64,000 bases of DNA from Polyangiales bacterium (GTDB lineage: Bacteria; Myxococcota_A; Polyangia; Polyangiales; Ga0077539). Position numbers and translations under genes: made by a program. This document shows positions 1 through 64,000 of the stretch, in pieces (the stretch's first letter is position 1; each line of letters starts with the position of its first letter). The notes below the pieces were generated by a model, which was not told the origin of the DNA, searched no databases, and saw only the letters and a program-made list of their open reading frames with translations. The DNA is taken from positions 608,001-672,000 of the forward strand of contig JBGARZ010000003.1 of assembly GCA_044229975.1 (NCBI GenBank), read 5' to 3'.

Positions 1-2
1 GG

Positions 3-1115
3 CCCTTCCTGGACGACCCGAAGGTGTCGGAGATCATGATCAACGGACCGGATCAGATCTTCATCGAGAAGGCGGGCAAGCTCACCCTGACGGAGGCGCG
101 CTTCCCCAGCATGGAGGCCCTCAACGCCTGTCTCCGTAACATCGCCCAGTACGTCGGGAAGATGGTCAACGAGGACAACCCCATCCTCGAAGCGCGACTG
201 CCCGACGGCTCCCGCATCGAGGCCGTGATCCCGCCCGCCGCGCCCGACGGCCCCGACGTCTCCATACGCCGCTTCTTCAAGGAGACGCTCACCGTCCAGC
301 GCCTCGTCGACTTCGGGTCGCTCACCGCCGAGGCCGCCCAGGTGCTCGAGTGCCTCGTCGTCATGAAGCAGAACGTCGTCGTCGCCGGCGGAACCGGCTC
401 CGGCAAGACGTCCATGCTCAACGCGCTGAGCTCGTTCATCCCCGACGGGGAGCGCATCGTCATCATCGAGGACAGCCGCGAGGTGCAGCTCCAGCGGCAG
501 CACGTCGTTCAGCTCGAAGCGCGACCGGGCGACGCCAAGGGGAAAGGGCGCGTCACCATCCGCGACCTCTTCCGCGCGACGCTGCGTATGCGACCCGACC
601 GCATCGTGGTGGGCGAGATTCGCGGCGGCGAGGCGCTCGACCTCGTGCAGGCGATGACCTCGGGTCACGGCGGCTGCATCACCACCGTGCACGCGACCTA
701 TCCGCACGACACACTGACCCGGTTGGAGACCATGTCCCTCATGAGCGACGTCGAGCTCCCGCTGTCCGCGCTCCGCGTGCAGCTCGGGAGCGCCATCAAC
801 CTCGTGGTGCAGACCTCCCGACTCCAAGACGGCAGCCGCAAGGTGACGCACGTCTCCGAGGTTCGCGGGTACAGCCAGGACAAGGGCTTCCAGATCGTCG
901 ACCTCTTCGTGCGGCGCTTTCACGGCCGCGACGAGGGGGGCAACCTCATCAGCAGCTTCGACCCCACGGGCGAGCTTCCGCTCTGCACGGACATGGTCCA
1001 CTCGTACGGCATGGCGTTTCCCGAGGCGGTGTACGAGGCGGCCCGCATCCGCGCCGAGCAGGGCCCCGACGACGCACCCACCGACTACGGGCAGGTCGGA
1101 GGCCATCACGGATGA
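3..1115 (+). CDS. cpaF: CpaF/TadA-family Flp pilus assembly ATPase (5' end truncated by window edge)
   Basis: Walker A GGTGSGKT, IEDSREV Asp box, LRMRPDRIVVGEIRG, MTSGH; frame is open from position 3 (PFLDDPKVSEIMING). Confidence 0.92.
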   Translation, partial: PFLDDPKVSEIMINGPDQIFIEKAGKLTLTEARFPSMEALNACLRNIAQYVGKMVNEDNPILEARLPDGSRIEAVIPPAAPDGPDVSIRRFFKETLTVQRLVDFGSLTAEAAQVLECLVVMKQNVVVAGGTGSGKTSMLNALSSFIPDGERIVIIEDSREVQLQRQHVVQLEARPGDAKGKGRVTIRDLFRATLRMRPDRIVVGEIRGGEALDLVQAMTSGHGGCITTVHATYPHDTLTRLETMSLMSDVELPLSALRVQLGSAINLVVQTSRLQDGSRKVTHVSEVRGYSQDKGFQIVDLFVRRFHGRDEGGNLISSFDPTGELPLCTDMVHSYGMAFPEAVYEAARIRAEQGPDDAPTDYGQVGGHHG

Positions 1116-2641
1116 CCCACGGCGCGCACAACAACAGCAACGTCGTGACGCTCTCGCTCTCGCAGGGAGAGAGCGCCAACCCGACGGCGACGTTCACGCA
1201 GGCGATGGCCGCGCGGCAGGTCATCCTGGGGTCGGGTCCGTCGGCGCATTGGAAGGTGCGCGGGCACGGCGTCGAGGCGGCCCACCTGGAGCTGTACTGG
1301 GACGGTCGGCTGCTCTGGGTGCGTGACGCCGGGAGCCTCTCGGGAGTGTACGTCGGCGTCGATCGCGCCGAGGACTGGCAGCAGATCTTCGACGGCACCG
1401 AGGTGTACTTCGGGCAGGCCGTGATCCGCGCGACGGTGATGGGGCCCGACGCGCGCGAGAAGGCCGCGACGGGGCCGATCAACCCGAAGGCCGCGGCGTT
1501 CATCGATGAAGAAGAGAGCACGATGGTGTTCTCCAGCGAGGGCATCGCGGCGGCGCTCGGGTCGTCGTATCCGCCGCCGGCGATGTCGGCCGGACCGATG
1601 CCGACGCCGCCGCAACAACGCGCGGCGACGGGGCAGCTTCCGTCGCTTCCGGGGCGCCCTGCGACGATGGCTCCGACACCTGCGCCCGCGCCCGCACCGA
1701 TGCGCACGCAAGGCTTCACGCCCGACCTGGGACTGCCGCCTGCGAGCTCGGAGGCGACGGTCATCCGCGCGTCGCCGTACGCCGCGATGGAGGCCGCCGG
1801 GCTGCTCAACACCACCCAGGCCGCACCGCTCACGCCGCTCGCGGGCATGCGCAGCAGTCAGGCGCCCGTGGTGCAGCCCGCGGTCAACCTCCACGCCGCG
1901 CCCCGGCCCGGAACCATGGCCCCACCGATGGCCCAGAACATGGGCCAGGGCATCGGGCCGAACATGGCCATGGGCGGCTTCGTCCCGGGAGCGTTTGGTC
2001 CGTTGGTGGGACCCTCGCCGACGTCGTCGCCACCGCCCTCGACGGGCGTCGGTCCGTCGCCGTCCAACGGCTTCGACGATCCCTTCGGCCCGATGGAACT
2101 CCCTCCCCCGCCCCCCGCTGGCGCCAAGAAGGACGGCGGCACGCCGGGGCCCGGCGGACTGCCCGTACGAACGTGGCTGCTCGCCGCGCTCACGCTGGGT
2201 GTGGCCGCGCTCGGGATGACCTTCGACAACGCGCCGCGCCCCAACCAGGGAGGCAATGCGCGTCGGATGGTGAGACAGGTCGTTCGCACGACGGCCGCCC
2301 CGGCGCCGCTGAGCAACAACCTCCTCGGGTTGCCCATCGGGGCCAACCAGCTCCTTGGGGTCATCGTCCCGGCCCCCATCGTCGCGCCGCCAGGGCCCGA
2401 CGGTCGCCCGCGCTTCCCACCGGCCAACCCGCAAGACCCGATCAAGCTCGCCTCGGACATGATCGCCGCCCACCGCTACGCCGAGGCCGCCGCGCTCTAC
2501 GAGGCCCTCGCCGCGCAGCACCGCGAGGCACCGCTCTTCCGTCACTTCGCGTTGGTGCTCCGCGCCCGCGCCGCCCAACCCACCTGCACCCCAGGAGCCG
2601 CCGGATGCACCCCCGTCGCCGCGCCCCCCACCTCGCCCTGA
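1112..2641 (+). CDS. FHA-domain protein with Pro-rich linker, TM segment and C-terminal TPR-like helix
   Basis: ATGA overlap with the cpaF stop; FHA-like VILGS...GVEAAHLEL...VRDAGSLSGVYV...FGQAVI; hydrophobic WLLAALTLGVAALGM. Confidence 0.75.
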   Translation: MTHGAHNNSNVVTLSLSQGESANPTATFTQAMAARQVILGSGPSAHWKVRGHGVEAAHLELYWDGRLLWVRDAGSLSGVYVGVDRAEDWQQIFDGTEVYFGQAVIRATVMGPDAREKAATGPINPKAAAFIDEEESTMVFSSEGIAAALGSSYPPPAMSAGPMPTPPQQRAATGQLPSLPGRPATMAPTPAPAPAPMRTQGFTPDLGLPPASSEATVIRASPYAAMEAAGLLNTTQAAPLTPLAGMRSSQAPVVQPAVNLHAAPRPGTMAPPMAQNMGQGIGPNMAMGGFVPGAFGPLVGPSPTSSPPPSTGVGPSPSNGFDDPFGPMELPPPPPAGAKKDGGTPGPGGLPVRTWLLAALTLGVAALGMTFDNAPRPNQGGNARRMVRQVVRTTAAPAPLSNNLLGLPIGANQLLGVIVPAPIVAPPGPDGRPRFPPANPQDPIKLASDMIAAHRYAEAAALYEALAAQHREAPLFRHFALVLRARAAQPTCTPGAAGCTPVAAPPTSP

Positions 2642-3306
2642 GCCTCCTGGGCTTCGCGCTCGGCTGCGGCAACGTCGCGCCGCCGCCGCTCTATCCCATC
2701 ACCCTGCGCGTGGTCTCCGACGACCACCCGCTCCCTGGCGCGGCCATCGTCATCAACGGGCGCGAGCTCGGTGCGACCGATGCGCAGGGGCGCTTCCGCA
2801 TGGAGACCGTCGGCGTGGAGGGCACCGCCGTCGAGGTGACCGTGCGGTGCCCCAACGGGTTTCGCTCACCCGCGCAGCCGCTCGCCGTGGTGCTGCGCTC
2901 GATCCGGCAACTCGACCAGACGCAGCGGGGACAGGGCATCGAGACCACCGCGCAGTGCCCGCCCACGCAGCGCATCGCCGCGGTGGTGGTGCGAAGCCGC
3001 CCCAACCTGCCCGTCATCTACGAGAACCGCGAGATCACCCGCACCGACCTCCAGGGCGTGGCGCACATGATCTTCCGCGTCAGTGCCAACGACACGCTGC
3101 GGCTGCGGCTCAACACCAACGAGCAGCCCTTCCTGCGGCCCGCCAACCCCGAGCTCGTGGTGCACACCAACGACACCGACAATGTCTATGTGAGCGCGCA
3201 GAACTTCGAAGAAGCCGCCGCCCCACGCGCCCCGCGGGTGCACGTGGCGCCGCGCATCGGCCCGACGCGCATCGTCCCGCAGCGACGGCCGGGCGGGTTC
3301 TTCTAG
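2605..3306 (+). CDS. Lipoprotein with carboxypeptidase-regulatory/PEGA-like beta domains
   Basis: Lipobox FALGC; PLPGAAIVING...GATDAQGRF and a second TDLQGVA motif; start chosen at ATG 2605. Confidence 0.65.
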   Translation: MHPRRRAPHLALSLLGFALGCGNVAPPPLYPITLRVVSDDHPLPGAAIVINGRELGATDAQGRFRMETVGVEGTAVEVTVRCPNGFRSPAQPLAVVLRSIRQLDQTQRGQGIETTAQCPPTQRIAAVVVRSRPNLPVIYENREITRTDLQGVAHMIFRVSANDTLRLRLNTNEQPFLRPANPELVVHTNDTDNVYVSAQNFEEAAAPRAPRVHVAPRIGPTRIVPQRRPGGFF

Positions 3307-3410
3307 GACAGGTTACGTCCGGGCAGGGACTGGCCATCGGTTCAGTGCTGGGGTAGTTGTGGTCGAGAGAGACCGCAGCGGGCAATCGCCCCCCAACAGG
3401 AGAACCGGAG

Positions 3411-4106
3411 ATGAAGCCAAACACCTCACGCAGCCAGTACCGCGGACAGATGTCAGCGGAGGACGTCGACGGAAAGGTCAGCCGCCTGCGCGAGCGCCTC
3501 GGGTTGGAAGACGTGACCTTCACCGAGGGCACGGGGCTCGACGTGGGCAGCGTGAGCCTGCGGTTCGTGGTGCTCGGTCGTCGGGTCGAGCGCACCTGCG
3601 CCACGCAGGCGACGCCGGCGGCCAACACCGCCTGCCTCGCGCTCTGGCTCGAAGACCGCGCCCGCAACCTTGAGCGCGGCATCGAGTCGTTCGAGGAGGC
3701 CTTCGCCGACTGCCTCGTGCTCGCGGCCAACGACAACACCGACGCCGCCAAGGGCGCCTGGCGGGTCAACCACTACGAAGGGCAGCGGAGCATCGAGGAC
3801 TGCATCGAGGTGTTTCGATCGAGCCTCGCGCGGCTGTCGGTGGCCGAGCGCGACGTGAAGGTGACCTGGGATACGGCGGCCAACTGGGCGCGCCTGCGCA
3901 TGCGGCTCCCGTCCGGCGCCATCGTCGACAAGACCTCGCGCACCCAGAAGACCTGCGAAGGCAACCTCGCGGCGCTCGCGTTGTGGTTGCAGTCGCGCGC
4001 CCGCAACTGGGAGCGCGGCATCGAGAGCCTCGACCTCGATCGGGTGTTCGCGGGCAACCTGCTCCCGGCACCGGCACCGGCGGCAGCAACGGCCAAGGTC
4101 GCCTGA
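3411..4106 (+). CDS. Hypothetical protein made of two tandem copies of one ~100-aa domain
   Basis: Internal repeat LALWLEDRARNLERGIES / LALWLQSRARNWERGIES; AGGAG and GGAG upstream of ATG 3411. Confidence 0.75.
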   Translation: MKPNTSRSQYRGQMSAEDVDGKVSRLRERLGLEDVTFTEGTGLDVGSVSLRFVVLGRRVERTCATQATPAANTACLALWLEDRARNLERGIESFEEAFADCLVLAANDNTDAAKGAWRVNHYEGQRSIEDCIEVFRSSLARLSVAERDVKVTWDTAANWARLRMRLPSGAIVDKTSRTQKTCEGNLAALALWLQSRARNWERGIESLDLDRVFAGNLLPAPAPAAATAKVA

Positions 4107-4132
4107 GACGACGGCGGAGAGGGGCGTAGGCG

Positions 4133-5155
4133 ATGGTCAGGAAGGTGTCGTTCGTGGTGCGGCCCAACCCGGCGCTGGGTGCGCTACTGGCCTTCGCGCG
4201 CGCCTCGCGCGGCCGATCCGTCGGGCTCGGCGAGCGGCTGGAGCGTGAGGTGCGTCTCGCCCTCGATGGCGCCTCGCGAACGCTCGAAGCACCCATCGCG
4301 CTGCTCCGCTGGCTCGCTCGTGGCGGGTCGGCGAAGACCACGGGGTACGTCGACGCGAGCGGCCTCTCGACCGAGGTCGCGGTGACCTTCGACCTGCGCT
4401 CGGCGGTCGTCGCCGCGCTCGCCCAACACCCGCGCGTCGACGGCCGCGCCTGCGCCGATCTCTACGCCCTGCGCTCGCTCCTGCGCGCGCTGCGGAAGTG
4501 CGAGCTGCTCTCGCTCGATGACGTGGCGCTCGGACGTCAGGCCGACAGCGCACGCTCGCTCCTGCGCGTGGTCGAGGCGGCCTGCCGTGAGACCGCCCTC
4601 GCGGATGAAGCGGCCGTGCCGAGAGCCTTCGCGCGACCCGTCGCCCCGACGTCGACTCCGATGGTCGATGAGGTCCCGACGAAGGAGACCAGGACCCGCG
4701 CGAAGAAGCCGCCCGAGGCGGCGAAGGCCGCGTCGTTCTTCGGGGGGCTGCCCGACGACGCGACGTCGGCGCCGCCAGTGGTGGAGGTTCCTCGCAGCGA
4801 GCGCGGGCTCACGCTCGATGGGGAGTTCTTTCTGAGCGTTGCGGGGGTGGCGGTGTGGCCCTGCGCGCCGAACGCGCTGTCTCGCGCGCGCAAGGCCGTG
4901 TTGATGAAGCTGCACCCCGACCGCGCAGGTGACGGCGCCGAGGCCGACTTCGGGCGTGCGCTGCGAGGCTACGAAGATCTGGTCACGGTGCTCGCCGCAC
5001 TGCCACCGCCACCGCCGAAGGTGCGCGTTGCGACGCCGACCGTGACCGTCGCGCCGACGACCGTGAGCTCGCCCATCGGGCAGTGGCCGCCACCGCCGAG
5101 CGCGACCACCGAGGTCGTCTCGCGTCAGTCCTTCAAGAGGTCGTCGAAGGCCTGA
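4133..5155 (+). CDS. Protein with C-terminal J-domain (DnaJ-like, HPD motif)
   Basis: WPCAPNALSRARKAVLMKLHPDRAG...DFGRALRGYEDL matches J-domain helix II-HPD-helix III. Confidence 0.65.
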   Translation: MVRKVSFVVRPNPALGALLAFARASRGRSVGLGERLEREVRLALDGASRTLEAPIALLRWLARGGSAKTTGYVDASGLSTEVAVTFDLRSAVVAALAQHPRVDGRACADLYALRSLLRALRKCELLSLDDVALGRQADSARSLLRVVEAACRETALADEAAVPRAFARPVAPTSTPMVDEVPTKETRTRAKKPPEAAKAASFFGGLPDDATSAPPVVEVPRSERGLTLDGEFFLSVAGVAVWPCAPNALSRARKAVLMKLHPDRAGDGAEADFGRALRGYEDLVTVLAALPPPPPKVRVATPTVTVAPTTVSSPIGQWPPPPSATTEVVSRQSFKRSSKA

Positions 5156-7629
5156 TCGACCTCCTCGGCCCCGGGCGCCATCGAGACGTTGGAGCGCATC
5201 GGCCCCGAGGCCCCGTGCTGCTGGATGGACTGCACGCGCAGCCGCACGTTGCGGAAGGTCGGGTCGTGCTTCTCCACCTTCTGGAGGTAGTAGAGCGCCT
5301 CGCCGATGTCCCCGAGCAGCTCGTAGGCGTTGCCGATCTCGAAGTAGAGACCGAGCTCTTCGTGCTCGGTGCGCTGCGGCGCCTGGAGCCCCGCGCGGAA
5401 GTGCTCGATGGCCATCGCAGGGTCGCCCTTCTCGACGTGGCAGATGCCCAGCATGAGCTCGCCGATGCACCGCCGCGCGGGAGACGCCGTCGCCACGCGA
5501 AACTCCGCGATGGCGTCGTCGAGCAGGCCCATCTCCTTGTAGGCGATGCCGAGGTCGTAGTGGGTGTCGCAGTCCTCCAGCGACAGCGAGGACGGATCAC
5601 CCGCGCTCGCCGCGTCGAAGACGGCGTGCATCTCGGCCACGGACTCTTGCGGGAGGTTGTCCGACCAGAGCGGGTCGGCCAGCGCCTCGATCTCGTCGGC
5701 GAAGGGCGCCGCCTCCTCCACGTCGTTGCCGCCGTTGGTGCCCTCCTGCGCCTGGAGGATCTGCTCGATCTCCGACCAGCGATCCATCACCAGGGGGTGG
5801 TTGGGGTGCGCTTCGAGGAGCTGGAGCAGGATGTCGCGCGCGTCGTCGTAGAGCCCCTGGGTGACGAAGAACTCCGCCTCGTCGAGGCCGTCTTCGATCT
5901 CGCGGCGTGGCGGAAACCCGTCCTCGCCGTTGGGCAGCGGCTCCATCGCGCCGTCGTCCTCGGGCGCGCCGATGTTGTCGGGGAGGTACTCGCGGAAGTG
6001 CTCCGAGCTCGCGTAGACCTCGGCCTCGGGCGGGTCGACGAGCGCGACGACGGAGTTCTCTTCGATCTCGGGCGCCATCGGGTCGTCGCCGGAAAAGAGC
6101 GAGAGGAGCTGCCGAGCGAGCGCGTTGGTCGGGTCGATCTCCAAGGCGCGACGAACCATCGCCTCGGCCTCGGCGGGGTCGGACTCTTGAAGGATGCCCG
6201 CGAGCTGGAGGCACTCCTGGAGTACGCCAGCGGGGTCGTTCATCGCGGCGTAGAGGTCGCGAATGCGGACGTGGAGTTCGGCCGTGACCGGGTCGAGTCG
6301 CGAGGCGCGACCGAGGTGGTCGGTGACCTTCGAGCGCAGCCCGTACTTGAGGAAGATCTCGGCCTCGTTGACGAGGCGCACGGCCTCGGCGCCGGGGCTG
6401 CGATCGACCGGCGTGAGGGACGTCGGCGGGGGCGGCGCGACGGGCGACGCGAAGGGACGCGCGACGGGCGCAGCAGCGACGGGCGCACGCAGGCGTGACC
6501 GCGCGGCGTCGTTGGCCTCGGGCGGGAGGTGCACCCCCGAGGTCGCCTCGGGCGCCGGCGGGACGGTCGGCTTCAGCTCGAAGTTGGCCGACTCGTCCTC
6601 GACCACGAGCAGCTCGGCGTCGACCTCATCGGGCTCCTCCGAGGGCGGGTGCGAGCGCGAGGCGCTCACGGGCGGCGCGCTCTCGGACTTCTTCGGCGGC
6701 GGCGGCGACGAGGTGCGACGACCCGCGGCCCGGCCACCCACGCGCAGCGCGTCGCGGGCTTCCTGATCGGTCGGCGCCAGCTCCAGCACCCGCTGGTAGA
6801 CGTCGTTGCGCTCGCGCGCCCGGCCCGCGTCGCCGTGCAGTCGCGCGACCTCCTTCAACACCGACAAGGTCTTCTGGATCTGACCGAGGCCGCGGAAGGC
6901 GCCGGCCAGGAGTTCCAGCGTTTGAACGTCCTTGGCGTTGGCCTTGTAGGCCACCTGGAGCTTCGGAAGGGCGCGTCGTGCGTCGTCGCGTTCGAGGTAG
7001 TAGCCCGCGAGCCGCAGCGCCGTCTGCACGTCGTCCGGGCGATGGAAGAACAACCGCTCGGCGACCTTGGACCACTCGTCCACGCGACCGGCCTTGTCGA
7101 GCAGCGAGGCGCCCGCCTCGAACTCCTTGGCCGCCTCGTCCCCGCGCCCGCTGCGGCTGAGCAGCTCGGCGAGGCGGATGCGCGTACCGACGGAGCCCGG
7201 GTCGACGCTCAGCATCTTGCGGTAGACGTCCGAGAGCCCCGTCTCGTCGCCCACCTTCGCGTAGCGCTGCGCCAGGAGCTCAAGACTCTGGAGCGCGTCC
7301 GACGAGAGCCCGAGCTTCATGTAGAGCTCGCTCAAGCGACCGTAGAGGTCGATGCGCGTCGGGTCGATCTGGAGGATCTGCTTGTAGACCGCGACGCCCT
7401 TCAGGAAGAAGCCCTGCTGGTCGTAGGCCTGCGCGACCTTGGTGTACGTCTCGACGGCGGCGGCCTTGGCGCTCATCCGCACCTGGAGGTCGCCGACCTT
7501 CAGGAGGATGCGAACGTCCGACGGGTCTTCGCGGAGTACGCGCTGGTACTCGATCACGGCCTTGTCGAACTGGTTCTTGGCCGTGAACTTCTGCGCTGCG
7601 TCGATGACCTTCTGTCGATCGATGCTCAC
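5125..7629 (-). CDS. sgmX: SgmX-like TPR protein (type IV pilus/social motility regulator)
   Basis: N-terminal TPRs (KVIDAAQKF...GFFLKGVAVYKQIL), EAEIFLKYGL, C-terminal DTHYDLGIAYKEMGLLDDAIAEF; synteny with accC/accB/mglC as in myxobacteria. Confidence 0.8.
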   Translation of the reverse strand: MSIDRQKVIDAAQKFTAKNQFDKAVIEYQRVLREDPSDVRILLKVGDLQVRMSAKAAAVETYTKVAQAYDQQGFFLKGVAVYKQILQIDPTRIDLYGRLSELYMKLGLSSDALQSLELLAQRYAKVGDETGLSDVYRKMLSVDPGSVGTRIRLAELLSRSGRGDEAAKEFEAGASLLDKAGRVDEWSKVAERLFFHRPDDVQTALRLAGYYLERDDARRALPKLQVAYKANAKDVQTLELLAGAFRGLGQIQKTLSVLKEVARLHGDAGRARERNDVYQRVLELAPTDQEARDALRVGGRAAGRRTSSPPPPKKSESAPPVSASRSHPPSEEPDEVDAELLVVEDESANFELKPTVPPAPEATSGVHLPPEANDAARSRLRAPVAAAPVARPFASPVAPPPPTSLTPVDRSPGAEAVRLVNEAEIFLKYGLRSKVTDHLGRASRLDPVTAELHVRIRDLYAAMNDPAGVLQECLQLAGILQESDPAEAEAMVRRALEIDPTNALARQLLSLFSGDDPMAPEIEENSVVALVDPPEAEVYASSEHFREYLPDNIGAPEDDGAMEPLPNGEDGFPPRREIEDGLDEAEFFVTQGLYDDARDILLQLLEAHPNHPLVMDRWSEIEQILQAQEGTNGGNDVEEAAPFADEIEALADPLWSDNLPQESVAEMHAVFDAASAGDPSSLSLEDCDTHYDLGIAYKEMGLLDDAIAEFRVATASPARRCIGELMLGICHVEKGDPAMAIEHFRAGLQAPQRTEHEELGLYFEIGNAYELLGDIGEALYYLQKVEKHDPTFRNVRLRVQSIQQHGASGPMRSNVSMAPGAEEVDQAFDDLLKD

Positions 7630-7725
7630 GGTAGGTAACGACCTTGATGAAGACAGCGGGTGGGTGCGGCCAAAGCGTCTTCCTTACTTTCTAGGCTAGA
7701 AGGCCGCGCACGGCAGCGTCAAGAA

Positions 7726-9066
7726 TCACCCGCGCAGCACGTGCTCTTCGAGGAACCGTGTGCTCATCGGGCCCACAGTGAAGGCAGGGTGGTCGAGGAT
7801 CTTGCGGTGCAGCGGGATGTTGGTTCGCACCCCCTCGACGATGAACTCGTCGAGCGCGCGGCGCATGCGGGCGATGGCCTGCGGGCGCGTCGCAGCGTGG
7901 ACGATCACCTTGGCCAGCAGCGAGTCGTAGTAGGGCGACACCGTGCAGCCGCCGTACACCCCGCCGTCGACGCGAACCCCCGTCCCGCCGGGCGGGTGGT
8001 ACTCGGTGATGCGACCCGGCGATGGCGCGAAGGTGACCGGGTCTTCGGCGTTGACCCGGCACTCGATGGCGTGACCACGCGGCGCGAGCGCTTTTACGGG
8101 AACGGTAAGCCGACCACCCCCCGCGATGAGGATCTGCTCGGCCACGAGGTCGAGCCCGCTCGTCATCTCGGTGACGGGGTGCTCGACCTGCACGCGGGTG
8201 TTCATCTCCAGGAAGTACCCGCTGCCCTGCTCATCGACGATGAACTCCAGCGTCCCGAGCGAGCGGTAGCCCGTCGCGCGCAGCGCCTCGATGGCGCCGT
8301 CGAGCAGCCCGCCCTGGCGCTCTTCGGAGAGCAACCCCGGCGACGACTCCTCCAGCACCTTCTGGTGCCGCCGCTGGATGCTGCACTCGCGCTCGCCCAC
8401 GCACGACACGTGGCCGTGGTGGTCGGCGATGATCTGGAGCTCGATGTGCCGCGGGCGCTCGATGAAGCGCTCCAGGAAGAGCTCGGGGTTGCCGAAGCCC
8501 GCCATCGCCTCGGCCCGCGCGCTGTCGAACGCGCGCTTGAGCGCCTCTTCGTCGCGCACCACCTTGAGCCCGCGACCGCCGCCACCACCGCTCGCCTTGA
8601 GCATGAGCGGGAAGCCGATCTCGCGCGCCGCGGCGAGGGCGGCGGCGAGGTCGGGGAGCGTGTCGGTCCCGGGCAGGAGCGGGATGCCGAAGCGTCGGGC
8701 CTGGGTGCGCGCCGAGACCTTGTCGCCCCACGCCCGCATGGCCTCCGGGGTCGGGCCGATGAAGGTGATCTGGCAGCGGCGGCACACCTCGGCGAAGGCC
8801 GCGCTCTCGGAGAGGAAGCCGTAGCCGGGGTGGATGGCATCGGCGCCGGTGATCTCCGCCGCGGCGATGAGCGCGGGGATGTGCAGGTACGAGCGGCTCG
8901 CGGCGGGCGGACCGATGCACACGGCCTCGTCGGCGAGGCGCACGTGCAGCGCGTCGACGTCGCACTGCGAGTGCACGGCCACGGTGCGGAGACCGAGCTC
9001 CTTGCACGCGCGGATGACGCGCACGGCGATCTCGCCGCGGTTGGCGATCAGTACCTTGCGAAACAC
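7726..9066 (-). CDS. accC: Acetyl-CoA carboxylase biotin carboxylase
   Basis: KVLIANRGEIA, IHPGYGFLSE, GGGGRG, ERECSIQRRHQK, EMNTRVQVEH; GTG start at 9066. Confidence 0.97.
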   Translation of the reverse strand: MFRKVLIANRGEIAVRVIRACKELGLRTVAVHSQCDVDALHVRLADEAVCIGPPAASRSYLHIPALIAAAEITGADAIHPGYGFLSESAAFAEVCRRCQITFIGPTPEAMRAWGDKVSARTQARRFGIPLLPGTDTLPDLAAALAAAREIGFPLMLKASGGGGGRGLKVVRDEEALKRAFDSARAEAMAGFGNPELFLERFIERPRHIELQIIADHHGHVSCVGERECSIQRRHQKVLEESSPGLLSEERQGGLLDGAIEALRATGYRSLGTLEFIVDEQGSGYFLEMNTRVQVEHPVTEMTSGLDLVAEQILIAGGGRLTVPVKALAPRGHAIECRVNAEDPVTFAPSPGRITEYHPPGGTGVRVDGGVYGGCTVSPYYDSLLAKVIVHAATRPQAIARMRRALDEFIVEGVRTNIPLHRKILDHPAFTVGPMSTRFLEEHVLRG

Positions 9067-9067
9067 G

Positions 9068-9546
<479 letters not shown>

Positions 9547-9550
<4 letters not shown>

Positions 9551-10008
9551 GGGGTGGTCCGCTGGTCGAGGTGGGCGATGAGGCCGCGCAGCGCGAGGGT
9601 GTAGCTGTCGGCGCCGAAGCCCGACACCGCGCCGATGCAGGCGGCCCCGACGCGAGAGCGCCGTCGAAAGGGCTCGCGTGCGGCGAGGTTGGTGAGGTGG
9701 CACTCCACCGTCGGGAGCGCGCAGGCCCGCACGGCGTCGAGGAGGGACACGCTCGTATGGGTGAGCCCGCCGGCGTTGAGCACCACGCCGTCGACCACTC
9801 CGCGCGCGGCGTGGAGGCGGTCGATGAGGGCGCCCTCGTGGTTGGACTGGAAGCACTCCACCGCGGCGCCGAGCGCGGCCCCCTCGCGGGTGAGCGCGGC
9901 GTCGACGTCGGCGAGCGTGGCGCGGCCGTAGAGGTCGGGCTCGCGGGTTCCGAGGAGGTTGAGGTTGGGTCCGTGCAGGACGAGCACGCTCCAGCGCGGC
10001 GCTGGCAT
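9547..10008 (-). CDS. aroQ: Type II 3-dehydroquinate dehydratase
   Basis: LHGPNLNLLGTREPDLYG, QSNHEG, NAGGLTHTS, ECHLTN. Confidence 0.96.
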
Positions 10009-10016
10009 CGGGTGTC

Positions 10017-10376
10017 TCAGCTCAGCGCGGCGACGAACTTCGGCGCGGCGATGCGAAGCAGGAAGCGCCCCTTGCCGAGGTTGCCGTCGGGCGCGAGCGC
10101 GAGCGCCACGAAGTAGTCTCCATTGAGCATGCGGACCACCGTGGTGAGCTTCTCGGCCTGGATGGCCACCTCGCGCGCGCCGCCCGCTTCGAGCTGCTCG
10201 GCCGCGCGGCGGATGTCCTTCAGCACCATCGAGAGCTCCATGCCCACGGTGGTGATGTCGAGCTCCGCGTCTTCTCGCGCCCAGCTGTCGACGGGGATAC
10301 CGTCGAACCCCATGAGCAGCCCGGCGATTCCGCCTTCGGTTCCCTCGACGATTTCCCGCAGGGTCTCATTGAACAT
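10017..10376 (-). CDS. mglC: Roadblock/LC7 protein, MglC-like
   Basis: LLMGFDGIPVD and GNLGKGRFLLR; upstream of accB-accC-sgmX as for myxobacterial mglC. Confidence 0.78.
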   Translation of the reverse strand: MFNETLREIVEGTEGGIAGLLMGFDGIPVDSWAREDAELDITTVGMELSMVLKDIRRAAEQLEAGGAREVAIQAEKLTTVVRMLNGDYFVALALAPDGNLGKGRFLLRIAAPKFVAALS

Positions 10377-10397
10377 CGCATCAGCCTCGCGTTTCCG

Positions 10398-11858
10398 GTG
10401 ATCCGCGTCGATCGTGCCAGCGCGGCGGAGAACGCGTCAACCTCCGCGCATTCCGCACCCCTCGCCCTGTGGTCGCTTGCCATCGCCGCGTCGATCGTCA
10501 TCGGCCCGCGCGCGCCGCTCTATTGGGACAGCCTCGGCTACGTCGAGCAGGCCATCACCGGCCGCGTCGGGGGCCTTCTCCTCGGCCGTCCGCTCTTCAT
10601 CCTCGTCTCCCACGGCCTCGCCCGCGCCGCTGTCACCCTCGGCCTCTCGCCCTGGTCGCTGGAGCCCCTGCTCCGCCACGCGTGGCTCTTCGTCGCCGCC
10701 CTCGCCGCGCCGCTCGCCGCCGCCCTCGCCCGCCGCGTCGGCCTCGGCGCGCGCGCTTCCCTCATCGCCGGTCTCCTCGTCGCGCTCTCGCCCGCCGGCG
10801 CGCACACCCGCGACGCCGTGCTCACCGACGGGCCCGCCACCGCCGTCGTGCTCCTCGCGCTCGTCTTCGCCGCGGGTGCTCCCACCGCGCGCAACGCGCT
10901 GCTCTCCGGGGCGTCACTCGGTCTCGCGTTTGGCCTCCGCGAGCAGGCCGCGCTGCACCTCTCCACGGCGCTCCTCCTCGGCGCGATGGCCTCTCCGCGA
11001 CGGCGCTGGCGCGACGCATCCCTCCTCGCGCTGGGGTTCGCCGTCGTCGCCGCGACGCTCCTCCTCCTCGCCTGGAACTCCAACCCCGACTACCCCGCCA
11101 CCCTCTCCCGCTGGCTCCACGGCATGGCGCTCGAACGCCTCGAAGCCCGCGACCCAGTCGAGAAGGTCACCCGCTACGCGCTGTGGCTCGTCGCCCTCTC
11201 GCCCATCGCCCTCGGCGCCACCATCGCGTGGTGGGTGCGCGCCCGCGATCGCTGGTGGCTCGCGCTCATCCCCGCCACGCTCGGTCTGCTCGCGCTCTCG
11301 CGCTACCAGGACATCGCCTGGTCGCCGCGCTACCTGCTGACGGAGTTTGTCGTCGCCACGACGCTCCCGGCCGCCGCGTGGCTCGACCGCGCCTTCCCGC
11401 GCCGCGTCGCGCACCTCGCGTGGTTGCTCCCGTCGCTCGCGTTGCTCCCCATCGCGGGCCATCTCCTGCACGCCCGACAGCGCCCGCTGCAATCGCTCGT
11501 CGCCGCGCTCCCCGACCGTCTCCGGCGTCTCCCTCCCGACGCGCTCATCGTCACGGGGCAACCCTGCGCCGCCGTTCGTCTCGACGCGCGCATCGCCACG
11601 ACCTGGCCCGCCGCGTGGTCCGCCCCTCCCCCGCGCTGGACCACCCTCTGCCCCGGCTGGTCGTGGCCCGCCAACCCAGCGGTCCATCTCGACGCCGCGC
11701 TCGCCCGCGGGACCACCGTCGTCCTCGACCTCCGCGACGCCGCCTGGATCGGCGCCCCACAACGCCGCCGACGCGACGAGCTTGCCCGCTTCGCCGCCGA
11801 GCACGCGCGGGACCCGCGGGTGATTTCGTGGCGCGATGGGAGCAACGCCTCGCGGTAG
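10398..11858 (+). CDS. Polytopic membrane protein, GT-C-like glycosyltransferase
   Basis: WDSLGY after the first TM, GRPLF, ~10 hydrophobic segments, PRYLL near the last TMs; start uncertain. Confidence 0.55.
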   Translation: MIRVDRASAAENASTSAHSAPLALWSLAIAASIVIGPRAPLYWDSLGYVEQAITGRVGGLLLGRPLFILVSHGLARAAVTLGLSPWSLEPLLRHAWLFVAALAAPLAAALARRVGLGARASLIAGLLVALSPAGAHTRDAVLTDGPATAVVLLALVFAAGAPTARNALLSGASLGLAFGLREQAALHLSTALLLGAMASPRRRWRDASLLALGFAVVAATLLLLAWNSNPDYPATLSRWLHGMALERLEARDPVEKVTRYALWLVALSPIALGATIAWWVRARDRWWLALIPATLGLLALSRYQDIAWSPRYLLTEFVVATTLPAAAWLDRAFPRRVAHLAWLLPSLALLPIAGHLLHARQRPLQSLVAALPDRLRRLPPDALIVTGQPCAAVRLDARIATTWPAAWSAPPPRWTTLCPGWSWPANPAVHLDAALARGTTVVLDLRDAAWIGAPQRRRRDELARFAAEHARDPRVISWRDGSNASR

Positions 11859-11872
11859 TGTGGCCGCGCGCC

Positions 11873-12556
11873 ATGCGAATCCTCGCCCTCGACACCAGCA
11901 CCGCCAGCGCGTCCGTCGCCGTCGTCGACGACGAGGTCGTCCTCGCGGAGGTCACGCGCCGACTGACCACCGGCCACGCGACGCAGCTCCTTGGGGTCAT
12001 CGAGCAGGCGCTCACCCTCGCGGGCGTCGCCCTCACGCAGCTCGACGCGCTCGCCATCGGCCGCGGTCCGGGGTCGTTCACCGGGCTGCGATCGGGCCTC
12101 GCCACCATCCGCGGCCTCACGCTCGCGACCGACCTCCCGCTGTGGGGTGTCGGCTCGCTGCGCGCGCTCGCGGCCGTCGTCGCGACGCCCGGGACGCTGA
12201 GCCTCGTGTGCACCGACGGTCGGCGCGACGAGCTCTTCGCGCAGGGCTTCGACGGCGACGACGAGTGGCTCCCGCTGCTGCACGTCGCGCCCGAGGAGAT
12301 CGGCGCGCGCGCGCTCGAAGCCGCGGGAGGGCGGCCGATCGTGGTCTGGGGCGACCTCCAGCCGACGGCCGTCGCGAGGCTCGCGACGAGTGATCGCTTC
12401 GTGGTTCGGCCACGCGCACTCGGCTCACCGAGCGGTCGTGGCGTGGCGCTGGAGGTACTCGCCGGCCGCGCCCTCCGCGACGACGGAACCATGGAGCCGC
12501 TCTACATCCGCCCCCCCGACGCGAAGCTGCCGAAGATGGTGCAGGGCGCGCGATGA
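11873..12556 (+). CDS. tsaB: tRNA t6A biosynthesis protein TsaB
   Basis: ILALDTST, GPGSFTGLR, EPLYIR. Confidence 0.95.
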   Translation: MRILALDTSTASASVAVVDDEVVLAEVTRRLTTGHATQLLGVIEQALTLAGVALTQLDALAIGRGPGSFTGLRSGLATIRGLTLATDLPLWGVGSLRALAAVVATPGTLSLVCTDGRRDELFAQGFDGDDEWLPLLHVAPEEIGARALEAAGGRPIVVWGDLQPTAVARLATSDRFVVRPRALGSPSGRGVALEVLAGRALRDDGTMEPLYIRPPDAKLPKMVQGAR

Positions 12557-13002
12557 GGGCCGTCGCGCAGCGCGTGGCGAGCGGGCGCGTGGTGGTCGCG
12601 GGCGAGACCGTGGGCGCGATCGCGAAGGGCCTGCTCGTGTACCTGGGCGTGGGCGCCGGGGACGACGAGACCGCGGCGCAGTACATCGCCGACAAGGTCG
12701 TCGGCCTGCGGGTCTTCGAAGGCGACGACGGGAGGATGACCCTCGACCTGGCGGCCGTCGGCGGCGCGGTGCTGCTGGTGTCGCAGTTCACGCTCTACGG
12801 CGACGTGCGCAAGGGTCGTCGGCCGTCCTTCGAGCGCGCGATGGAACCCGTCGCGGCGGAGGCTCTCTACCGCCGCGTGGCGGAGCTCATCCGGGCCAGA
12901 GGGGTCGTGGTAGAAACGGGGGTGTTTCGCGCGGACATGCTGGTGGAGAGCGTCAACGAGGGGCCCGTGACCATCCTCATCGACAGCACGCGCGCCTTCT
13001 GA
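12553..13002 (+). CDS. dtd: D-aminoacyl-tRNA deacylase
   Basis: MRAVAQRV, SQFTLYG, KGRRPSF, NEGPVT. Confidence 0.97.
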   Translation: MRAVAQRVASGRVVVAGETVGAIAKGLLVYLGVGAGDDETAAQYIADKVVGLRVFEGDDGRMTLDLAAVGGAVLLVSQFTLYGDVRKGRRPSFERAMEPVAAEALYRRVAELIRARGVVVETGVFRADMLVESVNEGPVTILIDSTRAF

Positions 13003-13022
13003 AACTCCGAGGGAGGTCCACG

Positions 13023-14054
13023 ATGTCTCGCTACGTGATCCGAGGGGCGACACCGGACGACGCGACGCAGATGATGGAGCTCGCGCGGCACCTCAACACC
13101 GTCAACCTCCCGCACGACGCCGAGGCCGTCGCGGAGATCCTAGACCTGTCGCAGCGCTCGTTTTCGGGTGCGCTGAAAGACCTGCGGAAGCGGGAGTACG
13201 TGTTCGTCCTCGAAGACCTCGAAGCGGGTCGCATCATCGGGACGAGCAAGATCCTCGCGCAGCTCGGTCGGAGGGACGCGCCGTACATCTTCCTCGACGT
13301 CATCGTGGAGGAGAAATACTCGCAGACGCTCGACCGGCACTTCGTCCACACCGTGCTGCGCCTCGGGCACTCCTACGAAGGCCCGACAGAGATCGGCGGG
13401 CTCATCGTGCTGCCGGAGTTTCGCCTCGTGCCCGAGCGCGTCGGGATGATGATCTCGTACGTGCGCTTCCTCTTCATGGCGATGCACCGCGGACTCTTCC
13501 GCAACGAGGTCGTCGCCGAGCTGCTCCCGCCGCTGCTCCCCGATGGCACGAGCCATCTCTGGGAGGCGCTCGGGCGGAAGTTCACGGACATGAGCTACTC
13601 GGAGGCCGACCGGCTCTCCAAGCGCAACAAGGAGTTCATCAAGTCGCTCTTCCCCAGCGGCGACGTGTACGTGTCGCTGCTGCCCAACGACGCGCAGGAC
13701 GTCATCGGCAAGGTCGGGCGCGAGACCCGCGGCGTCGAGAAGATGTTGCGGCGCATCGGGTTCCAGTACTGCAACCGCATCGACCCCTTCGACGGCGGGC
13801 CCCACTTCCGCGCGGCCACCGACGAGATCCTGCTGGTGAAGAAGACCCGCCGCGGCCCCGTTCGACCCGTCGACGGGGTGGCGGAGGGACAGCGATCCAT
13901 CGTGGCCACCGACCTGAAGGAAGCACCGTACTTCCGCGCAACGAGCTGCCCGGCGATGGTGGCGGACGATGGCGGTGTGAGGGTTCCGCGGGCGGTGTTC
14001 CAGTTTCTCGGGGTGGCCGACGGAGCGGAGATCTCGGTGCTGCCGCTCGATTGA
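13023..14054 (+). CDS. astA: Arginine N-succinyltransferase family protein
   Basis: PTEIGGL, RFLFMA, LWEALGRKF, YVSLLP...QDVIGKV, IDPFDGGP; GGAGG RBS before ATG 13023. Confidence 0.88.
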   Translation: MSRYVIRGATPDDATQMMELARHLNTVNLPHDAEAVAEILDLSQRSFSGALKDLRKREYVFVLEDLEAGRIIGTSKILAQLGRRDAPYIFLDVIVEEKYSQTLDRHFVHTVLRLGHSYEGPTEIGGLIVLPEFRLVPERVGMMISYVRFLFMAMHRGLFRNEVVAELLPPLLPDGTSHLWEALGRKFTDMSYSEADRLSKRNKEFIKSLFPSGDVYVSLLPNDAQDVIGKVGRETRGVEKMLRRIGFQYCNRIDPFDGGPHFRAATDEILLVKKTRRGPVRPVDGVAEGQRSIVATDLKEAPYFRATSCPAMVADDGGVRVPRAVFQFLGVADGAEISVLPLD

Positions 14055-14103
14055 GATCCAGAAAGTTCACCCTGCGGCGGGCGCCCACCTACCCTGCAAA
14101 CCG

Positions 14104-14415
14104 ATGGACGCCCTCCGCGCGCGCTTCACCCTGGCGCTGCCCCTCTTCCTGCTGCTCGTCACCGTGATCGGCGTCCCGACCATGATCTTCGGCGCCAACG
14201 GTCTGCCGCGCCATCGACGACTGCGCGCGCAGCTCACGGCGCAGCTCGACGAGAACCACCGCCTCGCCACGGAGCTGCTGCGCCTGCGGTCGGAGCTCGA
14301 GGCGTTTCAGCGAGACCCGCGGGCGCGCGAGCGGGCCGTGCGCGAAGAGCTCGGCTGGGTGCGTCGGGACGAGATCATCGTGGAGATCCCGGCACAGCGG
14401 GCGCGGTCGCTGTAG
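14104..14415 (+). CDS. ftsB: Septum formation initiator (FtsB/DivIC family)
   Basis: N-terminal TM, FGANG, coiled coil, ERAVREELGWVRRDE. Confidence 0.85.
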   Translation: MDALRARFTLALPLFLLLVTVIGVPTMIFGANGLPRHRRLRAQLTAQLDENHRLATELLRLRSELEAFQRDPRARERAVREELGWVRRDEIIVEIPAQRARSL

Positions 14416-14478
14416 CGACGACGAGGGCCGTCGCTGGTCTGCCCCATGAGCGTGCGGTAGAGGCTTTCCAGGAGCCGC

Positions 14479-14649
14479 ATGGTGATCGTGCTCGGGGTGT
14501 TGTCGCTCGCCTTCATGGGCTGCGCTGCGGGGCTGCCGCTGCTGTCGCCGCAGCCCTCGGCGGGCCCCGGGCTTGCGCCATCGGGGTGTCAGACGGTGTA
14601 CCAGTACGGGTCGCGATACGGCTGGGGCGGCGGCACGCACTGTCGTTGA
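14479..14649 (+). CDS. Small putative lipoprotein, 56 aa (not in ORF track)
   Basis: AGGAG 5 nt before ATG; MVIVLGVLSLAFMGC signal-like start; fills the gap between ftsB and the next gene. Confidence 0.55.
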   Translation: MVIVLGVLSLAFMGCAAGLPLLSPQPSAGPGLAPSGCQTVYQYGSRYGWGGGTHCR

Positions 14650-14659
14650 GCGGCGCGCA

Positions 14660-16453
14660 CTACGGAGCGAGCGACCACCGCCCCGCGAGCGGCTCCGTCG
14701 ACAGTGACGCGGCGATCGCACGGGCCGCGGCCACTCGTTCCGCCATCGGTCGATCGTCATAGAACGACACGCTCGCTGCGCCCCCGGTGATGGGCTCCAA
14801 CACTTCAGGAGCCGAGTGGATCCGCTCGTCGAGCACGATCGCGACGAGGTGGCGCACCGACGCGCGGGTGAGCGCCTCGAAGGCCCGCGCACCCTCTGGC
14901 GTAAACACGACCCGCACGTACGGACTCCCATCGTCCTCCTGCGTGAGCGCCTCGGCGGACGCGATGTGACGGTTGGTGACGGCGGGCGTCGGTTCGAGCC
15001 GGAGCGCGAAGCACCGTGACTCTGGATGGCGGGAGCTACCGCTGCAGTGGATGCGCGTGACCGCGCCGGGGGCGGACTCGGAGCGGCGTACCACGGGCGC
15101 GAGCGACTCCTCCGTCGGGCCCGCGTACACGGTCGCGTAGGGGCGACCGATGACGCGAATCGCCAGCCCCTCGATGGTCGGACCGTTCGAGGGCATGAGC
15201 GGCTCCTGATCGTCCGAAGCGCGATAGATCGCGAAGTCTCCGCGAGGTAGCAGCGACGCCACGACGGCCCGCGCGTCTCCGTCGACCACGGCCACGCGCA
15301 ACGAGATGCGACCGCCGTTGGCCTCGGCCACCTCGGCGCGGTGGTGCAGCGCGCGCAGCCGTTCGACCAGGCGCGGTGCGTCGATGGAAGCCGTCGCCTC
15401 GTCGCCGCGGAGTGAGACCGTCGTCCACGCGGGCGACGGATCGAAGGACGCGACCACGTGCGACGGGATACGCCCGCCGTGGGAGACCATGCCCGCGGCC
15501 ACGGCAGCGATACAGGCCAACGGGAGGGCGATCGCCGCCGCGAGGCTCGCGCGCGACGGGGCGTAGGGAGAGCGTTGCCGCAGCCAGCGTGCAATGAGGC
15601 CCGCGACCGCGAGACCCGCCGCGAGCTGAAGAGCGAGCGCGACGAAGGCGTGGGCGTGCCCGGCGCGCTCGGCGAGGAGGCTCACGCGCGACGCGGCGTA
15701 GAGCGGCAGCGGGAGCAGGTCGAGCGGAGACAGCGCCTGCACGCCGCGGAAGAAGCGCTGCGGCCACGAGCGCGGCGACCAGCGCCAGAGCGCGACGAGG
15801 AGCGCCATGGTCGGGACGATGGTTCCAACGACGGTGCCGGCGAAATCGAGGGCGGCGTGGTCGCGTGAAGCGGCGCGGCCGTCGGCGTAGAGCGAGGCGG
15901 CGAGCGAGAGCGTGAGTTCGGCGCACACGAGCGCCATCGGGCCGTGCGCGACGTTGGCGCGGGTGATGACGGTCGCGAGCGCCCACACGGCAGCGCCGCT
16001 GAGGGCGAAGAGGGCCATCAGGCCAGCGCGAAAGGCCCACCCAGGTTCGGCGACGAGGCTGATGTACTCGTGCGTGTGCGCGGACTCCAGCCAGATCGCG
16101 GTGCTCAGACCCTGCGTGACCATCATCAGCCCGAAGATGACGGCAGCGCGGCGGTGCCATCGCCGACGGCGTTGTTCGTCGCGGCCGTGGGTCGCGAGCG
16201 CCAGGACGGCACGCACGACGAGCACCGCGCTCAGCGCCGTCCCGACCAGCGACACGATGTGGCCGCGGCAGTACGGAGCGAAGTCAGAGGGCGACCCGAG
16301 GACGAAAGCTCGCGCGGCGTCGCGGTCGACACCCGGTAGCGGCATCGGGATGAAGTTGCCCGCCACCCAGGCGGCGAGCGCGAGCAACGCGGGCCACCAG
16401 CGGCGCGTCAGCGCGGGAGGGTCTTCGAGCGGCGGATCGCGGTAGGCGGTCAT
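14660..16453 (-). CDS. Fusion of SecY-like N-terminal TM region and SecD/SecDF P1 periplasmic domain
   Basis: IPMPLPGVD, QGL, PGWAFR, ITRANVAHGP (SecY TM1-5-like); VFTPEGARAFEALT...AIVLDERIHSAPEVLEPITGG (SecD P1 head). Confidence 0.7.
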   Translation of the reverse strand: MTAYRDPPLEDPPALTRRWWPALLALAAWVAGNFIPMPLPGVDRDAARAFVLGSPSDFAPYCRGHIVSLVGTALSAVLVVRAVLALATHGRDEQRRRRWHRRAAVIFGLMMVTQGLSTAIWLESAHTHEYISLVAEPGWAFRAGLMALFALSGAAVWALATVITRANVAHGPMALVCAELTLSLAASLYADGRAASRDHAALDFAGTVVGTIVPTMALLVALWRWSPRSWPQRFFRGVQALSPLDLLPLPLYAASRVSLLAERAGHAHAFVALALQLAAGLAVAGLIARWLRQRSPYAPSRASLAAAIALPLACIAAVAAGMVSHGGRIPSHVVASFDPSPAWTTVSLRGDEATASIDAPRLVERLRALHHRAEVAEANGGRISLRVAVVDGDARAVVASLLPRGDFAIYRASDDQEPLMPSNGPTIEGLAIRVIGRPYATVYAGPTEESLAPVVRRSESAPGAVTRIHCSGSSRHPESRCFALRLEPTPAVTNRHIASAEALTQEDDGSPYVRVVFTPEGARAFEALTRASVRHLVAIVLDERIHSAPEVLEPITGGAASVSFYDDRPMAERVAAARAIAASLSTEPLAGRWSLAP

Positions 16454-16523
16454 GGTCGAGCGTTCCCCGTCGGCGCGTTCTGCGCAGAGCGGGACTCTAC
16501 AAGAAGGCGATCGTGGCCCGAGA

Positions 16524-17180
16524 TCAGTTCGCGCCTGCGCGGATCCAGTCTTCGACGAGCGCGATCTCGGCCGCGGTGCGCACCGCGAGCCCGTTGTGGT
16601 TGAAGCCGCAGCCGTCGGTGCGACCGCGAAGGATCGCCACGAGTGAGCTCTGCGCCGGGTCGCACGGGGCGACGTGCAGGCAGTTGCGCCCGCGCACGTT
16701 GACGAGGTTGGCGAAGGCCGTCGCGGCGCTGGTCAGCTCGAAGACCTCGCCCGGATTGCCGTGGCATCGGCTGCTGGTGGTGCAGCCCGCGGGGCGCGAA
16801 CTCGAATCGCCCATCACCGTGTCGTAGATCAACTGGAACTGGGGCGACGGAACGCCACCGTCCGCATGTGAACAGGCCGACCCGTCCGCGCTCGCACTGA
16901 CGTCGACGCCACGATCGATCGGCACGTCCATGGGCGTGGTCGCATCCGTGACGCCACTGTCGAAGCCACGATCGCCGGGGACATCCATCACCGTCGGTGC
17001 GTCGATGCTCGCGCGGTCGATGGGCACGTCGACGACACCGGCGTCACTCCCTGCATCCGCCGCGGGAACATCACTCGCGGCGTCATCGACCACCGCCGTC
17101 TCGGCGCAGCCGATGGCCATCACGACCACCATCCAGCGACCCCGCCTCGACCACCCACGCAGACCTCGACCCGTCGACAT
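16524..17180 (-). CDS. Lipoprotein with DAG/DVP-rich linker and C-terminal cytochrome c-like domain
   Basis: Lipobox AIGC; CTTSSRCH; VAPCDPAQSSL...EIALVEDWIRAGA; start uncertain. Confidence 0.55.
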   Translation of the reverse strand: MSTGRGLRGWSRRGRWMVVVMAIGCAETAVVDDAASDVPAADAGSDAGVVDVPIDRASIDAPTVMDVPGDRGFDSGVTDATTPMDVPIDRGVDVSASADGSACSHADGGVPSPQFQLIYDTVMGDSSSRPAGCTTSSRCHGNPGEVFELTSAATAFANLVNVRGRNCLHVAPCDPAQSSLVAILRGRTDGCGFNHNGLAVRTAAEIALVEDWIRAGAN

Positions 17181-17330
17181 CGCGATGCTCCTCGTCCGCG
17201 TGCGTGGCCGTCGCCTCCGCGATCCGTCATCGCGCCCTTCGATTCGCCCTCCGCCGCTCACAGTGTAGGCACTCGGCCGTTTTCTTGCGGCACCGCTCCG
17301 CCCGCTGCTACCGGCCCTGCCCAGGGTGCG

Positions 17331-19532
17331 ATGCCGCGCATGAACATGGTCGTGCTCTTCGGTTCGGTTCGGCGCGTCGCGCGGGTCGTCGCCGCGCCCG
17401 CGGTCACCCTCGCCGTGGCCGCGCGCATCGCCGATGGGGCCATGCGGCCCGGAACCATCCACGTCCTCGACGGCGTCGTCGTCGGCGCCGGTGCCGTGGG
17501 CCTCGTGCTGCGGCTCATGCCCATCAAGCGTCGCGCGGTCGACGGCGAGCAACCCCCGCTCGACCTCGGCGCGGCCATCCTCTGCCTCTCGCTCACCTAC
17601 GCGCTCACATCCGTCGGCGGCGGCCTCGCCGGTCCCCTCTCGGCGCTCCCGCTGCTGGTGCTGGCCGCGGCCGTCGCGCTCGGCGCCCCCAGGCGCACCT
17701 GGGTCGTCGTCGTCTGCGCGGTTCTCCTCGAGCTCGCCCTCCACCACGCCGCCTTCCCGGCGCTCGACCCGCGCGACCTCGGACTACGCCTCGCCGTCGT
17801 GCTCGGCAGCGCCGCCATCCACTTCATGCTCACGCGCGCCGAGGTGCTCCGCGTGCGCGCCCACGCCCGCACGCTCCTCCACGACGAGCGCCGACGGCAG
17901 CGCGACTCCGCCCGCTCGCTGCGCCTCGGCGCCACCGCCTCGCAGGCGAGCGCGCGCCCGAAGGGGAGCGAAGAGGCGCGCACCCGCGGCAGCCTCGAAG
18001 AGATCCACGCCTCGCTCGTCGGGCTGCTCAACCTCACGCGGCGGACGATGCAGCTCCGCACCTGCGCGCTGCTCTGGGTCGACGCGAAGGGCCAGCACCT
18101 GCGCCTCGTCGAGGCGGCGACGGACGACGCGATCCAGACCGAGCCCATCCCCTCGGGGGCGGGCGCGCTTGGAGCCGTGATGCAGCTCGGTCGGCCGGTG
18201 GCGCTGTCGAGCCTGCGCCCCGACTACGCGGGCCTGCCGTACTACCCGACGCCGTCGGGTGTGCGGTGCTTCGCGGGCGTCCCCGTGATGGACGACGGCG
18301 CCGTGCGCGGTGTGTTGGCAGCCGACCGCGACGACGACCGGGGCTTCACCGCGGAGGAGCAGGCGACGCTGGAGAGCGTGGCGCTCCAGGCCCGGCGGCT
18401 CATCAACAACGAGCGCGTCTTCGCCCGCCTCGAACGCATCAAGAACGACATGACCGCCCTCTTCGAAGCCTCGCGCGCCCTCGGCGAAGCGATGACCGAA
18501 GACCAGTGCCTCACCGCCCTCGCCCACGCCGCGCAGTCCATCGCGCCGCACGACCTGCTGGTGTTCACGGCCTACGACGCGATCGCCGATCGGCACCGCG
18601 TCCGGCACGTCGCGGGTGAGGCGCCCGCCGGGCTCGCGACGGCGGAGTTCGCCGACAACGGTGGCCTCGTTGCGGCCTCGGTGCGCTCACGCGTCGCGCT
18701 GCCGTACCGCGGTCAGGTCGACCCGAAGACGCAGTTCGTGTTCACCAAGGCGCTGCCCCTGAAGACCATGACCTCGGTGCTGGTGCTGCCCCTCGTGGCG
18801 CGCGACAAGGCCCTCGGAACGCTCACCCTCTGCGCCCAGCGCAAGGGCGCCTTTCCCGAGGCCATCCGTCAGCTCTTCGGCGTGCTCGCCTCGCACGCGT
18901 CGGTGACGCTCGCCAACGCCGCCGCGGTGCGCCGCCTGGAGGAGATGGCCACCACCGACCCGATGACGGGGCACCTCAACAAGCGCGCGCTGGAGACGGA
19001 GTTCGAGCAGCGGCTGCGGGCGGCGGCGCGCTTCGGTCGAACGCTCGGGCTCATCGTGCTCGACATCGACAAGTTCAAGACCGTCAACGACACCTACGGT
19101 CACGCCGTGGGTGACGTGGTCATCAAGGGGCTCGGCGCCGTGCTCGGCCGCTGCCGACGCGAGACGGACATCATCGCGCGCTTCGGCGGCGAGGAGTTCG
19201 TGCTGGTGTGCGAGCAGACCGACGCGGCGGGGACCTTCCTGCTGGCCGAGCGCATCCGCGAAGAGCTTCAGCGCGAGGTGTTTCGCACCGAGCACGGGGC
19301 GCTCAGCGTGACCTGCTCGCTCGGCGTGGCGGCGTTTCCGGGCGACGGCGACACCCGCGGCGGGCTCTTCGAGAAGGCCGACCAGGCCCTCTACGCGGCC
19401 AAGCACGGCGGCCGCAACCAGACCCGCTCGGCCTCGCCGGTGGAGGGCGCTGCGGATGGTGCGCGCAAGGCCGCGGTCAGCACGAGGCGCGCGCCGAAGC
19501 CTTCGTCGTCGAAGGTCGCGAAGTCGGCCTGA
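17331..19532 (+). CDS. Membrane-anchored 2xGAF diguanylate cyclase
   Basis: N-terminal TMs, two GAF-like regions, ATTDPMTG, DIDKFKTVNDTYGHAVGD, RETD I-site, RFGGEEF. Confidence 0.92.
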   Translation: MPRMNMVVLFGSVRRVARVVAAPAVTLAVAARIADGAMRPGTIHVLDGVVVGAGAVGLVLRLMPIKRRAVDGEQPPLDLGAAILCLSLTYALTSVGGGLAGPLSALPLLVLAAAVALGAPRRTWVVVVCAVLLELALHHAAFPALDPRDLGLRLAVVLGSAAIHFMLTRAEVLRVRAHARTLLHDERRRQRDSARSLRLGATASQASARPKGSEEARTRGSLEEIHASLVGLLNLTRRTMQLRTCALLWVDAKGQHLRLVEAATDDAIQTEPIPSGAGALGAVMQLGRPVALSSLRPDYAGLPYYPTPSGVRCFAGVPVMDDGAVRGVLAADRDDDRGFTAEEQATLESVALQARRLINNERVFARLERIKNDMTALFEASRALGEAMTEDQCLTALAHAAQSIAPHDLLVFTAYDAIADRHRVRHVAGEAPAGLATAEFADNGGLVAASVRSRVALPYRGQVDPKTQFVFTKALPLKTMTSVLVLPLVARDKALGTLTLCAQRKGAFPEAIRQLFGVLASHASVTLANAAAVRRLEEMATTDPMTGHLNKRALETEFEQRLRAAARFGRTLGLIVLDIDKFKTVNDTYGHAVGDVVIKGLGAVLGRCRRETDIIARFGGEEFVLVCEQTDAAGTFLLAERIREELQREVFRTEHGALSVTCSLGVAAFPGDGDTRGGLFEKADQALYAAKHGGRNQTRSASPVEGAADGARKAAVSTRRAPKPSSSKVAKSA

Positions 19533-21911
19533 TCAGAGCGGCGTGAAGCGCACGCGCGTGGTCGGAGTGACGGTGCCGACGTAGTTCACGCCGCGGGGAG
19601 AGGTGACCGAGCGGAAGTCCTGCAGGCCGACCGTGACGTTGGTCGGCGACACCACGGGGGTGCCTCCCGGCGACATGAACGGCGTGTTGAAGACCATGTC
19701 GAGGTAGCCCGCGGACTCGTAGGCGATGAGCTCGTAGGCGAAGGCAGTCGGGTCGAGCGTGCCTTCGGAGCTGTCGTAGAGCTGCGCGCCCGACGACTGC
19801 ACGACGAAGCGACGGTTGGGCGCGGCGCCCTGCACCGCGACGCACACGCCCTGCGAACCCTGCACGAGGTCGATGCCGAAGACGTACGCCGCCGGGAGGG
19901 GCGTTCCGGCCCGCGGGAGAGAGTTGTAGTGGCGCCACGGCATCGTCATGGGGAGGGCCGTGATGTTGGCGTAGTAGTCGCCAAACCCGACCCAGCCGTT
20001 GGAGCTCACGAAGTAGGTGAAGTTCGTCGAGCCCCAGAACTCCACCGGAAACGGCAGGATGCCTCGCTCGATGGCGTCGTCCTGGTTGGCCAGGATGCGC
20101 GTCATCCCGGGCAGCGAACACGCCTCGATCCAATCGACGCCCATGGGGGAGGTGCCAACGCTGTAGCCCGCGAAGGTCGGAAGCGAGCAGCGCCCCGCGA
20201 CGCAGGTACGGCCTCCCGTGCAGACGTTGCCACACGCGCCGCAGTGCTGGTTGTTGGCGACGGGCTCGGTCTCGCACCCGTTGGCCGCGAGGCCGTCGCA
20301 GTCGGCGTAGTTGGGGTTGCAGGTCGTGACGGTGCAGGCGCTCGCCGCGCAGGTTCCCGTCCCGTTGGCAGGCGCGCAGGCACGACCGCAGGCGCCGCAG
20401 TCGGTGCTGCTCGCCCGCACGTCGGTCTCGCAGCCGTTGAGCGCGTTGCCATCACAGTTGCCGAAGCCCGGCAGGCAGGTGATGCCGCACACCCCCGCAG
20501 CGCAGGAGGGCACCGAGTTGGGCCGCGTCGGACACGGCCGACCGCAGCCGCCGCAGTGCGTGATGGACGTGGTGGTGTCGACCTCGCACCCGTTGGCGGC
20601 GACCCCGTCGCAGTTGCCCGCGCCGGTCGAGCACGCCCCGAGCACGCACGCCCCCGCGACGCAGGTCGCCGCGGCCTGCGTGAACGCGCAGCTCCGACCG
20701 CACGCGCCGCAGTGCGCGACGGAGGTGGCGAGCGTCGTCTCGCAGCCGTTGTTGGTGTCACCGTCGCAGTTGTCGAAGCCGGTGTCGCAGCGGCCGATGG
20801 CGCACGCGCCCGCGACACACACCGCCGAGCCGCGGCTGAAGAGGCAGGCGGTGCTGCACAGCCGGCAGTGGTTCGCGTCGCTGAGGAGGTCGACCTCGCA
20901 GCCGTTGGCCGTGTCGCCGTCGCAGTCGCCGCGGCCGGTGGCGCACGCGGTGCGCGTACACACGCCGCCGACACACGCGGCCGTACCCCCGGCGATGGTG
21001 CACGCGCTGGCGCAGCGACCGCAGTGGGTGAGCGACCGGGCGACGTCGGTCTCGCAGCCGTTGGTCGGGTCGCCGTCGCAGTCGCCGTAGCCCATGGCGC
21101 ACGCGTACGAGCACGCCCCGCTCGCGCACGACGCGACGGTGTTGGGCCGCTCGGCGCACGGCCGACCGCAGCCGCCGCAGTGGGCGACCGAGGACTGGGT
21201 GTTGGCCTCGCAGCCGTTGGTGGGGTCGCCGTCGCAGTCGCCGAAGGGCTCGTTGCAGCGACCGACGCCGCAGCGGCTCGCCACACACGCCGGAACACCA
21301 TTGGCCGATGTGCAGAGCGAGCCACACACGCCGCAGTGGTTGGGGTCGGCCGCGGTGTCGACGCAGGCGCCGCCGCAGCAGGTGCGATCGGCGGGGCAGC
21401 CGCGCGCGGCGTCGCAACCGGCCACGCAGGCGCGGTCGAGGCAGCGCGTGCCGACGGGGCACTGGTCGGTGGTGAGACACTGCACGCACGCGTGGGTGGC
21501 CGGGTCGCAGTGCGACGCGGGAGCGCCCGCATCGGGGGCGCCCGCATCGGAGGTCATGGCGAGGCAGGCGTCGTCGTCGCGGCAGCCGGCAGCGCAGGTG
21601 TGATCGGCGGTGCAGTAGCGGCCATCGCCGCAGACATCGCGAGCGACGGTGCAGGCGACGCAGCGGCCTGCGACGGTGTCGCACACGGGGCGCTCGCTCG
21701 ACGCGAGGCCACACTCCTCGTCGTTGGCGCAGACGGTGGTGGCGGCGTCGGGGGTGTCCATGGTTCCGACGACGTCGGTGGTGAGCGTATCGACGACGGA
21801 GGCGTCGACGGGAGCGGCGCCGGGGACGTAGCGGTCCCACTCCCACGAGCAACCGAGGGCGGCGCAGAGCGAGGCGAGCGAAGCGGCGCGGAGGATGATG
21901 GAGTGGCGCAT
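19533..21911 (-). CDS. Cys-rich repeat lipoprotein (seven CDGxxxNGCE repeats)
   Basis: Lipobox ALGC; repeats such as GDCDGDPTNGCE..HCGGCG; C-terminal LPFPVEFWG...VSSNGW beta domain. Confidence 0.8.
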   Translation of the reverse strand: MRHSIILRAASLASLCAALGCSWEWDRYVPGAAPVDASVVDTLTTDVVGTMDTPDAATTVCANDEECGLASSERPVCDTVAGRCVACTVARDVCGDGRYCTADHTCAAGCRDDDACLAMTSDAGAPDAGAPASHCDPATHACVQCLTTDQCPVGTRCLDRACVAGCDAARGCPADRTCCGGACVDTAADPNHCGVCGSLCTSANGVPACVASRCGVGRCNEPFGDCDGDPTNGCEANTQSSVAHCGGCGRPCAERPNTVASCASGACSYACAMGYGDCDGDPTNGCETDVARSLTHCGRCASACTIAGGTAACVGGVCTRTACATGRGDCDGDTANGCEVDLLSDANHCRLCSTACLFSRGSAVCVAGACAIGRCDTGFDNCDGDTNNGCETTLATSVAHCGACGRSCAFTQAAATCVAGACVLGACSTGAGNCDGVAANGCEVDTTTSITHCGGCGRPCPTRPNSVPSCAAGVCGITCLPGFGNCDGNALNGCETDVRASSTDCGACGRACAPANGTGTCAASACTVTTCNPNYADCDGLAANGCETEPVANNQHCGACGNVCTGGRTCVAGRCSLPTFAGYSVGTSPMGVDWIEACSLPGMTRILANQDDAIERGILPFPVEFWGSTNFTYFVSSNGWVGFGDYYANITALPMTMPWRHYNSLPRAGTPLPAAYVFGIDLVQGSQGVCVAVQGAAPNRRFVVQSSGAQLYDSSEGTLDPTAFAYELIAYESAGYLDMVFNTPFMSPGGTPVVSPTNVTVGLQDFRSVTSPRGVNYVGTVTPTTRVRFTPL

Positions 21912-22879
21912 CAGAAGGTTCCTCCCACGCCGAGGCTGCGAGGACCGATGGCGACCGAGACGGGCGGCGGCGTCGACGATCGACCGATGGCGAAGAGGGT
22001 GATGGCCGCGGCGGCGCCCGCGATGCCGACGCCGAGCGAGATGTTGGTGAGGAGCTGATAGGTGCGCCCCGCGTCGACCTCGCTTTGCGGGATCGCGGAG
22101 CACGGCGTCACCGGGCAGCGTTGACCGAAGTCGTCGAAGCGACCGCTGGCCAGCACATAGAAGCCCGCGAACCCGGCGAAGCCGACCGCGCCGACGCCAA
22201 CGCCGATCCAGCCGAGCGCGCGGGGCGGACCACGACGCGGGGGTGGCGCAACGGGCGGCGGAGTGTTGACCACGACCGCGGGCGCGGTGACCTCCGGCTC
22301 GGGGAGGCGACGCAGCGCCACGCTCACCGTCGCCTCACGACCGACGGCCACCTCCGCACTGCGCTCTTCGCGCTCGAAGCCAGGCGCCTCGACGACGATG
22401 GCGAGCGCGCCGGGCATCACCGGGATGGCGATGCCGAGCGCCGCAACCGGGATCTCTCGCCCGTTGACGTGCACCGACGCCGTCGCGGGGATGTCCGGGA
22501 TGGTCAGCGTGAGGCGACCGACACGGGCCTCCGCTTGCGAGAGCTCTGCCTGCGCGGCGTCGCGGGTCTGTCGGTACCGCGGGTCTTGCAGCGCGCGGTC
22601 GGCGGCCTCGCGAACAGCGCGTTCGAACTCCGGCACGGCCTCATCGAAGCGGCCGAGCTCGCGCAGACAGCGACCGAGATAGAGCCGGGTGTTGGGCGAT
22701 CCGAAGAGGGCGATGGACGCGCGAAACTCCTCCAACGCGTGGGGATAGTCGTGGGCGTCGTAGAGCGCCGTGCCGCGGGTGAAGCGCTGCTGCGCGAAGG
22801 CCGGGCTCTCCTGCGCCGACGCGACCGAAGGGAGGGAGGCACCGACGAGGGCGGCGAAAACGAAAGGAAGAGTTCGCAT
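21911..22879 (-). CDS. TPR + PEGA domain protein with C-terminal TMs
   Basis: Signal peptide, FTRGTALY..ALEEFRAS..LGRCLRELGR, PEGA-like beta region, hydrophobic helices, terminal GVGGTF. Confidence 0.8.
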   Translation of the reverse strand: MRTLPFVFAALVGASLPSVASAQESPAFAQQRFTRGTALYDAHDYPHALEEFRASIALFGSPNTRLYLGRCLRELGRFDEAVPEFERAVREAADRALQDPRYRQTRDAAQAELSQAEARVGRLTLTIPDIPATASVHVNGREIPVAALGIAIPVMPGALAIVVEAPGFEREERSAEVAVGREATVSVALRRLPEPEVTAPAVVVNTPPPVAPPPRRGPPRALGWIGVGVGAVGFAGFAGFYVLASGRFDDFGQRCPVTPCSAIPQSEVDAGRTYQLLTNISLGVGIAGAAAAITLFAIGRSSTPPPVSVAIGPRSLGVGGTF

Positions 22880-22885
22880 GGGAGG

Positions 22886-24415
22886 TCAGATCGATCCGGG
22901 TCGGAACTCCCCCGTGGGAGTGGGGTCGGTCGTGGGTTGGGTGACGCCAGACCCGGGGCGGCGCGGCGGCGGGAGACGACGAACACCAGGCCGCGCGACG
23001 ACGACCGGGCGCGGCGTCTCGACGGGCGCGGCGGGTGGCGGTGGCGGCGGCGCGGCCTCGACCGGAGGCGGCACCACGACGGGCTCGGGCGGCGGTGCGA
23101 GCGGCGGTGCCTCGGGCGGCGCAGCGGGTCGGGCGGCGACGGGACGAGGCGCGGGGCGATCGGCGGGATGGCGAGCCGCGAGCGCGATGCCCGCCACCAG
23201 CAGGAGCAACAGCACCGGCAGGGCGATGAGCGCCCACGATCGGCTGCGCGCCGGGGCTGCGGGCTCGTCCAGTTCGAGCTCTGCTTCCAACTCAACAGGC
23301 GCTGCGGGCGCGAGCGGAGGGGGCAGCGATGACGCGAGGGACAACGAGAGGTCGGTACGGGCGAAGCGAACGGCCGACGGGTTGGTGAGCTCGGCGAGCA
23401 CCAGCGGCTCGCCCTCTCCGATGCGACGAACGAGGTCGCGCCGCGCGGTCAGGGTGGCGCCCTGGAGTTCTTGCACGAGGGCGCTCACGGCGCGGGCGTT
23501 GGCGATCTTGAGCGGAAGGTCTTCGATGGCGTCGGCGAAGGCGGCCGCCGTGGCGAAGCGCGCCTCAGGGTCGCGCGCGATGGCCTTCATCACGATGGGA
23601 TCAAACGCGGGGTCGATGTCGTCGGACACCTCCGACGGGCGCTTCACCTCGGCGCGCAGCACGGCCTCGACGGTCTCCACGTCGGTCTCGCCCCGGAAGA
23701 GCCGCTTGCCGGTGAGCGTCTCCCAGAGCACCACGCCGGCCGCGTAGATGTCCGTGCGGCGGCTCACCGATCCGCCCTCCCCGAGCTGCTCGGGCGCCAT
23801 GTACGAGAGCTTGCCCTTCACCTTCTTCAGCCCGGTGGTGGTGATGCGGGCCTGGGCCTTGGCGATGCCGAAGTCGGTGATGCGCGCGACCCCGTCGACG
23901 CCCACCAGGACGTTCTGCGGCGACACATCACGGTGCACCACCGCGAGCGCGGAGCCGTCGCCGTCGGTGAGCTCGTGCGCCGCGTGCAGTCCCGAGAGCA
24001 GGTCGATGAAGATGCGCGCCGTCACCCCGATGGGGACCCTGCGCGCGCGCCGGCCCGCGGCCTTGATGAGCCCCGAGAGCCGGTCGCCCTCGATGTACTC
24101 CATCACCAGGAAGAGCCGCCCGGCCTCGTCGCCCACGTCGAGGGTGCTCACCACGTTGGGGTGGTGGATCTTCGCCGCCAGCCGCGCCTCGTCGAGGAAC
24201 ATCCCCGCGAACTCCTCATCCGAGCGCAGGTGCGGGTGGCAGACCTTCACGGCCACGACGCGCTCGAAGCCCGCCACGCCCCGCGCCCGCCCGAGAAACA
24301 CCGAGGCCATGCCCCCGCTCGCGATCTCCGTCAGGAGCTCGTAGCGACCGAGCGCGCGAGCGTGCGGGGCAGCGTCTCCGCCCGGCGGCTCCTTGTTGTC
24401 GGCGTCTGACGCCAT
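22886..24415 (-). CDS. Membrane Ser/Thr protein kinase
   Basis: GGMASVF, VAVK, HRDVSPQN, DFGIAK, YMAPE; TM WALIALPVLLLLLVAG. Confidence 0.95.
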   Translation of the reverse strand: MASDADNKEPPGGDAAPHARALGRYELLTEIASGGMASVFLGRARGVAGFERVVAVKVCHPHLRSDEEFAGMFLDEARLAAKIHHPNVVSTLDVGDEAGRLFLVMEYIEGDRLSGLIKAAGRRARRVPIGVTARIFIDLLSGLHAAHELTDGDGSALAVVHRDVSPQNVLVGVDGVARITDFGIAKAQARITTTGLKKVKGKLSYMAPEQLGEGGSVSRRTDIYAAGVVLWETLTGKRLFRGETDVETVEAVLRAEVKRPSEVSDDIDPAFDPIVMKAIARDPEARFATAAAFADAIEDLPLKIANARAVSALVQELQGATLTARRDLVRRIGEGEPLVLAELTNPSAVRFARTDLSLSLASSLPPPLAPAAPVELEAELELDEPAAPARSRSWALIALPVLLLLLVAGIALAARHPADRPAPRPVAARPAAPPEAPPLAPPPEPVVVPPPVEAAPPPPPPAAPVETPRPVVVARPGVRRLPPPRRPGSGVTQPTTDPTPTGEFRPGSI

Positions 24416-24474
24416 GGCCTCGTGATTGTGCGTCCAGCGAAAGCGCCGTCGCAAGCTCCCATCTAGAGAGCCTT

Positions 24475-25494
24475 CTACACGTCCTCGGGGTCGTCGCCCA
24501 CCCCGAGGGTGTCCTCCACCGCGTCGCCGAAGCGCTCGACCAGCCGCGCCCGAAACCTCGCCCGCAGGCCGTTGGCGAGCTGCCCGAGGCGCTGCTTGGT
24601 CTGCCCGAAGCGGGCAGCCAGCTCGGACAGGGGCTTCGGGTCTTCGCCGCGCAGGTGCTCGTCCCACAGCGCGCGCTCCCGCGGGTCGGTGAGCGTTCGA
24701 CCGAACTCATCGGCCAGCTCGCGCAGGGCGCCGAGCACCTCGCGGCCCGCCGCCGCCCGCTCGGGATTGTCCGCGGAGGTCAGCGCTCCGGCGAAGTTGC
24801 CGCCAGGCCCGAGCATCGGCGCGTCGAGGCCCACTTCGCCGCCCGCGAGGGAGGCCGAGACCTCGCGCACGTCGGCCTCGGAGGTGTCGAGGTTGGCCGC
24901 GAGCTGCTTCGGGGTCGGGTCGATGCCCGCGCCGAGGAGGCGTCGACGCTCGCGTTCGAGCTGGAAGAAGAGCTTGCGACCCGCGCGGGTGTTGCCGGTG
25001 TGCACCAGCCGGAAGTTGGTCAACAGGAACCTCAACACGAAGGCCCTGATCCAATACGCGGCGTAGGTGCCGAAGCGCGCCCCCTGGTCGGGCTCCCACC
25101 GCCGTGACGCCTCGACGAGCCCGGTGGAGCCCTCCTGGATGAGGTCGAGGGCGTTGGTCCACTGGCGGCGAAACTCGAAGGCGATGTGCACCACGAGTCG
25201 GAGGTTGTGCACCACCAGCTTGCGCATCGCATCGGCGTCGCCCTCATCGCGCGCGCGTCGGCCGAGGGAGCGCTCCTCCTCCTCGCTGAGCAGGGGGTAG
25301 CGCTTGATCTGATCGAGGAAGCGCCCGATGGCGTCGCGCGGACCGGCCGGGACGATGGCCCGCTCGTCGTCGGGCGAGCGCACCAGCTCACCGCCAATCG
25401 ACTCGACGTCGAGGACCTCGCCGACGAGGGCCTCGTCGTCGTCATCGGGTGTGTTGTTGGAGTCGTCGTGCTCGTCGTCGTCCGGCGCGTTCAC
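24475..25494 (-). CDS. RpoH/sigma-32-family RNA polymerase sigma factor
   Basis: HNLRLVV, DLIQEG, RFGTYAAYWIRA, RpoH-box-like RKLFFQL; region 4 LSELAARFGQTKQRLGQ. Confidence 0.88.
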   Translation of the reverse strand: MNAPDDDEHDDSNNTPDDDDEALVGEVLDVESIGGELVRSPDDERAIVPAGPRDAIGRFLDQIKRYPLLSEEEERSLGRRARDEGDADAMRKLVVHNLRLVVHIAFEFRRQWTNALDLIQEGSTGLVEASRRWEPDQGARFGTYAAYWIRAFVLRFLLTNFRLVHTGNTRAGRKLFFQLERERRRLLGAGIDPTPKQLAANLDTSEADVREVSASLAGGEVGLDAPMLGPGGNFAGALTSADNPERAAAGREVLGALRELADEFGRTLTDPRERALWDEHLRGEDPKPLSELAARFGQTKQRLGQLANGLRARFRARLVERFGDAVEDTLGVGDDPEDV

Positions 25495-25546
25495 AGCGCG
25501 CGGTGGATAAGCACTTCCGAAGGCGGAGGGAAGGGAACGCGCTGGC

Positions 25547-26872
25547 TTAGTAGCGGTAGTGGTTGGGCTTGAAGGGCCCGGCCACTGGCACGCCGAGGTA
25601 GTCGGCCTGCGCGGTGCTCAGGGTCGAGAGCTCGACGCCGAGCTTGGCGAGGTGGAGCGAGGCGACCTTCTCGTCGAGCTCCTTCGGCAGCACGTGGACG
25701 CCGAGCGGGTACTTGGCCGGCTCGTTCCAGATGGCGAGCTGGGCGAGGCACTGGTTGGTGAAGGAGCTCGACATCACGAACGACGGGTGACCCGTGGCGC
25801 AGCCGAGGTTCATCAGGCGCCCGGAGGCGAGCACGGTGAGGCGCTTGCCGTTGGGGAAGATGTACTGGTCGAGCTGCGGCTTGATGTTCTCCTTCTTGAT
25901 CTCGGGGTGCTTCTCCAGATAGGCGACCTGGATCTCCGAGTCGAAGTGCCCGATGTTGGCGAGGATCGCGCTGTCCTTCATCCGCACCATGTGCTCGCCC
26001 GTGATGACGTCCGAGCAGCCCGTGGCGGTGATGAAGATGTCGGCCGTCTCGACGACGCTCTCCAGGCGACGAACCTCGTAGCCCTCCATCGCCGCCTGGA
26101 GCGCGCAGATGGGGTCGATCTCGGTGATGACCACGCGGGCGCCCATGCCGCGGAGCGACTGCGCGCAGCCCTTGCCCACGTCGCCGTAGCCGCAGACCAC
26201 CGCGAGCTTGCCCGCGACCATCACCTCGGTGGAGCGCTTGAGGCCGTCGAGCAGCGACTCGCGGCAGCCGTAGAGGTTGTCGAACTTCGACTTGGTCACC
26301 GAGTCGTTGACGTTGATGGCGGGGACCTTGAGCGTGCCCTTGCGGTGCATCTCGTACAGGCGGTGCACACCCGTGGTGGTCTCCTCGGAGATGCCGCGAA
26401 CGGGGTCGGCGCCCTCGAAGAGCTGCGGGTACTTGTTGTGGATCAGCACGGTGAGATCACCACCGTCGTCGAGGATCATGTTGGGGCCCTTGCCGCCCTC
26501 GAACGCGTAGATCTGCTGCTCCAGGCACCAGTCGTACTCGGCCTCGGTCTCGCCCTTCCACGCGAACACCGGCACGCCCGTCACCGCGATGGCGGCGGCG
26601 GCCTCGTCCTGCGTCGAGAAGATGTTGCAGCTCGTCCAGGTGACCTCGGCGCCGAGCGCAGTCAGCGTCTCGATGAGCACCGCGGTCTCGATGGTCATGT
26701 GCAGGCAGCCCGCGATGCGCGCGCCCTTGAGCGCCTTCGTCGGACCGAACTCCGCCCGCACGGCCATGAGCCCCGGCATCTCCTTCTCGGCCATGCGGAT
26801 CGCCTTGCGACCGAGCTCCGCCAGCGCGAGATCCTTGACCTTGTACTTCCCAGCCTTCTCGTTGTTGCTCAT
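25547..26872 (-). CDS. ahcY: Adenosylhomocysteinase
   Basis: [48 protein letters not shown]. Confidence 0.98.
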
Positions 26873-27918
26873 CGTCTCTTCTCTTTCTTCGCTGCGCTCG
26901 CAGCGACCTTCGTCGTCGATCGATCGTCCCCCGCCACCCTCGCGCTCAGCACCGTCCACGGCACGCCCCGGTCGGGACCGTTGCCGCGCCACGCCGCCGG
27001 AACCTCCACCACCGTCGCCTGCTCCAGGCCCGCCTCGCGCGCGAAGCGGCGCAGCTCGTCGGCCTCGAAGCCCAGCCACAGGTCGGCCTGCTGCGCCCGC
27101 AGCGCCTCGTCGTCGTGCGGACCGTAGTCGAGCACCATCACCGCGCCGCCCGGTCGCGCCAGCGCCGCCATGCGACGGAGCGTGTCGGCTGGCCGCGGCG
27201 CGTGGTGCAGCACCCTCGACGCAAACACCACATCAGCCCCGACCGGGCACAGCTTCTTCAGCGCCCGCCGCACCTCGACACCATCGACCTCGCCCTCGAC
27301 GAGCTCGACGTTGTCGAACCCGCGCTGCGCCACGCGCTCGGCGCTCATCGCGAGCTGCGCGCCCGCCCGATCGATGGCCAGCACCCGCGTGAACACCGGC
27401 GCCAGGATCTCCAGCAGTCGACCGTCACCCGTGCCCACGTCGACCGCGAGCGCGCGCTGCGGGATGAGCGGCGCTAGCGCCAGGAGGTAGGCCGCGAGCT
27501 CGGGCGGCGGGCCGACCACCACCGCGCCCTTCGACGAGCGCGCGAAGAACTCCCGCGTCGAGCGCTCGCGCGCCCCCACCACGTCGGCGACCCGCGCGAG
27601 GCTGCCGTCCTTGTCGCAGAGCGAGCGCCCGGTGCGCAGCGCGTCTTCGACCACGGCGTCTCTGCGCCCCTCGCCCGCCACCTGCACGAGAGCCCAGGTG
27701 CCGTGACGACGCACCTGCACCAGGCCCGCCTGCCGCAGGGCCGCGACGTGGCGCGATACGTTGGGCTGGAGCTCGCCGAGGAGCTCTGCGAGCTCACCCA
27801 CCGCGAGCGCGTCGACCGAGGCGAGCGCCAGCAGCCGCAGACGAACGGGCTCGGACAGGAGCCGGTACAGCTCCCATCGGGCCTGTGGGGTCGGGGCGTT
27901 GGCGAGCTGCGGCTCCAT
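26869..27918 (-). CDS. sahR: ArsR-HTH + SAM-methyltransferase regulator (SahR type)
   Basis: RLRLLAL...[30 protein letters not shown]; 4-bp overlap with ahcY. Confidence 0.82.
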
Positions 27919-27930
27919 CCGGGGATCGGT

Positions 27931-27950
27931 ATATACGTCCATACGAATGT
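27931..27950. promoter_or_regulatory. Candidate SahR operator (20-bp imperfect palindrome ATATACG-N6-CGAATGT)
   Basis: AT-rich imperfect inverted repeat (5/7 arm pairs) 12 bp upstream of the sahR ATG, in a GC-rich background. Confidence 0.5.
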
Positions 27951-28087
27951 CTGCAAGCACCGACCGTGACTCGGGTCATCCGCGGGCATTCCGAGGCTGC
28001 GGGGAGCGTCTCTGCTAGCGACGGGCGGACGTTTGCTCATAGAGTCCGACCCGTTCGGCGGACGCTGAACAGGGAGTGTTTTGACCC

Positions 28088-31030
28088 ATGGCAGGTGCCG
28101 CACCGACCGCGAAGCCAGCGCCCTTTCTCCGACCCCTCGACCGCCTCGACCGGGGCGTGTTGCTGGCGGAGAGCTCGCTGAGCCTGGTCATCGTTGTCTT
28201 CATGCTGTTCGCGGCGGTCTCGGAGTCCGCGTTCCGCATCATCCAGAACTGGTCGACCTTCGCGCGCATCGGGCTGTGCGCCGCTATCTGGCTGCTGCTC
28301 GTTGGGCTCAAGCTCTCCGGCGCGCCCAACGAGCCGGCACCCGCCGAAGGTCTGCTGAAGCGCCTGCTCGGGAAGGAACTCCCGCGTCGCGTCGCCGTGA
28401 ACCAGGCCGTGATGATGTTCGTGCCGGTGGCCTTCGGGCTCGGCGCGCTCACCGAGTGGCTCATGCGCGCCGTGCTCCCCATCGCCTCCGACGTGCTGCT
28501 CCACGGAACCATGTGGGCCGCCTTCCTCGGCGCGAGCTTCGCGACGCGCGGCCGCAAGCACCTCGCCATCGACGCCCTCTCACGCCTTCTCCCCGACCGC
28601 GGCCGTCGCCTCGTCGTGGGCGTCTCCGCGACCATGGGCGCCTTCGTGGCGTTTGCGCTCGCGTCCGGCATCAACCGCTGCCTGCACGAGGCCACCGTGC
28701 AGGTCGCGCAGACCCTCATCGAAAACCAGCGCAACGGCGTGGTCAGCTCCGTCGACCAGTCGTTTCAGTTCCAGTACGTGATCCCGGCGGGCTTCCTCTT
28801 CATCGGGCTGCGCCTCGCGCTGCACGGGTTCCACGAGTTCGTCGCGGGCCTCGCCAACTACAAGGCCCCCGCGGGCGAAGCCCCCATCGACCCCGCGAAG
28901 GTCGACCCCGTGGCCGCCGCACACGAGGGCGCCGTGGTCGAAGAGGCCAAGGCCCCGCCCGCCATCGACCGCGCCGACGCCACCGAGGTGGGCATCGCCC
29001 TCGGCGCGCTCGTCGCGCTCGTCGCGGCCTGCTCGGCGGGCGCTGCCACCGTCGTGAAGCCCGCGATCTTCATGAGCGTGCTCGCCGCGATCACCCTCGT
29101 GGTTCCGCTCATCAACCGCAAGCGCGCGACGGGCTCCTACGACCCGCCTCACCCCGACGTCTACGAGCCGGTGCAGGGGCAGACGCAGCACTTCGCCATC
29201 GCCGCCGTGGTGGTGCTCGGCATCCTCGCCGCGATGCGCTTCGGCCTCGCGCCGCACATCGCCACCATCCCGCTGACGGCCGGCGTGGCGTTCTTCGCGG
29301 TGATGGCCCTCCTCGGGGCGCCGCTCTTCAGCTTCCTCGGCGGCATGGGCCTGTTCCTCTTCGTGAAGCACCTGCTGAGCGAGGGCGACGCCAACAGCCA
29401 CGCCAACGTCTTCGCCAACTCGGTCGAGGACATCCTCGGCAACCACTTCGCCCGCATGAGCGTGCTCGCCACGATCCCGCTCTTCACCCTCGCGGGCTAC
29501 ATCATGTCCGAGTCGCGCATGCCCCAGCGGCTCGTGCGCGTCTCCCGAGCCCTCCTCGGGTGGATGCCCGGCGGCCTCGCCGTCGTGTGCGTCTTCGCGT
29601 CGGCGTTCTTCACCATCTTCTCGGGCGCGTCGGGCATCACCATCGTCGCCGTCGGCGGGCTCCTCGTCCCGGCGCTCCTGCGTGACAAGTACCCCGAGAA
29701 GTTCTCCCTCGGCCTCGTCACCGCGGGCGGCGCGCTCGGCATCACCGTGCCGCCGTGCCTGCCGCTCATCGTCTACGGCATCGTCGCCGGCCTCCAGGAG
29801 CCCGCCCCCGGGCAGGAGCGCCTCGAGCTCCAGAAGTTCCTCGTGGTGGGCCTCGTGCCAGGGCTCGTCGCCATCGGCGTGGTCATCGTCTACTGCGTCG
29901 TCGTCGGCGTCATCTCGAAGGTGCCACGCTCGCGCTTCGACTGGGCTGAGGCCAAGGCCGCGCTGTGGGAAGCCAAGTGGGAGCTCATCCTCCCCGTCTT
30001 CCTCCTCACCGGCCTCGTGAAGGGCATCTTCAACCCGTCGCAAGCGGCAGCCTTCACGGCCTTCTACGTCGTCGTCATGGAGGTCTTCGTCTACCGCGAC
30101 CTCACCATCCGCAACGACCTCCCGCGCATCATCCCGGAGTCCATGGTGCTCGTCGGCGCCATCTTCGTGAAGCTCTGCGCGGCGACGGTGCTCGTCGGCT
30201 ACTTCGTTCAGGCGCAGATCGCCGACCGCCTCTTCGAGTGGCTCACCTGCGGGCCGCCCGCGCTCGCGTACATGCACGCGCACGCCGACTCCATCGGCAC
30301 CTGCCGCGAGGCCGTCGACATCCTCGGCCAGCAGCACCAGTCCGCCGGCGGGCTCATCGACTCGAAGCTCTCGTTCCTCATCGCGCTCAACTTCTTCCTG
30401 CTGTTGATCGGGATGTTGATGGACATCTTCTCGGCCATCGTGGTCGTGGTGCCCCTCATCGCGGGCATCGCGCTCCACTTCAACATCAACCCCTATCACC
30501 TGGGCATCGTCTTCCTGATGAACCTGGAGATCGGGTACCTGATGCCGCCGATGGGCCTGAACCTCTTCATCGCGGGGTTCCGCTTCAACCGCCCGGTGCC
30601 CGACCTCTACAAGATGGTGATGCCCTTCATCGCTCTCTTCGTCGGCGCGCTGATGATCGTGACCTACGTCCCGTGGCTCACGACGTTCACCATCCCGCGC
30701 CCCACGGCGGCGACCGCTCCGGTGGTCCTGCCCGGCGCGCCCACGGCCAACACCGCCAACCCGACGGCACCCGGCCCCGACCAGGCGCCCGGCGCCCGCA
30801 ACTGCGACACCCCCGGCGAGGACGAGTCCTTCGACGACTTCACGCGGCGTTGCAGCGGCGGCGACGATGGCGGTGGCGCGGCCCCGACCCCGGCCGCGGC
30901 CAACTGCGACACGCCCGGCGAGAGCGAGTCCTTCGACGACTTCACGCGACGCTGCGGCGGTGCCGACGCTGGCGCCGCTCCGGTCGACGGCGCTGCGACC
31001 GCGAGCGACGCCGTCGCGACCGGCGGCTGA
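28088..31030 (+). CDS. Fused TRAP transporter DctQ-DctM permease
   Basis: DctQ: FLGASFATRGRKHLAID; DctM: IPLFTLAGYIM, SGASG, GITVPP, NLEIGYLMPPMGLNLF. Confidence 0.9.
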   Translation: MAGAAPTAKPAPFLRPLDRLDRGVLLAESSLSLVIVVFMLFAAVSESAFRIIQNWSTFARIGLCAAIWLLLVGLKLSGAPNEPAPAEGLLKRLLGKELPRRVAVNQAVMMFVPVAFGLGALTEWLMRAVLPIASDVLLHGTMWAAFLGASFATRGRKHLAIDALSRLLPDRGRRLVVGVSATMGAFVAFALASGINRCLHEATVQVAQTLIENQRNGVVSSVDQSFQFQYVIPAGFLFIGLRLALHGFHEFVAGLANYKAPAGEAPIDPAKVDPVAAAHEGAVVEEAKAPPAIDRADATEVGIALGALVALVAACSAGAATVVKPAIFMSVLAAITLVVPLINRKRATGSYDPPHPDVYEPVQGQTQHFAIAAVVVLGILAAMRFGLAPHIATIPLTAGVAFFAVMALLGAPLFSFLGGMGLFLFVKHLLSEGDANSHANVFANSVEDILGNHFARMSVLATIPLFTLAGYIMSESRMPQRLVRVSRALLGWMPGGLAVVCVFASAFFTIFSGASGITIVAVGGLLVPALLRDKYPEKFSLGLVTAGGALGITVPPCLPLIVYGIVAGLQEPAPGQERLELQKFLVVGLVPGLVAIGVVIVYCVVVGVISKVPRSRFDWAEAKAALWEAKWELILPVFLLTGLVKGIFNPSQAAAFTAFYVVVMEVFVYRDLTIRNDLPRIIPESMVLVGAIFVKLCAATVLVGYFVQAQIADRLFEWLTCGPPALAYMHAHADSIGTCREAVDILGQQHQSAGGLIDSKLSFLIALNFFLLLIGMLMDIFSAIVVVVPLIAGIALHFNINPYHLGIVFLMNLEIGYLMPPMGLNLFIAGFRFNRPVPDLYKMVMPFIALFVGALMIVTYVPWLTTFTIPRPTAATAPVVLPGAPTANTANPTAPGPDQAPGARNCDTPGEDESFDDFTRRCSGGDDGGGAAPTPAAANCDTPGESESFDDFTRRCGGADAGAAPVDGAATASDAVATGG
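30800..30955 (+). repeat. Two 54-bp coding direct repeats (NCDTPGE[D/S]ESFDDFTRRC)
   Basis: Copies at 30800-30853 and 30902-30955 in the TRAP C-terminal tail. Confidence 0.9.
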
Positions 31031-31040
31031 TCCCGCCTCG

Positions 31041-31418
31041 TTACTGAACCACCACACTCCCCCGGTACATGTTCATCCCGCAGGTGAACGCCAGCGCCCC
31101 CGAGGCTGGCGTCGTCACCGCGACCTCCACCGACTGACCCACCGGCAGATCGCGCTCCAATCCGAGCGACGGGAAGCGCAGCTTCTCGCCGCAGTTGAGC
31201 GCGTCGGCCCGCCGAAACACCAGCGTGAGCGCGCGCCCCGGCGCCGAGCGCACCGTCGACGGGTGGTAGCCCTGGTCGTCGACGGTGATCTCCACGCGGC
31301 CGTTGGCGGGCGCGGTCACCGAGGCGGGCGCAGGCGCAGGGCGGGTCGATGCCTTGGGCTCGCAGGCGATGACGATGAGGCTGAGCGAGAGGGCGCCGAG
31401 GCGCGAAACGGGCGTCAT
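31041..31418 (-). CDS. Cupredoxin-domain lipoprotein (CupA-like)
   Basis: Lipobox VIAC; GYHPS; LNCGE; FTCGMNMYRG. Confidence 0.85.
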   Translation of the reverse strand: MTPVSRLGALSLSLIVIACEPKASTRPAPAPASVTAPANGRVEITVDDQGYHPSTVRSAPGRALTLVFRRADALNCGEKLRFPSLGLERDLPVGQSVEVAVTTPASGALAFTCGMNMYRGSVVVQ

Positions 31419-31499
31419 GTTTGATAAGCTCCTGATGGGCGATTGTCGGTCTTGTCGGGACTGTGCCTGCGATCGGGGACCGCTGCTATGGTCGCGCCC

Positions 31500-33251
31500 A
31501 TGAAGGGCCGATGGATTGGTTTGTTCTCTGTGGTGGCGGCTTGTTCGAGCCGTGGCGGATCGCTGGATCTCTTCCTCGACGGAGCGGTGACCTCCGACGT
31601 CACCGCCGTCGATCTGGGCGCCAGCCCCAATGACACGGGCACCAGCCCCAATGACACGGGCACCGGCCCCGACGACGCTGGCTTCCCGACCAACGACGTC
31701 GGGACGCCGCCCACCGACACCGGAACTCCCCCCGTCGACACCGGCCCGATGACCGAGTGCACCATCGACAGCGAGTGCGCCGCGCTCGGTCGGGTGTGCG
31801 ACCGCGTGATGAACCGCTGCGTCGAGTGCATCGCCGACGCCGACTGCGCGCGCGGGCGCTTCTGTCCGCCGTCCCACGTGTGCACGGTGCAGGTCTGCGC
31901 GCCCAACGAGTCGAGCTGCGTCAGCACCAGTCGGCAGTCGGTGTGCAACTCGCGCGGCAGCGCGCAGGTCGAGTCGGCCTGCGCCTCGGGCGAGACGTGC
32001 CGCTCAGGGCGCTGCCAGCCCACGGCGTGCACGCCGGGCGCGACCACCTGCGACGAGGCCACCGGCGGACGTCGCGTGTGCAACGCCGAGGGCTCCGGCA
32101 CCGCGCTCATCGCCTGCCCCAGCGGCCAGCGATGCCGTGACAACGTGTGCGCCGCGCTCGCGTGCACGCCCGGCAGCCGGACGTGCGTGGGCACCTCGCT
32201 CCGCACCTGCAACAGCAGCGGAACCGAAGCGACGACCATGGTGTGCCCGCCGCTGCCCAACGCGACCGGCGACTGCGCCATCGGCACCTGCGGCTTCGTC
32301 TGCCAGGAGGGCTTCGGCGACTGCAACCGCACCTTCAGCGACGGCTGCGAGGCGCCGCTGAGCACGAACACGAACTGCGGCGCGTGCGGCCGCGCGTGCA
32401 CCGCGGGCCAGACGTGCAGCGGCGGCACGTGCATCGCCGGTACGACCGCGAGCGACTTCCGGGTCACGTCCCTCGGCGCGACCAACTGCCGCGTGTCCGG
32501 CCACGAGACCGCGAGCGGCGACGACCGCGGCGGCATCGCGGTGTCCTCCGACGCGCTGTACTACACGGGCGACACCGCGACGGTGCGCGCCAACCTCGAC
32601 CTCATCAGCACTGCCACGGTGGGGGTCCGTCACGACGGCATCTTCAGCGACCTCGGGACGGGCGACGTCTACGTGCTGCTCAGCGCCGCCGGCACGCAGC
32701 CCAGCTACACCGCCGCGACCATGGTGGTGACGCAGCTCGGTCGCCTCAACTCGGCCGGAACGCTCTCGACCACGCGCATCCCGCTCTCGACGCCGTTCAC
32801 CATCTACACCAACAACTATGGCGGCGGCGTCTTCGCGGGCGTCGGGCAGGTCATCATCTTCGCGGGACCGGCCAACCCGACCGCCAGCCCGTCGGGCAAC
32901 TGGTACTCCATCTCCCTCCCGAGCGGCACCGTGCGGCTCGTCGGAACCTTCGGGTTTCCGACCCACAACACCTGCGAAAACTGGGCGGCCTGGGGCATCG
33001 CCGAGTCGGTCGGCGGTGACCTCTCCGTGGTCTATGCCGAGAGCGGCACCGCCATCGCGCGCATGCGCCTCGCCGACCGCTCGGTCACCCGCATCGCGGA
33101 GTTCACCAACATCAACGAGACGTGCTCCATCACCCTCTCACCGACCCGCAACCGCTGGTACTTCCACTCGGAGTACGAGACCCAGTTCTCCACCACGACG
33201 AGGGATGAGCTCTGGGGCTTCTGCGACGCGACCTGGACCGCGACGCCCTGA
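31500..33251 (+). CDS. Cys-rich repeat lipoprotein with C-terminal beta-rich domain
   Basis: Lipobox VAAC; DTG-rich linker; CTPG repeats; GDCNRTFSDGCE; GDDRGGIAVS domain. Confidence 0.75.
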   Translation: MKGRWIGLFSVVAACSSRGGSLDLFLDGAVTSDVTAVDLGASPNDTGTSPNDTGTGPDDAGFPTNDVGTPPTDTGTPPVDTGPMTECTIDSECAALGRVCDRVMNRCVECIADADCARGRFCPPSHVCTVQVCAPNESSCVSTSRQSVCNSRGSAQVESACASGETCRSGRCQPTACTPGATTCDEATGGRRVCNAEGSGTALIACPSGQRCRDNVCAALACTPGSRTCVGTSLRTCNSSGTEATTMVCPPLPNATGDCAIGTCGFVCQEGFGDCNRTFSDGCEAPLSTNTNCGACGRACTAGQTCSGGTCIAGTTASDFRVTSLGATNCRVSGHETASGDDRGGIAVSSDALYYTGDTATVRANLDLISTATVGVRHDGIFSDLGTGDVYVLLSAAGTQPSYTAATMVVTQLGRLNSAGTLSTTRIPLSTPFTIYTNNYGGGVFAGVGQVIIFAGPANPTASPSGNWYSISLPSGTVRLVGTFGFPTHNTCENWAAWGIAESVGGDLSVVYAESGTAIARMRLADRSVTRIAEFTNINETCSITLSPTRNRWYFHSEYETQFSTTTRDELWGFCDATWTATP

Positions 33252-33254
33252 CCG

Positions 33255-35654
33255 TCACCCGCCCACGATCAGCGACCTGACCATCCCCGCCTCGTCGGCC
33301 GTCGGGCTCAGCGTGATGACGTCCGCGCCGAGCTCCCAGTTGCGATCGGTTCGCACCCTGAACTCCATCCCTCCAGCGCCGCCCGGACCGTCGAGCTCGA
33401 AGTCCAGCGACACGTCGCGCCACTCGCCCGTCGGAAACATCTCCGGCGTCAGCACGCGCTGCGCGATGGTCACGCCCGGCGGGCGGAACACATCCACCAG
33501 GCCGATCTCGTTGCCCACCGCCCCGGCCCGTCGCGCGCGCAGCCTGAACGTCACCCGCCAGTGCCCCTGCGGCAGCCGGATGAAGGGCCCGTAGACCATC
33601 CACCCCGGCGGCCGCGGATCATCCGCGGACACCACCCTCGCCCGCCCGTCGCTCGCGCTCACATCACGCACCGAGCAGTTGGGGAACTCGGTCTGTTCGG
33701 TTCCTTCCACCTCGTAGCGGCGGTTGACGAAGAGCCGGCGCACCGCCTCGGGGTTGCCCTGCGGCGAGTGCCCGCGCTGCATCAGCACCACGCCGTCCTC
33801 GGCCCGCACCACGCCGAAGCCCGTTCGCATGAGGTGCAGCAACGTCGCGTCGCGGCTCTCCACCGAGGCCGGCCACGGCGGGCGCTGGAGGTCGACGAGC
33901 ACCCACTCGGCGCGGTCGATGCCGTTGGGGAAGAGCCCGTTGTAGGGGCGGTTGGAGAAGCGCGGGCCGATCCACGTCGAGACGCTCACCGGCACCATCG
34001 GAGGCACGGCCGCGGCGAGGCGGGCGACGGTGCGCGTGTGCGGGGTGATGGCGCGCGTGTCCGTCGCATGAACGCGCGACGCGAGGCTCGTCGGGTGCGT
34101 GGCGACGAGCGTGAGGGTGGCCGCGACGAGGTAGGCCGCGACGGCGGTCTCGGTGCGCGCGGAGTGGCGCGAGCGGGTGACGAGCGCGGCGAGACCGAAG
34201 GCCGCGGCGAGGTACACGCCGGGGTGCTGGATGGCCGAGTAGTGGTAGCGGAGCGCGACGATCTCGGGGTTGTCCGAGAGCAGGATGATGCCCAGCGGCA
34301 TGAGCAGCGTGATGCGCCAACCGGCGAGCAGCGACGCGAAGCCGACGGGCGCGAGCAGCGTCGTGAAGGTGGTGAGCCGCGCGTCGGTGAAGGCCCAGAG
34401 CACGAAGCGCACGGGCTGCCCGAGCAGGTGGCCGAGCGGCCCACCGGGCCCGCCCAGGTGACGGAAGTTGCGGAGGAACTTGTACCCGCCAGGCTCGCTC
34501 CCATCGCTCATGTAGACGGGCACGCCGGGGGGCGGGCCGAACTTCTTGAGCAGCACCGCCATGGCGAAGAGGCAGTAGCCGACGGCGATGGCGCCGAGGG
34601 CGGCCGACCACTTGCGGTCGCGTGAGGTGCCGGGCAGCGCGCAGGCGAGCAGGGCGCCCACCGCCGGGATGAACATGTCCTCCTTCACGCTGACCAGCAG
34701 GGCGACGGCCACGAAGGCCTGCCCGAAGCGGCGGCGCGAGAGCGCGAGCACCAGCCACGAGAGGGCCGGGACCGCGAGCAGGTCCATGTGGAAGTCGTAC
34801 ATGAGCGCCGTGTGCAGCGGCGGGCTGCACAGCATCGCGCCCGCGAGCAGCGTGGCGGTGCTGCGGCGCAGGCCGAGGTCACGCGCGACGAGGTAGACGG
34901 GCCACGCGGCGACCGAGACGGCGAGCGTCTGGATGATGAGCAGACACTCGCTCGTGGGCGACACCCAATAGAACGGCACCAGCAGGAAGAGCACCGGCGA
35001 GAAGTGCTCGCCGAGGAAGCTGTACCCCACCGTCGGCGAGAACATCACGCGGCCGTGGAGGGTGTTCCAGAGGGCTTCCTTGAAGAGGCCGAGGTCGACG
35101 GTGGCCGACCACTCGCCGCGGTCACGGAGGATCGCCAGCGTCGAGAAGAGCACCGCATGCGCGGCGATGACGCCGACGATGGGGAGGTGCTCCTGCCACG
35201 CGGGGCGCGCGGGCTTCTCCGTGCGCGCCGACGGCGGCGAGAGGAAGGCAGCCGCAGCGACGGAGGCGCCGAGACAGATGGCGAAGAGGGCCGGGCGGCG
35301 CCACGGGTCGTCCTGGGCGAGCGCGACGGGAGACAGGAGGGCGGGCGCGAGCACGAGCGCGAGGCGGCGCCACGGGGAGACGAAGGCAGGGAGGTCGTCG
35401 GGCGTGGTGCGAAGCACGCGGTACGAGAGGGCGAGCGCACCAAGGAGGAAGGGCGCGCACGAGGCGACGAAGCGCAGCGGCGGGTGCGCGAGGAAGGAGC
35501 CGCGGGAGAGGGCGTCCCAGAGGTGCGGGTTGTCGAGGGGGAGGCCCGCCGAGGTGATGCCGCACGCGTAGGCCACGGCGACGGAGAGCGCGACCGAGGC
35601 GGTGACGAGGGCGGCGGTAGATGGCCCGGCGGCGGCCGGATCGGACCCGTTCAC
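33255..35654 (-). CDS. DUF2079-like GT-C membrane glycosyltransferase with C-terminal beta-sandwich
   Basis: DLGLFKEALWN, LGEHFSP, YDFH, VKED, YHYSA; tail YGPFIRLPQGHWRVTF; GTG start overlaps the PP2C stop. Confidence 0.75.
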   Translation of the reverse strand: MNGSDPAAAGPSTAALVTASVALSVAVAYACGITSAGLPLDNPHLWDALSRGSFLAHPPLRFVASCAPFLLGALALSYRVLRTTPDDLPAFVSPWRRLALVLAPALLSPVALAQDDPWRRPALFAICLGASVAAAAFLSPPSARTEKPARPAWQEHLPIVGVIAAHAVLFSTLAILRDRGEWSATVDLGLFKEALWNTLHGRVMFSPTVGYSFLGEHFSPVLFLLVPFYWVSPTSECLLIIQTLAVSVAAWPVYLVARDLGLRRSTATLLAGAMLCSPPLHTALMYDFHMDLLAVPALSWLVLALSRRRFGQAFVAVALLVSVKEDMFIPAVGALLACALPGTSRDRKWSAALGAIAVGYCLFAMAVLLKKFGPPPGVPVYMSDGSEPGGYKFLRNFRHLGGPGGPLGHLLGQPVRFVLWAFTDARLTTFTTLLAPVGFASLLAGWRITLLMPLGIILLSDNPEIVALRYHYSAIQHPGVYLAAAFGLAALVTRSRHSARTETAVAAYLVAATLTLVATHPTSLASRVHATDTRAITPHTRTVARLAAAVPPMVPVSVSTWIGPRFSNRPYNGLFPNGIDRAEWVLVDLQRPPWPASVESRDATLLHLMRTGFGVVRAEDGVVLMQRGHSPQGNPEAVRRLFVNRRYEVEGTEQTEFPNCSVRDVSASDGRARVVSADDPRPPGWMVYGPFIRLPQGHWRVTFRLRARRAGAVGNEIGLVDVFRPPGVTIAQRVLTPEMFPTGEWRDVSLDFELDGPGGAGGMEFRVRTDRNWELGADVITLSPTADEAGMVRSLIVGG

Positions 35655-36364
35655 GGATCGACGCGGACCAGCACGACGGAGATGTTGTCGGGGCCGCCGT
35701 GCTCGTTGGCGATCTGCACGAGCTCCTTGGCGCGCTCGATGAGGTCGGGGCCCTTGCCGATGACACGCGCGATGTCGGAGTCCTTCACCACGCCGCACAG
35801 ACCGTCGGAGCAGAGCAGGTAGGTGTCGCCCACGAGCAGCTTCTCGCGGCGCACCTCGGGTTCGACCTCGGCCCCGGTGCCGATGGCCCGGGTGATCATG
35901 TTGGAGTAGTTGCCGAGCGCGGCGCGCGCGATGGGGTCGTCGCCCGCGTACTCCTCGATGAGCGAGTGGTCGCGGGTGAGCCGCTCCAACACGCTGTGGC
36001 GGTAGCGGTAGCAGCGCGAGTCGCCGACGTGCACCACGCCGAAGTCGTCGCCGTCGCGGATGATCGCCACGAAGGTGCTGCCCATGCCGCGGCGCTTGCG
36101 GTTGCGGGTGCCCTCCTCGATGACCCGCGTGTTGGCGAGCTTCGTCGCCTCGGCGAGGGCGGCCACGCGATCGGGCCCCGTGTGGGCCCCGACGTGCTCG
36201 ATGACCGTGGAGATGGCCATGGCGCTGGCGACTTCGCCCGCGAGGTGGCCGCCCATCCCGTCGGCCACGATGAACAAGCCCAGGGGCTCTTCCACCGCGT
36301 AGGAATCCTCGTTGTGGTCTCGTTCCTGTCCGACGTCGGACAGTCCTGCGGCGGCGAGCTTCAT
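35651..36364 (-). CDS. PP2C-family Ser/Thr phosphatase
   Basis: RDHNED, VADGMGGH, HVGDSR, LCSDGL, GGPDNIS. Confidence 0.95.
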   Translation of the reverse strand: MKLAAAGLSDVGQERDHNEDSYAVEEPLGLFIVADGMGGHLAGEVASAMAISTVIEHVGAHTGPDRVAALAEATKLANTRVIEEGTRNRKRRGMGSTFVAIIRDGDDFGVVHVGDSRCYRYRHSVLERLTRDHSLIEEYAGDDPIARAALGNYSNMITRAIGTGAEVEPEVRREKLLVGDTYLLCSDGLCGVVKDSDIARVIGKGPDLIERAKELVQIANEHGGPDNISVVLVRVDP

Positions 36365-36497
36365 CCCGTAATCCTCGACGAGGCGTGCATGTTTTCCGAG
36401 CGACACGGACCGTACGCGGCCCCCGCGCGACGGGTCAAGGCAACGTTGAGCGGCGCCCCGTCAGGCGCCACCCCTCTGCCATCGCGCTCGTACCGAT

Positions 36498-37238
36498 TCA
36501 GAGATCGAGCTTGTAGAGGTTGCCGTTGTGCTCGACGGAGTACACGGCCTTGCCCGTCCCGAAGAGCAGGGCGGTGTTGCCGAAGTCGTCGGCCGACCCG
36601 ATCTCCTCCCAGTCGCCGGTGGAGAGGTCGGTCTTGTAGAGCACGCCGCTCTCCTCCACCGAGTAGAGGAAGCCGTTGAGCGTGGCGAGGGTGCGCGTGC
36701 CCTTCCAGTCGCCCGCGTTGCCGATCTGCTCCCACGAGCCGTCGTCGCCGTCGATTTCGTAGATGCTGCCGTCGTTTTCCAGCGCGTACAGCGTGTCGTC
36801 GTCGGAGAAGAGAAACTTCGTGTCCCAGCCGTCGTCCTCGTCGCCCTCCTCGCCGAGCACCTCCCACGACCCGTCCGAGAGGTCGGTCTCGTAGAGGGTG
36901 TTGTCGCTCACCGAGTAGAGGCACCCGTTGACCGCGAGGGCCGCCGTCGTGCCCTTCCAGTCGCCTGCGGCGCCGATGCGGCTCCACTGACCGCTCTCGG
37001 TCGCCACCTTGTAGAGCGACCCGTCGGACTCGATGGCGTAGAGGTGCTCGCCGTCCACGGCGAGGTGCTGGGTGTTGTACCCGCTGCCGATCTCGTCCCA
37101 GCCGCCGGTGCGCGCGCTCGTCGCGTACAGCTTGCCGCTGCGCTCCACCGTATAGAGCGTCCCCTTGAGCCCGACGCCGACCGTGGTGTTCTTCCAGCCG
37201 CCCGCCTCGCCGACCTGCTCCCAGCCCGCCTTGCTCAT
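36498..37238 (-). CDS. Acidic Trp-rich beta-propeller protein (tachylectin-like repeats)
   Basis: About six blades of LY(S/A)(V/I)ExxGxLYK...GxWxxIG...W; GGAG RBS before ATG 37238; no signal peptide. Confidence 0.75.
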   Translation of the reverse strand: MSKAGWEQVGEAGGWKNTTVGVGLKGTLYTVERSGKLYATSARTGGWDEIGSGYNTQHLAVDGEHLYAIESDGSLYKVATESGQWSRIGAAGDWKGTTAALAVNGCLYSVSDNTLYETDLSDGSWEVLGEEGDEDDGWDTKFLFSDDDTLYALENDGSIYEIDGDDGSWEQIGNAGDWKGTRTLATLNGFLYSVEESGVLYKTDLSTGDWEEIGSADDFGNTALLFGTGKAVYSVEHNGNLYKLDL

Positions 37239-37340
37239 GTCTGCTCTCCTCCGCCGTGGGTCTTCTGCGCGCCCGCCAGCGCGGCGGGGGGACGACACCA
37301 TGCCCGAGCCCCACTGCCTGTAAAGGCAAACGTGGTCGAC

Positions 37341-37584
37341 GCAGACGACTCCGAGTCGGTTGCAGCGTTCGACTCGAACACCGCAGACGACTCCGAGTCC
37401 GTTGCAGCGTTCGATTCGAACACCGCAGACCACCCCGAGTCGGTTGCAGCGTTCGATTCGAACACCGCAGACCACTCCGAGTCCGTTGCAGCGTTCGATT
37501 CGAACACGCAGACCACTCCGAGTCGGTTGCAGCGTTCGACTCGAACACCGCAGACCACTCGGGGTCGGTTTCAGCGTTCGAGCG
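37341..37584. repeat. Tandem array of ~5.8 x 42-bp units with internal palindromes
   Basis: Unit GCAGAC[G/C]ACTCCGAGTC[G/C]GTTGCAGCGTTCGA[C/T]TCGAACACC starts at 37341, 37383, 37425, 37467 (41 bp), 37508 and 37550 (partial). Confidence 0.95.
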
Positions 37585-39037
37585 AGCAGAACCGCCCGGT
37601 CCGCCTCACCGTCCGCCACCCGGCGAACCCTCGCGCGGCCCGGGACTCACACCCGATGAGCGCGTGGGTCACCCCCCACTGCCTGAGCACGGCGTCCGCT
37701 TCGGCCGCAGAGAGCTTCCCGGCGTCGAGGTCGAAGCCCGCCCGCAGCACCTCCGCCGGGTAGCAGTCGTTGCGCGTGTCGAAGAACACCCTCACCCGCG
37801 GATAAGCCCGCTCGACGGCGTAACCCGTGAAGAAGAGCGTCACGAACATCCGCGTCCCGGCCGGCGCCGCGGCGAGCAGCGAGGCTACGTCCTCGTCGTC
37901 GTGTGTCGGGTCGACCCAGTCCCCGGGCCGTCGCTGCCCACGCGCGACCGACCAGCTCAGGGCGGCGATCACCGCGAAGACCACCACCAGCCGACGGGCC
38001 CACCCCGTCGACGACGGCCCACGCGCGACCACGGCGGCGACCCACGCCTCGACGGGCGCAGCCAGCAGCGACAGCGCGCAGAGGCCGAAGAGCTGGAGGT
38101 GGCGGTTGTGCCGCAGCGCCATCGCCAGCAGCACCGCCAGCAACACACCGCGCGGACGCCACCGACGATCGCGCAGCAACGACAGCGAGGCCAGCGCCAG
38201 GGGAGCGCCGACGACGAGCTCAAGCGGCGTGGAGACGACGCGGAGGGGCGAGCGCCAGAGCGGCCACCACTCGCGGATGCGGTCGTGGACGAGGGCGACG
38301 CTGTCATCGGAGGCACCGAGGAGATAACGGCGCACGAGGTCGTGGAGGGCGGCGCCGTAGGGGTTGGCGAAGGTCGCGACGACGGCGAGGAGCAGCGCGA
38401 GACGACGGGCGCGGCGGTCGCCGGTGGGCTCGAAGAGGGCGCACCCGGCGATGAGCAGGGCCACGGGGTAGCTGCCATGGAGGTTGGTCCAGAGGGCGGT
38501 GAGCGCGGCGTAGGCGAGCGCGTGGCGGGTGGTGAAGCGCTCGTCGAAGGCCAGGGCGACGGCCCAGAGCGCGGCGCCGAGGAGCATGCCGACGGGGCGC
38601 GGCGACTCCCAGCGCGCACCGAAGGCAAGGAAGGCCAGCGCCACCGAGAGGGCGGCAAGGCCAGGGCGGGCGTCCCGCGCGACGCGACGGAGCAGCGCGG
38701 CGACGAGCAGGAGCACCGCGACGGCCCGACCGAGCGCGAGGCCCGCGACGCCGAGCGCCCGAACGAGAGAGGCCGCGGCGGCGCCGTAGAGCCACTCGTG
38801 CATCACCCACGGGTGGGCCGGGCTCGTGAAGGAGTAGCGGTTGACGTGCGGCACTGCGCCTTCCCGCAGCAGGTCGTCGCCCGCCCGAACGATCCACCAG
38901 ATGTCCCCGTCCCACACCGGCGCGCACCCGGCCTGCCACGCCGCGAGGGCGACGAAGCAGCCACCGAGCACGGCGCCCACCCGGGGGTTGTTGGCGCGCT
39001 CCGCGAGTCGGGACCACAGCTCGGACGGCGCGCTCAC
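37571..39037 (-). CDS. GT-C-like polytopic membrane glycosyltransferase
   Basis: DIWWIVRAG...YSFT...WVMHEWL, LWTNLHGS, ANPYG, IREWWP, VFFDTRND. Confidence 0.7.
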   Translation of the reverse strand: MSAPSELWSRLAERANNPRVGAVLGGCFVALAAWQAGCAPVWDGDIWWIVRAGDDLLREGAVPHVNRYSFTSPAHPWVMHEWLYGAAAASLVRALGVAGLALGRAVAVLLLVAALLRRVARDARPGLAALSVALAFLAFGARWESPRPVGMLLGAALWAVALAFDERFTTRHALAYAALTALWTNLHGSYPVALLIAGCALFEPTGDRRARRLALLLAVVATFANPYGAALHDLVRRYLLGASDDSVALVHDRIREWWPLWRSPLRVVSTPLELVVGAPLALASLSLLRDRRWRPRGVLLAVLLAMALRHNRHLQLFGLCALSLLAAPVEAWVAAVVARGPSSTGWARRLVVVFAVIAALSWSVARGQRRPGDWVDPTHDDEDVASLLAAAPAGTRMFVTLFFTGYAVERAYPRVRVFFDTRNDCYPAEVLRAGFDLDAGKLSAAEADAVLRQWGVTHALIGCESRAARGFAGWRTVRRTGRFCSLER

Positions 39038-39112
39038 TCGGGCGAACGGTACCAGAGCCGCGCCGAGCGGTTTGCGTTGGAGCAGCGTTGCCCGCAACGT
39101 GCCGCCCACCGC

Positions 39113-40330
39113 ATGGCCTCGCAGATCCTCGTCAGCGTCATCCTCACCAGCACCCTCTCGGTCTCGTTTCCCGTCACGGTTCGCGCGCTCTTTCCTCGCT
39201 GGTCCAGCGTCCCCGGCAACCGAACCCGGCTGCGTTTGACGACCCTCGCGGTGGTGACCCTCGCGCTCGCTACCGAAGTGTATGGGCGCACCCGCGCACC
39301 CTTCGGGGGAGGTCCGCTGCGCTTCGCGGTGGGGTCGGTGCGGGCGCTGGTGTTTCTGCTCTTCGGAGCGCTGCTGGTGGCGGTGGGGGCGGAGATCGTG
39401 GGGCGGGTGCTCCAGCTCGCGCGGTGGTCGTCGCGCGCGATCCGCCATGAGGCGCCGCCCCCCGTGGATGTGGTGGAGTCACGCCGCGAGGTGCTTACCC
39501 AGGCGGCCACGGCGGGCGCGCTCGCCATCGCGGCACCGACCTTCCTGCGCGGCGGCGTCTGGAGCCGAACGGACTTCGCCGTGCACACCGTAGAGATCCA
39601 CGTCCCTGGGCTCCCGCCATCGCTGGAGGGCCTGACGCTGGTGCAGATCACCGACCTGCACCTCGGGGTCTTCACCGGACCGCGAGAGATCGGCGCCGTT
39701 ATCGACCAGGTCGAGCGCCTGCGCGGCGACCTCGTGGTCATCACTGGGGACATCCTCGACCACAACCCGCGGCACATCGGCGAGGCCATGCGCGCGCTCG
39801 CACGGTTGAAGGCGCGCGGGGGCGTTCACGCCGTGGTGGGCAACCACGACCACTACACAGGCGCGGGGGCAGTTGTGCGGGGGCTGCGCGCGGTGGGCAT
39901 CCGAACGCACGTCAACGCCTCGATGACCATCGGGCCCGATGGGGCGCGTGGGCGGGGGCTCGTTCTTGCGGGCGTCGACGACATCATGGCGCCGCGACTG
40001 GGGACGGGCGTCGGGCCCGACCTCGCCGCCGCGCTGCGGGGCCGCGACCCGGACGACCCGGTGGTGCTGCTCGCGCACAACCCGATGGTCTTCGACGACG
40101 TCGAGCACCGCGTGGCGCTCCAGCTCTCGGGGCACACCCACGGGGGACAGATCAACGCTCCGGGCGTCACCACCCGCATGCTCCCGTACGTGGCCGGGCT
40201 GTACCGCCACGGCGACGCGACGCTCTTCGTCTCCCGGGGCATCGGGACGACGGGGCCGCCGTTGCGCATCAACGCTCGGCCCGAGGTGGTGCGGGTGGCG
40301 CTCACGGGTCGGCCCGTCCGTTCGGGCTGA
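39113..40330 (+). CDS. Membrane metallophosphoesterase (YkuE-like)
   Basis: TDLHLG, ITGD, GNHD, LAHNP, LSGHTHGGQ, VSRGIG. Confidence 0.92.
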   Translation: MASQILVSVILTSTLSVSFPVTVRALFPRWSSVPGNRTRLRLTTLAVVTLALATEVYGRTRAPFGGGPLRFAVGSVRALVFLLFGALLVAVGAEIVGRVLQLARWSSRAIRHEAPPPVDVVESRREVLTQAATAGALAIAAPTFLRGGVWSRTDFAVHTVEIHVPGLPPSLEGLTLVQITDLHLGVFTGPREIGAVIDQVERLRGDLVVITGDILDHNPRHIGEAMRALARLKARGGVHAVVGNHDHYTGAGAVVRGLRAVGIRTHVNASMTIGPDGARGRGLVLAGVDDIMAPRLGTGVGPDLAAALRGRDPDDPVVLLAHNPMVFDDVEHRVALQLSGHTHGGQINAPGVTTRMLPYVAGLYRHGDATLFVSRGIGTTGPPLRINARPEVVRVALTGRPVRSG

Positions 40331-40429
40331 GCTTCGACGCGTCGAAGGTTGTCGATTCGCCGCGCGGGGACTGGTGTTATCGTCGGCGACGCACCGGCCC
40401 CGACGGGGTCGTGCTTCGAGGTGAGACGA

Positions 40430-42130
40430 GTGAGCAAGCCCAACGCAGCCCAGAAATCCAGTGACACCTACCTCGGCCGAGTGGTCGCGGGCCGCTACCG
40501 GCTCGAAGCGCGCATCGGGGAGGGCGGCATGGGCGTCGTCTACCGCGCGCGGCACGTCCTCATCGAACGCGTGGTGGCGCTCAAGCTCATCCGCCCCGAC
40601 CTGCGCGGCGAGACGCACCTGCGGGCGTGGATGCTCCGCGAGGCGCGCGCCGCCAACCGCGTCGACCACGCCCACATCGTGGACATCCACGACATCGGCG
40701 AGACCGAGGAGGGCGAGCTCTACCTGGTGATGGAGTACCTCGTGGGCACGCCCCTCTCGGCGGAGATCGCCAAGGGGCAGTTTCCGCAGGTGCGCGCCAT
40801 CGACGTGCTGGAGCAGATGTCCGCCGCGCTCGGCCGCGCCCACGACCTCGGCGTCGTGCACCGCGACCTCAAGAGCGACAACATCATGTGCACCAACCGC
40901 GGGGGCCGGAAGGACTTCGTGAAGATCCTCGACTTCGGGCTGGCGCACCTCGCGCGCGACCCGCGCCTCGCCCCCAAGGGCGCGGTGTTCGGAACGCCCG
41001 AGTACATGTCCCCCGAGCAGGCGAAGGGCGAAGAGGCGACCGCGCAGAGCGACCTGTACTCGCTGGGCGTGCTGCTCTTCGAGATGATGACGGGGCAGCT
41101 CCCGTTCCGCTCGCACGACCGCGACGCGCTGCTGGAGATGCAGCGCAGCGCCAACCCGGTGAACCCGAAGACGCTGCGCCCCGACCTCCACCCCGAGGCC
41201 GAGAAGATCATCCTCAAGCTGCTCCAGAAGTCCGCCGACCGTCGGTACAAGGACGCCCACCACCTTCAGGAAGACCTGAAGGCGCTCCAGCGCGCGCTGC
41301 CGTCGGCCCCGTGGGAAGTGGTTGCCGGTGGAGCCGAAGGTCCGGCGCCGGCGCCTCCCCCGCCGCCCGCGCCGTCGCCCGGCGTGGCGGAGTGGGCGAC
41401 CCGCGCGGCGCACTTCGGTCGCATGGTGTCGCGTGCGTACCCGGGCGGCGACGCGCCGCAGGAGGTCACCCAGGCGCTCGAAGAGGTGTGGCTGCTGGCC
41501 AACCGCGCCTCGCGGCTGGAGGGCGAGGTCGCCTCGCACATGCGCAAGCTGGAGGCGCTGGAGCGCCGCGGTCGGGCGCTGCGCGCGGAGATCGGCCGCA
41601 AGGTCGAGGAGCTCGCGCAGGAGGAGAGCCGCGCGTTGCGTGAGGCGTCGGCCGAAAACGAGGTGGTCGCGCAGGTGCGCGAGCGGCTCGTGGCGGGTGA
41701 GAAGGCCGTGGTGCAGAACCGCTCAGCGGCCGACACGGCCGAGCGGCAGGGGTTGCCGTTGGCGCAGCTGCGGACGGTGTTCGAGCGGGCGGGGCAGGCG
41801 CAGGCGCACGTCGATGCGCGGCGCGAGCTGCTGGCCGAGCACGAGATGCGGGCGGCCCGGAAGGACGCGCAGGCGCGTGACCTGCGGCGGCAGATCGAGG
41901 AGCTGCGCGGGCAGCTCGCGCGCTACGCCGAGGCGATGGAGGAAGACCTCGCGCAGGGTCGCGAGAAGGTGGCCGAGCGCACGCGGCAGGGCCTCGGGTA
42001 CGAGCGGTCGTTCGCGGAGAGCACGGACGTGCTGATGCGCCACCTGCGGGGCAAGCCCGAGTGCCGCGACCTGCTCGAAGAGCTGGCCCGCGACGCGGCG
42101 AGAGGTCCGCAAGCGGGCGCTGGTCAGTGA
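40430..42130 (+). CDS. Cytoplasmic Ser/Thr kinase with C-terminal coiled coil
   Basis: GEGGMGVVY, HRDLKSDN, DFGLA, GTPEYMSPE; long E/R/A-rich helical tail without a TM. Confidence 0.93.
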   Translation: MSKPNAAQKSSDTYLGRVVAGRYRLEARIGEGGMGVVYRARHVLIERVVALKLIRPDLRGETHLRAWMLREARAANRVDHAHIVDIHDIGETEEGELYLVMEYLVGTPLSAEIAKGQFPQVRAIDVLEQMSAALGRAHDLGVVHRDLKSDNIMCTNRGGRKDFVKILDFGLAHLARDPRLAPKGAVFGTPEYMSPEQAKGEEATAQSDLYSLGVLLFEMMTGQLPFRSHDRDALLEMQRSANPVNPKTLRPDLHPEAEKIILKLLQKSADRRYKDAHHLQEDLKALQRALPSAPWEVVAGGAEGPAPAPPPPPAPSPGVAEWATRAAHFGRMVSRAYPGGDAPQEVTQALEEVWLLANRASRLEGEVASHMRKLEALERRGRALRAEIGRKVEELAQEESRALREASAENEVVAQVRERLVAGEKAVVQNRSAADTAERQGLPLAQLRTVFERAGQAQAHVDARRELLAEHEMRAARKDAQARDLRRQIEELRGQLARYAEAMEEDLAQGREKVAERTRQGLGYERSFAESTDVLMRHLRGKPECRDLLEELARDAARGPQAGAGQ

Positions 42131-42762
42131 GCGCCGCGGTCAGCGCGCGCGGCCCCAGGGGCGGCGACAAGCGGGACCGCATCCTGAAGGCCGCGGTGAA
42201 GGTGTTCGCCCGCAAGGGGTTCTACGCCTCGCGGGTGAGCGAGATCGCGAAGGCCGCGGGCGTCGCCGACGGCACCATCTACCTGTACTTCAAGAGCAAG
42301 GACGAGCTCCTCACGCAGCTCTTCGAAGACCGCATCGTGCGGCTCATCACGCTGCTGCGCGAGGAGTGCGCTCGCCTCGACAACGGCCCCGACCGGGTGC
42401 GTCGGCTGGTGGAGTTCCAGCTCGGGTTGCTGGAGGGAGAGCGCGACCTCGCCGAGGTCATCACGGTCAACCTCCGGCAGTCGTCGCGGCTGCTCAAGCA
42501 GTACGCGTCCAAGCGCTTCGGCGAGTACCTCGACCTCATGGCCGCGGTCATCGCCGACGGGCAGCGCGCGGGCGAGCTTCGTAGCGACGTGTCACCCCGC
42601 ATCATGGCGCGAGTGATCTTCGGCGGCCTCGACGGCATCGCGATGACCTGGGCCCTCGGCAGCGCCGAGGCGGGCAGCCTGCGACGGGCGGGGACGCAGT
42701 TCGCGGACGTGCTCCTCGACGGGCTGCGCGCGACGCCGGCCAACCGTTCGCCGGAGACCTGA
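42127..42762 (+). CDS. TetR/AcrR-family regulator
   Basis: ILKAAVKVFARKGF..IAKAAGVADGTIYLYFKSKDEL; GTGA overlap with the kinase stop. Confidence 0.93.
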   Translation: MSAAVSARGPRGGDKRDRILKAAVKVFARKGFYASRVSEIAKAAGVADGTIYLYFKSKDELLTQLFEDRIVRLITLLREECARLDNGPDRVRRLVEFQLGLLEGERDLAEVITVNLRQSSRLLKQYASKRFGEYLDLMAAVIADGQRAGELRSDVSPRIMARVIFGGLDGIAMTWALGSAEAGSLRRAGTQFADVLLDGLRATPANRSPET

Positions 42763-42765
42763 GCG

Positions 42766-43185
42766 GTGCGGCGGGCGCTCACCCTGGCCGTGCTGCTGGG
42801 CCTCGGCCCGGGCTGCGCGATGGTGCACGCCAACGCCACGCCGACGAGCAGCGAGGTGCTGCCCTACCACCACGGTGCGGTGAGGGTGAGCGCGCTCGCC
42901 GACCCGCGCGGCGCACGCGAGCTCGGGGCCGTCGAGGTGTCGGGCGAAGACACCCTGGACGTGCTGATGGCCGCCCTCATCGAGCAGGTGCGCAGCCTCG
43001 GCGGCAACGTCGCGCGCATCGACGGCGTGGTGCCCATGGTGGAGACCCGCATGCGCACCGCGGTGCAGGCGGTGCCGTGCTTCGGGATGCGCTTTCAGGC
43101 CGGGTGCTCGCAGACCTTCGTGACACCAGAGGAGGTCCCGATGCTGCGCATCACCGGACGGGCCATGCGGGTCGATCGCCCATGA
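42766..43185 (+). CDS. Small lipoprotein (YbjQ/RcsF-like fold)
   Basis: Signal ending GPGC; ELGAVEV...LIEQVRSLGGN...TGRAMR. Confidence 0.6.
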   Translation: MRRALTLAVLLGLGPGCAMVHANATPTSSEVLPYHHGAVRVSALADPRGARELGAVEVSGEDTLDVLMAALIEQVRSLGGNVARIDGVVPMVETRMRTAVQAVPCFGMRFQAGCSQTFVTPEEVPMLRITGRAMRVDRP

Positions 43186-43640
43186 AGCGCGCCCTCGCCC
43201 TCGCGGCGCTGCTCAACCTCGGGTGCGGGTCGACGGTGGTGCAGCGCTACCTGCTCGACGCGCCGGGGCGCCCACACACCGGCGAGGTGCGGGTCATCCT
43301 CCAGGACGAGCGCACGCCGCGCGGTGGCACCGTCGCGCTGGTGCGGGTCGTCGCGCGCGGGCCCGACGCCGACCTGCCGCACCTCATCGACGCCTTCCGC
43401 GCCGAGGCCCGCTCGCTGGGCTGCTCGGCGGTGGTCGGCGTTCGCATCGCCCGCGCGATCTCCACCGCCACTGCGATCGGATACGCCGTGCGACGGGTCC
43501 CGTCAGCCCGCGAGAGACGCGACGAGGCGGCGCCGTGGTCCCCTCCCCCGACGCTCCCCACCGCGGGTGATTCTGTCGAGACAACGCCACCCGCGACGCC
43601 CGTCGAGACGACGGCGCCGGCGCCCTGGTCAGCGCCCTGA
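43182..43640 (+). CDS. Small lipoprotein (YbjQ/RcsF-like fold), paralog-like to the upstream gene
   Basis: Lipobox NLGC; FRAEARSLGCSAVVGV...IGYAVR. Confidence 0.6.
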   Translation: MKRALALAALLNLGCGSTVVQRYLLDAPGRPHTGEVRVILQDERTPRGGTVALVRVVARGPDADLPHLIDAFRAEARSLGCSAVVGVRIARAISTATAIGYAVRRVPSARERRDEAAPWSPPPTLPTAGDSVETTPPATPVETTAPAPWSAP

Positions 43641-45344
43641 CTCGACGGCTGGTGCGGCGCAGGTTCGGGCCCGCGCAGCGTCGGGGGTGAGCACGCCAAC
43701 CGTGCCTCCGAGCGCGCGGAGACGCTGCCCGTTGCCCGCCGCACCGACGGCGGCCAGCACCGCGTCGTAGTAGAGCGCGGCGTTCTCGGTCGGAGCACGG
43801 TCGGAGCGCGCGCAGCTCACCTGGAGAAACGACCCGTACGCCCCCGACGCCGCGGCGCCCACCCAATGGGAGGTGGCGTCCGGTGGCAGCGACCGCGCGT
43901 CGATGATCCACTGCCCGCCGCGGGTCGTCGCCGCCCCCCACCGGCGCTGGGCCTCCTCGTCGAAGAACCCCGCCAGCACATGCCCGCTCGGCGCCTCGCC
44001 CGCGCGCACCGCGACCACGCCGCGGCGTCCGAGCGCCGCCCGCAGTGCCGCCTCCAGCGCAGGGTCTGGCGGAAGCGTCGGGAGGTGCAGCACCACACGC
44101 CGCGCCCGGTGCTCGGCCGCCGCCGTCGCGAGCGCCTCGGCCCTCGCGGCGAGCGTCGGACCCACCGCCGTCGCGCTCTGCTCCGCGGGCGTCGGCAGCC
44201 ACAGCGCGACGCCCTGCGCCCGTGCCGCTGTCACCGCGGCGGCGACGTTGGCGTCCATGCTGGGCCCCACGACGGCCGACGCGCCGCGCGCTCGCAGCGA
44301 TTGCACCAGCTCATCGATGCCGATCGTCGGCGGGCGCCCGACGGCCGCGCGCCGCGCCAGCGCCTGGCTCTCGTCCGCCAGGATGAGCTCGACGTGGCTC
44401 ACCCCCTCCAGCGCCTGCTGCGCCGCGCGCACGGCCTCGGCGCCCACGTTGGCGACCGCGCCGGACAGCGGCGCGAGGATGCCGATGCGCAGCGTCGGTG
44501 CGCCGACTCCTGCGGTCGTCGGTCGGATGGCGGCCTCGTCGTCGGGCAGATCGGCCAGGTGGCTCATCCAGGCGCGCACCTCGCCCCGCGCCTCGGCCAC
44601 TTCGCGCAGACGGCGCGCGAGCGGCGTGCGCCACGGGTGTCCCGACGGCAGCGCATCGAGCACCGCCGCGATCTCCGCGGGCTCCTCCACCCGCGCCAGC
44701 ACCTCCTCGAAGCGCGCCGTCCTCGTGGCCGATGCGTCGCACGCGAGCCCCGTCGGGGCCCATCGAACGCCCCGCTCGACGGCCCCCTCCACCCGCGCCA
44801 GCGCCTCCAACGACTGCGCCCCGGAGGCCGACACGGCGGCCAGCGCGCAGTTGGCCTCGACGACGTCCTGCGGGTCGACGAAGCGACCGCGCAGCGACGC
44901 CATCGAGCGGGCGAGCGCCGGGTCGGCCCGCCCGTCGCGCGCCGTCGCCAGCGCGGTCACCAGCGAGCATCGCAGCTCCAGCGCGGCGTCGAGCGCGGCG
45001 GGCAGCGATGCGATGCGGCCGCGGGCCCGGGTCACGCCGTCGGCGCCGGGCGTCGCGAGGTCGAGGCGGGCGAGGCGCAGCGAGGCGTAGTGCCCGAGCG
45101 CGTCGTCGGGGTGGGCGCGTTGCAGCGCCTCCCAGAGCTCTCCAGCCCGCGCGAGAGACCCCTCGGCCAGCGCTCGCTCGGCCGCGCGGATGGCGGTGTC
45201 GTCGGCGACCGTCGCGCCCAGGCTGGTGGCCAATCGACCCGGTGGTGGTGCGCTCGTGCACGCGCCCAGCACCACGAGGGCACCCGCGAGGCGCCGTCGC
45301 CGCGGGGTGGTCGGGCGCCAGTGGGTGGGACGTCGGCCGTGCAC
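43629..45344 (-). CDS. LpoA/LppC-like lipoprotein (helical N-terminus + type I periplasmic-binding fold)
   Basis: Lipobox LGAC; LRIGILAPLSG, AVVGP, AALYYDA; start uncertain. Confidence 0.55.
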   Translation of the reverse strand: MHGRRPTHWRPTTPRRRRLAGALVVLGACTSAPPPGRLATSLGATVADDTAIRAAERALAEGSLARAGELWEALQRAHPDDALGHYASLRLARLDLATPGADGVTRARGRIASLPAALDAALELRCSLVTALATARDGRADPALARSMASLRGRFVDPQDVVEANCALAAVSASGAQSLEALARVEGAVERGVRWAPTGLACDASATRTARFEEVLARVEEPAEIAAVLDALPSGHPWRTPLARRLREVAEARGEVRAWMSHLADLPDDEAAIRPTTAGVGAPTLRIGILAPLSGAVANVGAEAVRAAQQALEGVSHVELILADESQALARRAAVGRPPTIGIDELVQSLRARGASAVVGPSMDANVAAAVTAARAQGVALWLPTPAEQSATAVGPTLAARAEALATAAAEHRARRVVLHLPTLPPDPALEAALRAALGRRGVVAVRAGEAPSGHVLAGFFDEEAQRRWGAATTRGGQWIIDARSLPPDATSHWVGAAASGAYGSFLQVSCARSDRAPTENAALYYDAVLAAVGAAGNGQRLRALGGTVGVLTPDAARARTCAAPAVESGR

Positions 45345-45432
45345 GCCCCCGCACTCATCACGGATTCCTCGGCGTTCATCAAGCGCGCGACGAGGCTTGA
45401 CGGGCTGCGCGACGCACCGCTACGACCCGCCC

Positions 45433-46206
45433 GTGTCCGCGCACGCCACGACCACCGACGCGCCCGACCCGCGGCGCTTCCTGCTCCGTCGGCTGCACTC
45501 GCTCTGCGGCGTGCTGCCCATCGGCGCCTTCCTCGTCGTGCACCTCTGGACCAACCTCAGCGCCATCCGCGGCCGCGGTGCCTTCCGCCACGCCGTCGGC
45601 GACATCCAGAGCATCCCCGCGCTCCCGGCCATCGAGGTCGCGGCCATCCTCGCGCCGCTGGCCTTCCACGCCTTCTACGGCCTCGTCATCGCGGCCCAGG
45701 CCCGCTTCAACGTCCAGGGCTACGGCTATCAGCGCAACTGGCTCTTCGTGCTCCAGCGCGTGACGGGCCTCGTGGCCTTCGCGTTCATCGTGGTGCACCT
45801 GGGGCAGTTTCGCGTCGCCAAGCTCACGGGCGCGCTGCACTGGGAGGCCTTCTACGATCGCCTCGCGACGCTGCTCGGCTCGCCCGGCATGTTCGTGGTC
45901 TACCTTCTCGGCGTCACGGCCTCGGTCTTCCACTTCGCCAACGGCTTGTGGACCGCCACGCAGACCTGGGGTCTCGCCTCGTCCGTGATGGCCCGGCGCC
46001 GCGCCGCGTACGCCTTCGCCATCGTCGGGGTGGCGCTCTGGCTGGTCGGCGTCGACACCCTTCTGCACTTCTTCTATCGCTGCGGGGGAGTTCTCCCGTG
46101 GCCCGGCCCGAGCCCGGAGACCCTCTGCCGCGATGCCGACATGGTGCGCGCGATGGTCGACGGCGAGGGCGCTCCCCTATACCTTGTCGCCCGCCTGAAC
46201 CCATAG
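45433..46206 (+). CDS. sdhC: Succinate dehydrogenase cytochrome b558 subunit (Bacillus type)
   Basis: LRRLHSLCGVLP, HLWTN, FHAFYG, LQRVTG, FHFANGLW; upstream of sdhAB. Confidence 0.92.
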   Translation: MSAHATTTDAPDPRRFLLRRLHSLCGVLPIGAFLVVHLWTNLSAIRGRGAFRHAVGDIQSIPALPAIEVAAILAPLAFHAFYGLVIAAQARFNVQGYGYQRNWLFVLQRVTGLVAFAFIVVHLGQFRVAKLTGALHWEAFYDRLATLLGSPGMFVVYLLGVTASVFHFANGLWTATQTWGLASSVMARRRAAYAFAIVGVALWLVGVDTLLHFFYRCGGVLPWPGPSPETLCRDADMVRAMVDGEGAPLYLVARLNP

Positions 46207-46283
46207 ATCGACGTCGTCGACGACGCCCCACCACGCCGGGCGCCAGTGCACGACGCAACCGCTAGCGAAGGAACACCCACCGG

Positions 46284-48281
46284 ATGGCAGCGAAGTCTTC
46301 AATCCTCACGCAGTCCGGCCAGGTGCGCCGGGCCATCGTCGTCGGCGGCGGTCTCGGCGGCCTGATGACCGTGATCAAGCTCTGCGAAGCAGGCATCCCG
46401 GTCGACATCTTGTCGCTGGTGCCGGTGAAGCGCTCGCACTCGGTCTGCGCGCAAGGCGGCATCAACGCCTCCGTCAACGTGAAGGGCGAAGGGGACTCCC
46501 CCTACACGCACTTCTACGAGACCGTGAAGGGCGGCGACTTCCTCGCCAACCAGCCGCCGTGCAAGGGCATGGCGGACGCGGCGCCGGGTATCGTCTTCAT
46601 GCTCGACCGCATGGGCGTGCCCTTCAACCGCACCCCCGAGGGCAACCTCGACTTCCGTCGCTTCGGCGGAACGCTCTTCCACCGCACGGCCTTCGCGGGC
46701 GCGACCACGGGGCAGCAGCTCCTGTACGCCCTCGACGAGCAGGTGCGGCGCTACGAGACCATCGACGTCGAGGACGAGCGCGGCGTCACGGTGCCGGGCG
46801 AGAAGATGGTGCGGAAGTTCGAGTTCTGGGACCTCGCGGGTCTCATCCTCGACGAAGGCGGCGTGTGCCGCGGCGTCGTCGCGCAGGACCTCAAGAACGG
46901 CGAGATGCGCTCCTTCCGCGGCGACGCGGTGTGCCTCGCGACGGGCGGTCCCGGTCTGGTGTTTGGTCGCAGCACCAACTCGGTGATCAACACCGGGTCG
47001 GCCGCGGCCATCGCCTACAAGCAGGGCGCGATCTACGGCAACGGCGAGTTCATCCAGGTGCACCCGACGGCGATTCCCGCGGCCGACAAGCTGCGGCTCA
47101 TCTCGGAGAGCGTGCGCGGCGAGGGCGGCCGCATTTGGGTCCCCAAGGACCGCAAGGACCGCCGCCAGGGCAAGGACATCCCCGAGGGCGAGCGGTACTA
47201 CTTCCTCGAAGAGCGGTACCCGAAGTACCGCAACCTCGTGCCGCGCGACATCGCGTCGCGCGAGATCTTCCGCACGGTCATCCACGAGGGCTACAGCGCC
47301 GAGGGCGAGCAGGCCGCCTACCTGGACGTGACGCACCTCTGCAAGACGCCGTCGGGCAAGGTCGCCGTGCGCAAGAAGCTCGAAGGCGTGCTGGAGATCT
47401 ACGAGAAGTTCGCGGGGCAGGACCCGTACGAGAACCCGATGAAGATCTTCCCGGCCGTCCACTACTCGATGGGCGGCCTGTGGGTGGACTTCGAGAAGGG
47501 CGCCGACGGGTCGCTCAAGCCGGGCTCGGCGCGCAACCAGTCGACCAACATCCCCGGGCTCTACGCGACGGGCGAGTCGGACTACCAGTACCACGGCGCC
47601 AATCGCCTCGGCGCCAACTCCCTGCTCTCGTGCATCTACGGAGGGATGGTCACCGGCCCCGCGATGGCGACGTGGCGCGAGTCGCAGAACAAGAGCGCGT
47701 TCGACCTGTCGTCGACGCTCTTCGACAGCGAGCTCAAGCGTCGCGTGGACGAGTACGCCGTGCTCGGCAGCCGCACGGGCAGCGAGTTCACGGTCAACCC
47801 CTACCAGCTCCACGAGAAGCTGGGCGAGATGATGCTCCAGAAGGTCACCGTCGAGCGCCACAACGACGAGCTCGACGACGTCATCACGACCATCCAGGAG
47901 ATGAAGGCGCAGTGGAAGAAGTGCGCCTCGCTCGACCCGAGCGCGAAGGGCACCATCAACCAGCCGCAGGTGTTTCTCCGTCACCTCGACGGGATGCTGG
48001 CGCTGGCGGAGATCACCGCGGTGGGAGCGCGGGCGCGCGAGGAGTGCCGCGGGGCGCACTACAAGCCGGAGCTCGACCCGGAGCTGCACCCGGACGATCC
48101 GAAGGCCGTCGGGCGCGACGACGCCAACTGGCTCAAGACCACGCTCGCGACCTTCGACGGCGACCGGCCGAAGCTCTCGTACGAGGCGGTGGACGTGTCG
48201 CTCGAACCGCTCGCCAAGCGCGACTACGGCAAGGTGAGCACCACGGCGAAGAAGCCCGACGCCCCGGCCGCGGCCAAGTGA
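46284..48281 (+). CDS. sdhA: Succinate dehydrogenase flavoprotein subunit
   Basis: VGGGLGG, RSHSVCAQGG, QVHPT, SESVRGEG, HYSMGG, HGANRLGANSL. Confidence 0.97.
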   Translation: MAAKSSILTQSGQVRRAIVVGGGLGGLMTVIKLCEAGIPVDILSLVPVKRSHSVCAQGGINASVNVKGEGDSPYTHFYETVKGGDFLANQPPCKGMADAAPGIVFMLDRMGVPFNRTPEGNLDFRRFGGTLFHRTAFAGATTGQQLLYALDEQVRRYETIDVEDERGVTVPGEKMVRKFEFWDLAGLILDEGGVCRGVVAQDLKNGEMRSFRGDAVCLATGGPGLVFGRSTNSVINTGSAAAIAYKQGAIYGNGEFIQVHPTAIPAADKLRLISESVRGEGGRIWVPKDRKDRRQGKDIPEGERYYFLEERYPKYRNLVPRDIASREIFRTVIHEGYSAEGEQAAYLDVTHLCKTPSGKVAVRKKLEGVLEIYEKFAGQDPYENPMKIFPAVHYSMGGLWVDFEKGADGSLKPGSARNQSTNIPGLYATGESDYQYHGANRLGANSLLSCIYGGMVTGPAMATWRESQNKSAFDLSSTLFDSELKRRVDEYAVLGSRTGSEFTVNPYQLHEKLGEMMLQKVTVERHNDELDDVITTIQEMKAQWKKCASLDPSAKGTINQPQVFLRHLDGMLALAEITAVGARAREECRGAHYKPELDPELHPDDPKAVGRDDANWLKTTLATFDGDRPKLSYEAVDVSLEPLAKRDYGKVSTTAKKPDAPAAAK

Positions 48282-48311
48282 CAAGAGATCGTTGAAGGAG
48301 GAAGAACGCTG

Positions 48312-49070
48312 ATGGCCACCGACACGGTTACGCTGAAGATCAAGCGCGGCGAGGCGGGCGGCGCCTCGCGCTGGGAAGAGTTCAAGGTCCCGCGCAAGCC
48401 GATGATGAACGTGATCTCCTGCCTGATGGAGATCCAGAAGAACCCGGTGACCACGGCGGGCGCGAGCACCACGCCGGTCAACTGGGAGGCGTCGTGCCTG
48501 GAGGAGGTCTGCGGCGCGTGCACGATGGTCATCAACGGCCGCGTGCGTCAGTCGTGCAGCGCCCTCATCAAGGACCTCTCGCCCAACGGTGAGCCCATCA
48601 CCCTCGAACCGATGACAAAGTTTCCGCGGGTGCGCGACCTCTCGGTCGACCGCTCGCGGATGTTCGACTCGCTGCGCAAGGTGAAGGCGTGGATCCAGAT
48701 CGACGGCTCGCACCAGCTCGGCGCGGGCCCGAAGGTCTCGCAGGAAGACCAGGAGGTCATGTACCCGCTGTCGCGCTGCATGACCTGCGGCTGCTGCGTC
48801 GAGGCGTGCCCCAACTACAACGACCGCTCGGACTTCATGGGCCCGCAGGTCATCTCCCTGGTGCGCATGTACAACATGCACCCGTCGGGGAAGATGCAGG
48901 CGGGCGGTCGCCTCGACGCCATCATGGGCGTCGGCGGCATCTCCGACTGCGGCAAGGCGCAAAACTGCGTTCAGGTCTGCCCGAAGGAGATTCCCCTCAC
49001 CGAGTCCATCTCCGTCATGGGCCGCGAGACCTTCAAGCGCGCCCTCTTCGGCTGGCTCTTGAAGGGGTGA
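48312..49070 (+). CDS. sdhB: Succinate dehydrogenase Fe-S subunit
   Basis: SCLEEVCGAC, CMTCGCCVEACP, CGKAQNCVQVCP. Confidence 0.97.
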   Translation: MATDTVTLKIKRGEAGGASRWEEFKVPRKPMMNVISCLMEIQKNPVTTAGASTTPVNWEASCLEEVCGACTMVINGRVRQSCSALIKDLSPNGEPITLEPMTKFPRVRDLSVDRSRMFDSLRKVKAWIQIDGSHQLGAGPKVSQEDQEVMYPLSRCMTCGCCVEACPNYNDRSDFMGPQVISLVRMYNMHPSGKMQAGGRLDAIMGVGGISDCGKAQNCVQVCPKEIPLTESISVMGRETFKRALFGWLLKG

Positions 49071-49083
49071 TCGTCGGCCGCCC

Positions 49084-49734
49084 ATGAAGGGTCGCCTTCT
49101 CACCCTCACCGCGCTCCTCCTGCTCGCCGACGCCGGCTGTCACCGCCGACGCTGGCGTCGCTACCACCACCAACAACACCGCGATGCCGGACCGCCCGAC
49201 ACCGGGCTCGTGGCAGTCGTCGACGCGGGCCCGCCGCCGTCGTCCATCCCGATGCCACCGGCCACCACGACGGTGTGCGAGACCGACGCCCAGTGTCCCG
49301 GTGGCGGCTATTGCTTCACCGCGGGCATGGAGGCCCAGTACAGCCGGGTGTTTCGCGACTGCCCCGACGGTCGGGCGTGGCGCGCGACGCACGCGCTCAA
49401 CACCTGCCTGCGCGCGGGCTGCGAGGCCGACGATCAGTGCCCCGCGGGCCAGCGCTGCGCCGACGTGCAGATGCTGCCGTTTCCGCAGCGGGCGTGTGTC
49501 CCGGCGACGTGCCGGACGATGTGGGACTGCCGTCGGCAACGCTTCGGTCGCTGCGTGGAGTACGTCTCGGGCGCGCAGTGCACCATCGGCGGCTGGGCGT
49601 GCTCGTATCCGGGTGATCCGTGCGCGCCGCAGGACCACGCGCGGCTCTGCCCGCCGCGCGCGGGGATGATCGCGCGGTGTGTGCCGCGCAACGGCCGCTT
49701 CGGGTGCGTGTACGAGCCGCCGCCGACGTTCTGA
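49084..49734 (+). CDS. Cys-rich secreted protein/lipoprotein
   Basis: Signal ending DAGC; CETDAQC, CEADDQC, CRTMWDC repeats. Confidence 0.7.
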   Translation: MKGRLLTLTALLLLADAGCHRRRWRRYHHQQHRDAGPPDTGLVAVVDAGPPPSSIPMPPATTTVCETDAQCPGGGYCFTAGMEAQYSRVFRDCPDGRAWRATHALNTCLRAGCEADDQCPAGQRCADVQMLPFPQRACVPATCRTMWDCRRQRFGRCVEYVSGAQCTIGGWACSYPGDPCAPQDHARLCPPRAGMIARCVPRNGRFGCVYEPPPTF

Positions 49735-49757
49735 CCGACGGGCGCTCTGGCGGATGG
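49683..49757 (+). repeat. Gene-end direct repeat, copy A (3' end of 49084..49734 gene)
   Basis: GCCGCGCAACGGCCGCTTCGGGTGCGTGTACGAGCCGCCGCCGACGTTCTGACC...; 48/54 identical to copy D by manual alignment. Confidence 0.85.
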
Positions 49758-49780
49758 AACCCCCTCTCAGGCGTCCCGGA

Positions 49781-50485
49781 TCAAAGGGTCGTCTGCGAGG
49801 CGCTGGGCGGGGGCGGGGGCGCGCCGGCCGGCAGCGCGAACTGCACGCCGCTGCCCGGCTGAAACTCCGGCGGGAACGCGATCAGCAAACCAATGCCGGC
49901 GCCGAATCCGATGGCGCCGCCGATGGTCATGCCGAGCGGCCAGCCGTCGAAGCCCGACTCGGCGATGGCCCCGAAGGTCGCGCCCGTCACGAGCGCGCCG
50001 ATGCCCAGCGAGACCAGCACCCACGAGGCGAGGCGGACGCCCCCGCGCGAGTTGGCGAGGCCGAGCGCGTGGCGGTAGCCCGTCGGCTGCGGGCCGACCA
50101 CGACGCTCGCGGTGCTCGTGCGGTCGGGGTCGACCAGCGACCGGAAGCGCAGGTCGTGGCTGCCCAACGCCAGTGTCGCGGTGCAGGGCGTGCGACAGAG
50201 CCCCTGGCCGATCTCGCCGGGCGTGACCGAGGTGCCGTAGCGGGAGACCGTCACGAGCTGGTAGCTGCCGACGATCTCCGAGACCTCGGCGGGGCCGTCT
50301 TGCACCTCGAGCGCGACCTGCCCGGCGCCGGGCACGGGCGGAGGCGCGGGCGGCATCGGCTGGGTGAGTTGGGCCGAAGGCGTCGCGGGCGGCGCGTACT
50401 GGCGCACGCCGCAGGCGTTGAGGGCGAACAGGGGCAGGACGAGGGTCGTCGTCAGAATCTTCTTCAAGGGTCCCTCCACGGTCAT
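49781..50485 (-). CDS. Lipoprotein with PEGA-like domain and two C-terminal TMs
   Basis: Lipobox LNAC; LCRTPCTATLALGSHDL; hydrophobic C-terminal helices. Confidence 0.7.
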   Translation of the reverse strand: MTVEGPLKKILTTTLVLPLFALNACGVRQYAPPATPSAQLTQPMPPAPPPVPGAGQVALEVQDGPAEVSEIVGSYQLVTVSRYGTSVTPGEIGQGLCRTPCTATLALGSHDLRFRSLVDPDRTSTASVVVGPQPTGYRHALGLANSRGGVRLASWVLVSLGIGALVTGATFGAIAESGFDGWPLGMTIGGAIGFGAGIGLLIAFPPEFQPGSGVQFALPAGAPPPPPSASQTTL

Positions 50486-50803
50486 GGGGTGAGCGCGCGC
50501 ACCGAGCGCACGATCACACTCAACTCATATGACAACTCGAACCGCGCTGTCTCAGGCGAAACCCCCGTCAGGGGTTCATCACGGGGCGCGTCGATACGAG
50601 CCGCGACGACGTTGCTGCCAAGCCGACAGGAGATTCAACGCGGCACCCTCCGAGGCACCGGCGCGCTCGGGGTTATCAAGATCGCCCGGTCTACCTGCTG
50701 ACGTTCGCTCGTCCGACCTTCGCCGCCGAGCCTCAGACGGTGGTCGACTTCATGGCCACCAGCCCGCGCAAGAAGCCCGCGACGCCCGCTTGGGGTCGAG
50801 CGC

Positions 50804-50867
50804 CACGCGCTACGTCTCACGCAACAGCCGCTTCGACTGCGTATACCGACAACCCGCGACCGTTCGA
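50804..50867 (+). repeat. Gene-end direct repeat, copy B (most degenerate)
   Basis: CGCAACAGCCGCTTCGACTGCGTATAC; translates TRYVSRNSRFDCVY versus ARCVPRNGRFGCVY in copy A. Confidence 0.65.
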
Positions 50868-50922
50868 GAGCGCGGGTCAGTTTGAACACAGCGCCCTGCG
50901 TCGCCGTGTACCGTCACAGCCC

Positions 50923-51591
50923 ATGGACGCCCTCCCCGCCGCGCTCGCGCTCGGTCTCCTGGCCGCGGGCTGCGCCGACGCCCACGCCCAGCCACGCGGG
51001 GACGCCGGCCCCGCCCAGGCCCGCCGCGACGCCGGCCCCGCCCGACGCTGGCTCCTTCCGTCGAGGGCGCCGCTCGGCAGCAGCGACTTCCGCGGCGATG
51101 GCGGAGTGCCGACGGCGTTCCGGACCGGGCCCGTGGACGACGCGCCGTACATCGGCGACATCTTCGCGGGCGCCGCCGCGTTCAGCGCCAGCCCTCCAAC
51201 GGCTTCGCAGGCCGCCGCTGCGGGGCTCGGAACCATCGGCGCACCGGCCCGTCAGGGACGCTTCGGGGCCCCCGAGAGCCGCGTGGGCGTCCCCCTCGAC
51301 AATGCGCGCATGTGGCTCACGGTGGCGGAGGGGTGGGTCCTGCGGTGCCTGGAGCGGGTGCGGCACGAGACGCCGTTCGACGTGCCGGTGCGCTTCACCG
51401 TGGCGCGCGACGGGGCGGCCGCGGACGTGGCGGCGGAGGGCGCCCCGGACTCTGTCCGTCAGTGCCTCGTGGAGGGTCTCGGTCACGCGCGCTTTCGCCC
51501 CTTCGCGCAGCCGACGGAGCTCGTCGCGCGCTATCGCTACACCGTGCGCGGGAGGCCATCGCAGGGGGCGGAGCCTCGCCGAGCGCCCTGA
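50923..51591 (+). CDS. Lipoprotein with C-terminal AgmX/PglI (TonB-C-like) domain
   Basis: Lipobox AAGC; LRCL...VRFTVARDG...VRQCLVEGLGHARF...YRY. Confidence 0.6.
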   Translation: MDALPAALALGLLAAGCADAHAQPRGDAGPAQARRDAGPARRWLLPSRAPLGSSDFRGDGGVPTAFRTGPVDDAPYIGDIFAGAAAFSASPPTASQAAAAGLGTIGAPARQGRFGAPESRVGVPLDNARMWLTVAEGWVLRCLERVRHETPFDVPVRFTVARDGAAADVAAEGAPDSVRQCLVEGLGHARFRPFAQPTELVARYRYTVRGRPSQGAEPRRAP

Positions 51592-51780
51592 CGAGCGGCC
51601 ACCCATCGGCCGCTCCGGTCCGATGAACTCCGCGTCGGCCTCCAGCTCGTCGAAGACACGGCGACGTCTGCGCAGGATCGACCCCCGCCGCCACCCCCGC
51701 CGCCACCCGCCGCCACCCCGTCCACGCTGTGTTTTCCGTGCGTTTCGCGCGGCACGCCTGCTGCTCGGTGCAGGCGCTCC

Positions 51781-52668
51781 ATGGGCGATCAACGCACGGC
51801 CTGGCACTACTACTTCGGGCTGTTGCTGACGGAGAAGGCGCCGCGCTGCTTCGAGGTGCAGCCCGAGGTCGCGCTCACGCAGGCGGTGCAGCACATCGAC
51901 TACCTCCTGCTCCGACGACGTCCGTGGAGCGCGCCGCCCGACCGCGGCGAGACGCTCGTCGACCTGTGGCCCGAGCTCCCGCTCATCAGCCTCGGCGAGT
52001 ACAAGAGCGCGTCGCGTCAGTACCGTCGCGGGGAGATTCACCGCCTCCTCGGGTACGGGCACCAGTACGCCAGCGAGCACGTCGAGGAGCTCATCGCGGG
52101 AGAGCTCGCGCTCGTGCTCTTCGTGGCTTCCCGCAACAAAGCCCTCGACGAGGACCTCCACCGGCTCGGCGCGCGCGAGCGGTCTCTCGGCGGTGGATAC
52201 ACCCGCATCGAGGGCGTCGCCTTCCCCATGCTGCGGGTCGACCTGTCGGCCGTCGCGGCGCGCGATCACGACGACTTCGTCGCCCTCTTCGCCGAGGCGG
52301 TGCCCATCCCCGAGGAGGCCCGCGACTGGTGGTACGGTCACTACGGAGCAAGCAAGGAGATCACCATGGACGCCAAGCGACGCGAGGAGTTCGAAGAACT
52401 CGAACGACGGTTCATCGAGTCACAGCCCATCGAGCGACGGCTCGCGGGGCTCGACCCCGAGGCCATCGCCCGCGCGCTCAAGCCCGAGCAGCGACTCGCC
52501 GGGCTCGCTCCCGAACAACGACTCGCTGGACTGACCAGCTCCGAAGCCGTGCTCGCGATGCCCGATGTCGTGCTCGCGGGTCTCACCGACGCCTTCGTCG
52601 ACACGCTCCCCGACGACGTCCGCGAGCGCGTGCGCACCCGCCGCGCGACCTACGCCGCCGGTCACTGA
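51781..52668 (+). CDS. Rpn-like PD-(D/E)XK nuclease-fold protein with C-terminal EQRLAGL repeats
   Basis: QHIDYLLL...LGEYKS; tail ERRLAGLDPE / EQRLAGLAPE / EQRLAGL. Confidence 0.65.
   Translation: MGDQRTAWHYYFGLLLTEKAPRCFEVQPEVALTQAVQHIDYLLLRRRPWSAPPDRGETLVDLWPELPLISLGEYKSASRQYRRGEIHRLLGYGHQYASEHVEELIAGELALVLFVASRNKALDEDLHRLGARERSLGGGYTRIEGVAFPMLRVDLSAVAARDHDDFVALFAEAVPIPEEARDWWYGHYGASKEITMDAKRREEFEELERRFIESQPIERRLAGLDPEAIARALKPEQRLAGLAPEQRLAGLTSSEAVLAMPDVVLAGLTDAFVDTLPDDVRERVRTRRATYAAGH
52366..52668 (+). CDS. Putative intragenic in-frame small protein (RpnS-like, 100 aa)
   Basis: AAGGAG at 52354-52359, 6-nt spacer, in-frame ATG at 52366 at the nuclease/repeat-tail boundary. Confidence 0.5.
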   Translation: MDAKRREEFEELERRFIESQPIERRLAGLDPEAIARALKPEQRLAGLAPEQRLAGLTSSEAVLAMPDVVLAGLTDAFVDTLPDDVRERVRTRRATYAAGH

Positions 52669-52690
52669 CTCCGCACGCCAGAGCAAGCGT

Positions 52691-52761
52691 CACACGACGG
52701 CTGCTTCGACGGCGTGTATGAGCCGCCGCCTACGTTCTGACCGACGCGCTCTGGCTGATGG
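52691..52761 (+). repeat. Gene-end direct repeat, copy C
   Basis: 47/56 identical to copy A, continuing past the stop (CGCTCTGGCTGATGG versus CGCTCTGGCGGATGG). Confidence 0.85.
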
Positions 52762-52933
52762 GCAGGGCGATGGAGTGAGCGGAGCGACGAGCCTCGGTCC
52801 ACGCGGTCGTAGCGTCACCCCATGTGCGGCGACGCGCCGTGCTCTCGCTCATGCCCGCGGCCCCGTCGGCGGCACGCGCGATCGGCAGGTCGCCTGATCG
52901 CCGCTCGCAGAACGCGAACGCGATCGACGCCCG

Positions 52934-55900
52934 CTACGGCTCCTCCCCCGAGCGGTACACGTCGTAGTGCTCGGCGCCGTCGTAGGCCAGCCGGATGGGG
53001 TTGTCGTCGCGCAGGCTCGACGCCGTCACCGGCACCTGCCCCGCCTCGTGGATCACCACCCCGCGCGAGAGAATGCCCCCCGCGATGCCCGCCTCGAAGG
53101 CGCTGCCCAGGAAGTGCCCGCCGCGCACGGCGGTGCGGTAGGCGTTGAGCTCGTCGTACCAGCGGAAGCCCACCTCGCCTCGCTGACGCGCGCGAAACAT
53201 CTCCCCGATGCACTCCTTCAGCGCGGGGTCGCCGATGCGCGCGCCCGCCCCGTCGACCGCGGCGCGTGAGTCGTTGATGGGCGGGAGGCTCGCGAAGAGC
53301 GCGTCGATCTCCCCGCGAATGGGCCCCTCGTAGGCGCGGTCCATGAGGTCGTCGGCGACGGCCGCGCGCAGGGTCGCGGCGGTGTGGCCTTCGAGCCCGC
53401 GGTCGGTGGCGCCGCGGGCGAGCGCGGCGAAGAGCGAGTCGGCGCCTCGCGGAATCGGGATGATCTTCGACGGGGGTTCGACGACGTCGTCCTCGGGCGG
53501 CGGCGGCGGTACCCCGTCGGGGCCGCCGATGTGCAGGTGGGGGATGCCGGGGCGCGCCCAGGGCGAACCCGCGGAGGGGTTCTCGAAGCGCGTGAGCATG
53601 TCGACCATGCACTCGATGGCCTTCTTCAGCGTGCGCTGCGTGAAGGTCTCTTCGACGTGCCCCGCCTGGCGCTTGTACTCCCAGATGAGGTCGCGCAGCG
53701 CGAGCACGGGGTAGCCCCGCACGAACGCGAGCTGCGGCCAGTCTTCGCCGCACTTCTGCACCGTGATCTTCAGGACGAGAGGGGTGTACGTGAAGCCCTC
53801 GCCGAAGCCGACCTCCGCGGGCCAGTACAGGCAGATGGAGTCCTCACCGTGGAGCTCGACCTTGAACTGCGTCGACTGCGGGTGTTCGAGGTACTGCACC
53901 ACGAGCGGGTGGATGAGCTCGCGCACCGTCGCCGGGTCTGCGTCGCCCTTGCAGTAGATCTTGAGGTCGACGCGGCGCAGCGGGTCGAGGTCGTCGGTGC
54001 GCTCGAAGTCCGCGTACTCGGCGTGGAGCATCGCGGCGAAGCTCCCGGCGACGGCGAAGCGCACCTCCAGGTCGTCCTCGTGCGCGAAGACCGACGCCGT
54101 GTAGATGGCCTTCACGAAGGCCCCGAGCACCGCGCGCTGCTCCTTCATGAACTTCGCCCGCGGCCCCGCCATGTGCTTGCCGACCGACTCCGCCACCCAC
54201 TGCGCGAACCCGATGCAGTCGCAGAGGCTCTCGTAGTCGCCGTTGTAGCCCGCCTGCTTCGCGATGGCGTCGGTGAGCGCGGGGGGATACTTCGCCTTGG
54301 CCTTGCGCGCGCCGAGGTTGGCGGAAAACAGCGTGTCGAAGCACGCCGCGAGGCCCGGGTCGACGTCGAGGTCGAGCGCCTCCGCGAACTGCTTGAGCAG
54401 CACCGTCAGCACCGACTTCTCGGCCACTGGTAGGCCGTCGACGGGCCCCACGCTCGCGGGGAGAATCTCCGGCGGGATGTGCGATCGCTCGCGCGCCACG
54501 TACTGCGCGAGGCCCGGCAGCACGAGCACCTCGCGCAGGCGCATCACGCGCTTCGGCGTCTTGCCGAGGGAGATGGTGCCGCCCGCGAAGATGTCGCGGA
54601 TCATCATCACATACTCGGCCACATAATAGAGGTGACCGGGGATGGGCATGCCGTCGACCACCATGAGGTCGGGGACGAAGTGCTCCCACTGCTCGAAGGC
54701 CTCGACGGTGTCGCGCCGGGGAATGCCGATGTCGATGAGCTCGGCCTTGCAGTTCTCCTTCACCACGTCGAGCTGGAACTCCTCGTCCTTGTCCTCCTCG
54801 GGTTCTCGCGTATCGGCGATGCGAATCGCGTCGTCGGCCTGCACCTCGCCGACCTCTTCGAGGGACGTGAGCAGCGAGTCGATGTCATCGCCCACCCGCG
54901 CTTCGTCGCCCTCCTCGGTGGTGCTCGCCTCCTGCGCGCGCCACTCGTCGACCGCGGCGCCAAACTCGTTGGCGTGCGCGTGGCACTGGATCACGAACTC
55001 CGCCTTCGCCTCCTGCAGGAAGACCAGCACGAGGTTGTGCACCTTCAGGAAGTTTTCGTACCAGGCGCCCGCGCGGAGGTTGGGGTTGATGACGATCTGC
55101 GTGTCCCAGTCGTTTTCGCCCTTCGTCGGCAGGCCCACGAGGTACTTCGCCGCGCGGCCGCCCTTGAGGAAGAAGCGCACGTCGTCGCCGCACGCGCCGT
55201 GCAGCCGCCCGTTGAGGTCGACGAGCTTGTCGCGCAGCCAGGTGAACAGCCACGCCTGCCGCTCGTGGTTGTGCAGCAGCGACGTGAGCACGCCGCTGAC
55301 CTCGATGCGCTTGGACGACGGGATGGCGCCGCCCGCCTCGATGCGAAACTTCACCAGCAGCCGAAACAGGTAGAAGGGCTCGATGATGTGGAAGTTCTGG
55401 ATGCAGCAGAGCCCGCTGTGGACGCGGCTCATCTCGCGGTGCGCCTGACCGAGCTTGCGCGCCACCTTGTCGAGGTCTGACCACGCGGCGGCGCGGCCGA
55501 TGTCGACGTCGAGGCCCGCGAGCCAGCGGTCGGCCGCGGTCAGCGCGGGCACGGCCACCTCGCCGTTGCTGTAGAACGACCGAACCGTCAGCAGGTTGGT
55601 GAGCGCGCGGGTGGCGCGGGCGCGGGCCGCGCCGGAGAGATCCGTCTTGTCGTCGACGCCCTCGGCCGCGGCCTCGCGCAGCTTGCCGAGGTCCTTCTCC
55701 ACCTTGTCGATGAGCTCGTTGACGCCGCCTTCGGCGTCCTTCGCCTGCGCCATCAGCCGCGGCGGCGTCGACTCGAAGTAGCAGAACTTCGACAGCTCAT
55801 CGCCCTCCTTCGCCTTGCGCGCGTCGTCGTCCGTGATGCCGCGCGAGGCGTCGCGCACGAGCCGCTGGTAGGTGTTCTGCAACGCCTGGAGCGGGTGCAC

Positions 55901-56521
55901 CGAGGCGGCGGCCCAGAGGAGCGCAGCGTCCTTCTGCTTGGGGTATACGACGTCCGCGCCGGTCTTCCGACTGGCCAGCGCCGCGAGCTCGCCGAAGAGG
56001 TCGGACGGCTCCCAGATCAGCTTCGCCAGCGGGTCATCGGAGTCGGGCCAGTCGAAGTCGTCGTAGCGCTTCTGCAGCCCCACGATGACGTCCCGCGCGC
56101 GCAGCAGGTAGAAGCTGAGCATGTCCCCGAGGAGCTTCTTCTCGCGCTCCGTGCGGCCGAAGTTCTGCCCCTTCCAGTAGGCGCGCGGCGGCTTCGCGGT
56201 GCCCTCCTCTTCGAGCGACACGTGCGCGCTCATCTGCCCGCTGCCGAAGATGCGCTCCATGATGACGTCGGTGTCATCGCCGGGGCGAAACTTCCGGCTC
56301 CAGAGCGAGCGGTGCAGCGTGACATGGGCGGGCAGCGTCGCGAACTCGCCGAGGTCTTCGCGCGCCCGGCGCCCCCGCTCGCTCTCGTCGGTGAGCTCGC
56401 CGCCGTAGCCGTCGGTGTGGTTGATGCCGACGGTGGCGGCGTTCGGGTCGTCCTGCGCGATGCCGAAGCCGAGCTTCTCGTACCACTCCATCTTCGTCGC
56501 GGTGAGGATCTTCCTGGGCAT
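52934..56521 (-). CDS. Large multidomain protein: two nucleotidyltransferase-fold domains + C-terminal OTU-like domain (Cys>Ser)
   Basis: FFLKGGRA...NDWDTQI...ELIDIGIP; FAVAGSFA...RVDLKI; IPRGADSLFAAL...LRAAVA...IRLAYDGAEHYD; GGAGG RBS before ATG 56521. Confidence 0.72.
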   Translation of the reverse strand: MPRKILTATKMEWYEKLGFGIAQDDPNAATVGINHTDGYGGELTDESERGRRAREDLGEFATLPAHVTLHRSLWSRKFRPGDDTDVIMERIFGSGQMSAHVSLEEEGTAKPPRAYWKGQNFGRTEREKKLLGDMLSFYLLRARDVIVGLQKRYDDFDWPDSDDPLAKLIWEPSDLFGELAALASRKTGADVVYPKQKDAALLWAAASVHPLQALQNTYQRLVRDASRGITDDDARKAKEGDELSKFCYFESTPPRLMAQAKDAEGGVNELIDKVEKDLGKLREAAAEGVDDKTDLSGAARARATRALTNLLTVRSFYSNGEVAVPALTAADRWLAGLDVDIGRAAAWSDLDKVARKLGQAHREMSRVHSGLCCIQNFHIIEPFYLFRLLVKFRIEAGGAIPSSKRIEVSGVLTSLLHNHERQAWLFTWLRDKLVDLNGRLHGACGDDVRFFLKGGRAAKYLVGLPTKGENDWDTQIVINPNLRAGAWYENFLKVHNLVLVFLQEAKAEFVIQCHAHANEFGAAVDEWRAQEASTTEEGDEARVGDDIDSLLTSLEEVGEVQADDAIRIADTREPEEDKDEEFQLDVVKENCKAELIDIGIPRRDTVEAFEQWEHFVPDLMVVDGMPIPGHLYYVAEYVMMIRDIFAGGTISLGKTPKRVMRLREVLVLPGLAQYVARERSHIPPEILPASVGPVDGLPVAEKSVLTVLLKQFAEALDLDVDPGLAACFDTLFSANLGARKAKAKYPPALTDAIAKQAGYNGDYESLCDCIGFAQWVAESVGKHMAGPRAKFMKEQRAVLGAFVKAIYTASVFAHEDDLEVRFAVAGSFAAMLHAEYADFERTDDLDPLRRVDLKIYCKGDADPATVRELIHPLVVQYLEHPQSTQFKVELHGEDSICLYWPAEVGFGEGFTYTPLVLKITVQKCGEDWPQLAFVRGYPVLALRDLIWEYKRQAGHVEETFTQRTLKKAIECMVDMLTRFENPSAGSPWARPGIPHLHIGGPDGVPPPPPEDDVVEPPSKIIPIPRGADSLFAALARGATDRGLEGHTAATLRAAVADDLMDRAYEGPIRGEIDALFASLPPINDSRAAVDGAGARIGDPALKECIGEMFRARQRGEVGFRWYDELNAYRTAVRGGHFLGSAFEAGIAGGILSRGVVIHEAGQVPVTASSLRDDNPIRLAYDGAEHYDVYRSGEEP

Positions 56522-56535
56522 CGCGTGACCTCCCG

Positions 56536-57888
56536 TCAGGCTTCCAGCTTGAGCTGTACGAGCAGCGGCCAGTGCCGCGACAGCGATCGCGCGAAGTAGC
56601 TGCACTGCGCCAACGCGTTGACGGCGTCGTCCTCGGGCGACGTGCCGTGCCGCGACGCCGTGGCGTACGCCGTGCGCTGCGCGACGAGCGAGCCCAGCTC
56701 CGGGGCCGCGGCTCCGTCGGCCGTGGCCGTGGTCGGCGTCGCCCGCAGCGCCGCGGCGCGACCGGGCGGCAGCGCGGCGGCGAGCAGGTCGACGACCCGC
56801 AGCTCCTGCACCACCGGCGGCGGCGTCACGAGGTGATGAACAACCGCCAGCCCATCACCCAGGTGACCAGGCAGACGGTCGGCGCCCTGCGGGTGCGCGT
56901 GCGGCTTGATGGCCTCCCAGTGCATCTGCCGATCTTGCAGATGGATGTCCGCCGGGTTGACGGCGGCGAAGCTGGCGAGGAGACCGTCGTGGCGCTCGGT
57001 GGTCACCTTCCAGAAGTCGTCGCCCAGCACGGTGCCGCACGCGCTCGGTCGGATGAACTCCGCGTCGAACTCCTCCTCCAGCTCGCGCAGCCCCTCCGCC
57101 GCGTCGCCGGGCGCGGAGACGAACAGCAGCGCCGAGTCGGGCATCGGGGCCGTCGGCTCGCGCTCCTCCGGGGTGGCGGCCACGCGCAGCGACTCCCACG
57201 GGCGCTCTGGCGTCGTGAGCCCGAGCGAGGCCACCACGCACACCGGCTCGGCGCGGTAGGCCGGGGCGGAGAAGGTCGCGGCGATGAGCGAGCCGGTCAC
57301 CCCGGCGGACTCCATCACCGGCGCCTCGATCACGTCCGTCTTCTGGAGCGCGAAACCCTTGCCCGACGCGTACAGAAACGCCACCGTGGTCCAGCGGTCG
57401 TAGAGGGTGGCGCCGGTCTTCCGGTCGCGGGGCAGCACCAGCTGCCAGCCGCTACCACCGTCGATGGACTGGAGCTTCGCGAGGATGCGTCGCACCTCGG
57501 CCACCCCGGAGTCCGCGGGCGCGTCTTCGAGCGCGACGTGCGCCGTGGGCCCCGACCCCCGCCGGACAGGCACCTTCTGCACGTTGCGGGTGATGCCTGC
57601 CAGCACGACGACGTGGACGTCGAGCGACGCGATGAGGTGCGCGTACGCGTCGATGGCAAACTGCGGCCGCACCGTCGGGGTAAACAGTCCGCCGCCCAGC
57701 TCGGAGACGTGCCAGAAGACCACCCGCGCGGGCGGCTTGGAGCGGACCTCGTCCTGGGCGTCGCGCGGACGGGGTGCGAAGGGACACGGAGCGACCGCGG
57801 GGGTGCCGCGACGTGCGGGCGCATCGGCGGCCGCGAGCAGCGCATCGAGACGCTCGTTGGGCGGAGCGCCGGGCAGGGGAATGGGCAT
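56536..57888 (-). CDS. Degenerate EEP (DNase I-like endonuclease/exonuclease/phosphatase) fold protein
   Basis: RVVFWHV (cf. xWNV), IASLDVHVVVLAGI (cf. D...LQE), AFLY, terminal LSRHWPLLVQL (cf. SDHxP). Confidence 0.55.
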   Translation of the reverse strand: MPIPLPGAPPNERLDALLAAADAPARRGTPAVAPCPFAPRPRDAQDEVRSKPPARVVFWHVSELGGGLFTPTVRPQFAIDAYAHLIASLDVHVVVLAGITRNVQKVPVRRGSGPTAHVALEDAPADSGVAEVRRILAKLQSIDGGSGWQLVLPRDRKTGATLYDRWTTVAFLYASGKGFALQKTDVIEAPVMESAGVTGSLIAATFSAPAYRAEPVCVVASLGLTTPERPWESLRVAATPEEREPTAPMPDSALLFVSAPGDAAEGLRELEEEFDAEFIRPSACGTVLGDDFWKVTTERHDGLLASFAAVNPADIHLQDRQMHWEAIKPHAHPQGADRLPGHLGDGLAVVHHLVTPPPVVQELRVVDLLAAALPPGRAAALRATPTTATADGAAAPELGSLVAQRTAYATASRHGTSPEDDAVNALAQCSYFARSLSRHWPLLVQLKLEA

Positions 57889-57889
57889 C

Positions 57890-58240
57890 TCAGCCCTCCC
57901 GGTCGAGGCGTCGCAGGGCGGCCCGCCAGACCTTGCGGACGCGCAGCGTGGCGTTGGTGATGGTCGGGTCGCGCATGCCCTGGTCGATCCACGCGACGTC
58001 GGGTCGCTGCCAGTCGGCGCCGAAGATCATCGCGAGGTCCATGAGTCGTAGCTGGTCGTCGGTCTGACCGACGCCGTACTCGCCGCAGCGTCGAACGACC
58101 TCGGCGACGGCGGCCTTGAGCTTCACCGCACCGAGCGCCGAGGCCGCGCCGGCGTGGACGGTCTCGGCGTGCGTGAGCAGGAGCTTGTGACTGACGACCG
58201 CGGAGAGGGTGTGAATCTGCGCGGTTCGAATCTTCAGCAT
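57890..58240 (-). CDS. Small helical protein resembling the C-terminal domain of DUF4123/T6SS-adaptor-associated proteins
   Basis: MLKIRTAQ...RCGEYGV...MDLAMIFGADW...W pattern; 1-bp gap to the next gene. Confidence 0.55.
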   Translation of the reverse strand: MLKIRTAQIHTLSAVVSHKLLLTHAETVHAGAASALGAVKLKAAVAEVVRRCGEYGVGQTDDQLRLMDLAMIFGADWQRPDVAWIDQGMRDPTITNATLRVRKVWRAALRRLDREG

Positions 58241-58394
58241 CGTGGCATCGGGTCCGTCGGTGGGGTGCGGCATCGTAACCGTGCGCGAGAGGACGACGAT
58301 GGAGGAGCGCGTTCAACAAATGTTTGGGGGGTAGCGTCTCCGTCGGGTGGCTTCAGCGATGCACACCCCGAGCGCTTCGTCGCCTGCGGCTGGG

Positions 58395-58458
58395 GCCACG
58401 CAACGATCGCTTCGGATGGGTGTACGAGCCGCCGCAGACGTTCTGACCTACGCGCTCT
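58395..58458 (+). repeat. Gene-end direct repeat, copy D (overlaps the yafJ stop)
   Basis: GCCACGCAACGATCGCTTCGGATGGGTGTACGAGCCGCCGCAGACGTTCTGACCTACGCGCTCT. Confidence 0.85.
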
Positions 58459-59230
58459 TCAGCGTCGCCGCGAGCTTTCCCTTCCGGAACACCCACAGCG
58501 TCCCGGGCTCTCCGTGCGTCCACACCTCGTCGACGGTGAGCGGCGCCGTCGCCACCACCGCCACCCGGTCGCGCGGCGTGGTGACGGCGTCGAAGTTCAC
58601 GCTGACGTCGTGGTCCTTGAGCGTCGCCTTGCCGAAGGGCGCGCGGCGCTCGATGAAGCAGAGCTTCGTGTCGCAGCGCGCGAAGAGCGCGTCGCCGTTG
58701 CCCAGCACGAAGTTGAACGTCCCCCGCCGACCGATCTCGCCCGCGACCTTCGCGACGTAGGCCCACAGCACGCCGCGGTCTTCGGGCTCCGTCGGGAAGC
58801 GCTTCGCCACCCGGTTCATCAGCGTGCAGAACGCCCGCTCGCTGTCGGTCTCGCCGATCGGTACATACCGCCCGCGGGTCACCTTCGGCACACCGCGCAC
58901 CGTTCCGTTGTGGGCGAAGACCCAGGCGCGCCCCCACAGCTCGCGCACGAAGGGGTGCGTGTTGGCGAGCTTCACATGCCCGCGCGTCTTCTTCCGGATG
59001 TGCGACACGGCCATCGTCGTCTTGATGGCGTGCCCGCGAACGAACTGCGCCAGCGGGCTCTCCGCGCACGGCGACGCGTCCACGAAGGTGCGCGCCGCCT
59101 TCCCCTCGAAAAACGCGAGGCCCCACCCGTCTCCGTGCGGCCCCGTCCTCCCTCCGCGCTGCGAAAACCCGGTGAACGAAAACACGATGTCCGTAGGCGT
59201 GTTGCAGTCCATCCCGAGCAGCTCACACAT
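58448..59230 (-). CDS. yafJ: Class II glutamine amidotransferase (YafJ-like)
   Basis: MCELLGM N-terminal nucleophile Cys, HGDGWG, NTHPF, FAHNG, GETDSE. Confidence 0.9.
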   Translation of the reverse strand: MCELLGMDCNTPTDIVFSFTGFSQRGGRTGPHGDGWGLAFFEGKAARTFVDASPCAESPLAQFVRGHAIKTTMAVSHIRKKTRGHVKLANTHPFVRELWGRAWVFAHNGTVRGVPKVTRGRYVPIGETDSERAFCTLMNRVAKRFPTEPEDRGVLWAYVAKVAGEIGRRGTFNFVLGNGDALFARCDTKLCFIERRAPFGKATLKDHDVSVNFDAVTTPRDRVAVVATAPLTVDEVWTHGEPGTLWVFRKGKLAATLKSA

Positions 59231-59251
59231 CGCGCCGACGTCTCTCCTCTT

Positions 59252-60595
59252 TCAGCCTGTGATGCCCGCGCGTCGTCGCACGGCGACCGCTTGCGCCCGC
59301 GCCCGCGCCCGCACCGACGCCTCGTCCACCGTCGTGAGCGACCCGTCGTGCAGCAGCACCTTCCCGTCCACCACCACGTGCCGCACGTCCCGCGACTGCG
59401 CCGCGTACACCACCCGCGCCGCGGGCTCTCCCCACGGCTCGATGTGCGTCGCCGACAGGTCGATGACCGTCACGTCCGCGCGCTTGCCGATCTCCAACGA
59501 CCCCACCTCGCGGTCGAGCCCGAGCGCCTTCGCGCCGTCGATGGTCGCCATCCGCAGCACCCGCCGCGCAGGCAACGCCCCGGTGTCGCCAAAGCGCTTC
59601 GCCAGCAGCGACGCGAGACGCATCTCGACGAGCGCGTCGAGGTTGTTGTTGCACGCCGCGCCGTCGGCGCCGATGCCCACCACCAGCCCCGCGCGCTGCA
59701 TCCGCGCCACCTTCGCCACGCCCGACCCGAGCTTCAGGTTGGCGCTCGGGCAGTGGGCGATGCGGGTCTCGTCCTTCGCCATCGCGCGGCGCTGCTGCGG
59801 CGTGAGCTGCACCCCGTGCGCGACCACCACGTCGGGCCCCGCGAAGCCCCACTTCCGCAGCGCGTCGACGTCGTCCATGCCGAGCGCCGCCCGCACCGCG
59901 TCGCGCTCGCCCGGGTGCTCCGCTGCGTGCGTGTGCATCCACGCCCCGCGCGACCTCGCCCGCTCGACGCACCCGCGGAAGAGGTCTTCGGTGCACGACA
60001 GGATGAAGCGCGGCGAGTAGGCGTAGCGCAGCCGACCGTCCGCCGCCCCGTGCCAGCGAGCGCACAGCGCGTCGGCCTCCGCGAGGCTCTCCGCCGTCGT
60101 CTCCCGCAGCCCCTTCGGAACGCCCTCCCCCGCGTCCATCATCGTCTTCCCCGACACGGCCCGCATCCCGGAGTCGCGCAGCGCCTCGAAGACCGCGTCG
60201 TGGTGACGCACGGTGCCCATGTCGAGCACCGTGGTGGTGCCGCCCTTCACGAGCTCTGCGATGCCGAGGTCGGCGCTCGCGCGCAGCGAAGCGGGGTCGT
60301 GCGCGGCCTCCAGCGGCCAGATGCGATCGTGGAGCCACTGGAGCAGCGGCAGGTCGTCGCCCATGCCGCGGAAGAGCGTCTGGCAGAGGTGCACGTGCGC
60401 CTGCACGAAGCCCGGGAGCAGCGCGCACCCGTCGACGTCGAGCACGCGGAGCGTACGACCCGACCGCGACGCCGCCTCCGCAGCGCCGTCACCCATGGCG
60501 ACGATGCGCCCATTGGAGATCCACATGCTGCCGGGCAGGACGCGATCGTCGGGGTCACAGGTGACGAGGGTGCCGCCGCGGAGGAGCAGGTCCAT
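59252..60595 (-). CDS. Amidohydrolase, 5'-deoxyadenosine/MTA/SAH deaminase family
   Basis: PGFVQAHVH, HTHAAE, AHCPSANLKLGSG, GADGAACNN, GSLEIGKRAD. Confidence 0.88.
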   Translation of the reverse strand: MDLLLRGGTLVTCDPDDRVLPGSMWISNGRIVAMGDGAAEAASRSGRTLRVLDVDGCALLPGFVQAHVHLCQTLFRGMGDDLPLLQWLHDRIWPLEAAHDPASLRASADLGIAELVKGGTTTVLDMGTVRHHDAVFEALRDSGMRAVSGKTMMDAGEGVPKGLRETTAESLAEADALCARWHGAADGRLRYAYSPRFILSCTEDLFRGCVERARSRGAWMHTHAAEHPGERDAVRAALGMDDVDALRKWGFAGPDVVVAHGVQLTPQQRRAMAKDETRIAHCPSANLKLGSGVAKVARMQRAGLVVGIGADGAACNNNLDALVEMRLASLLAKRFGDTGALPARRVLRMATIDGAKALGLDREVGSLEIGKRADVTVIDLSATHIEPWGEPAARVVYAAQSRDVRHVVVDGKVLLHDGSLTTVDEASVRARARAQAVAVRRRAGITG

Positions 60596-60682
60596 GGGTC
60601 GACCGGAGGATGCCTGCGGTGTGCGTCACAGGGCAACGTCCTCGCGTGGACGCACGCGCGAAAGCTGCGGTATGACGGCGCC

Positions 60683-62461
60683 ATGCGCTCTTGGCTTTCG
60701 CTTGTTTCCGTGCTGACTCTCGCGGCCTGCTCGGCCGAGACCGAACGGACCACCCGCTTCACCCGCGACGGCGGCACCAGCAGCGACGGCGGCTCCGTCG
60801 GCCCCTGCGAGGAGGGTCGCATCTACTGCGCCGGCAACGAGCGGTACCTCTGCGAGGGCGGCCAGGCGACCGACCGCCAGACCTGCATGGGCGCCAGCGG
60901 AACGTGCGTTCCGGGCGTCGGTTGTCGCGTCTGCGTGCCCAACGCCGCGCGGTGCGGCGGGCCGTCAGACCAGCAGATCCAGACCTGCGCGGCCGACGGC
61001 TCGCGGTGGGTCGACGGCGCCACCTGCAACACCGCCGACGGCGAGAGCTGCAACGCCGGCGCCTGCTACGACCGCTGCACGGCGAGCAACACCGAGCGCT
61101 CGTACCTCGGCTGCGACTACTGGCCGACCATCACCGCCAACACGGGGCTCGACCCCGCCTTCACCTTCGCGGTGGTGCTCTCCAACCCGCAGACCTACGC
61201 CGTGCGCGCGTCCATCACGGGCGGCACCCTCGCCTCGCCGCGGCAGGTCGAACTCGCCCCCGGAGCCATCCAGACCGTGACGCTCCCGTGGGTGCAGGAG
61301 CTCATCCAGACCAACCCCCTCAACCCCGGTTGCCGTGCGCTGCCAGGCGAGCGCTGCACCGGCGCGGCCCCCGCCACCTCGGTGCTCCGCCGCGGCGGCG
61401 CCTACCATGTGCACAGCAACGGCCCCATCGCCGCCTACCAATTCAATCCGCTCAACTTCAGCCGCGCAGGTGGCTTCTTCTCGTTCTCCAACGACGCCTC
61501 GCTGCTGCTCCCGCAGGCCGTGCTGCGGCAGCGCTACATCGTCTCGACGTGGCCCAACCAGGTCTCCCTCGGCGGAACGTCGGGCGGCTTCGTCGCCATC
61601 ACCGCCGTGACGGGCGAGAACACGGAGGTCACCATCCGCGCGACCTCCAACCTCTCGGCGGGCTCCGGCGTCGCGGCGGTCCGCGCAGGCACCGAGCGCA
61701 CCTTCTCGCTGCGCACCGGCGACGTGCTCGAGCTCATCGGCGAAGGCGCCGGCGACCTCACCGGCTCGACCATCGAGTCGTCGCAGCCCGTGGCGGTCTT
61801 CGTCGGGCACAACTGCACCACCATCCCGGGCGGTCGCCCCGCGTGCGACCACCTCGAAGAGCAGCTCCTCCCCAACGAGACCTGGGGGCGCGACTACGTC
61901 GTGTCGGCCTTGCGCGACCGCGGCCCCGGGGTCCCGACCGTGGTGCGCATCCTCTCGCAGGCCGACGGCAACGAGATCGCCTTCGACCCACCCTCCGCCC
62001 ATGCGCCCGCGACGCTCGCGGCGGGTGAGATGCTGGAGTTCCAGACCAACGCGAACTTCCGGGTGACCGGCTCGCAGGCGCTGCTGGTGTCGCAGTTCAT
62101 GTTCGGACAGGGCGACCAGAACAGCGGCCTCACGACGGGCGACCCCGCCATGGTCTTCGAGGTGCCGGTGCAGCAGTACCGCACCAGCTACGACTTCTTC
62201 GTGCCCGAGACCTATCCCAACAACTTCCTCAACGTCGTCGCGCCCGAAGGCACCACGCTGGAGATGGATGGCAGGCCCCTGGGCGGCACCATGAGCCCCG
62301 TCGGCTCGATGAACATCATCACCGTGATGGTCACCGGCGGCCCGCACCGCCTGCGCTCCACCACCGGCCAGCCCATCGGGCTCAAGGTCTACGGCGTCGC
62401 TCCGTACACCTCGTACGCGTACCCCGGCGGCCTCGATCTCCAGCTCATCACCCCGGGCTGA
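60683..62461 (+). CDS. Lipoprotein with Cys-rich repeats and IgGFc-binding N-terminal-type domain
   Basis: Lipobox LAAC; SYLGCDYW, AYQFNPL, SNDASLLLP, CDHLEEQL, GDPAM, SYAYPGG. Confidence 0.82.
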   Translation: MRSWLSLVSVLTLAACSAETERTTRFTRDGGTSSDGGSVGPCEEGRIYCAGNERYLCEGGQATDRQTCMGASGTCVPGVGCRVCVPNAARCGGPSDQQIQTCAADGSRWVDGATCNTADGESCNAGACYDRCTASNTERSYLGCDYWPTITANTGLDPAFTFAVVLSNPQTYAVRASITGGTLASPRQVELAPGAIQTVTLPWVQELIQTNPLNPGCRALPGERCTGAAPATSVLRRGGAYHVHSNGPIAAYQFNPLNFSRAGGFFSFSNDASLLLPQAVLRQRYIVSTWPNQVSLGGTSGGFVAITAVTGENTEVTIRATSNLSAGSGVAAVRAGTERTFSLRTGDVLELIGEGAGDLTGSTIESSQPVAVFVGHNCTTIPGGRPACDHLEEQLLPNETWGRDYVVSALRDRGPGVPTVVRILSQADGNEIAFDPPSAHAPATLAAGEMLEFQTNANFRVTGSQALLVSQFMFGQGDQNSGLTTGDPAMVFEVPVQQYRTSYDFFVPETYPNNFLNVVAPEGTTLEMDGRPLGGTMSPVGSMNIITVMVTGGPHRLRSTTGQPIGLKVYGVAPYTSYAYPGGLDLQLITPG

Positions 62462-62468
62462 CCCGGTA

Positions 62469-62505
62469 CCCTCCGCCGCGACCACTCTCCCTCCGCCGCG
62501 ACCAC
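62469..62505. repeat. 17-bp direct repeat (CCCTCCGCCGCGACCAC) with 20-bp period
   Basis: Copies at 62469-62485 and 62489-62505, directly before ATG 62510. Confidence 0.8.
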
Positions 62506-62509
62506 ACCG

Positions 62510-64000
62510 ATGAACACTGCCGACGACGATCCGCGCGCCCTCCGCCGTGCGCGACTCCTCACCTGGGCCCCAGCCGCCCTCGCCCTCCTCGTGGCCGTCG
62601 CGATCACCCTCCGCGCGCACGCCCACTTCTTCTTCCCGTACCTCACGCCCGTCTCCAACGACGAGGGCTACATCTCCGCCCTCGGCCTGCGCATGATCCG
62701 CGGCCACTGGCTCCCGTACATCGACGGCGTCTCGCAGCGCGGCCCCATCCTCTACTGGATCGCCGCCCTCGCCATGCGCATCGGCGGCATGTGGAGCTGG
62801 CTGCCCATCCGCGTGCTCGCCCTCCTCTGCGCGCTCTCCACCATCGGGCTCGTCTTCGCGCTCGCGCGGGAGCTCTTCACGCCCGCTGTCGCCGCCGTCG
62901 CGGTGCTCGTCAGCACCTACTTCTTCACCTACGAGCTCAACCCCTGGGACGGCATCGGCTTCAACGGCGAGGTCGTCGCGATGCAGTTCGCGCTCGCCTC
63001 GTGGCTGCTCGTCGCCCGCGCGATGCGCCGCCCCGACGACCCGCGCGGTCTCGTCCGCCGCCGCAACGCGCACCTCGTCGTCGCGGGCGTGCTCGCGGCC
63101 TGCGCCGGGCTCAGCAAGCAGATGGCCCTCAGCCACGCGGTGCCCCTCGCCCTCTGGATCGTCCTCGGCAACGGCGACGCCGAGGTCTCGCCACGCCAAC
63201 GCATCCGCGACCTCACGCGCTTCACCCTCGGCGGCGCGGTGCCCTTCGTGCTGGTCGTCGGCGTCTACGCCGCCACCGGGCACTTCAAGGAGTTCACCTA
63301 CTACTACCAGCGGTACGGCCGGGAGATCTTCATGGCGCCGGTCACGCTCACCGCGTACCGCGACAAGCTGAAGGAGCAGTTCGACAAGTACCTCTTCGGC
63401 ATCGTGGTGATCGGCTCGCTCGGGTGGCTCCTCGCGGCCCGCACGGCCCGCCGCATCGTCGACCATGACGGCCCGCGCGGCTCGGGCTTCCGCGCCGAAG
63501 CGCCTGCGGTGGTGTTGTTCCTCCAACTGCTGGCGGCGGTGTTCGGCGCGTCGTTCACGGGGCGCTTCTTCCCGCACTACTTCGTCGAGGTGTTTCCCAT
63601 CGCGGCCCTCGTCGCAGGCGTCGCGCTCGCCCCCATCCTCGCCCCACCCGCGGCGTCGCTGCGCGGTCGCTTCGCAGGCACGCTCACCCTCGTCCTCGGC
63701 TGCACCGCCCTCCTCTCGGTCTGCGCCTGGAACCTCCACCGCAACGTCCGCCTCCGCCGCGAGACCGACCGCTGGTATCAAGACCCGCGCACCGACCCCA
63801 TCGTGCGCTACGTCACCGAGCGCACCGACCCCGGCGAGCGCATCTTCGTGTGGGGATTCCGCGCCGAGACCTACCTCTCGGCGCAGCGCATGCCCGCGTC
63901 GCGCTTCGTCTACACGGTCTACCCCGCCGGGGTCGTGCCGTGGTTCCAGGCGACGCGCGATGAGGAAGAGCGCCGCGTGACGCCCCACAGCCGCGAGCAG
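62510..64000 (+). CDS. GT39/ArnT-like membrane glycosyltransferase (3' truncated; not in ORF track)
   Basis: Translated by hand: MNTADDDPR...NDEGY...LPYIDG..QRGPILYW...SKQ...FFPHYF...IFVWGF; open to the window end. Confidence 0.8.
   Translation, partial: MNTADDDPRALRRARLLTWAPAALALLVAVAITLRAHAHFFFPYLTPVSNDEGYISALGLRMIRGHWLPYIDGVSQRGPILYWIAALAMRIGGMWSWLPIRVLALLCALSTIGLVFALARELFTPAVAAVAVLVSTYFFTYELNPWDGIGFNGEVVAMQFALASWLLVARAMRRPDDPRGLVRRRNAHLVVAGVLAACAGLSKQMALSHAVPLALWIVLGNGDAEVSPRQRIRDLTRFTLGGAVPFVLVVGVYAATGHFKEFTYYYQRYGREIFMAPVTLTAYRDKLKEQFDKYLFGIVVIGSLGWLLAARTARRIVDHDGPRGSGFRAEAPAVVLFLQLLAAVFGASFTGRFFPHYFVEVFPIAALVAGVALAPILAPPAASLRGRFAGTLTLVLGCTALLSVCAWNLHRNVRLRRETDRWYQDPRTDPIVRYVTERTDPGERIFVWGFRAETYLSAQRMPASRFVYTVYPAGVVPWFQATRDEEERRVTPHSREQ

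Follow-up and report, generated by a model that had tools for sequence, protein, structure and literature searches.

MenT/AbiEii (DUF1814) proteins add pyrimidines to the 3'-CCA of tRNA. MenT3, a tRNA-tailing toxin, uses a motif III lysine (K189) and a motif IV aspartate (D211) (PMC7450476). The viral poly(A) polymerases of Mimiviridae and poxviruses are homodimers that carry out processive poly(A) synthesis; in the Megavirus enzyme a catalytic nucleotidyltransferase (NT) domain is followed by a dead one, from which a helix is missing (PMC4402537). Other proteins of the same compact NT fold, such as ANT(2'')-Ia, LnuA, TM1012 and the Paracoccidioides protein 5uvd, have a single domain and are either transferases that act on small molecules or proteins without an assigned function. 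On the delivery side, polymorphic toxins combine a constant core with variable C-terminal enzymes (PMC3482391). According to a 2026 preprint, R-bodies carry a nucleotide-modifying toxin into amoebae, and the R-body cargo DeaR alters nucleotide pools; among the candidate R-body cargoes (CEDR) from reb clusters of Burkholderia, a single phrase there mentions an unnamed, uncharacterized 'nucleotidyltransferase', label 31 (PMC13733733).

We analyzed a window of 64,000 nucleotides from a Polyangiales bacterium. On its minus strand, positions 52934..56521 encode a nucleotidyltransferase-like protein (NTase; P0001) of 1,195 residues, an open reading frame whose start Met is the same in close homologues. 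Its AlphaFold model had a mean pLDDT of 84.7 and a pTM of 0.79. The whole protein matched no family in Pfam (E<=1), NCBIfam, PADLOC or PHROGs and no PDB sequence, and a literature search that covered few subscription papers turned up no account of the rearranged family to which it belongs. The gene was found in none of the 60 relatives and none of the 400 genomes of the phylum that were searched, and the host genome encodes no paralogue. Neither IMG/VR nor phage records contained a relative, and a metagenome scan with a single-protein query returned one locus.

The two nucleotidyltransferase domains

An earlier note, made from the sequence of the window, had proposed two NTase domains in one chain, one intact and one degenerate. 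All the motifs that it cited were found on the minus strand in a single frame, and their conservation shows them to be more than chance. Alignment, the AlphaFold model and fold comparison placed the first half of domain 1 at residues 400-535 (54917..55324), with KGGRA (in FFLKGG, 55174-55157) and D471-W-D473 (55111-55103). The second half, residues 587-682 (54476..54763), carries KAELID597 (in ELIDIGIP, 54742-54719), a helix, a hairpin and two helices with K654xxKR658xxR661 (KTPKRVMRL, 54562-54536); GMPI (54652-54641) also lies in this half. K453-G454-G455-R456-A457, D471 and D473, as well as K592, E594, D597, K654, R658 and R661, were invariant in 120 of 120 aligned homologues, and the catalytic residues were likewise conserved in 52 unrearranged relatives. 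In the model, G454-G455, D471, D473 and D597 sit on the expected elements of a Pol-beta-type NT domain.

When domain 1 alone was compared with 48,161 chains, the top 13 rows were all nucleotidyltransferase-fold or nucleotidyltransferase-system entries. The best was 5uvd (Z 8.6, rmsd 4.7, 166 aligned residues), and MenT1 scored Z 8.0. The modest scores reflect a construct from which the transposed strand described below was missing. Motifs and predicted fold together assign domain 1 to the Pol-beta-type NT superfamily, and we predict with high confidence that it is catalytically active. A CD-NTase role, also raised earlier, was not borne out: CdnE and cGLR reached Z only 4.3-4.4, and CBASS was rejected for want of a PADLOC match and of Cap effector neighbors.

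A helical linker in the model (residues 683-792, 54146..54475) leads to domain 2 (residues 793-982, 53576..54145), which has an NT fold without the acidic triad. Its motifs are FAVAGS (54058-54041), RVD (53974-53966) and GYPV (53716-53705). G826 was kept in 109 of the 120 homologues; the first DxD acid was present in one, the second in 60 and both in one only. Whether domain 2 is NTase-like at all was one of the points on which the earlier proposal could have failed. It matched MenT1 at Z 11.1-11.7 (rmsd 3.4-3.7, 146-147 aligned residues), and residues 788-982 scored 11.7 against MenT1, 10.9 against TM1012 and 10.8 against LnuA. On the model, domain 2 is thus a degenerate nucleotidyltransferase whose fold is kept and whose acidic triad is lost. 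Sequence homology between the domains was undetected (BLAST E 0.25, hhalign E 0.2), which leaves the fold as the sole evidence for an internal duplication; the profile alignment covered just the G[M/Y]P[I/V] segment that had already been noticed after each domain.

Both predicted domains resembled MenT1/LnuA/ANT(2'')-type enzymes (Z 8.0-11.7). The single-domain proteins ANT(2'')-Ia, LnuA, TM1012 and 5uvd share the fold, with its hairpin and two helices, at Z 7-11; the window gene, however, has no resistance context. MenT1, MenT3 and AbiEii provide the nearest characterized toxin fold for both domains and share the hG[GS] and DxD motifs. The window protein differs from them in its two domains, its core of about 800 residues with a rearranged strand order, its invariant, basic KxxKRxxR helix and its extracellular-delivery context. 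Of the MenT/AbiEii link suggested earlier, the structural part stands, MenT1 being among the nearest solved folds, whereas Pfam, PADLOC and NCBIfam gave no AbiEii profile match, and there is no MenA-type antitoxin. In the alignment, the C-terminal helices of domain 1 carry E636 and K654/R658/R661, which may stand in the place of K189 and D211 of MenT3.

The Megavirus/Mimivirus and vaccinia poly(A) polymerases have the same tandem catalytic/dead layout and the same predicted element order, which in domain 1 is sheet, helix, hairpin and two helices; the helix after the sheet is missing from domain 2 in our model. The structure 4wse aligned over both domains (Z 9.9, rmsd 11.1, about 10% identity; Foldseek E 0.02). 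The poly(A) polymerase link drawn in the earlier note therefore survives as an active/dead architecture (PMC4402537), but neither a Pfam or PDB sequence match, PF19244 included, nor a viral relative accompanied it. The likeness is one of architecture, and the window gene is bacterial and chromosomal. A relationship to giant-virus NTases was not supported: the Foldseek matches were weak, with one BFVD match at E<=0.001 for the whole model (E 3.8e-4), none for domain 1 alone and none in the PDB at that threshold. A giant-virus gene was also rejected, as the gene lies on a bacterial chromosome with ordinary genes on either side.

A transposed segment in domain 1

Residues 176-399 (55325..55996) contain an HPLQ subdomain, an optional four-helix bundle (262-370) and the strand FYLFRL, in a segment whose I380, F383, L385 and R387 were invariant in 120 of 120 homologues. 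The FYLFRL strand is predicted to complete domain 1, although its coding position lies some 190 residues further upstream than usual. By segment profiles and the order of motifs across relatives, this core strand precedes the third Asp in 32 proteins, while in 196 it lies on the N-terminal side of the GG motif; it was never in both places, and the rearranged forms make up one side of a branch with 100/97 support. The acidic insert (residues 536-586, 54764..54916; 21 D+E of 51; low pLDDT), which includes EEDKDEEF (54799-54776), lies at the site that the segment occupies in unrearranged relatives and is the scar of its transposition. The earlier note had correctly seen that an acidic insert splits domain 1 and missed this role. 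The extent it gave the feature, 53640..55200, takes in the motifs but leaves out residues 176-396 of domain 1 and the C-terminal tail. The transposed strand is a clean natural example of an enzyme fold rearranged in a non-cyclic way, in which the two orders and the scar can all still be recognized.

Genomic context and exchangeable ends

We surveyed neighbors at 62 genomic loci of the family, which are kin and not independent. R-body genes (RebB clusters) were present at 18 loci, XaxAB/YaxAB-type toxin genes at 6 (a YaxA/XaxA match at E 2e-143, plus XaxB) and a window-type operon at 5; recurring neighbors were absent at 20, and 13 had unclassified ones only. In two XaxAB operons the first 103-117 residues of the NTase matched an otherwise unrelated neighbor (50% and 61% identity). 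Neither a recurring upstream gene pair (14 loci) nor the head of a 1,514-residue relative (L038) had a useful PDB match. Since relatives adjoin R-body and pore-forming toxin genes, we read the protein as a likely secreted toxin, and we consider it likely to be a delivered effector. The family looks like toxin cargo. Its members take up cargo positions in R-body and XaxAB/YaxAB-type operons and exchange their heads and tails, which the earlier note did not see. Non-pathogenic carriers include Myxococcus hansupus (homologue P0022) and Azospirillum Az39 (ABAZ39_RS31955).

Two loci from a scan of 401 Burkholderiaceae genomes, five of them unscored, carry reb genes, a 366-residue gene, small genes, an unrearranged NTase and a muramidase-type hydrolase, which is the gene order given in the preprint. 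Because both repeat this order, its label-31 nucleotidyltransferase is probably an unrearranged member of this family. The preprint rows for Azospirillum Az39, Phreatobacter and Bradyrhizobium bear no label 31, though rearranged members occur there (PMC13733733). Unlike those at the 18 reb loci, the window gene lies outside any reb cluster. RebB and an eCIS tube gave no match in the host genome (93% complete), and the controls for both were also silent.

These neighbors bear on a possible role inside the producing cell, as an AbiE/MenAT-like NTase of an abortive-infection or toxin-antitoxin system in which the EEP-like protein encoded upstream would be the antitoxin. The MenT-like fold, the patchy distribution and AbiEii-labeled clusters among Atlas look-alikes would suit such a role. 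We nevertheless regard it as very improbable, given genes of extracellular conflict in place of defense islands, no PADLOC match (0 of 12 proteins) or AbiEii match, and no member in phage or viral sets.

The first gene of the window operon (57890..58273, minus strand) encodes a 127-residue protein, without a Pfam match, whose adaptor role we infer from gene position: a paralogue in the same genome lies directly downstream of vgrG. The next gene (56536..57888, minus strand) encodes a 450-residue protein that we take to be EEP/DNase-I-like from its motif pattern, although most catalytic positions are altered; it had no Pfam, NCBIfam or PDB sequence match. Five aligned homologues have SxHWP at the terminus and do not vary at D345 and H439. 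The EEP-like gene lies upstream of the NTase gene at 5 of the 62 loci and also in L067, and homologues of the 127-residue gene precede it at L067, L037, L014, L002 and L009. An assembly artifact was rejected, as the operon recurs in L067 and four genomes. The host genome has a type VI secretion system (T6SS) and 15 vgrG-type matches. A T6SS sheath was found in all six genomes with a window-type operon and also in three of four tested hosts without one. The operon and its flanks contained no vgrG or PAAR gene or domain and no cognate immunity gene, and a search at the operon found no promoter or informative terminator.

The ends of the protein vary across the family. The N-terminal head (residues 1-175, 55997..56521) occurs in one subfamily only, is common to 25 of 75 long heads and may be an export tag; no shorter homologue was found among 235 candidates. 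At the other end, a proline-rich linker (residues 983-1020, 53462..53575) is the junction where tails diverge or stop. The window tail (residues 1021-1195, 52937..53461; pLDDT mostly 50-77) is OTU-like. In a PDB profile search its top match was human OTUD5 (E 0.071), with the His loop and a G-x-x-E segment aligned. In contrast to OTU deubiquitinases, it has Ser1029 at the position of the catalytic Cys, although His1185 is kept, and falls below Pfam detection (no PF02338 match). Among six OTU-like tails compared, the Cys was present in one and the His in all. Other relatives bear protease-like tails, among them USP and papain-like ones, and at least seven tail types occur across the family. The OTU-like tail is probably an accessory, catalytically weak module that binds ubiquitin or peptide.

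With such a range of tails, the double-NTase core could be a carrier or assembly enzyme of the delivery machine, with the real toxin in the variable C-terminal domain, as in the polymorphic-toxin layout (PMC3482391). This seems quite improbable to us: among the 215 rearranged proteins that are full length, 129 lack a tail of 110 residues or more, the L067 protein ends just past the linker, the window tail has no catalytic Cys, and the same core serves unrelated machines.

Candidate activity of the probable effector

Our preferred reading, held tentatively, is that the protein is a secreted toxin, probably exported by the host T6SS into a target cell, where domain 1 would use NTPs to extend RNA 3' ends (tRNA or mRNA). 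Such tailing would therefore block translation. The 127-residue and EEP-like proteins may help to load or restrain the toxin, and a eukaryotic target (protist) seems more likely than a bacterial one. Given a delivered effector with an active domain 1, the case for RNA as the acceptor is evenly balanced. The nearest characterized folds include the tRNA-tailing toxin MenT1; equally close folds (ANT(2''), LnuA and FKRP) belong to enzymes with small-molecule substrates. Domain 2 could serve as a scaffold or clamp the substrate, a role that is also possible for the dead copy of the viral poly(A) polymerases. By composition it is net acidic (21 K+R versus 30 D+E) and would not be an obvious RNA clamp.

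An acidic domain 2 would suit a delivered effector in which domain 1 NMPylates a host protein while domain 2 and the bundle pick the target. A domain of Legionella DrrA/SidM NMPylates a host protein in this manner. All the effector-context evidence fits, the tails are protein-directed enzymes, and the four-helix bundle is similar to those of the vinculin/catenin type (Z up to 12.5, a range common for helical bundles). The bundle is, however, absent from one subfamily, and no AMPylase was among the fold neighbors listed, an absence that excludes nothing. We judge this activity somewhat unlikely.

The small-molecule enzymes among the fold neighbors also raise the prospect of an effector that makes a nucleotide signal or drains NTPs, whether through a cyclic or linear nucleotide or through NMP transfer to a metabolite. 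The effect of DeaR on nucleotide pools (PMC13733733) and a NUDIX gene at one reb locus of the family would be in keeping with this. Against it stand the low scores of CdnE and cGLR and the lack of both a PADLOC match and a recurring receptor-type gene nearby, and we consider it unlikely.

RNA tailing by a delivered toxin admits a broader version, which we regard as doubtful: a bacterial counterpart of the viral two-domain poly(A) polymerase design, turned into an RNA-tailing toxin against eukaryotic predators, rearranged once, when a strand of the core sheet moved to the N-terminus, and carried by three unrelated machines (R-bodies, XaxAB-type pores and T6SS) through swapped N-terminal tags. 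Were the shared tags and three machines real, XaxAB/YaxAB-type operons would deliver tagged enzyme cargo, beyond lysing cells. The family allows a direct test of whether these pore operons carry tagged enzymes. Should the enzyme turn out to be a carrier, or one more AMPylase of proteins, the gain would be limited to a new and useful effector family. If it is an RNA-tailing effector against eukaryotes, MenT-type chemistry would extend from self-poisoning to attack. The first R-body toxin to be identified is the one described in the 2026 preprint (PMC13733733). For many reb clusters, among them the one in Azospirillum Az39, a crop inoculant, the NTase family offers a conserved candidate toxin that can be assayed.

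P0001 and its two NTase domains

The motifs listed in the earlier note were all found where it placed them, in the ORF (window 56521-52934, minus strand) of the 1,195-aa protein P0001. Upstream and almost gapless on the same strand lie the first operon gene, of 127 aa (58273-57890), and the second, EEP-like gene, of 450 aa (57888-56536). The operon is flanked by ordinary genes (succinate dehydrogenase, class II glutamine amidotransferase, amidohydrolase). A 295-aa gene (51781-52668, plus strand) converges on that of P0001; its product, which presumably resembles transposase-like proteins common in myxobacteria, ends in short repeats (EQRLAGL) and had no library match.

None of the protein family libraries searched with P0001 names the protein. 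Using residues 370 to 990, we obtained 179 homologues from 7,995 scored candidates, and 120 were listed; the closest named ones among these belong to Pyxidicoccus and Myxococcus. K453-G454-G455-R456-A457, D471, D473, K592, E594, D597, K654, R658, and R661 (domain 1) were invariant in all 120, and both DxD positions of the degenerate domain 2 were acidic in 1 of 120. The AlphaFold model of P0001 (pLDDT 84.7, pTM 0.79) was confident outside the acidic insert, the proline linker, and the tail. Domain 2 matched the folds of MenT1 (Z 11.1-11.7), TM1012, LnuA, and ANT(2''). Domain 1 folded alone gave modest Z scores for 5uvd (8.6), MenT1 (8.0), ANT(2'') (7.6), LnuA (7.4), MenT3, FKRP, and Megavirus poly(A) polymerase (5.3). 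Direct comparison of the two domains detected no sequence homology. P0001 represents an uncharacterised effector-type family with a known fold and putative chemistry.

Given the invariant triad and the basic helix, we argue that domain 1 is probably an active, metal-dependent NMP transferase. By analogy, it may add nucleotides to RNA as part of a delivered toxin, the reading that we tentatively favour. MenT toxins tail tRNA (PMC7450476 and PMC11375011, available text). In the available text of PMC4402537, the catalytic NT domain of Megavirus poly(A) polymerase carries an extension (one helix, a hairpin, and two more helices), and the dead NT copy that follows is without the first of these helices. 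Domain 1 is predicted to have the same elements (helix 606-618, hairpin 620-627, helices 630-666), and domain 2, like the dead copy, is predicted to lack the intervening helix and to have a hairpin (931-940) and helices (942-980). Several points count against this reading: the two-domain superposition has an rmsd of 11.1, the giant-virus fold matches were weak, Atlas look-alikes were taken as leads only, proteins of equally close fold have antibiotics or CDP-ribitol as substrates, and the net composition of domain 2 is acidic. With the same domain 1, NMPylation of a protein is less probable than RNA tailing, and production of a nucleotide signal or drainage of nucleotides is less probable again.

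Segment transposition in domain 1

With a domain 1 profile, we retrieved 415 cluster representatives at E<=0.001 (150 listed), some of which formed a second group with lengths of about 600-900 aa. A transposition between the groups was demonstrated with segment profiles. In the second, unrearranged group, the DxD and ELID halves are separated by the HPLQ subdomain and the FYLFRL strand, the usual strand order for the NTase fold; in P0001, these two elements are N-terminal of the GG motif. Of 303 sequences, 223 were rearranged and 15 were clearly unrearranged; no strand match was detected in 53, and 12 were classed as other. A model-free motif count over 312 sequences (some redundant) agreed on the two arrangements: FxLxRL occurred only before GG in 196, only between DxD and ELID in 32, and at both places in none (56 lacked FxLxRL and 28 another anchor). 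The median distance from FxLxRL to ELID was 190 residues in rearranged proteins versus 36 in unrearranged ones. At the vacated place, the linker of rearranged proteins is short and acidic (median 41 aa, 26% D+E); in P0001 it is the acidic insert noted earlier in domain 1.

Strands 383-396 and 587-601 were both long in the full model, and the latter shrank to four residues in a model without residues 176-399, which suggests that the two strands pair. An unrooted tree built from the halves common to both forms (IQ-TREE, LG+G4 without mixture; 64 of 119 rows) had its 34 rearranged rows as one side of a 100/97 branch. We took the usual order as ancestral because of the general topology of the fold; the transposition may have arisen by a partial duplication and later loss of opposite halves. 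Two cyanobacterial loci (L028:3084-12628 and L052:327-12232) have a common operon of unannotated genes ending in an NTase with a long acidic head, rearranged in L028 and unrearranged in L052.

Delivery-system neighbours

A GTDB scan gave 62 loci, related rather than independent, whose neighbours were taken from our own gene calls and clusters. RebB R-body clusters (Pfam) were present in 18, on the opposite strand in L020 and as one reb gene after the NTase in L044. XaxA/YaxA and XaxB genes were found in 5 loci, and L038 in addition had an XaxA-like gene. An unclassified gene pair was present in 14 loci (including 4 of the XaxAB loci), another unclassified gene in 3, and the window-type operon in 5; 20 loci, several on short contigs, had none of these. 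The link to delivery systems is strong, and an intracellular defence role is the least probable of the readings considered. The pair (L024:5307-8036 and 13 other loci) consists of 420-480-aa paralogues upstream of the NTase, and the single gene (L047:1109-2290 group) encodes 390-410 aa; neither matched Pfam, NCBIfam, or PDB, and they are possibly further delivery or pore modules. In the plant-associated strain Azospirillum Az39, a 1,174-aa member (L068:7905-11429, ABAZ39_RS31955) directly follows a six-gene RebB cluster.

L067, L002, L009, L014, and L037 repeat the window arrangement, in which the 127-aa gene is followed by the EEP-like gene and then by the NTase. On the metagenome contig L067, an ORF 2 kb upstream (506-1687), integrase-like by motifs as we read them, is consistent with mobility. 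The domain 1 profile matched 0 of 60 relatives (8 of the same genus) and 0 of 400 phylum genomes, both samples including partly incomplete genomes. In the host genome (10.0 Mb, 71% GC, 39 contigs, 93% complete), T6SS is represented by a sheath gene and 15 vgrG-type matches; the genome gave no RebB or eCIS tube match, and neither did the control. On the same contig, vgrG is immediately followed by a paralogue of the 127-aa gene (E 4e-6) and then by an unknown 556-aa gene; a PAAR gene is close by. Sheath gene, vgrG matches, and this paralogue together make export of P0001 by T6SS likely from sequence. The sheath gene was present in 6/6 genomes with the window-type operon and also in 3/4 other hosts tested. 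Elsewhere in the same genome, L069:8348-13948 (vgrG, the 127-aa paralogue, unknown 556-aa and 266-aa genes) and L070:7121-10100 (a doubled paralogue of 264 aa, then a 728-aa gene whose match to zincins is weak) are likely further T6SS cargo operons.

Heads, tails, and prior reports

In two XaxAB operons, the first 103-117 NTase residues are common to a neighbour with an unrelated body (50% and 61% identity), which fits a common loading tag; we regard this head as a candidate cargo tag. The head-sharing genes (L024:8067-9635 and L031:6455-8032) sit between the XaxAB-type toxin genes and the NTase. The L024 product, without library match, has a C-terminal HxG ... CxxC pattern that we assume to be deaminase-like. 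Other heads include a lectin propeller, one presumably LysM-like by motif, and an 830-aa helical region. The latter, which contains coiled coils and a hydrophobic segment, precedes the NTase core in L038:7424-11968 (also P0114 and P0121), beside an XaxA-like gene; it had no match in PDB, and the fusion could be a self-translocating toxin.

Among 215 full-length rearranged proteins, 129 lacked a tail, and we see little chance that the double-NTase core is merely a carrier for one. The others had papain-like (23), OTU-like (6), helical (3), J-domain (2), or USP (1) tails, 48 of a His-Gly / D-x-C type, and 3 with LYRG and S-x-NT motifs. We take the 48 to be caspase-like despite no Pfam match; both His and Cys were kept in 29 of 35 caught by pattern. 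The last 3 (P0012, P0013, P0020; about 410 aa, no Pfam match) are presumably ADP-ribosyltransferase-like. The P0001 tail matched OTUD5 best, weakly (E 0.071), with Ser at the catalytic Cys position; Cys was kept in 1 of 6 OTU-like tails. The L067 protein ends after the proline linker, so this tail appears dispensable. Polymorphic toxins with caspase-like, papain-like, and OTU tails are treated in the available text of PMC3482391, which has no description of the double-NTase core.

Two Burkholderiaceae loci with an unrearranged member have the gene order that surrounds label 31 ("nucleotidyltransferase") of the Burkholderia reb clusters in the available text of PMC13733733, so the family was probably flagged there once, unnamed. 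Ralstonia syzygii, Eleftheria, and Methylibium likewise have an unrearranged member in their reb clusters. The Az39 homologue, full length and in the same position, bears no label in the available figure text of PMC13733733. The available portions of PMC13430693, PMC9503650, and PMC7824862 added nothing on the family, and in the literature searched we found neither the rearrangement nor the T6SS-type operon nor the XaxAB link described. The pairing of one intact and one degenerate NTase domain is real, and there is more to it than the earlier note described: the segment transposition is demonstrated, and the family's association with delivery systems is strong.
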